Origin: Octopus bimaculoides
Lineage: Eukaryota
Direction of reading: 5' to 3'
NCBI RefSeq assembly: GCF_001194135.2
Contig: NC_068983.1
Span: 144,041,995 to 144,094,860 of the forward strand
Length of the DNA: 52,866 nt
The position numbers were made by a program, and so were the translations under genes. The number at the start of each line of letters is the position of its first letter. Positions within the stretch are counted from its first letter, which is position 1. Under the pieces are notes generated by a model. The model saw only the letters and a list, made by a program, of their open reading frames with translations. It searched no databases and was not told where the DNA came from. Below, piece by piece: positions 1 through 52,866 of this stretch.

Positions 1-185
1 TATATATAAACAATATATGAGTATATGCATATATGTACATGTATGTACATACCTTCATCTACATGTACATATAGATACATAACTGGGTACATGACGTGGC
101 AAAAGAACATGGACAAAATGATAAACAAGGTACAACAAACAAGCAAGCCACATAGAAACATCTCCTTCATCAGCCGCCACCATTA
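1..185 (-). mobile_element. possible PLE-type terminal-repeat fragment carrying only the 5' half of a hammerhead core
   Basis: Minus strand reads ggcgg-CTGATGA-AGG at 173-167, followed by pyrimidine-rich sequence running off the window start. No GAAA half is visible inside the window. Confidence 0.3.
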
Positions 186-464
186 AAACACCGGCGAGAG
201 AGAGAGAGTGTGTGTGTGTGAGAGAGGAATCTTTGCATAGGAAAAGAACCCTTTATTAACTGTTGTTTTTTTTATAGAATACTTAGAAATTGAAAGATAT
301 TGAGTAGTTTTGATTAATTTTCGGGAGAACAAATTGAAAATGGCAGATGTTTTGGTAAGGAATTCTGTCTTCCTTGAAAATAAGAAAGAAGTCATAAGGA
401 AAGTAGGAAGCATGATCGATTTTCAAATCTCTTGCAATGAAAACTAATAGACAAGACAGGTTTG

Positions 465-720
465 CATGTATGTATGTATGTATGTATGTATGTACCCATG
501 TGCGTACATATGTATGTGTGTGTGAGTATGCTTATAAGTACGTATCTATCTATCTACCTATCTATTTATCTATATACACATATACACGCATATATATATA
601 TATATGTACATATATGCGTACATATATGTATATATATATACACATACCTATATACATATGTACACATGCATACAAACACACACACACACACGCACATATA
701 CAAGTATATATATATGCATA
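465..720. repeat. compound microsatellite (TATG, TATC, TA, CA)
   Basis: Direct reading; explains the overlapping low-complexity ORFs at 437-928. Confidence 0.95.
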
Positions 721-1163
721 TGGTGAAGAATAAGGGATAATGAAAGTATAGAAACAAAGACATGCAAAAGAAAGAAGTGACGAAAGATAAACAGACAAAC
801 AGATAGTTAGATAAATAGATAGAGAGGAGAAAGGGAGAACGCTCAAAGAAGTGTGTAATTAAAACAGATAATAATGATAAAAAATAATGATAAAATAATA
901 ATAATATGAAAGAAAATAAAAGTAACAATTATACTGGTAAGGATGGAGTTATTTAATTTTTGTACCTTTTCTTCTGACTAAGCAGCTATGATGAATTGAA
1001 TGAAGTTGAAAATGATTGAAGACAATTTTAAGGGACAAAGATTGTTTTATGCTGACATGGAACAGTGATGTACGTTAGATGTGATTAGTTCCAACAGATT
1101 CATCACTGTCTCACATTCTCTCTCCCACTCTCCTCTTTCTCTTCATGTGCCTGTCTGCCTGCC

Positions 1164-1165
<2 letters not shown>

Positions 1166-1230
<65 letters not shown>
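1166..1230. repeat. (TATC)n microsatellite
   Basis: Direct reading. Confidence 0.95.
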
Positions 1231-1231
<1 letters not shown>

Positions 1232-1244
1232 ACACAATACATAT

Positions 1245-1626
1245 ATGCTTCCTAGAAATTTAGATCCTCCAAAATTCTGCAGCGGAGTAAGACTAATTGT
1301 GAAGTAAATGATGCCACATATTATAGAAGCGACTCTACTCTTGAGATGTGATAATATATTCATTACTAGAATTTCATTAATATATACTGATTTACCAGTA
1401 AAATTTAAAAGAGTACGATTTCCAATTATACTAAGTTTTGCAATATCCATCAACAAATCGCAAGGACAGGCATTATCAGTAAATGGTTTGGGATTACAGG
1501 TGCCTTGCTTCTCTCATGGACAATTGTATGTTGGATGTTCACATGTTGGAGGTTCAAAAAATCTGTTTTAATTATACTCCACTGGGAAAAACTCCTCATG
1601 TTGTTTATAAAGAAGATTTATCATAG
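1245..1626 (+). pseudogene. Helitron RepHel PIF1-like helicase C-terminal fragment, disrupted
   Basis: Translation MLPRNLDPPKFCSGVRL-IVK*-MMPHIIEAT...FKRVRFPIILSFAISINKSQGQAL...CFSHGQLYVGCSHVG...KTPHVVYKEDL matches the Helitron/PIF1 motifs LRNLDPPKLCNGTRL, FPxRLxFAMxINKSQGQ and FSHGQLYVxxSRV. Contains stops and a frameshift. Confidence 0.92.
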
Positions 1627-1795
1627 CTTGCTTTTATGTGTTTTCTATTTCAATTATTATTGTTCTTATGCTAGTAATTATTTTTTATGCCAGTAATGTT
1701 AGGACCACTAATCAAAATAATTACTAAGAAGAAAACACATAAATCAAATTTTGAATGAAATTTCATTATCTTTCATTGAATGAAATATCATTATC

Positions 1796-3727
1796 AGGCG
1801 CAGGGGTGACTGGGTGGTAAGAAGCTTGCTTCCGGTATAGCGTTTGTCAGTGGAATTGTTGGTTTTGCGAGTAAAACGTGTTTTTTTTGCTGTCTTAGCG
1901 GTGCGACGTTTTCCCTATTGTTTAATGGAGGGGCGTCGGGTGAGGAGTTGCGAAAATTCAAATTCTTCTTCTTCAAACTTTGTGAATTATCCTTCTTCAG
2001 ACTTTGTGTCATCTGAGGAAGAAATGGTGGAGTGTTTGAAGAGGATAGATGAAGTGATGGAGACGAAAAATTATGCAGAGGTGACGAAGGAAAGAAGCAA
2101 AGACGTGAGGCTGGAGGATATAAGCAAATTCAAGGAAATGATTAAAAGGGAAGGGAACGAAGTGAAGGTGTCCCCCCCACCCACCAAAGAAAAAAAAAAT
2201 GAGAAAACCATAATTTACAGAACATACTCTGTAGCAGTCTGGAAGATTGAAGTCATGGTGACGGATCAAATAGAAAAGGCTCTTAAACCAATCTGGCAAG
2301 GAATTTCCTATCTAGCCAGAGGGAAAAAATTTGAAACATTGGAGGTGCGATTTCGGGAGGTAGTTGAGAACTGATGAAGGGGTGCTTCTACCCGAATACC
2401 TTGGCAGACATGCTTCCGGTGTTAGGGTAGAAGACATACCTCCAGCAGTGGATGTAGCCTGGCTGGAAGCTGCCATACTGCTAGGCATGGAAGAGAAGGT
2501 GGTGGTCCTCCAGGCCACCAGAACACCCTACAGGAACTGGCAAGGACAAAGCCTCGATATGGTGGCACATGTTGCCGTGGAAGATATCGAAAATATGGGA
2601 GAGACAATTACGGTCGGAGACGAAACAGAGTGGGATGGAGGATTTCAGGGTGCTAGAAATGTGGCCTAAAAGGCCACATTAGAGCGGATTGTCCTCCACC
2701 ACTTGTGAAGGATAAGGAGAGACAAGAGAATGAGAAAGTGGTTGGTGCTCCACTACCCGTGGAGGTTTAGGAAAAGGAAAGTGAAGCGGCACCACAAAGA
2801 CCAGTACCAGCGTCGAAGAAGAGATGGACAATGAATGGGAAACAGCTGGGAAAAAGAGAAGAAAGAGAAAAAAGGCACACGCTGTAAAGGATGACTCTCA
2901 TCCCACACCCATCCAGCTATCACCCACACCCACCCAATTCCCACTCATACCCATTCTTCCCCAACCACTCCCTACAGCTCTCTCCATGCCCTACCTGATA
3001 TAAACGCAAGCACAAACACACAGGAGCCCCAAATTTTCCCAAATATGTTATAGTGTACAGTAGAGACAATGAAGAAGTGTATACCAAAATAGACTCGTGG
3101 GACAGAATTATAAAAGTGGATGTATCAGGCGTGAAGGGGATGCCCGAGTACCTTCGTTGTGTAGTGGCAGACCCAGAATATGTATCAAGGTTAAAGGAAT
3201 ATGAGGCAAACCATGACTATGAGTACTGGGTCAAGAAATTGGACACCAGCTTAATGCCTAAGCAAGTAAGTTTTTATAATAATTTAAAGAAACACAATGT
3301 AAACAGCCTTCGGAGGAATGGTAATTAGCTGTTGCTAATAATTGTGTTATAAACTAGGTTGAAAAAAACAAAAACGTTGTATTAACAGGTTCAATGAAGT
3401 CGCTCGGAGGTGGGGCCGAACGGCTTCATTTCATCTTTCATTATGTTTAATTCATCCTTTCCATTCGTTCTGTTTTATAGTCTCTACCTTGTGCTGTTAC
3501 CTCTATGTACGGCTTTCATAGCCAATATCATAAAATAAAGAAGCTTGCTTCCCAACCTCATGGTCCCGGGTTCAGTCCCACTGCGTGGCACATTGGGTAA
3601 ATGTCTTTTACTATAGCCTCTGGCAATAAGTGCTAGAATAAGACCTGGGGTTGATTTGTTCGACTAAAGGCGGTGCTCTAGCATGGGCACAGTCAAGTGA
3701 CTGAAAGAACTAATAGAAATAAAAGAA
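1796..3727 (+). mobile_element. tRNA-derived SINE family B, split by an insertion (1796-1833 plus 3538-3727)
   Basis: Head aggcgcaggggtgactgggtggtaagaagcttgcttcc resumes at 3553 as caacctcatggtcccgggttcagtcccactgcgtggcac (B-box-like GGTTCAGTCCC). Colinear with the uninterrupted copy at 51170-50835 (minus). Confidence 0.85.
1834..3537 (+). mobile_element. non-autonomous non-LTR retroelement with a gag-like ORF1 only (CCHC knuckle; probably Tx1/L1-related), decayed
   Basis: Perfect 15-bp TSD AAGAAGCTTGCTTCC at 1819-1833 and 3538-3552. Frameshifted ORF pieces 1844-2374, 2364-2669 and 3053-3328. CX2CX4HX4C knuckle C*KCGLKGHIRADC at 2651-2692, then basic EWETAGKKRRKRKK and a Pro-rich linker. A-rich 3' end. 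No RT or endonuclease motifs seen. Confidence 0.75.
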
Positions 3728-3741
3728 GCAAAATCTTTAAT

Positions 3742-3768
3742 ACGGGCAGCGCCGGTTACTTCTGCTAG
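3742..3768 (+). mobile_element. Helitron 3' terminus (short GC-rich hairpin then CTAG)
   Basis: acgggcagcgccggt imperfect hairpin, then CTAG at 3765-3768 followed by T. This is the canonical Helitron 3' end, on the same strand as the helicase fragment. Confidence 0.65.
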
Positions 3769-3769
<1 letters not shown>

Positions 3770-3802
<33 letters not shown>

Positions 3803-3844
3803 CAAATTAATATACTTGTGTGTGTGTCCATGTGTGTGTGTTTA

Positions 3845-3890
<46 letters not shown>

Positions 3891-3901
3891 CAAGTCAATA
3901 T

Positions 3902-3945
<44 letters not shown>
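3770..3945. repeat. (TATC)n and (TG)n microsatellites
   Basis: Direct reading. Confidence 0.9.
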
Positions 3946-3946
<1 letters not shown>

Positions 3947-4769
3947 CGTGCGCATGTACATCAGAATGTGTTGATGCACTGACATTGCGTGAAAACTTGC
4001 AAGCATCGGATTTGCTTTCATCTATATTTAGGTACACACATATAGGAATATGCATGCATATATTCTTACAGCTATTCGTGAATTTTGTATGGTAGAAAAA
4101 CTTATATTTTTTCATTATTAAATCCGAAAGATATAAGTTTATTTTAATATATGAGCTCTGCTAATACTGAAGATGACAAAAATGACCTTTGCAGTGATAT
4201 TATTAATACTGTGACATTTTATTTAGGTGCCCTGACACAGGCATGTGCTTAACAGTTCCGCTTCTCGAATATGTTAAGAAATGTTCTGCTACCATAACCC
4301 AGCGGTAACAAAGATTTATAAGTAAAATTTATTCGACAGAATGTTTGTGGAAACCCGTCAGAGCGAATGCTTACTTCCAACAAATTCGTCTGTTATTTTT
4401 GTGGTAGATTTAATTTTCCCTGGTTAGTCATCACCACTAAAAAAATTGGATGTCTTTTAATTGAGTTCACTCAGTCGCAAGCATAGGTGAGATGTATGTC
4501 TCTGATCGGAGGATAACTTCCTTTCTCATGAAACTCGAAGGCTACAAATGGCCACAGCTGTTACTCTCCCTTATTTGATTTGACCATTGAAAAAAAATAT
4601 ATATATATAATCAACGCATATTGTGACGTTCATGCTTTTATGACTTCTATCACTAGCATTAGTGAAATAAAATCTCATTAACCAAGAGTTTTAGCCATTT
4701 CATATTAGGCGCACTGTTAGCATATTTGTTTTCATATACAACAGTGTAGTTATTAAAATTGAGTTTTAC

Positions 4770-4953
4770 TGTGATGATGGATTGGTAGAATCGTGAGAGG
4801 TGTGGTATTTAGTTAAATTCTGTCGGACTTAATCTTGCCTTTCATCCTTCTGGGGTAGGTAAAATGAATACTGAGAGTAGGGTGTGCAAAAAGATTTAAT
4901 GAACTTACCCCCAACGTCTGAAATTTGTAGCCTTGTGCTTATGTCAGAAATAA
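4770..4953 (+). mobile_element. old diverged SINE related to family A
   Basis: ggtagaatcgt...cttgcctttcatccttctggggt...gaaatttgtagccttgtg aligns by eye to the family A body. Confidence 0.55.
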
Positions 4954-5194
4954 ATACTGAGTTTTAACAAACCTCTCAGTTTTTGTGATTGATATTGGCG
5001 ATTAGATTCACTTTAATCCTGAACTGATATTCCCCTTTCTTAAAGATCTCGAAAGAACAAAAGACTAAGTTATATCTTGGTGAGAGTCGATCTCAGAACG
5101 AAAGCATTAAGGAGCTAAATACTTCCAGGTATGTTATTCGTCACTCTACCAATTCCATCAATTCTCTGTCTTTGAGTGAAAATTTTAATATTCT

Positions 5195-5386
5195 TTTCTT
5201 ACTTCGGGACAAGGTCAGCACTTTTGAGGAGTTGGGTAGTCGATTACAATTGGTGCTTATTTTATCGGCCCCGAAAGGATGAAAGTCAAAGTCGAGCTCG
5301 GTGAAATTTGAACTCAGAACATGAAGACAGGTAAAATATTGTCAAGCATTTGTCTGACATGCTGACGACTTTGCCAGCTAACCGCC
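5195..5386 (-). mobile_element. tRNA-derived SINE family A
   Basis: Minus strand ggcggttagctggcaaagtcgtcagc...tgagttcaaatttcaccgagctcgactttgactttcatcctttcgggg. Confidence 0.85.
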
Positions 5387-5420
5387 TTAAGGCATTTTTA
5401 ATATTAAAAATATCACTATT

Positions 5421-5605
5421 GGGTGAGCTGGCAGAATCGTTAGCATACCGGGTAAACTGCTTAAGAGCATTGCGTTCGTCTTTATGTTCTGAGTTCAAAT
5501 TCCGCCGGGACGGTCTTTATCTTTCATCCCTTTTGGGAATGCACACTATGTAATTGACCTACTCTCTCTCCGAAATTGCTAGACTCGTCCCAAAATTTGA
5601 AACCA
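5421..5605 (+). mobile_element. tRNA-derived SINE family A
   Basis: ggtgagctggcagaatcgttagc...gagttcaaattccgcc, with A- and B-box-like segments. Confidence 0.85.
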
Positions 5606-5609
5606 ATAT

Positions 5610-5826
5610 TCTTTTCTTTTTTACTATAGGTACAAAGCCTAAAATTTGAGGGAGGTGGATAGTAGATTTCATTGACCCCCTTGCGTAACTGGTACTTATT
5701 TCATCGACCCCGAAAGGATGAAAGGCAAAGTCGACCTTGACGGAATTTGAATTCAGAACGTAGCGACGGGTGAAATTCCTCTAAGCATTTCGTCCAGCAT
5801 GCTAACAATTCTGCCAGCTCGCCGCC
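5610..5826 (-). mobile_element. tRNA-derived SINE family A
   Basis: Minus strand ggcggcgagctggcagaattgttagc...gaattcaaattccgtcaaggtcgactttgcctttcatcctttcggggtcgat. Confidence 0.9.
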
Positions 5827-5859
5827 TTTTTTGAAACCGATATTAAAAACGGTTCAAGG

Positions 5860-6150
5860 TTAGTTGATTGGTAGAGCAGGAAGAGTGCTGAATGAAATTG
5901 CTTGTGATATTAAGATTCATCTCTAGGTCCTGAGCTCGAATCTCGCACAGTTGATTTTCATCCTCATTGTAGACAAAAAATTAATTATGAATGAAAGCTG
6001 GGGTAGTTTTAATCAAACATTCCCTCTTCTCAAATTAGAGGCATTGTACATGCTAAAAATTAATATTAAATGTCCTACGGTATTTAGTTATGGCTCCTTA
6101 ATTTCAGAATTCGAATCCCATCTAGGTTAACTTTGTCCATTTACAACATT
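5860..6150 (+). mobile_element. highly diverged SINE remnants
   Basis: ggtagagcagg...gagctcgaatctc and gaattcgaatccc B-box-like segments at SINE-like spacing. Confidence 0.4.
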
Positions 6151-6864
6151 CCCTCTACAATGAAAGATTTACCATAATTAAATCCATAATTAAAACGACG
6201 ATTGAATGCTTTAATAAACACAATTTATGAGAGGCAGCAGTTGTTTATTTGCACTTGAAAAATAGCTTATATTAAAACATTCCACGGAATATGCAATTTT
6301 ATAAGACAGAGTGATATGCAGATAAGAATTTCGAAATTCTTTATCGCTATAGCCTCCTATATCATAAAATAAGAAACACTCGAGAATGTATGGTTTGTCT
6401 TCCGTATTTTTCTCAGAAGTTTAATAATAAATAATCAATATATACGCACGTAACATATGTGCAAAGATAACCGTATAAGAATTATACATAGAGAGGTGCG
6501 TACGTATTCAAATATGCACGAACACATATACATCCGAAAAGTCTCACTTGTACATACAGGTACACATGCATTCAGCCATATATATGTTGACGCATTTACA
6601 GTTAAAAATCAAATACAAAAACGATCAATCTACTGGATAATAATTTACCATCTTCTACAGTTAGGTCAAACAATGATCCTGCTCACAAAGGCTTTTCATA
6701 AATATGATATCTTATTATTTCAGCTTCTAAACTTGATCCTCAGAACTAAGATAAAAATGTAGAGTAACAGAATTAAACTCTGCATTATGACGAAACTAAC
6801 AGAACGCTCTTGATTATAGGTTCCCTTAACAGTTGTAATGTAAAGAAAGATGTTTTTCTATTTA

Positions 6865-6997
6865 TGGCTTCAAATTTTGGCACAAGGCCAACTAATTTTT
6901 GGGACCGGGCATAGTAGATTATATCGACTCAACAGTCGTCAACTGTTACTTATTGTATCGACCCCGAATGATAAGACATAGTCGAATTCGGTGAAAT
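6865..6997 (-). mobile_element. SINE family A, 3' part only (head missing)
   Basis: tatcgacccc...gtcgaattcggtgaaat matches the family A body and ends where the PLE begins. Confidence 0.7.
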
Positions 6998-8840
6998 CAT
7001 AGCTATGGCTGACCGGAAGTTAGAAATTTTACACAGGAGAGCTAAGAAAAGGGGGAGATAACAAAAGGGGGAGAAAGAATGGTGATCGAAGAACGAGGGC
7101 TGTGTGTGTGAGAGATAGAATGCTGGTGATCTTGACGTATGCATGTGTGAAAATGGGGAGAGGAGAAAGGAGTTGGTCAGTTGTATTGTGTGCGTGGTGT
7201 GATGTGAGGGTGTTGGGAGGTGGGGAAGGCATGGGTGGAGTGTGGGTTAGGCTNNNNNNNNNNNNNNNNNNNNNNNNNNNNNNNNNNNNNNNNNNNNNNN
7301 NNNNNNNNNNNNNNNNNNNNNNNNNNNNNNNNNNNNNNNNNNNNNNNNNNNNNNNNNNNNNNNNNNNNNNNNNNNNNNNNNNNNNNNNNNNNNNNNNNNG
7401 TGTTGGGGTGGGGTGGGATGAGCTTATGAGGGGGGGTTGACGATGAAGGGGGAAGGGGAAGGTGGATGTAAGAGAGGGGGAAGTGGGTATGGGAGGGGGA
7501 GAAAGAGAGGAAGAGAAAGAGAGTGAGAGAGAAAAGAGTGAGAGTGAGAGAGAAAAGAGTGAGAGTGAGAGAGAGGGAAAGAGAGAAGAGAGTAAGGGTG
7601 AGAGAGTAAGAGAGTAAGAGTGAGAGAGGGGAGAGTAAGAGAGAAGAGAGTGAGAGAGAGTAAGATAGAGGAGAGAAAGAGTAGGGGTCCGGATGGCCCT
7701 GTGCATGGACAATCCAAACACGGACGGGTGTTGCTGCAAGGAGTGACCGGCAGAACGGAAATGGCGTGACACCGGGGTGTCATTGCCAACGTTGATGTCT
7801 CGGAGGTGTTCCGCGAATCGGTCGGCCAGACGGTGCTCCGTTTGTCCGATGTACAGAGAATGGCAGAGAGCAGGAGATACAATAGATAATGTTAGTGGAA
7901 GTGCAGGTGACGGAGTCGGTGATGCGATAGAGTCAGTGATGGGTGCTGGTGAGGAGGGTGGTGTTGGAGAGGTAAGGGCAAGTGCGGCAGCGTGGGCGAG
8001 AGCAAGGGAAAGAGCCAGGTTGGGAGGTTGGGTTGGGGAAGAAGCTATGGACCAAGAGGTCTCGTAGGTTATGGGCTCGTTTGAAGGAGGGGAGGGGTCG
8101 ATTAGGGAAGATGTGGGANNNNNNNNNNNNNNNNNNNNNNNNNNNNNNNNNNNNNNNNNNNNNNNNNNNNNNNNNNNNNNNNNNNNNNNNNNNNNNNNNN
8201 NNNNNNNNNNNNNNNNNNNNNNNNNNNNNNNNNNNNNNNNNNNNNNNNNNNNNNNNNNNNNNNNNNNNNNNNNNNNNNNNNNNNNNNNNNNNNNNNNNNN
8301 NNNNNNNNNNNNNNNNNNNNNNNNNNNNNNNNNNNNNNNNNNNNNNNNNNNNNNNNNNNNNNNNNNNNNNNNNNNNNNNNNNNNNNNNNNNNNNNNNNNN
8401 NNNNNNNNNNNNNNNNNNNNNNNNNNNNNNNNNNNNNNNNNNNNNNNNNNNNNNNNNNNNNNNNNNNNNNNNNNNNNNNNNNNNNNNNNNNNNNNNNNNN
8501 NNNNNNNNNNNNNNNNNNNNNNNNNNNNNNNNNNNNNNNNNNNNNNNNNNNNNNNNNNNNNNNNNNNNNNNNNNNNNNNNNNNNNNNNNNNNNNGGGGGG
8601 AGAGAGCAGATGCACGGTCCACAGAACGTGCTCTGGCAAGGGCGGTGTGGATGGTGGTGGGTGGATATCCACGCAGGCTAAAGTGGCGAGCCATGAGTTG
8701 AGACTGAGTCTCAAAGTCATGGCTGTCACTACAAAGTCTGCGTAGACGGAGGAATTGGGAATAGGGGATGGAAAGTTTTGTGTGTTTAGGGTGGGAGGAG
8801 GAGAAGTTGAGATAGGAGTGTGAGTCTGTGTTTGTAGCGG
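6998..8840 (-). mobile_element. 5'-truncated Penelope-like element (RT thumb, Cys-rich linker, GIY-YIG endonuclease)
   Basis: Minus-strand frames give TDSHSYLNFSSSHPKHTKLSIPYSQFLRLRRLCS...MARHFSLRGYP (RT thumb), FKRAHNLRDLLVHS...FPCSRPRCRTCP, and LYIGQTEHRLADRFAEHLRDI...PVSRHF (second half of GIY-YIG). Interrupted by N gaps and a GA-rich tract. Confidence 0.9.
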
Positions 8841-9302
8841 ATTATATATATATATATATATATAAAGTCATTAAACCGAAGTCATGACTTCAGTTTAATG
8901 ACTGAAACAAGTAAAAGATATTATATATATGTGCATATATTTATACATATACATGTATGTATGCATGTATATATGCACGTGCGAAATTTAGGTTAGTTAA
9001 AATTTATGACATATTTCAACATCTAAAAGCAAATTCACCGTGGTTACGGTGGAAAAAATCTTTTACGGTAAAAAGTGTAAAAGATTATATCTGCCCAGTG
9101 CTGCCCCCTGTCAGATTTCTAGGCGCGTTTCTAGCTCTTCAGTTGTTATCAATGGTAAATACTGAAGGGAGGTAACACTGGAGAGACTTAATTATATCCA
9201 GAGCTTTAACTAAAACACACTCAACAGCATCGATTGAGTTGCACCGGGTCAGAAAAATAACACCATGGCACTGATACTGCTGCAATTTTTTCACCCCTCC
9301 CA

Positions 9303-9683
9303 CTATCGGAGACAAATAGGGAAAATGTGAAGGGTATAGATTAATGAAACGATGACATAGAGGACAGGAGAAAAGGAATAAATAAATGAAGAAAAAGTTG
9401 AAAAAATTAAAAAGAAGCATAAATGTTCACATCTCAACTTTCCGATAGTGTAGATGTTAGTCCATAAGTCCTTAAGAGCAATCCCGTGTAAATCCATGTA
9501 TGGTTATAGCCTTAATAGTGTAAAACAGTGCAAATATCCACAAATTTTATGCTTTCATTTCTTTATTCCTTTTCCCCTGTCCTCTATGTAATTTCATTAA
9601 CCTATACCCTTCATATTTTCCCTATTTGTCTCCTATGACGGAATATCCCATACTTTAGGATATCCCAGAAACAGCTGTAAGAC
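9303..9683. mobile_element. inverted pair of about 85-bp terminal-repeat arms, the right arm running into a degenerate hammerhead
   Basis: 9303-9390 is the near reverse complement of 9553-9638. 9628-9683 reads gtct-CCTATGA-CGGAATATCC-catacttta-GGATATCCCA-GAAAC-AGCT-GTA-agac. Confidence 0.7.
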
Positions 9684-10240
9684 TTTGAATTTTTCCAATA
9701 ATAATAACGTATATGATTTCAGATGTTGTTTGTCTTGCCTTAACGTTTGTTGTCCTCTTTAACAATTATATATATTAGGCACGTGCCGTCAGTAATTACT
9801 CAGGGTAGGCAGTTAGTAACCTTTATGTAGTAAAACACACAAAAATAAGCGAAACACGGGCTCGCGACTGAGTTTTAGGCAGATCTAGTTCTGCGTTTAT
9901 AACACTTAAAGAAAACGGTGTTGTAGAAATGTATGCAGCACGTGTACTACAGCAGTACTATCCATAGCTTAAATACTGAGATTGAAAAGCAGAGGCGAAT
10001 TATTCCTACCTAATCTGTTATTTTTCAGTTTTATTTCAAGATTTCTTGCCATTAGAGAAAGAGGCGGTTTTTAATCTAGAGCCAAGGTTCCTTCAGTGGA
10101 ATTTCAACACCAACAGGGCATTTTGCAAGTATGTATGATTAGTATTATGCAGATTAGTATTTTTGTTTTATGTATGTCTTCTCGTGCATATACTTGCATA
10201 TCTAGACGTACTCATATATACTGAGATGATAAACTTCTTA

Positions 10241-10469
10241 TTTCTTTATTGCCCACAAGGAGCTAAACATTGAGGGATCAAACAAGGACAGACAAAGGGA
10301 TTAAGTCGATTACATCGACCACAGTGCGTCACTGGTACTTAATTTATCGACCCCGAAAGGATGAAAGGCAAAGTCGACCTCGACGGAATTTGAACTCAGA
10401 ATGTAACAGCAGACGAAATACCGCTAAGCATTTCGCCCGGCGTGCTAACGTTTCTGCCAGCTCGCCGCC
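10241..10469 (-). mobile_element. tRNA-derived SINE family A, near full length
   Basis: Minus strand ggcggcgagctggcagaaacgttagcacgccgggcgaaatgcttagcgg...gagttcaaattccgtcgaggtcgactttgcctttcatcctttcggggtcgataaattaagtaccag. Confidence 0.92.
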
Positions 10470-10479
10470 TTTGATAAAC

Positions 10480-10785
10480 TTCTGGTAATGATGACAAACT
10501 TCTGGAAAGTTTTACAGACATTTACAGTTCCAGTGATGGTTTGGATTTGTAGTTTTCAAATCATCTTTTTCCTTTCTGGTTTTGAGAAGCCTCATTCCTC
10601 AGGATTGGTATTTAGGCTGTGTGTTACATATCCCAATGCCCCAATGATTACAGGTATAAACCTGAACTTGTAATCTGGATAGAGTAACTGCAGATTTCTC
10701 AATAGTTCAGCATAAGTAGTCTCGCTTTCATTGATTTCACTTGTCAGCTGATTTCCACAACTGTACACACTAATCTTTTTGTAAT
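10480..10785 (-). mobile_element. RLE-type non-LTR retrotransposon 3' fragment (R4/Dong-like)
   Basis: TYAELLRNLQLLYPDYKFRFIPVIIGALGYV...LQIQTITGTVNVCKTFQKF matches the KYxxL...IPVVIGALG C-terminal RLE region. Confidence 0.75.
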
Positions 10786-10794
10786 TACAAGTGT

Positions 10795-10915
10795 ATGTAT
10801 GTGTGTATGTATGTATGTATGTATGTATGTATGCATGTATGTATGTATGTATGTATGTATGTATGTATGTATGTATGTATGTATGTATGTATGCATGTAT
10901 ATATATATATGTATA
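10795..10915. repeat. (TATG)n microsatellite
   Basis: Direct reading. Confidence 0.95.
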
Positions 10916-10934
10916 CATCTATGCATGTATGTAT

Positions 10935-11160
10935 GCCTTCGTGTCTGTGTTTGACCTCCATTACTGCTTGACAAGTGGTGTCGGTTTGTTAACGTCCCTG
11001 TAACTTAGCGGTTCGACAAAGTGAACCCATAGAATATGTGTCAATAGTCCGTAGAATAGGTTTAAAAACATTAATGAGTGCTGGGGTCGATTCGTTCGAC
11101 TAAAGGTCTTCAAGGCGTTGCCCCAGCATAGCCGCAGTCTAATGACTGAAACAAATCAAA
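10935..11160 (+). mobile_element. SINE family B, 3' body and tail
   Basis: gtaacttagcggttcg...ggggtcgattcgttcgactaaagg...cagcatagccgcagtctaatgactgaaac, homologous to 3640-3715 and to 50840-51000 (minus). Confidence 0.75.
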
Positions 11161-12344
11161 TATATACATATACATACATCCCACCGCACACATGGTCAGA
11201 GTATTATATGTGTGCGTGTGCGCATGTGTGTATTTCCCTCTCGTCTCTCTCTCTCTCTTCCTATGACGTTGCATCTCTTCCACTCGCTGTGTCTATTAAT
11301 CTCTTAAAATGTTATCTCACTTTCATACACACACACATACTCACACACACATACCCACACATATATACATACATGCACGCAACACAAAAACGCATAAATT
11401 TACCCATATCACTTTCTGTCTTTATGTCTGTCTCTCTCTCTCTGAATGTGTCTTTTTCTTATAACTTGTTCTCTCTCCCTTCCTCTGTCTCTCTGCTTTA
11501 CAAACAATTATTACATATCTTTTTTGTCCTTATTTTCTCACTCTTTCATTTTATTTTCAATAGGTTTCGCATTACACACAGATACGCGTAGTCACAAGTA
11601 CATACAATAACAAACACATGCACAATTACAGATACACACAGAGAAACACACGCGCAAACACAAACAGACGTACACGCAGTCAAATACACGTCTCAATCAA
11701 TTTCTTTCTCTCTCATTCAAATGTCATTCTTTCGCTATTACCAACACGACTTTCACACTTTCTCATTGTTCCCCCCCTCCACTCACTTTCTAACAACGGA
11801 CACATGTATGTGTGAATAGTACAAGTGCCAACATAATTCAATTTATGTATAATCTAATTTTAAAGACTCTCTTGTCTTACATTATGTAAACACTTTATTT
11901 GAAATCCATTTTGCCAGCTTTATCAAATGGCTGCCTTAATTCCTCGATTCTAACAGCAATTTCACGCCATTTGTCAGCCGAATTAAAAATGCTCCATTGT
12001 CTGTCTTCCATAACACACAGAGCATTATAACACACCGAGAACCTACAACGGCTTAGTTTTCTTAAAATGCTAATCACAAAACTTAATCATTGATTGACTT
12101 TAGTATTACCAGAAGATAAAAGACTTTTATATCTTGAAATCTTTCCAAAGCCTGGAACGAAGGACTTGGCTGAAATCATACTGAATGTATCCAGCAAAAA
12201 CTATTCATTTATTTATACATTTATTTATCATTTATAATATAATCATAGCTACGTTTATATTGATTTGCGTCGATTTGAAATATGAGTTATTCGTAGTCTA
12301 TCAATCTATTACCTATATTGTTGCTGAGGTTGGTTCTTGTTGGT

Positions 12345-12485
12345 GTTCAGCAGCAGCAGCAGCGGCGGCGGCGGCAGTGGCGGCGGCGGCAGCAGCAGCA
12401 GTACCACCACCACCACCACCACCACTACCATCACCACTACCACCACCGCCACCATCATCATCATCATCATCATCATCATCATTGC
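12345..12485. repeat. compound trinucleotide array (CAG/CGG/CAC/CAT)
   Basis: Direct reading; source of the poly-Q/R/H, poly-A/P/S and poly-V ORFs. Confidence 0.95.
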
Positions 12486-12739
12486 TGTCATCATTGTCGA
12501 CGTAATCTTTCTGCTTCTCTCTTCCTTGTCATCATTTGTGAAATGCTCCTCGTATACAGAAATAAGAAAGAACACACATTGTAAAAATATTGGTTCCCGT
12601 CCTACCAGTGATTAACGCTGTTGGGGATGTTGCGCTTTTCCTTCGTTTTCCTTTCCTTTCAATATTACTGTCATTATTGTTTATATATATATATATATAT
12701 ATTTTCTTCCTCCGTTTTTCCCTTCTTTGGACTTTCTTT

Positions 12740-12774
12740 GTTTCCGATGAAGAGCTCCGCTCGAAACATCAAAT
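12740..12774 (+). ncRNA. minimal type-I hammerhead motif in a PLE-type terminal repeat (U4C core, stem III mutated)
   Basis: ttt-CCGATGA-A-GAGC-tcc-GCTC-GAAAC-ATC-aaa. Flanks are homologous to 22375-22500 (minus) and 26680-26830. Confidence 0.65.
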
Positions 12775-13024
12775 TCTCTTTCTTTCCTTTCCCGAGCGTC
12801 TNNNNNNNNNNNNNNNNNNNNNNNNNNNNNNNNNNNNNNNNNNNNNNNNNNNNNNNNNNNNNNNNNNNNNNNNNNNNNNNNNNNNNNNNNNNNNNNNNNN
12901 NNNNNNNNNNNNNNNNNNNNNNNNNNNNNNNNNNNNNNNNNNNNNNNNNNNNNNNNNNNNNNNNNNNNNNNNNNNNNNNNNNNNNNNNNNNNNNNNNNNN
13001 NNNNNNNNNNNNNNNNNNNNNNNG

Positions 13025-13175
13025 TTCGTGCTGCTGGTCGCGGTGAGAGGGATAACTCCCTTGGCAAACAGGACACAGTCGTGTGTCGATAAGCCAGCTG
13101 GAGGAGATGTCCTCCTGGGGCTAAAAGCAACAGTAACATCCACCCCTAGGGGTCAGCCACACTTAAGTGGCAATA
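13025..13175 (+). repeat. unclassified interspersed repeat, also present at 20985-21035
   Basis: ccagctggaggagatgtcctcctggggctaaaagcaacagtaacat versus ccagctggaggcgttcacctggggttaaaaaatagcagtaacat. Confidence 0.55.
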
Positions 13176-13183
13176 TACTACAC

Positions 13184-13227
<44 letters not shown>

Positions 13228-13255
13228 GATGAATTAGGTACTTAAATTGAGGCAC

Positions 13256-13301
13256 CAGTATTATCCATACAGTATTATCCATACAGTATTATCCATACAG
13301 T
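13256..13301. repeat. 3 x 14-bp tandem repeat (CAGTATTATCCATA)
   Basis: Three perfect units plus a partial unit. Confidence 0.95.
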
Positions 13302-14319
13302 CTTACTGAAAAAATTCTGTGGGAAGTAGGAAAGTTTTTTTCTAAAATAGTCATAAATTCCACATATAGATTTGTGTATAAGGCACAGTTGTACGGGATA
13401 TTGAACCAGACGATATACAGAGATTTGATAAACAAGACTATAAATTAAAACTGACCCCAAAACAGTGACAAGCTAGTGACAAGGAAGTTTTTTTCCTGAT
13501 ACCCTAGTAGCTAGTAGCTTCTAAGCTAAAGTGAAGACAGCATGATCTTTGTCTATCTCCTTACCTTGTTGGAGGTTTTTGGTAAAATTATACTAATGTG
13601 TCAATCTGTTTTAATTTAATTTAATTCTATGTATTTATGCAGCTGAGGAGAGGTTACACATATAACCACAAATATCATCGAATGGATACTGACAATAATA
13701 AAAAAACAATCGTTATATTCAATACTAAATACAACCAATCTACAACAAAACACTCGTGGAAAGTCTAAAAAATCTTCAATAAAAAAGCACTAAATGCGAC
13801 TTGCCTGTAATTTATCTGATATCTGCACTCTTTTATAAATTTAGTTATCAGCACCTGTGGTTATATACAAGTTCAAATGAAGATTAACACTAATATATAA
13901 ACCATTAATTTCGCAAATAGTTAATCCCTAAATTCCACAAACAGTTCATAAATTTAGCTGTCAAATAAGAAAGCATGGTTTTACCATCACTTCCTCTTTA
14001 CTTGCAACGTGAAATGAAGAGTTTTGCTCAAGAACATAACGTACCACCTGTCTAGGAATCGAAACCACGAACAGCCTTCGACTTTTGCTATTCAAACTGT
14101 TCCTATGCATATATATATAATTATACCATATGTTACATATATATTATATCATACCTTGATACTGTATGGACTAAGATCCCCATTGACAGGCTGCTGGTAT
14201 TTATAGAGTGTTAAACACTTTCGGTATGCAAATTAGAGACTCCTTCATAGAGTAACTGTTGCATTTGTTGGATAAACGGTTTGGCTGCTTGTTTCTCTGG
14301 AGACTGTCAGAATGATGCA

Positions 14320-14369
14320 GACGCCTCTGATGAGAATCCGGTAAGGTTCGAAAATTGATTACGGTTGTT
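14320..14369 (+). ncRNA. type-I hammerhead motif with canonical CUGAUGA core
   Basis: gacgcct-CTGATGA-GAATC-cggtaa-GGTTC-GAAA-ATTGAT-TA-cggttgtt. Stem II is 5 bp, stem III is near-palindromic, stem I is imperfect. Confidence 0.6.
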
Positions 14370-14533
14370 CATCCCTTTTTCAGTCTGCGGAGAATTGACT
14401 AAAATTTGCTCTGTTTATAATNNNNNNNNNNNNNNNNNNNNNNNNNNNNNNNNNNNNNNNNNNNNNNNNNNNNNNNNNNNNNNNNNNNNNNNNNNNNNNN
14501 NNNNNNNNNNNNNNNNNNNNNNNNNNNNNNNNN

Positions 14534-14601
<68 letters not shown>

Positions 14602-15881
14602 AAGTATTCGTCACGGAAGCAGTGTTAATTCCGAATGGCAATCTCTTTATATGCTACTTAAGCTGGATGTATTATTAGAATACCAAATACTGCGGTAGTC
14701 TTCTTGAGAGATCCATCGATATCGAAGTACGGTGCTAAGTGCACCGAAGTATATCGTAGTAGACGAGAACCGTCTGGTATGAGTACTGGAACAGCTAGAG
14801 CACATGATGTCATCGTACTGCATTTTCTCAGTAACAGGCATCTACTTGCTGCATATCAGCCAAATTGCACTGCCAACATATATATAGTGTATGTATGTTT
14901 GCCTGTACATGCATGCATGCATTCACACAATAAAATTTGTTTCAACTCACGAATTCACATGAAGAATCTTGCAAACCAGACACACACACGAACGAATGAG
15001 AGTGTGTGTATGTGCATACATAAAAAGCTATTAAGAGTATCAAAAATTTCGATCGTCTATGACTTAACTCGTGACGTTTCGACCTAGCACAACGTGAACG
15101 ATGTAACGTTTATGTTATGATTGTGCTTGTAATTAGCTCCCACGGCTGTCAAGAAATGACAGTCAAGTTATGAGAAAGAACACTATAAAATCATCAGAAA
15201 GAGTATAATTGAGAGCGTAGTTATAGATATATAAAACAGCAATAACGGTAAACATGTAGCATAGTGTCAACTACTTTACATAACCAATATATAATTAATT
15301 TCGTTGATGCTTAGCCAAAACTATCGGAGGATGAGAATTAAGTTGCTTTATTTCTGAATACCGATACATTTGCTTTTTACAGTCAAAGCCTCACACATTT
15401 TTTCTACAATATGATTAGCGGGACATCAAAGTAGTCTGAAGGCTTAACGCCATCATAACGTATTCATCGTTTAAGGTTGTTACCTCTTGTGAAGGTAGTC
15501 CTTCACTGGAATCGATCAATTCTGTACGGTTTCTCCAATATGAAAGCATAATTCCGTTTCCATGAGATCATAAATCAACTTTTGAATCAATTTCGGTCGC
15601 ATTATGGGTGTTTTCTTTCCTATCGATTTTGAGAAGTCTTGTAAAGTTTACATAGCTTAAACAGAGATACACAGAAACGCGAGCACACACATGCGCGCAA
15701 ATACATCTGCATGTCACTCCTTTCTTTCTCTTTCTCTCACCCGCTCGCTCACTCACTTTGTCTTTGTACACCACCCATATATACATTTGCGTGTGTGTGT
15801 ATGTATACACACGTATAGATTAACATATTCACACTCACTCGCACACGATAGTGCATATACCTAATATATATATATATGTAT

Positions 15882-15929
15882 AATTACCTCATAAATTACC
15901 TCATAAATTACCTCATAAATTACCTCATA
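15882..15929. repeat. 4 x 12-bp perfect tandem repeat (AATTACCTCATA) between TA runs
   Basis: Direct reading. Confidence 0.95.
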
Positions 15930-16029
15930 ATTAATATATATATATAGATATATATGAGAAATTAAAGAAGGAAAATGCACACACTTTACATAGTTTTGAT
16001 ATAATTTCTAATATATCGTGTATTGTGTT

Positions 16030-16062
16030 TGTCGACCGGTTTCACTTTCGCTATTCATGACA
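16030..16062 (-). ncRNA. 33-nt minimal hammerhead with covarying A3-U8 core
   Basis: Minus strand TGTC-ATGAATA-GC-GAAA-GT-GAAAC-CG-GTC-GACA. Lies about 280 nt downstream of the GIY-YIG stop on the same strand. Confidence 0.7.
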
Positions 16063-16341
16063 TTAAAATTTATTTAAATACGTATTTTCTTAAGAAAAGT
16101 TTTTGTTCATGTTGTGTGTGGAGTTTATGAATGAACGATTCAACAAGTTGAAAAATCTAAGGGACCTAATTGGTTATCATTATTATTGTGAACAGGGGAG
16201 ATAATTGTTCATGTTTCGGTGGGTGGGTGAGGGAATGCTTATATATATACACACAAATTCAGAAACTAGAGTAGTGGGGAGAAATATGTACAGTGATAGG
16301 TATGTAATCATGAATTAAAATATTATAGCAATCAAAGTTGG

Positions 16342-16715
16342 TTATGTGTCCATATTTAGACGCGTTCTGTATTTTTTTATGAATATATTTTCTTTATTTA
16401 AACGTTCTTGCAAAGAAACTGTATCTTTGCACTGATAGAAGGAAAAAACTGTGAAATTTGGTTTGATGTTACCTGGGCATCGCTCTATGTGTTCACTTAA
16501 AGGAATCTGTCTGTACTGCGGGAACCGGATCTGCTCTTTAGGTTGAGTGGTTCTCGGTCTCAATGTCATTCTCGTCTGCTCTATATAGTGATGTCCACAA
16601 CCCGAGCAGGTTATTACATAAATTAGGTTCTCAGAGGTACAAGTGAAGTTGGTTTTAATTGTGAGCCTCTCTCCTTGTTTGAAAGGGAAATCCGAGCCTT
16701 CAAGTAGGTTGGGTC
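16342..16715 (-). mobile_element. Penelope-like element GIY-YIG endonuclease fragment
   Basis: KTNFTCTSENLIYVITCSGCGHHYIEQTRMTLR...QIRFPQYRQIPLSEHI...FYQC...ERLNKENIFIKKYRTRLN shows the (G)IY-YI(G) pair, the catalytic R, and the terminal E/N. Confidence 0.88.
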
Positions 16716-17340
16716 ATGTTCCACATTATCCTAACTGTCCCTAGTTACACTGTTTTCTGGAGCTGTACTAAACTGGGTTTTATGCCTATTTCCTCTATCC
16801 ACCTGTTCAAATCTTTAGGGATAGTTCCCAATGCACCTATAACTACTGGGATACATTTTACCCACACTTTCCATAGTCTCTGTAATTCAATGGTTAGGTC
16901 CTGGTACTTTGCTATTTTTTCTATACTTCTAATATTAATCTTTTTCATCATTTGGAACTGTAAAATCAGTTACCTGGCACTTTCTATTTTCTTTATCTAC
17001 TACTACTAAATTCGGCCTTCTAGCTACTATTACTCTGTCAGTCTGAATGTCAAAGTCCCATAACATCTATTTCTTACTTTCTAGTACTTTACTAGGTTCA
17101 TGTTCATACCATTTATCGGTATGTTCAAATCCTGGCTGTCTACATAACTCCCGGTGGATTACTCTCCCTAGATTGTCAAATCTTTTCTTGTATTCTTTCT
17201 GTGCTAGCATGTTACATTCACTTACAATATAAGTAACGCTTTACTCTCTTGATTTTCCTACATTGGGAATCTACTTGGTTCTTGTGTGTCTTGGCTTTTA
17301 TTTAATCATTGTTTAATGCTTGATTTTGTGCTGCTACTAA
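16716..17340 (-). mobile_element. R4/Dong-like RLE LINE 3' fragment
   Basis: EYKKRFDNLGRVIHRELC...WDFDIQTDRVIVARRPNLVVVDK...KIAKYQDLTIELQRLWKVWVKCIPVVIGALGT...LQKTV. Confidence 0.88.
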
Positions 17341-20035
17341 CAAACTTTCTATCTCCCTTTTCAGTGTTTTTTCAAGATGATTTTTTTCTGCTAGACAAAG
17401 ACTGCACTTTCGATCGTACAAGACCTACATGAGACGCTACTAATTATACCTGCAACAAGGATGCCCTTAAACTATGACATTGTCTACGAACTAAAAATGG
17501 CAAATTTTGCGAAGGAGTATGTAAAAGAAACAGCGAGAGTTTTGTATGTACTGGTCCTGTACAGCCTACTGTAAAAATGACAAGATGACAAAGCAAAAAC
17601 AAGTTACAGGCTGTTAAACGTGACCTGTTTGTAGTCCCGCATAGAACAGAATTTTAGGAAAAGTCAAAAAAATAAAACAAAGCTAAAAATAGGGTATAAA
17701 TGAGAAGAATGCAGCAAAATAGGTTTCTACCAGAGCAAAAATTAATGAAGCCTGGAGATTTGGGAAGGGATAAGGGATATAGGATTTTTCAGAAACAGAA
17801 ATATGATGTTATCTGATTTTTGAAAAGACAGGGTTTAACAAGGTATACAAAACCCCCATTGCACAAAAAATGCAAATGGATTATGAAGACAGAATATAAT
17901 GCTTTCTGCTGTTGGCTAAACTGATTTTGTATTCTTTTGCAATGCTTTATAACTATATTCATATAGGATGTGATATTTTCACTGTAAATAACTCTTTCTA
18001 TCTGATTTCCTGCTTTATGTTCCGCTTTTCTGTTATTATTACTTTGTGTAAAATGTTCTCTGCTCCAGCTAAAGTGCTTTTATTATTTTTTCTGACCTTG
18101 TTTTAAGACTGCATTCGTGTATGATAATTTTAGTAAATGACTGTTCTTCATGTTTTGATTTCCCGATTTCCTGATATTCTCATCTCTACCAGTAAATTGT
18201 CGCTATAAAAGGTTAGCAATATTATCACTAAAAAAAGCTCTGTGTGTTGTATGTTCTGTTCAAGTTTTTCTTCCTGTCAAACGACAGGTTCATGTTTTAA
18301 TAAACATGAAATGTTCAAATACACTAACAATTCCTTTTAATATTCCCTACTGAATTCGAGAGTGTCTTCTATACCCATTTGATGTATATGCCATCAACTA
18401 CGGTAGATATTTCGAATATTCATCGTGGAGAGACGGCAAGTGAATTTACTTTATACATCTGAATGTATCTGTATGTATTTTCGAATATGTGGGTGTATGT
18501 GTGTGTGATATGTGCTGTTGGTTAGAAATTATATAGCTCAGTTGTCAATTCATTTCCCTTCAAAATGATATCCTGTCAATAAATTAACTGGAGTTAGCAC
18601 AGTATTGAAATCACTCTGGGTGTTTTCACGTGTCTTGAACCTTGGCAATAAACGTCATCTATGAAATTATTGGAAAGAAATGAAATGCCACACGAAAAGT
18701 CTCGTATTCATTGATATCTCTGATTTCACACGTCCACACACGCATAAATATATTCATATGTATGTATGCGTGTATGTGTGAGTGTACGTGTGAGTGCACT
18801 TGCGAGCGTGTGAATGAGGGCATGAGTCTTTGCACACACAAATATATACAAGTATTCATGCATGTATGCATTATGTATGTTGTACGTGCGTAGGCATATA
18901 GTTTGTTTTACACCCAGAGGCTCCATACTCGAGCATACATTAATATGCATTACCTTCCTCTCTCTCCAATAGCCGAAATTTTGCAAGTCATTGTGATATA
19001 TATGCATATCAGTTTGTTTAATATTTATTTATCTATATTCCTGTGTACATAAAAACACACTCACTCTTTCACATCTCCGCTCCACAAGCACATGTGGTAT
19101 GCGTTCATAAATCTTCCCTTTTGTGTTGAGATCATGAAATGAAATGTTTTGAATCCTCATGACACGTGACCTGATGAAAGCCAATCATAGTGAAGTTGAA
19201 ATGTCTGTCAGATGTTTTGGAGTTTTTACACGCAATTCAAGCTTCTCTCTTTTTTCTTCAGGAAGTGTTTCTTACTTTCAACCCAAGATATTCAAAGTCA
19301 TTGACCTATACCATTGTTTCAAGAAATTGGCCGGTGATTTTTATCTTGCTGTTGATCATTCATTTCATCTTCAAAATGATATATTGTCAATAAATTAACA
19401 GAAAGTAAAAAGTAAACTGTATCTCCAAAGTTTCGCAAATCACTATGTTCATCGGACTGTCTGACGAAATAAACGACAGGCGAAACTTCAGAAGCACTGT
19501 TAGAGAGTTCCTAGAAAAATAAATTTGAAACTATTTTCCTATACAGTGTAATTCTCCAATATATATATATATATATATATATATTATTTAAAATAGTTTG
19601 ATATGGCTTCATGCAAGTTTTGCGAGTCTCTAACAGATGCCCGTCTCTTTCAGGTTTTAGATTACCGAATGGAGAAACANNNNNNNNNNNNNNNNNNNNN
19701 NNNNNNNNNNNNNNNNNNNNNNNNNNNNNNNNNNNNNNNNNNNNNNNNNNNNNNNNNNNNNNNNNNNNNNNNNNNNNNNNNNNNNNNNNNNNNNNNNNNN
19801 NNNNNNNNNNNNNNNNNNNNNNNNNNNNNNNNNNNNNNNNNNNNNNNNNNNNNNNNNNNNNNNNNNNNNNNNNNNNNNNNNNNNNNNNNNNNNNNNNNNN
19901 NNNNNNNNNNNNNNNNNNNNNNNNNNNNNNNNNNNNNNNNNNNNNNNNNNNNNNNNNNNNNNNNNNNNNNNNNNNNNNNNNNNNNNNNNNNNNNNNNNNN
20001 NNNNNNNNNNNNNNNNNNNNNNNNNNNNNNNNNNN

Positions 20036-20079
<44 letters not shown>

Positions 20080-20154
20080 CTATACAGAGTAGAATTATTA
20101 GTTATGAACTATAGAGCAAATGTACGATAAATAAGGATACACACAATTACAGTT

Positions 20155-20257
20155 CCTACGCGCGTTTCCACATTATGGATGTTTGGAGCCCTGCAATACG
20201 TTTTTCCGTTAAGTTATAACTGCAGGGCTCCAAACAACCATAATGTGGAAACGTAGG
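20155..20257. repeat. fold-back inverted repeat, 33-bp arms with 1 mismatch and a 25-bp spacer
   Basis: 20163-20195 versus 20221-20253 match at 32/33 as reverse complements. Confidence 0.92.
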
Positions 20258-21162
20258 TCGAGAAAAAAAATACGAAGAAATCATGTATACTATGAAATCA
20301 GAGAAACGAATGCCTACATACTGATAATTATTCCAGTTGAATATGCAATTAACCGTACCCGACTGAGTACATAATGAGTCTCAAAGATGTATTTAGGAAC
20401 ACACACTGCACCAATTGTAATGGACTTAATAGACTCCAGATCCATAATAATAGCAGGCTCCGAGTAAAATGAATAATAAATTAATGCAATAGATAAATAA
20501 ATAAATAACAACAGATTGATAATAGTTCATTCACTAAAATCGTTTTCATCTGGTGAATATAAACAAATTACACATTCCAAAAATCACCAGTTAGTGTCAC
20601 TTCATGATTCCTTGACTAGTAATATCAAGAATAATGAATTCATTGGCTCAAGTTAATAGTTAATATAGGAAAAACATTACGGTGACAGGCAGGGAGGTGG
20701 AGTGTATTTATAGCAGTAGGAAGATTAGATGAAATGGTATAATAATATTCGGTTCAACTTCTAAAAGATAAAATCATTTAGTTACATCTCTTACAGAGAT
20801 TTTAGAACTAGTTACCTTGCTTGTTGCAGAGCCAGCGTCTAAATGTCGCCTATTTTTGGATATATTGCGAGCTAGGACGAATGACTGGCATGTCTAGTAG
20901 ACAGGTGTCTACTGGTCCTATCAAATCGCTAGATGGTAGGGGTTCGCTCCCCTGCTCGCAGTATATCGGACACAGGTTTTATCGTTAACCAGCTGGAGGC
21001 GTTCACCTGGGGTTAAAAAATAGCAGTAACATTGTTCCGTACGGAACAGCCATGTTGAAGTGGCAACAAATATTACTATATATATATATATATAAGTCGT
21101 ATTTAAATTTATAGCGTAGGTAAGAGACTTTAAGGTGTAGTATCCAAACTATGTTATGGGGA

Positions 21163-21336
21163 TGTCCTGTGGTAGTGTGCCTGTAGAGCACGTTCACCGC
21201 TTGTGGTTACCAGGCGTCATCTTGGGTAGTGCACGTTTGCTACTGGATGTACGTATGGGATTCCTCGGTGCACGTTGAGTGTATTCTAAGTGATTAATAC
21301 GGAAGACAGAGTGTACTGGAAGCTTTAATTAGGACA
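21163..21336 (-). mobile_element. possible solo-LTR remnant
   Basis: TGTCCT...AGGACA inverted termini and ATTAAA on the minus strand. No TSD found. Confidence 0.25.
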
Positions 21337-21469
21337 ACGATAGCTTAGGCTTACTTCTGCACTGCTTCCTAGTGGTTGGGGAACGGTGTAAGGAAATCGA
21401 ATGCACTCCATATTGCAGAAGAAACCTATTTAGGCCACCACATAAAGCGGTTCAGTGTTATAAGATGTA

Positions 21470-22316
21470 TTGGGTTGAGGAATAATCCATGAGCGTTTTT
21501 TTCAAATTTATTTTATACAAAACACTACAACAAATTAACCAATGATATACACTTCGTTGTTGTTTACGACTTCCTCCCATCATTCAAGAAGTTTTTCGGT
21601 GCCTCGGCGATAGAAATCTTCCAGTCTTGACTCAAAGAATTCTTCCAGCCAAGCCCTCATTTCCACGTCTTTATTGAACGATACACCGCACAAAGCGTTA
21701 GAAAGCGGTCGAAAGAAATGAAAATCTGATGGCATCAAATCTGAAGAATATGGAGGATGAGGCAGCACTTCCGATTCGAGTTCTTGTGGAGTGTTGATTT
21801 TTGTTTGTTTTCGCTCAAAGTGTGTGGAATCCAAGCGCCGTGTTTCTGAACCTTGTCCACTGAGTGAAGGTGGTTTACCACAGTTTTTTGATCACAATCC
21901 ATCTGCTCCGCTAATTCTCTGATTGTTTGATGTGGATTATCACGAAGAAGTTGATCCAGTCGCTCTTCATCGAACTCAACTGGTCGTCCTGAAATTAAAA
22001 TTCCTATTTTGAAGCGCGAAAACCAACGGCGAGCGGTACTTTGAGGTATTGCTCCTTCTCCACACACACAACATATCTCACGAGCAGCTTCGGCAACACC
22101 TCGAATAAATGCAAAATGCAAATGGTTTCGTAAACTCTCAGTTTTGTCTACTTCATATGTCATTTTAATGATCTGAAAATACACAAAATCAATAAAATCA
22201 AAAATCAAAACACTATATTGTAGCGCAATAAATTCTTTTTTAAATAATATAAAACATTTTGCCAATGCATTTTATTTGACAAAAAAAAAACGCTCATGAA
22301 TTATTTCTCAACCCAA
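21470..22316 (-). mobile_element. mariner (DD34D-type) transposon, internally deleted, both TIRs present
   Basis: TIRs TTGGGTTGAGGAATAATCCATGAGCGTTTTTTT and its inverse with TA on both sides. Protein pieces STARRWFSRF...SGRP...GAWIPHTL and HPPYSSDLMPSDFHFF (WVPHEL and YSPDL motifs). Confidence 0.93.
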
Positions 22317-22458
22317 TACATTTCACTGATATGTATGTGGTTAATATGTGCGCGCGTGTATATATATATATGGGAGAATATACAAATAATAACAGACGAG
22401 GACAGGTGGTGTAAATAACAAAAGTATATATTAGTATGACGCTCGGGAATACGGAAAG

Positions 22459-22495
22459 TCTTTGACGTTTCGAGCTACGCTCTTCAACAGAAAGA
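22459..22495 (-). ncRNA. minimal hammerhead in a PLE-type terminal repeat (A6U core)
   Basis: Minus strand tcttt-CTGTTGA-A-GAGC-gta-GCTC-GAAAC-GTC-aaaga. 5-bp stem I and palindromic ACGT stem III. Confidence 0.7.
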
Positions 22496-22804
22496 ATACG
22501 GAGACAAGGAGAAAAGATTCTACTAGAGTAGATGCAAGTGCGAATATATGATTTACAAAAATATGTGACATATTCATAAATATCTGTGAATGTACAACCG
22601 TCCAGATCCCTGAGTACCTTATTTTATCTAATATATAATACTTGTACATCACCTGTGTAAATGTAGAACCATCCATTTCAAAATACATTCCCATCTGTTT
22701 AGTTTTGACAGCGAAGATTTTAAAAAATAATAGTTGGTCCAGCTATCTTAACTTTATCTAAGATTGTTTAATATACACCGTTATGTACAGTATATTTATT
22801 ATGC

Positions 22805-22840
<36 letters not shown>

Positions 22841-24339
22841 NNNNNNNNNNNNNNNNNNNNNNNNNNNNNNNNNNTCTTATATATATATATATATGCGTGT
22901 GTGAGCGTGCGTGCGCATATGTGTGAATTTATGTTTACATATATGTTAATGCGCGCGCGCACACACACATACAGCATACATGCATACTTACATATGTGTA
23001 TATGTGAGCGTGTCTATATATTTACATACCTATACATATTTGGGCATTTATTTATAACACCAAAATGATGCAGCTGTCTATTTGTATAGCTGTCAAACTC
23101 CGTTTAAGTCTTTCTTCGATTATTTTTTTTCTTTCATTACCTTTATAATGGAAATAGTTACCCATATTGCTTTTAAAACTGTTTTTTTTTGCAAATTTTG
23201 TAGGTATTTTGTTAAGATCTCAACTATTTTACCTAGCGATTTCTAGAAAATACATGCGTGATTCTGTTTTTAGAAAAAACATAGACAATATTTTTGTCAA
23301 TTCTTAATTACATTGGCTCATTGAAAATACCATTTCAAATTCCATCCTACGTTCACGCTTTTTCTTAACCTCGGGTCCTTTTACGTTATTTTTATTTCCT
23401 TTTCTTACTCGTTTTCTCTATCGAACTATCTATATTTTCAATTCTCTCCAGTTGTAATTACATTATTGTTTACCGATTTCTTTACGTCTATTTGTCTTAC
23501 TAGTGCAATCAATTTAAAACCTATAGCGATTTATATTTTTATCGTTACTCAATTTAACCCCCCTAATCTAAAATTCATTGTACCTAAATTGCTCTTTCAC
23601 ATTTAAATTTTTACGTTTTTATCTTGTATGTTAAAATCATGCAGTATTTCTTTTCTAACAGTAGCTACCAGCCTTTGTTTATTCGTATATTAGTAATTCA
23701 CTATTTCTCTTCAGCCATTACAATATATTTGTTACATTATTATTAACACCGACGTTTCTTTCCCAAATTGAAGTGTCAATAACCTTTTCTCACATATTTT
23801 CATATTTTTCTGAATAATGTTTCTTTTATTTTTTTCTTATTTTACCCGCTTTCATTTGCACCTTCCGGCCTTTATACACCGCGTTCTGTTTCTTTTCTTA
23901 ACTTAAATAATCCTCAACATAACGTCACTTTTCCGAAGAAAATTTCATCTCATTAACCCCTGCAGGCCAGGTTTTCCCCGCCTTTCTTTTCCGATTGAGT
24001 TCCACCATTAGTCAACTTTGACTCCATATCCAGATTTCTGTATCCCTTCTGAACGCTTCTTGGATTTAGAAATTTCAACGGCATTCTCCATTCCCCTAAA
24101 TACCTAACTTCACTTACAATTTACGCATTTCTGTTTCTGTTTGTCAGTTTACGTATGTCACATATATATATGTATAGATGTTTAATTTACAAGGAAAGAT
24201 CAAGAGAAATAGTTACCATGGTAGCCAATGTCATATAAGCTCCTAAGAAATTATAATTCGATAATTCGAGGAGAAGTGAGAGGTGTTTTGGAGAACATAA
24301 GAGAAATGGAAAATGGAGACAAACGCACAAGATGTTATT

Positions 24340-24904
24340 TAAATCATTTATATCACCATATCACCGACATATGTTTCGGTCGATACATTAAAATTAATCT
24401 GGGAGGGAGAGTAATGTGGAATAATGTATCAATCCCATCAGGAACGAGATTATAGACAACAGTGTTATTTAATAAGCCATTTTTACAGATGTAAGAAATT
24501 ATAATATATAATATATAATATATGAAAAACAAAAGGGAGGTAGGGAACACCAGTAAGTTTAAAATACCGTTAAGAAATTTGACATCATAAGACGAGAAAA
24601 GAAGAGAAGGAAGAGAGAAAGAAAATTAAAGGAGTAATGGAGGGATAATCAAATAGAAGGTGAATGACAAATGGATAGAAATGATTAAGGAAAGAATGGG
24701 ATGTATGGGATGAAAAGAATAAAGTGAAAGCTGCAGATATTATTAGGCAAGTGGGGCAAATATTATTTCAAATAGCTGAAAGTGTGTTATTTCCAACGTA
24801 AACCTGTTTATTTAAAAATTTACCAAGATTAGGTTTTTGACTATTTCCATATAAGGAATTATTATCTGGATTATTACCTACGGAAGAAACATTATTATCA
24901 TCAC

Positions 24905-24970
<66 letters not shown>

Positions 24971-25790
24971 TATTATTATTATTGTTATTGTTATTATTAT
25001 TATTATTATTAGTAGCAGTTGTATAACTACTATCATTCAGATTATAAGGTAAGCTGGGATCAAGAAGGTTATAATACTTAATTTGCTCCTTATATCCTGC
25101 CTTATATAAAGACGATTTATAGAAGTCAGCATTATTATTGAAAATGCTAACATTAGCGGATAATTTAGAGAATCTAGGCAAAATGTTTTTAACAAGATTT
25201 TTTGTTATATTAGTAGGATGATTACTAAAAAAGCTGATATACTTTAGTTTGGTTGAAGGTTTATGGTATGGGAAATATAAAGCTGTATTTAAGTTGAGAG
25301 TAAGATCAGGGAAATTAACTTTTGTTCTTTCATCATCAAAGGTAGTACCTAAGTTCATATTACTAAAGAATTTAACTAGATTGTTTTTTAACATTTTGTA
25401 GTTCTTGATTAGAGATATTTTGGAGGTAAAAAAGACAATCGTTACTATATAATCCACCGAGGATATATGGGAATTGATCAGCCATTTCGGATAGGATATA
25501 AATACCGACCAGGTCAGAAACCTGGGCGGAGTCGCTGGGCCCCATTGTTATATCAAAGCAATCAGGTCGATCTTTACGAACCCCAAATTTATTATTAAAT
25601 TTGATAATAGATTTTCTAGCTGCTAAAACAGCATTAATTTCATCTCGAGTGAAGCTGGATTTATAAATCTTTATTAAAGATGATGGGATTAATGGAGAAA
25701 TAATAACTACAAATATCAAAGTGGATAAATTTAGTGTTTCGTTTATTATCAATAGAGTTAAACCAGTCTACAACCTGGAATGAATTAGAT
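24340..25790 (-). mobile_element. Penelope-like element, RT pseudogene (second lineage) with a 3' terminal repeat
   Basis: WFNSIDNK...FDICSYYFSI, CFDITMGPSDSAQVSDLVGIYIL, GLYSND (decayed YxDD), and YHKPSTKLKYISFFSNHPTNITKNLV...LYKAGY (thumb). Multiple frameshifts. An (ATC)(ATT) array at 24893-25012 lies in the linker. Confidence 0.88.
24361..24450 (-). ncRNA. hammerhead-like motif with long stem II (A9G core)
   Basis: Minus strand CTGATGG-gattgatacatta-(31 nt)-taatgtatcgacc-GAAAC-ATAT-GTC-ggtga. Stem II pairs 12/13; stem I is weak. Confidence 0.6.
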
Positions 25791-25791
25791 G

Positions 25792-25832
<41 letters not shown>

Positions 25833-25983
25833 NNNNNNNNNNNNNNNNNNNNNNNNNNNNNNNNNNNNNNNNNNNNNNNNNNNNNNNNNNNNNNNNNNNN
25901 NNNNNNNNNNNNNNNNNNNNNNNNNNNNNNNNNNNNNNNNNNNNNNNNNNNNNNNNNNNNNNNNNNNNNNNNNNNNNNNNNNN

Positions 25984-26048
<65 letters not shown>

Positions 26049-26713
26049 ATGTATGTTTGAATGTATGTGAGCTTGCATGTGTGCGCCTGTAAGTTTGATT
26101 GTGTACATATGTGTTCTTTGTATATGGCTGTATTTGTATGTATGTAGATGAGCGATCTTTGTATGTATACATATATCAATGTATTTTTATGCACGTATTT
26201 TATAAGCACACATACTCATACACGCAAACATGTATATTTATATATCTAAAATTGTATATTATCTTTACCAGTGGATACAAATAGCATGTTTGTGTTTAGA
26301 CGTTTATGTATCTGTGCATGTATGTAAATGTATATATGTCTGTATGGCGCATGAATGTACTCACGTATAAATAATGACAAATAGATATTCAAAGGCATCA
26401 GTTATTTATTGCAATAATTATTTATTATAACATAACAGTTGACATTGACTATTTTCACTTCTGTTCTAGTAAGCATTGTGCCAACAAAGACAATTCCCAG
26501 ATGGTATCTCAGTAAAGAAGGATTTCATGTGTCATATTTTAAAATCCTTCTTTACTAAAATCCCGTATGAGGATTGCATTTTTGGCAGGAAATTTAAAGT
26601 AATGGAATAGTAGTTGGTTTAAATATTCACTCTACAGTGCATATTGAGTACACGTGGACTGTTGGCGATTTTTTTTCCTCTTTCCTTTTCTTTTGGACTT
26701 TCCTATGTCTCCT

Positions 26714-26748
26714 GTTTCCGAAGAAGAGTTTTGCTAGAAACGTAAAAC
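26714..26748 (+). ncRNA. minimal hammerhead relic in a PLE-type terminal repeat
   Basis: gttt-CCGAAGA-A-GAGT-ttt-GCTA-GAAAC-GTA-aaac. Same family as 12740 and 22459; the stem II base pair is broken. Confidence 0.6.
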
Positions 26749-26914
26749 AAACACTCTTTCTTTCCTTTTCTAAGTGTCTTATTAATACTTTGCATGTACC
26801 ACCTCCTCGCGTTGTTGTTTTGTGTATATATAANNNNNNNNNNNNNNNNNNNNNNNNNNNNNNNNNNNNNNNNNNNNNNNNNNNNNNNNNNNNNNNNNNN
26901 NNNNNNNNNNNNNA

Positions 26915-26958
<44 letters not shown>

Positions 26959-27084
26959 TATGTATACATATATAGAGAGTATACACACATACACACATAC
27001 GCACACACATTCACAAACACAGTGACACAGAAAGACGTATATCTATGCGTGTGTTTGTGTGCGTGTGCGTATGTGTGCGTGTGT

Positions 27085-27270
27085 GTAATGTGTTTGTGTT
27101 TGTCCCTTCTCTTATAGCTTGCAAACCACTGTTGGTTTGATTACGTCTACATAACTTAGTCTTTCACCAAAGAGTTCGACAGAATGAGTACCAGACATAA
27201 AAACAAGTACTCAGGTCGATTTGTTCTAAATCTTTCGAGCGATGCTTCAACATGGCCGGAATCAACATTT
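27085..27270 (+). mobile_element. diverged SINE family B, 3' part
   Basis: ttacgtctacataacttag...gagtaccag...ggtcgatttgttc...catggccg, homologous to 10935-11160. Confidence 0.55.
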
Positions 27271-28125
27271 TGAATACGTATCGGTTATGCTGTAATGGAT
27301 ACATTCAGCAACCTTTATCCAATTTCTCATAATTGTTTACGTAATAGAAATTGTCTGTGTGTTGGTTGCGAAGAGCTAAACTGAATTTTCTTATAATTGA
27401 ATTTGTACGTATGATCAACGTAAACAATTATGTTTTCCAAAGATTTCATGCCTAATATTAGATATTATAATATATATAGTTTCTTATCAGCTGATGTAGT
27501 GTTGAGCTAACTTCTTAACAAACCAAATTTGCAGGGTACCAGCATCGATTTCATTTCACAACATGCGCTTTGTTAATACTATTGGCAGATTATATTTGAC
27601 ATTGCATTGTCTTCGCTTGTAAAATTTAATTTAAACATGGTACCAAAGTTCATTATTTAAAAGAAGTAGGATGGGAAATTGAAACGTTAATGATTTTCCT
27701 TAAGGCCATTACCGCCGTAGTTTTGATACCATATTCCTATTGAAACACACTACCATCGTTTCCATTAATGTTGAAAATAATGAGGTATTTAGTAATACAA
27801 TGTTAATAAATTTGCTGATATTTGGAAAATAAGTTAACATGGAATTTTGATGAAAGGTTTTAATTTAGACCACTTTAAAGCAAGAAATTTGTATTGTAGG
27901 ACCAGTGACGGTTTCAGGTCGATCGACCAAAAGAATTAAAGTGAAATGATTCAGACTCTAATTAAAACTGCATTGTGGTTTCTGTTTCCCGAATTTCCAT
28001 CCCTGATTATGTTATTTGCTATATGCTCCCGAAAATATGTAGAAGTGTACCTATTTAAGAAATGAATGTTCTGATGAGTACCACGAAGAAAAGCTAATAT
28101 CATAACTAGTTTTGATTTCTGTTTG

Positions 28126-28195
28126 AGAATCCAGTTTTGGGATTGTGTAAGAATTTATGAAGAATCCAGTTTTGGGATTATGTAAGAAATTATGA
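28126..28195. repeat. 2 x 35-bp tandem duplication
   Basis: agaatccagttttgggattRtgtaagaaWttatga twice, with 2 mismatches. Confidence 0.9.
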
Positions 28196-28596
28196 AATGT
28201 TTTTCTTGTCATTTTAAAAAATATTTTAGCTCATTTAATTTCAAGGATTATTTTGCTTGAAGACCGACAACCTTCTTGAATTTATAGTTTAATTTTCCAA
28301 ATGATTTTTAATTGAGCGGGTTTCCTTTATGCTCATCAGGAATTTCCAAGTCACTTCCGATTGAATAGATCGATGATCAAAGGGGTTCGTCTGTGATCAT
28401 CCAGTCATTTTGTATATCGGGGACTACAGTGCCTATTATATCCTTTCGTGTTTTAAACGATAAGATGTGATTTGAGGAAATTCGTCAGCTATTTCTAGTA
28501 GGTCAAACTTCCATGTACGGGCTCCTTCATTGATTAAAGCAAGATGTATTTACAAATGGTATCTAATTACATTAGCTATATTAGTGCAGCGGTTAG

Positions 28597-28726
28597 GGCG
28601 GTGAGCTGGCAGAATCGTTAGTACGCCAGGCGAAATGCTTGGCGGTATTTTGTCTGCCGTTACGTTCTGAGTTCAAATTTCGCCGAGGTCGACTTATCCT
28701 TTCGGGGTCGATGTAATCGACTTAAT
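28597..28726 (+). mobile_element. SINE family A with internal deletions
   Basis: ggcggtgagctggcagaatcgttag...gagttcaaatttcgccgaggtcgac. The body jumps from cctttcggggtcgat directly to gtaatcgactta. Confidence 0.9.
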
Positions 28727-28778
28727 CCGTTCATCGGACAGTTTTGTTAGAAATCTAACAAAACTGTCCGATGAACGG
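28727..28778. repeat. perfect 25-bp inverted repeat with a 2-nt loop
   Basis: ccgttcatcggacagttttgttaga-aa-tctaacaaaactgtccgatgaacgg. Confidence 0.97.
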
Positions 28779-28811
28779 GAACGTGAAACTCCGAGTAACA
28801 GTCTTTTGTTA
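28756..28811 (+). ncRNA. complete type-I hammerhead ribozyme candidate (U4C core)
   Basis: TAACAAAA-CTGT-CCGATGA-ACG-GGAA-CGT-GAAAC-TCCGA-GTA-ACAG-TC-TTTTGTTA. Stem I is 8+4 bp with a 2-nt bulge; stem II is 3 bp with a GNRA loop. Predicted cut after 28797. Confidence 0.75.
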
Positions 28812-30291
28812 TATTTCTGCTGCTTTTAAATAAAGTATATATATATATATATATGGCAGCGAGATTTGGCTGGTATGTGGTCACCGGAGGCTTTCTTGTC
28901 TGTTATGATATATGTCTCTGCTTTTATGGACCATGCGTCAATATGAGAGGACCGCTCAAGGCGAATTCCATAGTATTCGGCGTTCACACAAGATATCGAC
29001 ATTAAGTTGCATATAAAGATTGACTTTCATTATTTTTTTAATTATCTGTTTCAATCATGCAGATTACATTTCTTTTCTTTCAGTAAACATTCTCGTCTGG
29101 ATTAAATTAGCTAATCAACGATCAGTATGTCATAGATCTGATAATATTCTCTTGATGCTTAATACTCATCAGATCAATTCTACATGGTAAGTAGATGCAG
29201 CTCTAAAAATCCTTGATCTTTTAGCTGCAATCACTACAATATCATGATATATCGCACAGGTCTCCATCGTTAATTAACATAGTCGGAGTTACACAAAAAA
29301 CAACAAACAACGGCCGTTCGACCTACTAGCACTAGCAACAAAATCTCTCAATATTTATCCTCTTGTAGTGCCTGCTTGGTCAACAAACTGCAAATCCTTG
29401 GTCGATACGATAAAAACTGAGCTGTAGCTACAAAATAACAATGAAAAAAGCAATATCAATAACTATTTTTAATGGTTTAGTCAGAAGAGAACTACACGTT
29501 TATAAAGGACTCTGTGCTAGATTGGATAAGATTATCTTCAGAGCGGAAAATAGGATCAAATACTAAAGACAGCCAAAGGTCAGGTTGTGGTGTGAAAAAG
29601 GGTGGTGGATTTTTATCAGCTGGACCAGATGCAGATACGCGTTTACATTTTCAATAGTCATAAGACATTTGTATGTTGTGATTTAGTCCCATAGCAACTT
29701 TCATCGAGCAGACAAAGGAATTCCAGTTATGACTGTTCTACCTTCTTTATTTCAAACACGTATCGTGTACAGTACTACTTTTACACAATTTATTATTACT
29801 TTATCTTTTATTAAGACGCTAGATTCTGGCTTCAGGCATATTTGGCTGCTACTTAAAACAGGTTGAGAGACCATTGAGAAGCTCTTTCTTTGGACTGTTT
29901 CTATTAATACAGTTCTTATTGTTGATGCTGCTATTTTTTGCAGTTTCTGACATACATGAGATAATCGATGCCATATTGGTTTCTGTTTTATAGGAAGGTT
30001 ATATATGGCTTGTCTTTGTTTGTTTTCGTTTCTCTAACATCTTTTGACATCCTAATTGCTTGATTTAGTAGATAGAGCTCTACCTAAATATCCACTATCC
30101 ATCTTAACGTCACACTTATTTAGAACACAGTTTATACGGAAACTGCTCTCTCTATTTCCTGTGTAAATATATAGAACGCAAATACGTCTTTCATGTAGAA
30201 ATACAAAAAGGAATGTTAGCTATTCTGTCTGAAGTCACCTAACTGTTTTATAATCAAAGATAGCAGGAGTCCACTTAAGATTTTCACTTTC

Positions 30292-30570
<279 letters not shown>

Positions 30571-30573
30571 TAA

Positions 30574-30793
30574 GGCAGCGAGCTGGTAAAACTGTTAGCA
30601 CGCCGGGCAAAAAGCTTAGCTGTATTTATTCCGCGTTTTACGTTCTGCGTTCAAATTTCACCGCGGTCGACTTTGCCTTTCGTCCTTTCGGGGGTCGATA
30701 AATTAAGTACCAGTTGAGTACTAGAGTCGATGTAACCGACTTAACCCTCCTCAAAATTTCAGCACTTGTGCCTATAGTAGAGAGGATTATTAG
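30574..30793 (+). mobile_element. SINE family A
   Basis: ggcagcgagctggtaaaactgttagcacgccggg...gttcaaatttc...gtcgataaattaagtaccag. Confidence 0.88.
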
Positions 30794-30794
30794 C

Positions 30795-31087
30795 ATTATT
30801 TTTTTTCGTCACAGGTTTTTTTTTTGGAACTCCTGGAGTCTTGCGTACGTAGCGTGCTTACTACCTGCAGCCTACGGTACCAAGCTATTCGTTCTTTTCT
30901 GCTATCTAATACTTTACTGATTATTCTGGCCGTGTCAAGGAGGCAAACCTTTTGTAATAGTTCTACTGAGCACTCTATTCCAATTTCCTTTATATTCCCT
31001 TTGATGCCTTCTGATACTGCCACTAAGGCACCTACAAGATATGGCACTATCTTCCCGTGAGCCACTGCCTGACACTGCATCAAGGCA
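30795..31087 (-). mobile_element. short R4/Dong-like RLE 3' fragment
   Basis: KIVPYLVGAL...IKEIGIECSVELLQKVCLLDTARIISKVLDS, followed by a 3' UTR. Confidence 0.78.
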
Positions 31088-31174
<87 letters not shown>

Positions 31175-31180
31175 ATTATT
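31088..31180. repeat. (ATT)n array
   Basis: Direct reading. Confidence 0.97.
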
Positions 31181-32450
31181 GAGTGAGAGAGCAGTGCATG
31201 CCATCAAAGTGATACTGGGGTACAAATATACAAAACCCAGTATACCCANNNNNNNNNNNNNNNNNNNNNNNNNNNNNNNNNNNNNNNNNNNNNNNNNNNN
31301 NNNNNNNNNNNNNNNNNNNNNNNNNNNNNNNNNNNNNNNNNNNNNNNNNNNNNNNNNNNNNNNNNNNNNNNNNNNNNNNNNNNNNNNNNNNNNNNNNNNN
31401 NNNNNNNNNNNNNNNNNNNNNNNNNNNNNNNNNNNNNNNNNNNNNNNNNNNNNNNNNNNNNNNNNNNNNNNNNNNNNNNNNNNNNNNNNNNNNNNNNNNN
31501 NNNNNNNNNNNNNNNNNNNNNNNNNNNNNNNNNNNNNNNNNNNNNNNNNNNNNNNNNNNNNNNNNNNNNNNNNNNNNNNNNNNNNNNNNNNNNNNNNNNN
31601 NNNNNNNNNNNNNNNNNNNNNNNNNNNNNNNNNNNNNNNNNNNNNNNNNNNNNNNNNNNNNNNNNNNNNNNNNNNNNNNNNNNNNNNNNNNNNNNNNNNN
31701 NNNNNNNNNNNNNNNNNNNNNNNNNNNNNNNNNNNNNNNNNNNNNNNNNNNNNNNNNNNNNNNNNNNNNNNNNNNNNNNNNNNNNNNNNNNNNNNNNNNN
31801 NNNNNNNNNNNNNNNNNNNNNNNNNNNNNNNNNNNNNNNNNNNNNNNNNNNNNNNNNNNNNNNNNNNNNNNNNNNNNNNNNNNNNNNNNNNNNNNNNNNN
31901 NNNNNNNNNNNNNNNNNNNNNNNNNNNNNNNNNNNNNNNNNNNNNNNNNNNNNNNNNNNNNNNNNNNNNNNNNNNNNNNNNNNNNNNNNNNNNNNNNNNN
32001 NNNNNNNNNNNNNNNNNNNNNNNNNNNNNNNNNNNNNNNNNNNNNNNNNNNNNNNNNNNNNNNNNNNNNNGTTTTAAAATTTGAGATTACATAGAAAGTA
32101 TTTTGCGTAGGATATGGGCAGTTCCCATGAGCACTATCCTCTGAATTTCTGCCATTTTGGGGTTAACTGGCATCTGAGCTAGGTAGCAATCAGTCCCTTT
32201 TGCTATCATTCTCAGGGCACCTATGACAACAGGTATTGTTTTAGTCTTGAGGTTCCACATTTTACTAATTTCTATTTCAAGATCTTTATACTTGCTCAGC
32301 TTTTGGTAGGTCTTGACAGATACGTTTATATCGATTGGGACAGTCATATCAATGAAGAGGCATGATTTTTGTCTGAAGTCTTTCAATATGATGTCTGGCC
32401 TATTTGCATCTATCTTTCTGTCAGTTTGAATGGTGAAGTTCCTGAGGAGT
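31181..32450 (-). mobile_element. R4/Dong-like RLE LINE 3' end, with the 3' UTR probably spanning the gap and ending in (AAT)n
   Basis: NFTIQTDRKIDANRPDIILKD...FIDMTVPID...KLSKYKDLEIEISKMW...IPVVIGAL...MGTAHILRKILSM* (32450-32087), the PD-(D/E)xK-type RLE region. Continuity across the N gap is inferred. Confidence 0.82.
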
Positions 32451-33689
32451 GAAGGTAATGTTCTTTAACCATTAGATACACACACACTTACGCACGCTCA
32501 CACATATGTGGGAATATATGTGTGTAAGTATGTATGAGTGATGTATGTCTGTATGTATGTGTGCGCGTGTATTTGTGCGTTCGTATGTAAATACAGAAAC
32601 ATAAGAAATAAACTCATGGTGACATCCATAGCCATCTCTGAACTCTGACAAGTCAAAAGCAACTTTAATCATTAACATGAATAGCTAGGATAATACTGCC
32701 GCGAGCAGATTATAGTTTGATTTTAATCCAGTTAAATTTTACCAGTCTGAAGGGAAATTACTGAGTTGAAATTCATTTCAATTTTGCTGAACGTGTCAGT
32801 TTAGTGGCCTGAAGAATGAGTAACTACATATTTTTTGACACTTCATAATTCAGCCTCAGTAACCATATTTATGCCGCCGGCGCGCTAGTTTGATCTTAAT
32901 ATTACTTTAAAATACACAAATTTGATAGTTTTCATTCAGTGGCTGTATAACTTTTTTGTTGATAAACTCAAATATATTGCATTCTTTTAACTAATGACGG
33001 GGAAATATAATAATAAAATATTCAACATTGAATTTATTGAAAATTCATAACATTGAATTAGTAAGATTGACAAAAAATATTTATGTAGATGCGTGTTTGA
33101 ATTGTTCATAAAACTGAGCTAACGAAATATGAGTACGAATATGTTACTGCAGATGACAGAAAGATACTTTTGCGTTTGGAATTTTCCTAATTTGGAAATT
33201 TAATGCTCATCCGAGGTTTATATTGCAAATTATTGCTAACTTCACGTAATAAAAGCAATATATACATACATACACACATACATACATACATGCATATATA
33301 TCTATATACATACACACATACATACATGCATACATATATATATGTATGTATGTAGGTATNNNNNNNNNNNNNNNNNNNNNNNNNNNNNNNNNNNNNNNNN
33401 NNNNNNNNNNNNNNNNNNNNNNNNNNNNNNNNNNNNNNNNNNNNNNNNNNNNNNNNNNNTATTATTATTATTATTATTATTATTATCATTATTATTATTA
33501 TTATTTTTAGTAGTAGTAGTAGTGATATTAGTATTAGTAGTAGTGATAGTACTAGTCGTATTAGAGTTATTAGCGTTAATAGTAGTATTGCTTCTCCTCT
33601 AATATGTATATATATATATAGTTAATTAATAAAACATATACCAGAAAAGAAGCAGACTCTAAAGAATAGAGCAGTAATTGTTACAACAA

Positions 33690-34185
33690 AAAAAATTTAT
33701 ATCTTGGGCATAGAGTTATCCAAGCTTTTGTATCCACAAAGCCAAAGCCTTGTAGGCAGCTCTTCAGACTCTATATGAAGACAAAAATGTCTCCGTCGCG
33801 GACGTGGGGAAACGTTTATAAAGCGAAAATACGTCTTAACGAAAATACATTAATGAGGACGGGTTGTCTCTCCTGAACCAGAGGATGAAACAACCCTTAT
33901 AAACCCAAAAAGGTCTGACCCGCAAACGGGGAGATCCAATTTTCCAGTAGGTAGCGCTTGAAGTGGACACATTTAGAAAACACTTCTTTACGACTATTTA
34001 ACACACCAGGTTCGTATAGTCCTTAAGAATTCTGGCTCTCTCCGCGATGCAGATCTTGAAATGGCCACTTCCATTAATATATGGGCCCAGATGGTCAATT
34101 ATTTTCCACCTGATATCATACGGGATCCCTTGATCTTTGAGGAGCAACACATGGCAGACTAGGGACGTGACAAACCGTCTTTCTG
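33690..34185 (-). mobile_element. PLE 3' fragment (endonuclease C-terminus plus terminal repeat)
   Basis: LKDQGIPYDIRWKII...PYINGSGHFKICIAERARI resembles the PLE C-terminal LKDxxxxYxIxWKI...PY...CxLCxxEK region. A hammerhead relic lies at 33772-33712. Confidence 0.7.
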
Positions 34186-34833
34186 GGACTCTGAAGGATG
34201 ACTGGTGGTTGCATATACGCATACACATATATAAACACACACACACATATATGTGAATGTTTGTAGTGCGTGTGTAAATTCATGCATATGCATATATCCA
34301 TATCAGCGGAGAATGAGAAATAGTACGTTTGACCAGAAGTACTGAGCAGTATTTATTGATGCTTATGCCACTTTGCATTTGGTAGTTTACGTGAACAATG
34401 AGATAATTATCCGGCAATGCATTTTTTAAGCTGACTAGCATGGTCATAGACAATATCTGAAACCAATGAAATGTATGCTATAAAAGCATGATGAAACTAC
34501 ATACTTAGTTAATCGCTCTAATCTTTGCGAACTGTATTTATCATATAGCCTTTACTTCTATAAATGTAAGGTCATCGATACATCGACGTAGAGCATAGTT
34601 CAGGAAATTTCCTGAAACCGTTACATGGCTGGCATTTATTATGTATCATGCTTCGATGAGATGAATGTATGAACAGTGAAATTGAACCCAACCAACAAGA
34701 TTTTCTCATATAGAAAACAGCTTCACACTTTTTTACGACTTTGCATTCTCACTGAGTATTTATGTCACGTATATAAATTCGTCACCACAATTTCGGATGC
34801 TTACATCCTCTATTATAACAAAATAATTGAAAG

Positions 34834-34835
<2 letters not shown>

Positions 34836-34915
<80 letters not shown>

Positions 34916-35155
34916 NNNNNNNNNNNNNNNNNNNNNNNNNNNNNNNNNNNNNNNNNNNNNNNNNNNNNNNNNNNNNNNNNNNNNNNNNNNNNNNNNNNNN
35001 NNNNNNNNNNNNNNNNNNNNNNNNNNNNNNNNNNNNNNNNNNNNNNNNNNNNNNNNNNNNNNNNNNNNNNNNNNNNNNNNNNNNNNNNNNNNNNNNNNNN
35101 NNNNNNNNNNNNNNNNNNNNNNNNNNNNNNNNNNNNNNNNNNNNNNNNNNNNNNN

Positions 35156-35207
<52 letters not shown>
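34836..35207. repeat. (GA)n, N gap, (CA)n
   Basis: Direct reading. Confidence 0.9.
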
Positions 35208-35209
<2 letters not shown>

Positions 35210-35478
35210 TAACTCCAATGTGATGTTTACAGTTGTTATTGTTCCACTTTTAACACTGTCATTTTGCTCTGCAATAATATTTTTTCACAACACTGCGGTG
35301 TTGTAAATATATAAAAATATATTATATCACGCTGTGCTTTTGTCCATTTGGTTCTCAACTCCATTGTCGATTTCTACTAAGCTATGCTTATGGTCTCCAT
35401 GTTTTTACTTTACCATGATTTTTATATCAATAGTTTTAACCCACATAATTCTTTACTTCTACTTTAGTTTACATCGTA

Positions 35479-36725
35479 CGAGAGTTGGCTGAAAAATTTA
35501 TAGGGCGACTATAAAAGGGTGTGATGCTAGAGCTATGAAATCTTGCATACATTAATTTCAACTTTTCTAATTAATAACTACATTGTTTCTTTCCAACTAA
35601 ACTGACATATGATTCCAAATGTAACAAGTAGCGACTTCTCTTGGAAATGAAGAAAGTTTAGCATCGTGCAGAAAAAGGGTTTATTCCTCAGCGACATTCA
35701 TATCGATGAGGACGCAACAGCTTTATCAATTGTATAAAACGAGGCAGCTGAGTTTAGGGAGGGAAACGAGAGTCTTGAAGATGACCCAAAGTATGAACTT
35801 CTAGCAACTGCTACCACCGAGTGTAACATTGAACGTGTTCACCGCATGGTCATAGATGGCAGGTGATTGACTATAACTTAAATAATCTATGCTATTAGCA
35901 TATCTCGTGAGAGAGTTGAGAATATTCTGCACTATGAACTTGGCAAGACAAAAGTTCTTGCTTGGTGAGTACCACGTCTTCAGACACCTAATCAAAAGCG
36001 CAGCAGGCTGATCACATCACAGGAAAATCTAACATTGTTTGAAATAGAGATCCAGCTGGTTTCCCTCAGCGTTTCTTAATCCAGTATAAATGTAGGGTTC
36101 ATCACTTTAAGCCAGATACAAAGAGACAATCCATGCAGTGGAAACATCTCTCTTCACCTGCTCCAAAGAAGGCAAGGTCGTTTCATATGCTGAGAAGGAG
36201 ATGTTCTCAGTGTATAGGGATGCAAATGGCATTGTCTCTACCGACTATATTCAAAAGGGCCAACCATCAATTGAGAGTACTATACCAACTTGATGAGGCA
36301 GTTACTAAAAGGCTACGAAAACCAAATGCCGACGAAAAGGAGTCTAGGTCTAGTTTCATAAAGACAGTGCTCCAGCACACAAGTCCTTGGTGTCAATGGC
36401 TCCTGTGCATGACCGTGCCTTGAAACTGGTTGATCACCCTCCCTCTTCTCCTGATTTGGCCCTATCTGACTATCATCTACTCCACAACAGGAAAAAAAAA
36501 ACACTTGACTAGGAACCTATATCGCAGTGATGATGACGTCATATCTGCTGTTATGAATTTTTGCCGAACAGGATGAAAACTTCTTCATCAATGGTATTTA
36601 AGCGCTTCAACACCGATGGGAAAAATGTGTGGAGTAGGAAGGAAACTATTTTGAAAAATAAACCTCGTTTGTCACATTCCATGAGAGTATCTTGGTCAGT
36701 CTATGAACTTTTCAGCCGATCCACG
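35479..36725 (+). mobile_element. full-length decayed mariner transposon
   Basis: TIR-like ends CGAGAGTTGGCTGAAAAATTTATAGG and CTATGAACTTTTCAGCCGATCCACG, each flanked by TA; about 1.25 kb. Motifs SLEDDPK, MQWKHLSSPAPKKA and HPPSSPDLALSDYHL. Confidence 0.92.
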
Positions 36726-37974
36726 TAACTGTAGTTCTTAATTCTCATTTGAGTTTTACGCTATTGTGGATTTTACCTATTTCTGCTATCAACTCTAATG
36801 TAGACTGTTAATAATTACCTCTATTATCGATTAAACTGTACATATCAATCATTTACACCTGGGACCATAGACATCTTAATCATGACTATACAAACTTGTA
36901 GACTAAGCATTTCTTTTGTTACAGTCCCCTTCCTATTTTGAGACATGAGGAATTTGGCAGCTATCTAAAACATTAAGAGTGTTTCCTTAGAGAAACCCTT
37001 GCTTACTCAAGACTCTTTTGGTCCATAGTAGGTTTTATTTATGTTGGAGTTTAACTCAGTGGGTTCGTTTTATGTGCTGTAAATTTTATTCTTCTAAGGT
37101 CTTCACTTCACTCTACTTTTCTTGTGTAAGCACACAGAAGGGCTTAAATTAAGAACTACATTTTAATAAGCCTGCCACCAATAGTACAATACATCGTTTA
37201 TATAGCAAGATGGTGATGAGGAGCACAGCTTTTTTTTCATTTATCAGAAATACTTCTAATTGATGTTATGTATTTAGGGTAAGAAAATGTAGCAGAGACA
37301 AGCTCTTTAGTAAGTTACACTATGTAATGGACGTATATGTATTCATGTTTGTATAGTAATGGAATACACTCACTAATTATTCAGTGGTGCTGCTGAATTG
37401 TGATGCTTTTACATAGGTATACTATTTGGACTGTGCTAGTTAATAATTAAGCATATATCTTTGAGGCAGGGTCCAGAAAGAAAAAAAAAGCGCAGACTAC
37501 ATGATATGAAACAGCATGCTTTGGCTTTGTGAATGGTGCTCTGATCATTCAATTCTCTGGATCAATTTATTATTTACTTCCAAATATGGAAAGAAAGTCT
37601 TTGGTAATAAGAAAACTCGTCTGATCAGAACACTGTTTTTCATTTTAAAAAATGCAACTTTCGGAAATTCTGCGATATTATATATAATTTTTCACTTTGT
37701 AAGTAAAGGAAGAATAAGTATTTTAAACGAAAAAATATTATACTTGACATTTCATATACACATAAACCAAATATCAGGCTTTTTTATTTCATTTTGCAGA
37801 GATGAGAAATCACCGATTACTAGATAAATGACTTTTTTCCTGTTTTAGGTTCGAAATATTTTTCTCGTAAACGGTTGACGTAGGTTGATAACCACACACA
37901 AATATACACACAAATGCAACACACGTATTTATATATATACGAACACAAGTATGTGATAAATTCTTACGCACGCA

Positions 37975-37984
37975 TGCACGCACG

Positions 37985-38067
<83 letters not shown>
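37975..38067. repeat. (CA)n microsatellite
   Basis: Direct reading. Confidence 0.95.
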
Positions 38068-38071
<4 letters not shown>

Positions 38072-38226
38072 GCCACTTTACACACAAGAAATGAGAAATA
38101 AACATTAGTGACTTTCCTTTATATATTTGTGGATAAAGTATTATTTCATAGTTAGCTCTATCTAGCTAACTCTGACAACCTCTTTGTATCTTATACTTTC
38201 ATTCATTCATCCATCCATTCTTTATT

Positions 38227-38269
<43 letters not shown>

Positions 38270-38311
38270 GTGTCAGTATAAATGTTTGTATGTGCGCACG
38301 TGTGCATGTGT

Positions 38312-38420
38312 AGGCGCGTGGCTTAATGGTTAGTGTATTGCACTCATAATCGTAAGATAAGATTATGGTTTCGATTCATAGATTGTGCGATACTCTGTTT
38401 TTTTTCTTTTGAAAAACACT
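38312..38420 (+). mobile_element. tRNA-derived SINE head, family C
   Basis: aggcgcgtggcttaatggttagtg (A-box-like) ... ggtttcgattc (B-box-like). Does not fold into a cloverleaf. Confidence 0.55.
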
Positions 38421-38445
38421 TATACATACACGCACACACATACGC

Positions 38446-38476
<31 letters not shown>

Positions 38477-38479
38477 CAC

Positions 38480-38600
38480 GTTGTCAGTTGTTGATTTTCC
38501 GGGCCCGTATATTAATGGAAGTGGCCGTTGCAAAATTTGTATATCAGCCGAAAAGTTGTGTTAACAACGAACAAGATGAGGACAAATATCTGTCAAATTC
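38480..38600 (+). mobile_element. short PLE fragment homologous to 34040-34110 (minus), fused to a terminal-repeat-like piece
   Basis: gggcccgtatattaatggaagtggccgttgcaaaatttgt (GPYINGSGRCKIC) versus the reverse complement of 34050-34090. Confidence 0.6.
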
Positions 38601-39056
38601 ACACCAGTATCCCACAACGCTATCTATGTCACAATAAATTTTAATTCCAAAACAACACAATCGAATACTAATATAGATCATATTACTAGTTCTCCTCCAC
38701 TACCGACAGGCCGATCAGGTTTAACCTTACGAAAACAGAACACCATCTACTCTTGTAAGCATAGATTTTATTCAACTTTTATGCACTTTGATGATTCTGG
38801 ACAGATTTGAGAACCAGCTTTCACACCCATTGAAACTTATTCTAACTACTTAAACAACATTCATTTCCTCTCTCCTACTACCTATAGAACCATCAGTAAC
38901 TTTACTTTTACCATGTATTGTATCTCTTCTTCCTACTACTCTCTCTAAAACACCTCCATTTCCAGTCCTCATGCATATGGCTTTCTATAAGTTCACTCAG
39001 TTGTTAACTCTCATTATGACAACCCATTAAATGTGAATCTTTCTGGTACATTACTT

Positions 39057-39145
39057 TTCCCCGAAGAAGCAGGCGGTGTCCAATAATGGATGTAAATATC
39101 CTTTATTTGTCTGGACAACTGGACTCCCAGAAACGGCTGTCGGAC
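39057..39145 (+). ncRNA. hammerhead-like motif with long branched stem II (U4C core)
   Basis: tcc-CCGAAGA-(tgtcca/tggaca, aataa/ttatt and ggat/atcc helices)-GAAAC-GGCT-GTC-gga. Upstream sequence weakly resembles a GIY-YIG C-terminus. Confidence 0.5.
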
Positions 39146-39232
39146 TTTTAATACTCAAATCTTTTATGTTTTACCTTTTTTATGGACTCTATCTAATTCT
39201 ATAATATCGTTTTTATTCTGTAAATCGGTCTC

Positions 39233-39271
<39 letters not shown>

Positions 39272-39898
39272 NNNNNNNNNNNNNNNNNNNNNNNNNNNNN
39301 NNNNNNNNNNNNNNNNNNNNNNNNNNNNNNNNNNNNNNNNNNNNNNNNNNNNNNNNNNNNNNNNNNNNNNNNNNNNNNNNNNNNNNNNNNNNNNNNNNNN
39401 NNNNNNNNNNNNNNNNNNNNNNNNNNNNNNNNNNNNNNNNNNNNNNNNNNNNNNNNNNNNNNNNNNNNNNNNNNNNNNNNNNNNNNNNNNNNNNNNNNNN
39501 NNNNNNNNNNNNNNNNNNNNNNNNNNNNNNNNNNNNNNNNNNNNNNNNNNNNNNNNNNNNNNNNNNNNNNNNNNNNNNNNNNNNNNNNNNNNNNNNNNNN
39601 NNNNNNNNNNNNNNNNNNNNNNNNNNNNNNNNNNNNNNNNNNNNNNNNNNNNNNNNNNNNNNNNNNNNNNNNNNNNNNNNNNNNNNNNNNNNNNNNNNNN
39701 NNNNNNNNNNNNNNNNNNNNNNNNNNNNNNNNNNNNNNNNNNNNNNNNNNNNNNNNNNNNNNNNNNNNNNNNNNNNNNNNNNNNNNNNNNNNNNNNNNNN
39801 NNNNNNNNNNNNNNNNNNNNNNNNNNNNNNNNNNNNNNNNNNNNNNNNNNNNNNNNNNNNNNNNNNNNNNNNNNNNNNNNNNNNNNNNNNNNNNNNNN

Positions 39899-39940
39899 AT
39901 GAAGGGATATATAAAATAGATCGGAAACAGCTGTAAGACC
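39899..39940 (+). ncRNA. hammerhead-like motif truncated by an N gap (same family as 9628-9683)
   Basis: [gap]ATGA-AGGGAT...ATCG-GAAAC-AGCT-GTA-AGAC. Confidence 0.45.
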
Positions 39941-40035
39941 TTCTCTTTATAAATGCGCTGAAATCTTTCACAGCCTTGGATTTTTATCTCATTCTGTTAA
40001 TTTTATATATATATATTTGTGTGTGTGTGTGTGTG

Positions 40036-40095
<60 letters not shown>

Positions 40096-43001
40096 TCTAT
40101 TGATAGATGGATAGTTTTTAGCACTTGGTTGATTTATAAAACTTCTGCTAGCTGCCTTTAGTCGGTACAATTACGATCGATATGAAATTCAAGGAAGAAT
40201 CTTATTTATATATAACTAAGGCTAATAAAGTACTCAAAAATTTAGCTATATACATATGAATTAATGCCTTAAGAGATCTAAAGAAACCTGGCAGTCATCT
40301 CTATACATAAATGGGTACTGGTGTTAGAAAAAAAATCTATATTTGTTTCAAATTCAGGAAAATTCAGCTCAAAGTTCTTGATAAAATATTGTAAGTTTTA
40401 AAGAGAAAGTTAGTTGATAGAAAAGGGAAGGAAGTGGAAAAGAGGACATAGAAAAATCAAAATGAAACACAGACGAGCGAAAGAAAGCAAAAGTATTTCA
40501 TATTAAACAAATACGGTAAACATACAGAATCTGGGATATTGTATCTTCGTTTCTGCAAACGAAGTTGGTGTTGTTTTATAACCTGCGCGTAGAATAGTAT
40601 CCAGTAAATTCATCACTGTAAATTAATTAAGGGTAATTAATTGTGTTAAGTACCTTGTCAGTAATTTCACCAGCTAGTATTTTTCTCGCCTGGGAATTAC
40701 ATCGCGAGCTAACACATCATTGGTAAAAATTATCGCCGCGTTTGTGCATAACATTATTTAAGGATATTATTCACAGAGTAAATACATAAAATTTCATTAA
40801 TAATATGAAAAGAATTTTAAAGAGAAAAAATATATTATCAATATAAAATTTCTTCAATGTATTTATGAGCAAAACGAAAATCGAAGTTACTTTTAAAAAC
40901 AAAATTAAAAATAAAATCTATAGTTAAAAAAATGACAATTTTAAATTGCAGGAAGGAAGAATCATTTTAAAGAAGAGAAACCAAGAATAACGCTTCTTAA
41001 ATAATCCAGTATTTCGCAGTTTTGATATTCATTGATGATATATCGAATCCTCGAGGCAATTTCTGTGTGCAATGTGATATCCCTGAAGCAACGATATGCC
41101 ATTCGATTATTACTTCCTTATTTTTTTCAAGATTTCTCATGATTTCTAGCACGCTAACGAAATTTGACATTTATTTTGTGAAAAACAAAAAATAAAGAAA
41201 AACAAGATTAAATAATGTTTAGAGATATATTAACTTTGCAGATAAAAAGTGTAACGATAAATTTACAGGCGATGTAACTAACCTGGCATTATATCGACGA
41301 TATATTGGCTTACGAAGTAACTACCTGCGATGAAATTACAGAATATACAACAGATGATGAAATTACAGGTGTATTCTTTACCGCAATATGATAACCTGCG
41401 ATAATTCTACGACATTGAATTTATAGCTAATACGCAAAAACACTACTCTGGGTTAACTGTGAAGCAGCTGCTAGTTACTTTTAGTCTTTGCGAAAACGAT
41501 CACTACAAAATTCGAAAACGAATCAGATTGGTTTCGAATCCAGCTCACTTTCTTTCGGAAACTTACGGCGTCTAAAATGCTCGGCTGGCTTAGTTATGCA
41601 CTTATAATTACATGTCTTGATAAATCTACAGAAAATCTAAGGCATTCTATATACTTAAAGACACACACATATTAATAGTTATTTACTAATTTATTCAACA
41701 TTATTTACATTATTTACATTCGACGGATATTTAATATAGAACTGTAATTTATTCAAATTTAGAACTGTTGCCACGCCCGTTTCTGCTGCTTAAAAGTAAA
41801 TGAGTCAGAAATCTAAACTTTAAGCATTGGTTGCATCATATGGAGGTTTTCATATCTTGAGCTTGGCCTATTTCGTAACCTCTGCATCACTAGATCCTTT
41901 GCCAGTATGGCACATGAACTGCCATTCTTTGCAAGTTTGGGTGACAGCTAGAAAGCAGAATGAGCTTTCTGCTACCTATCAGCAAACGTGCAGTAATTCC
42001 AGATAAGGACATAACTAACGATCTACTTGAGTGAGGAAACTTTTTTTTACCGAAATTAGGTTGATCAAATATGTTTCTCCCGTTTCAGAAACATCAACGA
42101 AAGCTCAAGATACCGCCAATTGACTGATCACCGTAAAAGCTTAATTTCTATCTGGAATCAAGAGTAATTCATTTTGTTTAAACACAGTGTTCAGCTGTTG
42201 AATACCCTAGTTGGTTACCTACAGAATTTATCGACTGGGAGTTTGCAGTTTTCGTTCCAACTGTACAGAGTTGCAGTTCCAACTGGAACTGGCAGATCAC
42301 ACTCTTCAAGACCGATTCACTCATGGATTTCTGATACAAATCAGTTATTTGTTGCATATGGGAGAAATATAGTGATTTTATGCATGTTATTCATGCTATA
42401 GCATGTCCTCTGTCTTGTCTGATTATGTCAGACTAACGGAGGAAAGTATTAAAAGGCCTGGAGATCAGTACTTTCAGCTCGTACAGCAATCTCCCGATTC
42501 TCATATTAGTGGATATAAGTGTAAGGAACGAGAGAGTGTCAGATTTTATGCAGTTCTATCTTAAATAAACTTTGAAATATCTAGCAAATGCAGATTATAT
42601 ACTCTGCTCTCTCTTTCTCAATGTTTTTGTTCCTATTCCTCAATAAAAAAACAGAAATAGAGAAGGAGAGAGAAAGAAAATAAACAGTAAGTTGAGATCA
42701 CAAACCAAGAAGTGAGACTAATGAGATTGATGGTTTCCTACTTGTGTTTACAACTTGTGTCAAGATGGAAAAATCCACGTTCAAACCCACGCTGTCATTG
42801 AGAGTAAAACTGCGAGGCAAAAGATTAAAAGATTGACAGATCTACAATAAAGGGTCAAGTAGTCTCTCATGCGGTAAACTTCAAGGAAAACTATTTTTTT
42901 CCGAATGACGTGTCATCCATTGATTGGATCATTGCATTAGCATTTTTCCTTCTCTAGAACCATGATTCATTTTGGTGGACATTTAGGTTTAGATGGTAGC
43001 C

Positions 43002-43002
<1 letters not shown>

Positions 43003-43036
<34 letters not shown>

Positions 43037-43231
43037 GCGCGCACACACACGCGCGCGCACACATACACACATATATATATGCATAAATATGCATATATAT
43101 ACAAACATACACACGCAAACACACACACACACACAAATATATATATACACATCCATATATATGCATATATATACATATATATGTATGTGTATATATATGT
43201 ATACACGTATACATAAACATGTGTATACATG

Positions 43232-43287
<56 letters not shown>

Positions 43288-43290
43288 ATA
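43003..43290. repeat. compound TA/CA microsatellite
   Basis: Direct reading. Confidence 0.95.
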
Positions 43291-43428
43291 CACACAAATG
43301 TATGTTATGTGTGTGGGCGCAATGCACATATGGAATGAAAATTTCTTTTTATGCTATCAATTTGTAGTATTTTTCTGTCTCAATTTCTTATCTGTTCTAT
43401 GAACTTATATGCCTACATAATATATATA

Positions 43429-44390
43429 CAGGGGTCGGAAAAAATAATGGAAACACCTTAAAATTTCAAGCAAATTTATTTTAATATGAGGTAGGACCGC
43501 CTTTGGCAGTAATTACAACTTGGATTCAACGAGGTATGGACTCGTACAAAGTTTGAATTGTTTCCAAAGGAATTTTTGTCCATTCTTCAGCTAAAACAGT
43601 CTCCAGTTCTTGTAGTGATGATGGTGGAGGATATCGACTCCTTCCTTGTTTTTCTAAAATGCGCCATAAATGTTCAATAATATTGAGATCTGGGCACTGT
43701 GGTGGCCAGATAAGATATTCAACTTTACTAGAATGTTCCTCGTGCCATTCAGTAAAAAATTTAGCTGTGTGAATTGGTGCATTATCATCCTGAAAGAATG
43801 CGTTTCCTCCGGAAACAGTTCCGCAACCATAGGATGAATTTGATAAAATAAAATGCTTAAACAGTCTTGACTATTAATTCTGCCATGAAGGAAAACCATT
43901 GAACCGGCAGAATTCCAAGATATAGACCCCCAAATGATTACAGATCCTCCTCCATATTTAACAGTTGGAAGAAGGCAGACTGGGTCAAATGCTTCTTTTG
44001 GCTGTCTCCACACGTATACTCGGCTGGTAGTCGGAAATAAGGTAAAGGATGACACGTGCGAGAAAATAACAGTCTTCCACTGCTCTAGGGACCAATCCTG
44101 TAGGTTTTTACTCCACTCTAAACGCTTTCCAACATTTATTTTTCAAAGTAGTTGTTTTCTGATTGCAGCCCTCTCGTGAAATCCGACTTTGTGCAGCTCC
44201 CAGCGAACAGTTTTTTGTGGAAACTGGGTTATCGAGGTGGTGATTAAGCTCTGCAGTAATTATGGAAGCTGTACTTTCATGATCCTTTCTAACAATTCGC
44301 ATAAGAGTTCGACGGTCCCTATCTTGAGCAGATGAAAGACTTTGGCCTTTTTTGGAGTAGGTGAAGAGAGGTGTTTCCACGGCATAGATT
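43429..44390 (-). mobile_element. Tc1-family (DD34E) transposon, 5'-truncated and decayed
   Basis: TA-CAGGGGTCGGAAAAAATAATGGAAACACC terminus. Protein pieces RDRRTLMRIVRKDH and SSFTLFPTTSRVYVWRQPKEAF...TVKYGGGSVIIWG...GRINSQD, plus frameshifted QDDNAPIHTA. Confidence 0.92.
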
Positions 44391-44599
44391 GTCTCTTTGT
44401 CTCTGTCTCAAAGTGGTTAACCCAACACTAAGAACCCAACATTAATAAACGTTGAAGGAGACCAGCTGGATCTGCATCAGCAATGTCAGATTTTCCTGTG
44501 ATGTGATCAGTCTGGTGCACTTTTGATCAGGTGTCAGAAGACGTGGCACCTACCGAGCAGAAACGTTTGTCATAGCAAGTTCATTGTGAAGAGTATTTT

Positions 44600-45010
44600 C
44601 AACATTTTCACAGGATATGCATTGGCTACCTGTTTTATAATCAATCACATGTCATCCATTAGCATGTGGTGAACACGATCAATGTTTTCCTCGGTGATGG
44701 CATTTGCTGGAGGTCCAGGCTTTGCGTCACATTCTAGATTCTCCTTTGCCGTCCTAAATTCAGCTGCATACTTTTGCGCTGTTGATAAAGCTGGAACGTC
44801 ATTTCCTAATGTAGTGACCATGTCAGCATGAATGTCCTTGGGTGCCAAAACGTTTTTCCTGCAAGCACTTGAAAGCACCTCGATGCCAAATTTTGTCCAT
44901 TTCCAAGAGCAGTAACTACTAGTTATTTCTGAAGCTTTCTTTGAACAGTCAGATGTCAGTTTAGCTAAACAGAAACAATGCAGCTATGAATAAATGTTGA
45001 AATTAATGTA
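44600..45010 (-). mobile_element. mariner 5' fragment (same family as 35479-36725)
   Basis: LAPKDIHADMVTTLGND...AAEFR...ENLECDAKPGPPANAITEENIDRVHHM, the HTH region of mariner transposases. Confidence 0.85.
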
Positions 45011-45121
45011 TGCAAGATTTCACATCTCTAGTAGGTGTGCCTGTGTGTAAATATCATATATGTGTGTATGTATCTGTGTATAAGAGAGAGAGAGAGAGAA
45101 GGAGCGAACGAATAAGAAAGA

Positions 45122-45165
<44 letters not shown>

Positions 45166-45285
45166 AGAAGGAGCAAGCGAGCGAGAGAGAGAGAGAGAAG
45201 AGAGAAGGAGCAAGCGAGCGAGAGANNNNNNNNNNNNNNNNNNNNNNNNNNNNNNNNNNNNNNNNNNNNNNNNNNNNNNNNNNNN

Positions 45286-45356
<71 letters not shown>

Positions 45357-46633
45357 TGTTTTATGTCTTTAAGTCTAAATTTTACAGTGCAATGCTTCGT
45401 TATTACGAATGCCTCTTGCCCTGTCATTATCGAAATAAGTTGGCGACTGTTCAGAACACCAGCCAATTTATAGTTGCATATACAGGTTTTGGACATAACT
45501 TGTAGATATCGATTGTTTATTTCACTGCTACAGATCTCCGTTCAAATAGGTGTAACTAGGTGTTAATCATCATTATCAGCAAGAGCAACAACAAAAATAA
45601 TTATAGAAAACAACAACAGAATCGAAACTTGATAAACCTGCGACATTTGTTTTTGTCTGTTGCGTGCATATTTACAGTATGACAGATAACTTAGTGCACA
45701 CAAATGTTTAGTTCACTTGAATTTCGATGAAAGTAAAATAAAATTATCTTCTATCTTTCCGAAGACTTTCAACTTCCTTTTCTTGATGTTTTTTCCCTTC
45801 TTCTGTGGAACGATATTTATGATAATGAGATGTGTGAAGATACATACAGATATAAGTTATAATAAAATGTTCGACATTTTCAATGCATAATAGTTTTTCG
45901 GAACTAAAATCAGCTATTTTCTCTATATGAAATTGATATTTTTTAGAATATTTTTCACATCTTTCCTCACAGATGTTTTGACATTATCATCTAGTTAGGA
46001 ATATTTGTTGATAGAAAGGGGGCCAGTCTGCTGGTCAAAATGTCAATAGTTCCCATCTCGTTATAAGCGGCAGTCTGTATCAAATAGATAAGAATAATTA
46101 TTATTCGAGTTTGCGTATAGGTCCCATGGTTAGGTATAGGGAACCATTGTAACCATGGAATTAATCTTCTTTTCCGCCGGGTACTTTCATGCAGGAAACA
46201 TAAAGATCTCGGATATAAATGATTCTGCAAAAAGGAAAACATACAATAACTCAACGATCGATTTTATTTAAAATTTTGTGGGAAGTACAAATGAAAGTTT
46301 TCGTCAATTTTATCGAAGCATGAACTTTAAAGTACTTACCAAAATAGCAATGTATGAGTTCTGGAGTAAATATGAAATAATGTATATTTTTAAGCGTAAG
46401 ACTACAGAATTCATACAGAGACACCACAATGTTATTGCATAACATAACTGCAAAAAATTCTTATTTCTGGAAAACATATCAGTTTGACTACACGAATAGG
46501 TACCAATACCTCAGCCAATTTTCAAACATTACTTGAAACCTTACTTAAAAACACTTCAAAAAATTCCAGCAACACACTTTATTTTGATGTAATATAAAAT
46601 ATGCTGTAAAATGTGTTTGTATATTCATTGGAG

Positions 46634-46690
46634 AACATGGAATATATTTTGAAACAAGGAATATATTTTGAAACATGGACTATATTTTGA
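46634..46690. repeat. 3 x 19-bp tandem repeat
   Basis: aacaWggaMtatattttga three times. Confidence 0.9.
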
Positions 46691-46898
46691 AATTGTATCA
46701 GATATAGACAACGATATAACTGGATCACAACTTCCCAAAACAGACAAAAGAGAAATAATGGAAGCTATACCTTCTACATGAGCATTGTGAGGTCATTCTG
46801 TTATATAAGTTAGCTTACCTATAATGTTGTCTCTCTTTCTCTCCTCTCTTTCTCTCCTTCTCTGTCTCTCTCTGTCTCTCTCTGTCTCTCTCTCTCTC

Positions 46899-46961
<63 letters not shown>

Positions 46962-47264
46962 ATATAAATATATATACATTATAAAACAAAAGAGTACTCG
47001 ATACTTGGAAATGAGATAAACAATCTTTTTACAAGGATTTATGTTGACTTTCATCTAAACAAAATTTCATGCCGGTGGAAATCAGTAATCATGTAACAAG
47101 AATTCAAATCATAAAAGATACACTGCCATTGCAGTTCGTGAGGGATCGTTTGTGATTTAGTTTGTGTGTTTATTTTAACTTGAAAAGGCCTATATATCTT
47201 TTTATTAATTGGCATTTTTATGTTTCGGGTTCTATATGTAACTATGTAATCATGCCACATACAA

Positions 47265-48165
47265 AAGATGCTTTAGAGCTGTCCGATTTCAAAGAGGCCG
47301 TATTGCGGGTCAATCTCAAGGTGAACTTAGCATAACATTGCAGAAAATCTTGGGATCCAGCTTCATACAGTTAATACAGTGATTGTGGAATTCACCATAT
47401 AGGGGAAGGAGTCTACATCCTCTCGCCCAGGTCGACCAGGTCGACCAGGACCCTATGACAGAACACTTAGCTTTGCTACGAGAAGTGTGGAGGATAATCC
47501 TCGTTGCAAGTCCTCTAGCAGTAGAACAGCTGTCAGGTATCTTCCCAAACTTGGCTACAATGGCAGAGCAGTAACAAGGAAGCCACTTCGACCAATATCA
47601 AGCGGAGAAAAGATTGGGCCAGTTAGAGGGTGAAGAGGTCCCTAGAATTTTAAAGCTAGATTTATTGTTTTTTTTTTCTGACAGTGGTCGAGCGTGGGTC
47701 TGGAGACTCTGTGATCATCAATTTGACGTGCAAAGATTGTAGCCAACAATGAAACACTGTGGTTATTCTGTGATGGTCTGGGGAGCAATTTGGAGCAATG
47801 GTCGATTAGAGCTGGTGGAGTGTGAGGGAAACATAAACTCAAATAAATATGTGTCTGTATTACAGAAATGACTCCTTTCAATCTTCTCCAGTGGTGAAAT
47901 GATTAAAGGAGACTTGTTGATTGGTTGGAAGAGAATGGTGTTAAAAATCTTCCATGACCAAACTAGTCACCAGATATGAACCCTATTGAACACTCCTGGG
48001 GCAAAATGGACAGGAAACGTTGAAAAAAGAACAAGAAATCATCCTTAAAGCCAACTGGCAAGAAATTCCTCAAAAGAATATTCGTCATCCGATCAGTAGG
48101 ATCCTTAATAGGGTCTTTGCATTCAAAAATGCCAAAGACAATGTCTACTAAATATTAGATATTCA
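47265..48165 (+). mobile_element. Tc1-family transposase fossil
   Basis: [41 protein letters not shown]...[13 protein letters not shown] and SPDMNPIEHSW; many stops. Confidence 0.88.
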
Positions 48166-48260
48166 CATTATAACAATTAATAAATAATTTGAAAGTATAA
48201 TTTCAGATTATCTGTCATGTCTGCAGCGTATATGCATGTACGTTTGTATATATGCATACA

Positions 48261-48294
<34 letters not shown>

Positions 48295-48891
48295 CATACA
48301 TGCATATATATAGCTATCGTAAATATGAGGGTAATAAATTAAAATAATTTATTACCAGTGGTTAGCATGCATAAATAAAAGTAATAAAACATAACATATT
48401 TAAAAAAATATAAGAGTGTATAAAATATTTTTATACACAGTGCTAACCCCTAGTAATAGATTATTTTAATTTATTACCCTCATATTTACGATAGTAATGT
48501 TTATAGTTCTGAGGCTATTTAGGATGCAGCTTAAATTTTTTAAATTTACTTTTGGACTGTATATTTACTCTCGCGCACAAAGTTCAAACCCTTAAATGGA
48601 TAAAAATGTAGCTGTCTTGCGCACATGTTTTCGGTACGTATTTGCAACTACATAATTATTCATTAATTAGCGATTCCGCTGACGGGCTACAGATTCCAAA
48701 ATAGTTTATTTGGCAATTAATAGCGAAACTCGAGTTCGGGATTAACTAACTTATTTTTTGTTCATTCAAGTATTATAATTGGCATGCCTCATGACTTCTC
48801 TTTTCGTGGTTTGGATTTTAACTGGCCTTTTTAGTATGGAAGGAGTCATGTCAATGGTCTCCTCGTTGTGTATAAAAATATTTTATACACT

Positions 48892-48935
<44 letters not shown>

Positions 48936-49537
48936 TCGCCATGATTGATTGCTAGCCACTATGCCTTTNNNNNNNNNNNNNNNNNNNNNNNNNNNNNNNN
49001 NNNNNNNNNNNNNNNNNNNNNNNNNNNNNNNNNNNNNNNNNNNNNNNNNNNNNNNNNNNNNNNNNNNNNNNNNNNNNNNNNNNNNNNNNNNNNNNNNNNN
49101 NNNNNNNNNNNNNNNNNNNNNNNNNNNNNNNNNNNNNNNNNNNNNNNNNNNNNNNNNNNNNNNNNNNNNNNNNNNNNNNNNNNNNNNNNNNNNNNNNNNN
49201 NNNNNNNNNNNNNNNNNNNNNNNNNNNNNNNNNNNNNNNNNNNNNNNNNNNNNNNNNNNNNNNNNNNNNNNNNNNNNNNNNNNNNNNNNNNNNNNNNNNN
49301 NNNNNNNNNNNNNNNNNNNNNNNNNNNNNNNNNNNNNNNNNNNNNNNNNNNNNNNNNNNNNNNNNNNNNNNNNNNNNNNNNNNNNNNNNNNNNNNNNNNN
49401 NNNNNNNNNNNNNNNNNNNNNNNNNNNNNNNNNNNNNNNNNNNNNNNNNNNNNNNNNNNNNNNNNNNNNNNNNNNNNNNNNNNATATCTATATATATATA
49501 CATATATATATGCGTGCAGACATACATATGTGCCTAC

Positions 49538-49584
<47 letters not shown>

Positions 49585-49872
49585 AATACGGGTGTGTGTG
49601 TGTGCTTGTGTGTATGTGTTTGTTTGTGTGTACTCACATTAGTACAGTCATGTATTTATATTTGTATTTTATAAATTTAAATTCTTATAATCTTATATTT
49701 TTGTATTACATTTCAGTTTTATTTTCCACCTGTATTCCATTACATAACCTTTACTTCCACATATATTTCAATGTACTTCATAATACATTTTCTATTCTTC
49801 AAGCATACTGTATCATTCTGTATCTTCAAGTATCACTCGTCATTTTGTAACGTAAAAAACTGTTGCCTATAA

Positions 49873-50087
49873 GGCGGAGAGCTGGCGGAATCGTTAGCAC
49901 GCCAGGCGAAATGTGTAGCGGTATTTCATCCGTCTTCATGTTCTGAATTCAAATTCCCCACAGGTCGACTTTGCCTTTCATCGTTTTGGGGTCGATAAAA
50001 TATGTACCAATTGAAAACTGGGGCCGATGTAATCGACTTATCTCTCTGCTAAAATTACTTGTCTAGTGCCAAAATCTGAAATCAATA
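49873..50087 (+). mobile_element. SINE family A
   Basis: ggcggagagctggcggaatcgttagcacgccaggcgaaatg...gaattcaaattcc...ggtcgactttgcctttcatc. Confidence 0.88.
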
Positions 50088-50834
50088 GTTACCTATTTAT
50101 ATTATAATACTAGTATAACGGTCTTCGAATTACTGCTTTATTGCATATTAACTCATCTATACTTCACACATAAATTTCATCCAGATCACACTTCTATTCT
50201 TATGGAAGTATGGAAGTTCACCTCTTTCATGAAAACCTACTTACACTCAGAACATAGTCTTTAATATGCAGAACCAAATAATTACTTCTAAAAATAAATA
50301 TGTGAATAATAGATGTTATTACAATTTAATAATCTCACTAGCAATTATATTTCTGAACATTATAATCGAAAATATCAATCCTGATATATAACATATTTTA
50401 CTCCTTGCTTTCTAAATTCTCCTGATGTATACAAATCAATATTATTGTTCTTTACACCAAAAGTAATACTAACATAGAGCTGTAATGTAGAATATAGAAA
50501 TTTATCACTACTACGGTTAACTATTTTTATCTTTACATAATATATTTCAATGTACTTGATTTTGCATTAATACCCTACAGCTTTTTATTATCTTTCTTAT
50601 TCTATTCTTTGCTTTTATTTCCAACTATATAATTGTCGCTTTAGGCTGTTTACGAAGATATGCGGATGTAAAATATATTGTTCTTATCGTAAGTGAAATT
50701 CTGCAATGCCAGTTACTGTACATATAAGTTTTAAAATATTTTTCTTCAGCCGTATAGCTTGATAGCTTGTATATGTATACACCCCGCCATATATACATAT
50801 ATATAAATACATATACATATATTCTCCTATTGTT

Positions 50835-51170
50835 TAATTCTTTTACTGATTTCAGTCATTTACCTGCAGCCATGCTGTTGCATCGCCTTTAGTCGAACGA
50901 ATGGACCCCAAGAATTCTTTGTAAGCCTAAAACTAGTTCTATCGGTCTCTTTTGCCGAATCGCTAAGTTACGGGGACGTAAACACACCAACATCAGTTGT
51001 CAAGCGATAGTGAGGGGACAATCATAGAGACGCGTTTACCAAATCCACTCAGAAGGCTTCAGTAGGCTCGAGGCTGTAGTAGAAGACACTTGCCCAAAGC
51101 GCCACGCAGTGGGATTGAACGCGGAACCATGTGGTTGGGAAGCAACCTTCTTACCACAAGCCACGCCTGC
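50835..51170 (-). mobile_element. SINE family B, uninterrupted copy
   Basis: Minus strand gcaggcgtggcttgtggtaagaaggttgcttcccaaccacatggttccgcgttcaatcccactgcgtggc...gtaacttagcgattcggc...ttcgactaaaggcg...aatgactgaaa. Confidence 0.88.
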
Positions 51171-51333
51171 AACAATACACACACGCGCGCGCGCACACAC
51201 ACACATACATACATACATACAGACACACACACACACACACATACACATATACCGACACACGCACACACACACACATATACATATATATATATATATATAC
51301 CGACACACACACACACACACACATATTTATATA

Positions 51334-51621
51334 CGAGTGGGTGCTGAAAAGTTTCTGGCTTTAAGNNNNNNNNNNNNNNNNNNNNNNNNNNNNNNNNNNN
51401 NNNNNNNNNNNNNNNNNNNNNNNNNNNNNNNNNGTATCGCGAAAGGCCTGGATGATGGCTCAAACTTCCGAGAACTTTTACGGGGCTTAGAAAAACTGAA
51501 GGACTGCTACAATAAGTGTGTGAATTTGAGAAGAGAATATATTGATATAAAAATAAAACGACAATTAACTGATCCTCCTGTATTTACGTTTATCTAAAGT
51601 CAGGAACTTTTCAGCACTTCG

Positions 51622-51624
<3 letters not shown>
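51334..51624. mobile_element. mariner-derived MITE / deletion derivative
   Basis: TA-CGAGTGGGTGCTGAAAAGTTTCTGGCTTTA ... TAAAGTCAGGAACTTTTCAGCACTTCGCTG-TA. The interior resembles the transposase C-terminus (GLEKLKDCYNKCVNLRREYI). Contains an N gap. Confidence 0.8.
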
Positions 51625-51690
<66 letters not shown>

Positions 51691-52276
51691 TGTGTGTGTG
51701 TGTGTGTGCATGCATACATATATATGTATGCATACATACACACAAACACACACACATATATATGTATGTATATAAACACGCCATTTACATATCTTTGTGT
51801 GCTATTGATATAAAAGAGTTTAGTGATCATAATTATTGGACCTATATAATTTTAGTTTCGAAACAATAACAATAGCATTACTTGTTCTTGTTACAAATTG
51901 TTAACATGAAAATCAATATTCACCGCATTTCTGACGATGAAATTCCATAAAGATATTTGTAATTCCGAGCAGAACAAATAGCTCGAAGGTTTTCGTTCGA
52001 AATGCACTTTTTTCTGGTGGATGTTTACATCATTTGCCGTTATACAACCGCAAGATTTACGCATACATGTACACGATTAGACACAGATACACTCACAGTT
52101 ATACACTGAGATATACATGTATAATCGCTCGCTCTCACACTTACACAAACATGCAAACACACTTTTACACAGTTTCCACTCAAAACGGGCCTATGGCAGA
52201 AGACACTGCCCTAGTGTACCTCACCAAAGAACGAAACCGAACCGTAACGTTGCGAATTGTTGTTGATCATCATCAT

Positions 52277-52420
52277 CTTCTTCTTCTTCTTCTTCTTCTT
52301 CTTCTTCTTCTTCTTCTTCTTCTTCTTCTTCTTCTTCTTCTTCTTCTTCTTCTTCTTCTTCTTCTTCTTCTTCTTCTTCTTCTTCTTCTTCTTCTTCTTC
52401 TTCTTCTTCTTCTTCTTCTT
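52277..52420. repeat. (CTT)48 pure trinucleotide tract
   Basis: 144 bp uninterrupted, preceded by (CAT)3. Confidence 0.97.
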
Positions 52421-52499
52421 CTCAACGCGTCTCTCTGCATTAACAGCCACGCCATAGCGGTTAGAGCTGGTCATCCTGCTCGTAAACTTTTACTATTTT

Positions 52500-52866
52500 C
52501 TGTCCAAACTGAGGTCCAGACGAAACTAAAACCCCAACAATATATGTCTTGTTATTATTTTTCTTACTGTATTTGTGTAACATTGTTCGTTTTTTTCCGT
52601 CCTTGTTTTTGTATACATTCGCTGCTTTCTTCCAAGGAATCTAATGCTCTTAGCTTAGTTTTTCCTTGGGGCTGGCCAGATTGGAGCAATATCAAGAATA
52701 ACCAGCCGAAATTGCAAGGATAATCTGGATCTCGACTGAAGAGAAAAAACTCCGAACGACCTGTCCGTGTTTTCTTTGTATCGTCTATCTGGATGTTTTG
52801 TCTCTTTCTTGTATCACCTAACTGTCTGGATGTTTTGCGTTCTTGTCCCATTCTGTATTATTTATA
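52500..52866 (+). repeat. unclassified repeat with an internal tandem duplication (tctggatgttttg) and a CTGAAGA motif
   Basis: Pyrimidine-rich organisation resembling the PLE terminal repeats elsewhere in the window. The duplicated segment lies at 52775-52840. Confidence 0.35.

What the first reader, a model, noticed from the sequence alone, without database searches (positions are those of the whole stretch)
28727..28811. Complete hammerhead candidate locked by a perfect antisense copy of its own 5' half
Seen: 28756-28811 has every type-I element: bulged 12-bp stem I, CCGAUGA core, 3-bp stem II with GGAA tetraloop, GAAA, stem III ACUC-C-GAGU, and a GUA site (cut after 28797), followed by AATAAA. 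Directly upstream, 28727-28751 is the exact reverse complement of 28754-28778, covering the 5' stem I strand, the whole core and half of stem II. Established: PLE insertions often carry a partial inverted terminal repeat at the 5' side. Inference: a plus-strand transcript has two mutually exclusive folds, a 25-bp hairpin (ribozyme off) or the active ribozyme. Fold-back integration would then auto-silence the ribozyme and make an inserted copy harmless to a host pre-mRNA, while transcripts starting within the hairpin would still cleave. Zero mismatches imply recent origin or selection.
Basis: partly seen in the sequence, partly recalled or inferred. Interest (0 to 1): 0.9.

Follow-up and report, generated by a model that had tools for sequence, protein, structure and literature searches.

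The report
Lone hammerhead-like relic with snap-back hairpin
A single, off-consensus hammerhead-ribozyme-like motif sits next to a perfect 25-base inverted copy of its own front half, fused to a truncated SINE; it is most likely a scar of one messy retro-insertion, not a built-in ribozyme switch.

Summary
The sequence observation holds. Arms 28727-28751 and 28754-28778 are a perfect 25-nt inverted repeat, unique in the window. 28756-28811 can be drawn as a type-I hammerhead.

The motif departs from consensus at three conserved positions: C instead of U4, and A10.1-U11.1 instead of G-C. Its helix III is a 4-bp stem with an impossible 1-nt loop. No Rfam hammerhead model matches it, even at E<=10. 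Chance is still unlikely: a hit of this quality with a 12-bp stem I appeared in 0 of 1302 simulated windows.

The window comes from a gap-ridden, repeat-rich animal assembly. It also holds three decayed Penelope-type minimal hammerheads, two of them with the same C4.

The left arm begins exactly where a 3'-truncated SINE ends. The 262-nt composite (SINE head, hairpin, hammerhead, AATAAA, (TA)n) is bracketed by GCAGCG. I read this as one retro-insertion with reverse-transcriptase snap-back and template switching.

The hairpin (-46.6 kcal/mol) overwhelms the ribozyme fold (-8 kcal/mol), so it is a permanent lock, not a switch. Nothing indicates selection: there is one copy, no Penelope reading frame nearby, and the arm identity fits a young age. 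No further copies could be retrieved. Interest is low to moderate.

The parts
28586..28591 (+). GCAGCG, left copy of a possible target-site duplication bracketing the whole composite
   Evidence: Same hexamer at 28856-28861. A shared GC-rich 6-mer in such flank pairs occurs in 0.28% of random pairs from this window. This is a post hoc observation.
28593..28728 (+). 5' part of a SINE copy: full 5' end, two internal deletions, and the last ~59 nt of the canonical element missing
   Evidence: Aligns with five other copies in the window. Homology ends at 28728-28731. It is 5.1% from the rough consensus. The canonical complete copy, 10240-10471(-), has a 12-nt TSD.
28727..28751 (+). Left arm: exact reverse complement of 28754-28778
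28752..28753 (+). AA spacer at the centre of the palindrome
   Evidence: sequence
28754..28778 (+). Right arm. It covers 2 nt upstream of stem I, the stem I 5' strand, the whole CCGAUGA core, the helix II 5' strand and the first loop base.
28756..28767 (+). Hammerhead-like stem I, 5' strand (UAACAAAACUGU)
   Evidence: Pairs with 28798-28811 as 5 bp + CU bulge + 7 bp
28768..28774 (+). Core box CCGAUGA (consensus CUGANGA; C at position 4)
   Evidence: Sequence; one core mismatch in the descriptor scan
28775..28784 (+). Helix II: ACG-GGAA-CGU (3 bp, GNRA-type loop; 10.1-11.1 is A-U)
28785..28788 (+). GAAA box (G12 A13 A14 A15.1)
28788..28796 (+). Helix III: ACUC-C-GAGU. Either 3 bp plus a CCG triloop in a monomer, or a 4+4-bp helix with a C.C mismatch in a dimer.
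   Evidence: the monomer evaluation uses 3 bp, and the dimer MFE of -27.4 kcal/mol forms the intermolecular helix
28797..28797 (+). A17; predicted cleavage would be 3' of this base (GUA site)
   Evidence: Sequence. Cleavage was not tested.
28798..28811 (+). Stem I, 3' strand (ACAGU-CU-UUUGUUA)
28829..28834 (+). AATAAA. The canonical SINE also ends in AATAAAG.
28836..28854 (+). (TA)n run at the 3' end of the composite
28856..28861 (+). GCAGCG, right copy of the possible target-site duplication

Best explanation
Region 28593-28854 is a single ~262-nt chimeric retro-insertion. Its 3' module (28754-28835) is a 5'-truncated piece of a hammerhead-bearing retroelement RNA, of the retrozyme or Penelope-associated kind. 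It carries a type-I hammerhead-like motif with a C4 core and ends in AATAAA.

Inferred sequence of events: reverse transcription ran from the 3' end to position 28754. The nascent cDNA then snapped back and copied 25 nt of itself, which made the perfect head-to-head palindrome. The enzyme then jumped to an internal site of a SINE RNA and ran to that RNA's 5' end. That accounts for a SINE that is complete at its 5' end but lacks its 3' tail.

The palindrome is therefore a structural scar. Its physical consequence is that any RNA containing both arms folds into a 24/25-bp hairpin and cannot form the hammerhead. This is incidental and not selected.

Shown: the anatomy, the energetics, the SINE junction and the flanking hexamer. 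Inferred: the order of events, the template-switch mechanism and the source element.
For: - The perfect 25-nt palindrome is unique in the window.
- The hammerhead-like motif is beyond chance: 0 of 1302 simulated windows reached its quality.
- The genome carries hammerhead retroelements. Three homologous Penelope-type minimal hammerheads lie in the same 53 kb, with a C-G to G-C swap in helix I between two copies.
- SINE homology stops at 28728-28731, exactly at the start of the left arm.
- The palindrome, hammerhead and tail show no similarity to the canonical SINE tail.
- No SINE remainder lies downstream. This argues against a simple insertion into a pre-existing SINE.
- The SINE 5' end is intact, and GCAGCG brackets the whole composite.
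- A bona fide SINE copy in the window shows the same kind of bracketing by a TSD.
- AATAAA plus (TA)n at the 3' end.
- Energetics: hairpin -46.6 versus hammerhead -8.0 kcal/mol.
- Arm identity is compatible with the youth of the adjoining SINE copy.
Against: - Only one copy is available, so there is no covariation, no consensus and no empty site.
- The 6-nt TSD is short and was noticed post hoc.
- The source element of the hammerhead module was not found. The window holds no related sequence, and neither do the metagenome or viral collections or the protein database.
- The fold-back could equally come from DNA-level break repair or replication template switching.
- The motif misses three conserved hammerhead positions and has no Rfam match, so descent from an active ribozyme is not proven.
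- Without reads, the palindrome cannot be confirmed as real sequence. The assembly has 15 N-gaps.
Confidence: 0.5

Rival explanations
1. SINE-hammerhead family. The composite is a member of a propagating SINE subfamily whose 3' module is a hammerhead, analogous to schistosome Sm-alpha/Sj-alpha. The fold-back is either present in the master copy or arose in this copy.
For: - A SINE head lies on the same strand directly upstream.
- The unit length (~243 nt, 28593-28835) is close to the canonical SINE (232 nt).
- Both end in AATAAAG, and the whole unit is bracketed by GCAGCG.
- SINE-like elements made of a Pol III promoter followed by a hammerhead are documented in Schistosoma (PMC6765202).
Against: - No second copy among the six SINE copies in the window.
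- This SINE copy has T4 runs at 28647-28650 and, within the left arm, at 28743-28746. These would tend to stop Pol III before the ribozyme (inference).
- No external copies could be retrieved.
Confidence: 0.15
2. The fold-back is a functional, possibly selected, self-silencing device: hairpin means ribozyme off, and transcripts starting inside the hairpin mean ribozyme on. It would protect host pre-mRNAs from cleavage.
For: - The folds are mutually exclusive, and the hairpin forms first during transcription.
- The arms are perfectly identical.
- Conformational control of hammerheads is known in viroid-like RNAs (PMC4209133).
Against: - A single copy.
- None of the three other hammerheads in the window has a fold-back.
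- Arm identity is explained by youth.
- The energy gap of ~39 kcal/mol leaves no switching.
- No promoter evidence exists for internal starts.
- The ribozyme is off-consensus and, as a monomer, has a marginal helix III. Metazoan min-HHRs tested in vitro were inactive as single motifs and cleaved only weakly as dimers or trimers, so there may be nothing to silence.
- The host-gene context is unknown.
Confidence: 0.05
3. Chance look-alike. A palindromic or template-switch scar whose right arm happens to read CCGAUGA, with a nearby GAAA and short stems. No ribozyme ancestry.
For: - Relaxed hammerhead descriptors give ~1.4 hits per simulated window, and 0.07 at the candidate's core and stem thresholds.
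- Two other relaxed hits in the real window look like noise (974, 26567).
- No Rfam match.
- The 56-mer is not unusually stable (z = +0.15), and the hammerhead fold (-7.2) is not its MFE (-9.2).
Against: - With the 12-bp bulged stem I, the hit quality was never reached in 1302 simulated windows.
- All of GAAA, A15.1-U16.1 and H17 are in register.
- A GNRA-type loop II and a stem I bulge 5 bp from the core resemble the tertiary-contact layout of extended type-I hammerheads. This is my recollection and was not tested.
- The genome demonstrably carries hammerhead elements, two of which share the same C4.
Confidence: 0.12
4. Assembly artefact. The left arm is a chimeric or mis-assembled inverted duplication that is not present in the organism.
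For: The window is a scaffolded assembly with 15 N-gaps of varied size. Perfect palindromes are a known class of library and assembly artefact (general knowledge).
Against: - The palindrome is 52 nt in total, shorter than a typical read.
- It lies 1.8 kb and 2.4 kb from the nearest gaps and has unique sequence on both sides.
- No other such palindrome occurs in the window.
Confidence: 0.08

Closest known systems
Canonical metazoan type-I hammerheads of non-LTR retrozymes and satellite-like repeats (Cervera & de la Pena 2014, 2020; PMC4209133, PMC7229834)
   Same: - Type-I topology.
- A short, nearly palindromic helix III that would favour a dimeric active form.
- GAAA, A15.1-U16.1 and H17 in register.
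- A short helix II capped by a small loop.
- Retroelement context.
   Different: - Not in a tandem repeat.
- C4 instead of U4, and A10.1-U11.1 instead of G-C.
- Helix II has 3 bp rather than 4.
- Stem I is a long open 12-bp helix.
- No Rfam Hammerhead_1 match.
Penelope-like element pLTR minimal hammerheads, and the inverted 5'-truncated copy typical of PLE insertions (PMC4209133; Craig et al. 2021)
   Same: - Hammerhead in a retroelement terminus.
- Head-to-head inverted duplication at the 5' side.
- A microsatellite at the insertion.
- Three true min-HHR copies in the same window, two with the same CCGA core.
   Different: - The candidate has a helix III and a short helix II.
- It has no unpaired base after A9 and no G10.1-C11.1.
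- No RT/GIY-YIG ORF is nearby.
- The inverted copy is only 25 nt and abuts a SINE.
Schistosome Sm-alpha/Sj-alpha SINE-like elements with hammerheads (PMC6765202 citing Ferbeyre 1998 and Laha 2000)
   Same: A SINE-type head followed on the same strand by a type-I hammerhead motif within a ~250-nt unit.
   Different: - Sm-alpha is a high-copy, often tandem family with a consensus, active ribozyme.
- Here there is a single copy, an off-consensus core and a palindrome between head and ribozyme.
- Pol III read-through is doubtful.
Chimeric retrocopies made by reverse-transcriptase template switching, and snap-back (self-primed) cDNA synthesis (from my own knowledge; not checked in the library)
   Same: - Two unrelated RNAs are joined 5'-to-3' in one insertion bracketed by a TSD.
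- The 5' partner is complete at its 5' end.
- A perfect inverted duplication sits exactly at the 5' end of the 3' partner.
   Different: The mechanism was not demonstrated here. The responsible RT is unknown, and the SINE partner is truncated internally rather than at its 3' end.
Alternative-fold control of hammerheads in viroid-like RNAs (PMC4209133)
   Same: A competing structure prevents the catalytic fold.
   Different: In viroids the competing folds are of comparable energy, conserved, and part of a replication cycle. Here the competitor is a ~39 kcal/mol more stable perfect hairpin in a single genomic copy.

Membership tests
Hammerhead ribozyme (type I) | Core box C3-U4-G5-A6-N7-G8-A9 | tested here: not met
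   28768-28774 reads CCGAUGA, with C at position 4. Per Perreault et al. 2011, U4C considerably lowers activity in vitro but is tolerated in one viroid.
Hammerhead ribozyme (type I) | G12-A13-A14, the A15.1-U16.1 pair, and H17 (not G) at the cleavage site | tested here: met
   GAAA at 28785-28788, U16.1 at 28796, A17 at 28797
Hammerhead ribozyme (type I) | Three helices radiating from the core, with helix I open | tested here: met
   Stem I has 5+7 bp with a CU bulge, helix II has 3 bp, and helix III has 3 bp plus a triloop (or 4+4 bp in a dimer). The fold evaluates to -7.2 kcal/mol but is not the MFE of -9.2.
Hammerhead ribozyme (type I) | Conserved G10.1-C11.1 pair closing helix II | tested here: not met
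   The pair is A28775-U28784. The conservation is stated in PMC4209133.
Hammerhead ribozyme (type I) | Match to curated covariance models (Rfam Hammerhead families) | tested here: not met
   No hit at gathering score or at E<=10 on 301 nt and 79 nt. The models also miss the min-HHR at 22464, so sensitivity for divergent animal forms is limited.
Hammerhead ribozyme (type I) | Covariation in helices across homologues | not testable with these tools
   No homologue was found in the window, the metagenome or viral collections, or the protein database.
Hammerhead ribozyme (type I) | Site-specific self-cleavage | not testable with these tools
   Needs an in vitro transcription and cleavage assay.
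Penelope-like element (pLTR hammerhead) | Adjacent ORF with RT and GIY-YIG endonuclease | tested here: not met
   No Pfam family at E<=0.1 in six frames from ~26.98 to 30.29 kb.
Penelope-like element (pLTR hammerhead) | min-HHR architecture: no helix III, long helix II, an unpaired base after A9, an ACGU-type palindrome | tested here: not met
   The candidate has a helix III and a 3-bp helix II. The architecture is met instead by 12744(+), 22464(-) and 26718(+).
Penelope-like element (pLTR hammerhead) | Inverted 5'-truncated copy next to the direct copy | tested here: inconclusive
   A 25-nt head-to-head inverted copy exists, but it is very short, abuts a SINE, and has no PLE body.
SINE-like hammerhead elements (Sm-alpha type) | SINE / Pol III-type head followed by a hammerhead in one unit | tested here: inconclusive
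   The head and motif lie on the same strand, and the unit is bracketed by GCAGCG. ARAGORN finds no tRNA, and T4 runs precede the ribozyme.
SINE-like hammerhead elements (Sm-alpha type) | Multi-copy, often tandem family | tested here: not met
   A single copy in 52.9 kb, with five other SINE copies lacking the module. Genome-wide copy number is not testable here.
Non-LTR retrozyme | Tandem repeats of ~170-400 nt, each with a type-I hammerhead | tested here: not met
   No tandem array at the locus.
microRNA / hairpin-RNA gene | Match to a curated precursor family at its gathering score | tested here: not met
   The best hit is mir-1892 at 28.1 bits against a gathering score of 86. Hits occur on both strands, which is generic for a perfect hairpin.

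The most novel reading that the evidence does not exclude
This genome's hammerhead-bearing retroelements natively use a C4 core (CCGAUGA). It is seen in three of the four hammerhead-like motifs in this window, and the single U could be CpG-to-TpG decay. One such ribozyme module has been captured as the 3' end of a SINE, giving a mollusc-type analogue of schistosome Sm-alpha. Snap-back during its reverse transcription then yields copies whose ribozyme is locked by its own antisense.
Probability: 0.12. Interest if true: 0.55.

Novelty: new member of a known kind. Interest (0 to 1): 0.27.

Why it matters
If the composite proved to be one member of a family, it would extend SINE-borne hammerheads beyond flatworms. 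It would also document a natural U4C core in animal retroelement ribozymes, which is useful for ribozyme search descriptors that currently demand CUGANGA.

As it stands, it mainly illustrates two points. Retro-insertion by-products such as snap-back and template switching can inactivate an embedded ribozyme. Relaxed hammerhead descriptors need a per-window false-positive estimate, which here was 0.07 before stem I length is taken into account.

Tried and rejected
1. Rfam scans at gathering score and at E<=10 gave no hammerhead. Only sub-threshold miRNA-hairpin hits came up for the palindrome.
2. I looked for more copies:
   - Exact, 3-mismatch, blastn-short and nhmmer searches of the window found none.
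   - One metagenome scan and one viral scan with a degenerate hammerhead pattern returned 9 loci. All were GC-rich sequences with no resemblance outside the pattern, so I treat them as chance matches.
   - A concatenated six-frame peptide query against 5.8 billion proteins found nothing.
3. I tried to sample the same genome through multicopy transposon proteins.
   - The mariner HTH ORF and a PIF1-like fragment hit only other taxa at <=70% identity.
   - An exact look-up failed.
   - No further genomic DNA could be fetched, and the organism remains unidentified. My impression that the SINE is cephalopod-like is recollection only.
4. Is the left arm, or the 3' tail, a diverged canonical SINE tail? 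Local alignment against shuffles gave no signal.
5. Did the hammerhead element insert into a SINE whose remainder lies downstream? It was not found.
6. Is the candidate homologous to the min-HHR family in the window? The only above-noise alignment was driven by the shared (TA)n run, so I rejected it.
7. A Penelope ORF nearby: none.
8. An ORF at 16345-16713(-) reminded me of a GIY-YIG motif, but Pfam gives nothing even at E<=10.
9. tRNA detection in the SINE heads: none.

Full report
**1. The observation**

The inverted repeat is exactly as described. Arms 28727-28751 and 28754-28778 are 25 nt each, 100% complementary, and separated by AA. Nothing like it is expected by chance. It is also the only long, non-low-complexity, short-spacer palindrome in the window; the next best is 15 nt.

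Region 28756-28811 can be drawn as a type-I hammerhead:
- Stem I: UAACAAAACUGU pairs with ACAGU-CU-UUUGUUA, giving 5 bp, a CU bulge, then 7 bp.
- Core: CCGAUGA, 28768-28774.
- Helix II: ACG-GGAA-CGU.
- GAAA: 28785-28788.
- Helix III: ACUC-C-GAGU.
- A17 at 28797.
- AATAAA follows at 28829-28834, then a (TA)n run at 28836-28854.

**2. How good a hammerhead is it?**

It departs from the family at three conserved places.
- Position 4 is C, not U.
- The pair closing helix II is A-U, not the G10.1-C11.1 that Cervera and de la Pena call highly conserved.
- A 4-bp helix III with a 1-nt loop cannot form. A monomer gets 3 bp plus a triloop. A dimer gets a 4+4-bp helix with a C.C mismatch, which the cofold MFE of -27.4 kcal/mol does adopt.

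The hammerhead fold of the 56-mer evaluates to -7.2 kcal/mol. That is above the MFE of -9.2, and the sequence is no more stable than its shuffles (z = +0.15).

No Rfam hammerhead model matches, either at gathering score on the whole window or at E<=10 on 301 nt or 79 nt. This negative is only moderately informative, because Rfam also misses a Penelope-type minimal hammerhead in the same window.

Perreault et al. note that U4C 'considerably decreases activity in vitro' yet is tolerated in a viroid. C4 alone therefore does not prove the motif is dead.

**3. Chance**

I wrote a descriptor and ran it on first-order Markov simulations of the window, both strands. It requires the core and GAAA boxes, U16.1 and H17 with at most one mismatch in total, stem I >=5, helix II >=3 and helix III >=3.

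Hits occur 0.071 times per simulated window, which is not negligible. None of 1302 simulated windows reached a total stem I of 12 bp, and >=11 bp occurred at 0.003 per window.

The real window gave five distinct hits at the relaxed level. Two look like noise, and three are informative.

**4. Context: what kind of DNA this is**

The window is AT-rich (35% GC) and full of microsatellites. It has 15 N-runs of varied length, so it is a scaffolded assembly of an animal genome. The candidate lies in the contig 26914-31248, more than 1.8 kb from any gap.

Transposon remains include:
- a mariner HTH ORF;
- a Tc1-type DDE_3 fragment;
- a PIF1-like helicase fragment;
- six copies of one SINE.

A complete SINE copy at 10240-10471(-) is about 232 nt, ends in AATAAAGAAATA, and has a perfect 12-nt target-site duplication.

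The window also holds three homologous copies of a Penelope-type minimal hammerhead:
- 12744-12770(+), core CCGAUGA;
- 22464-22490(-), core CUGUUGA;
- 26718-26744(+), core CCGAAGA.

All three have an unpaired A after A9, helix II GAGC/GCUC, no helix III, and a shared downstream block TTCCCGAGCGTC. Two copies differ by a compensatory C-G to G-C swap in helix I.

The genome does, then, carry hammerhead retroelements. Two of these three share the candidate's C4. The one U could be CpG-to-TpG decay, since CpG o/e is 0.76.

**5. Anatomy of the locus**

SINE homology on the plus strand runs from about 28593 to 28728-28731 and stops exactly where the left arm starts. This SINE copy has an intact 5' end but lacks the last ~59 nt of the canonical element.

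Several alternatives were checked and excluded.
- The left arm, right arm, hammerhead 3' half and tail have no significant similarity to the canonical SINE tail.
- No SINE remainder lies downstream.
- No Pfam domain occurs in any of six frames from ~26.98 to 30.29 kb, so there is no Penelope ORF.

The composite 28593-28854 is bracketed by GCAGCG at 28586-28591 and 28856-28861. A shared GC-rich hexamer in such flank pairs occurs in 0.28% of random pairs from this window. I noticed this post hoc and the hexamer is short, so I treat it as suggestive only.

**6. Energetics of the 'lock'**

For 28720-28815 the MFE is the 24/25-bp hairpin at -46.6 kcal/mol (z = -9.5). The hammerhead structure in that context is -8.0 kcal/mol, a Boltzmann weight of about 1e-28.

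The left arm is transcribed first, so the hairpin also wins kinetically (inference).

**7. Most likely explanation**

I read the locus as one chimeric retro-insertion. Reverse transcription of a hammerhead-bearing retroelement RNA ran from its AATAAA end to 28754. The cDNA snapped back on itself for 25 nt. The enzyme then switched to a SINE RNA and ran to that RNA's 5' end.

This single scenario explains:
- the head-to-head perfect palindrome;
- a SINE that is complete at its 5' end and truncated at its 3' end;
- the absence of a SINE remainder;
- the common bracketing hexamer.

The mechanism is inferred, not shown. DNA-level fold-back repair or replication template switching would give the same palindrome.

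Perfect arm identity needs no selection. The adjoining SINE copy is only 5.1% from its rough consensus, so two coeval 25-nt arms would be identical with probability of about 0.08, and more if the hairpin is younger.

None of the three other hammerheads in the window has a fold-back over its core.

**8. Rivals**

- A propagating SINE-hammerhead family like schistosome Sm-alpha cannot be excluded without the rest of the genome. I give it about 0.15.
- A chance look-alike is unlikely given the stem I statistics and the genomic context (about 0.12).
- An assembly artefact is unlikely because of the palindrome's position and small size, but it needs reads to settle (about 0.08).

**9. Comparison with what is known**

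It works like, and probably derives from, the type-I hammerheads of animal retroelements. Penelope-like elements are known to carry hammerheads in their pLTRs and inverted 5' copies at insertions.

Strict membership in the hammerhead family fails on U4, on G10.1-C11.1 and on the Rfam match. It cannot be tested for covariation or for cleavage. Membership in Penelope elements, retrozymes or Sm-alpha-type SINEs fails on at least one defining feature each, or is inconclusive.

**10. Limits**

I could not obtain any other DNA from this genome.
- Three protein searches found no same-species sequences.
- An exact look-up failed.

All statements about family size, ancestry of C4 and the source element therefore rest on 52.9 kb.

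**Verdict**

This is a real and curious-looking locus, but most probably an ordinary by-product of retrotransposition in a hammerhead-rich genome. It is a new member of a known kind, of low to moderate interest.

Noticed in passing
window 12740-12774 (+), 22459-22495 (-), 26713-26749 (+): Three decayed, homologous copies of a Penelope-type minimal hammerhead: an extra A after A9, helix II GAGC/GCUC, no helix III, and a conserved TTCCCGAGCGTC about 25 nt downstream. Two of the three have C at core position 4 (CCGAUGA, CCGAAGA), like the candidate. Helix I shows a C-G to G-C swap between two copies. Rfam detects none of them.
   Followed up: partly
window 5084-5424 (-), 5523-5863 (-), 10240-10471 (-), 28593-28728 (+), 30590-30800 (+), 49870-50045 (+): Six copies of one SINE family with at least two different 3' tails. 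The copy at 10240-10471 is complete, with a perfect 12-nt TSD AGAAGTTTATCA. ARAGORN sees no tRNA in any copy.
   Followed up: partly
window, 15 N-runs (e.g. 25833-25983, 26834-26913, 31249-32070): The window is a scaffolded assembly with gaps of 34-822 N, mostly next to microsatellites. Several 'ORFs' in the mechanical list simply run through N-runs or simple repeats.
   Followed up: yes
window 21735-22265 (-) and 43529-43870 (-): A mariner-type HTH_48 ORF (E = 6.6e-10) lies directly beside the min-HHR at 22464. There is also a separate Tc1-type DDE_3 fragment (E = 2.6e-12). The closest database proteins are from other phyla at <=70% identity.
   Followed up: partly
window 1308-1571 (+): An 87-aa ORF resembling the C-terminus of PIF1/Helitron-type helicases. 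The best hits are named PIF1-like, come from spiders, and share 58-64% identity.
   Followed up: partly
window 1841-3328 (+): A GC-richer stretch (43%) holds several 90-177-aa ORFs of normal complexity. One has a sub-threshold RdRP_2 hit (17.9 bits against a cut-off of 27, E = 0.0015), probably chance. It could be a retrocopy or a viral-derived fragment.
   Followed up: no
window 16345-16713 (-): A 123-aa open frame containing LIYVITCSGCGHHYIEQT, which reminded me of a GIY-YIG endonuclease motif as in Penelope elements. Pfam gives no hit even at E<=10, so this is unconfirmed.
   Followed up: partly
window 26486-26525 / 26542-26581: A 40-nt, 78% complementary inverted repeat with a 16-nt spacer lies about 135 nt upstream of the min-HHR at 26718. 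Its origin is unknown.
   Followed up: no
window 28126-28196: A 35-nt tandem duplication (2 copies, 94% identical) 530 nt upstream of the candidate.
   Followed up: no
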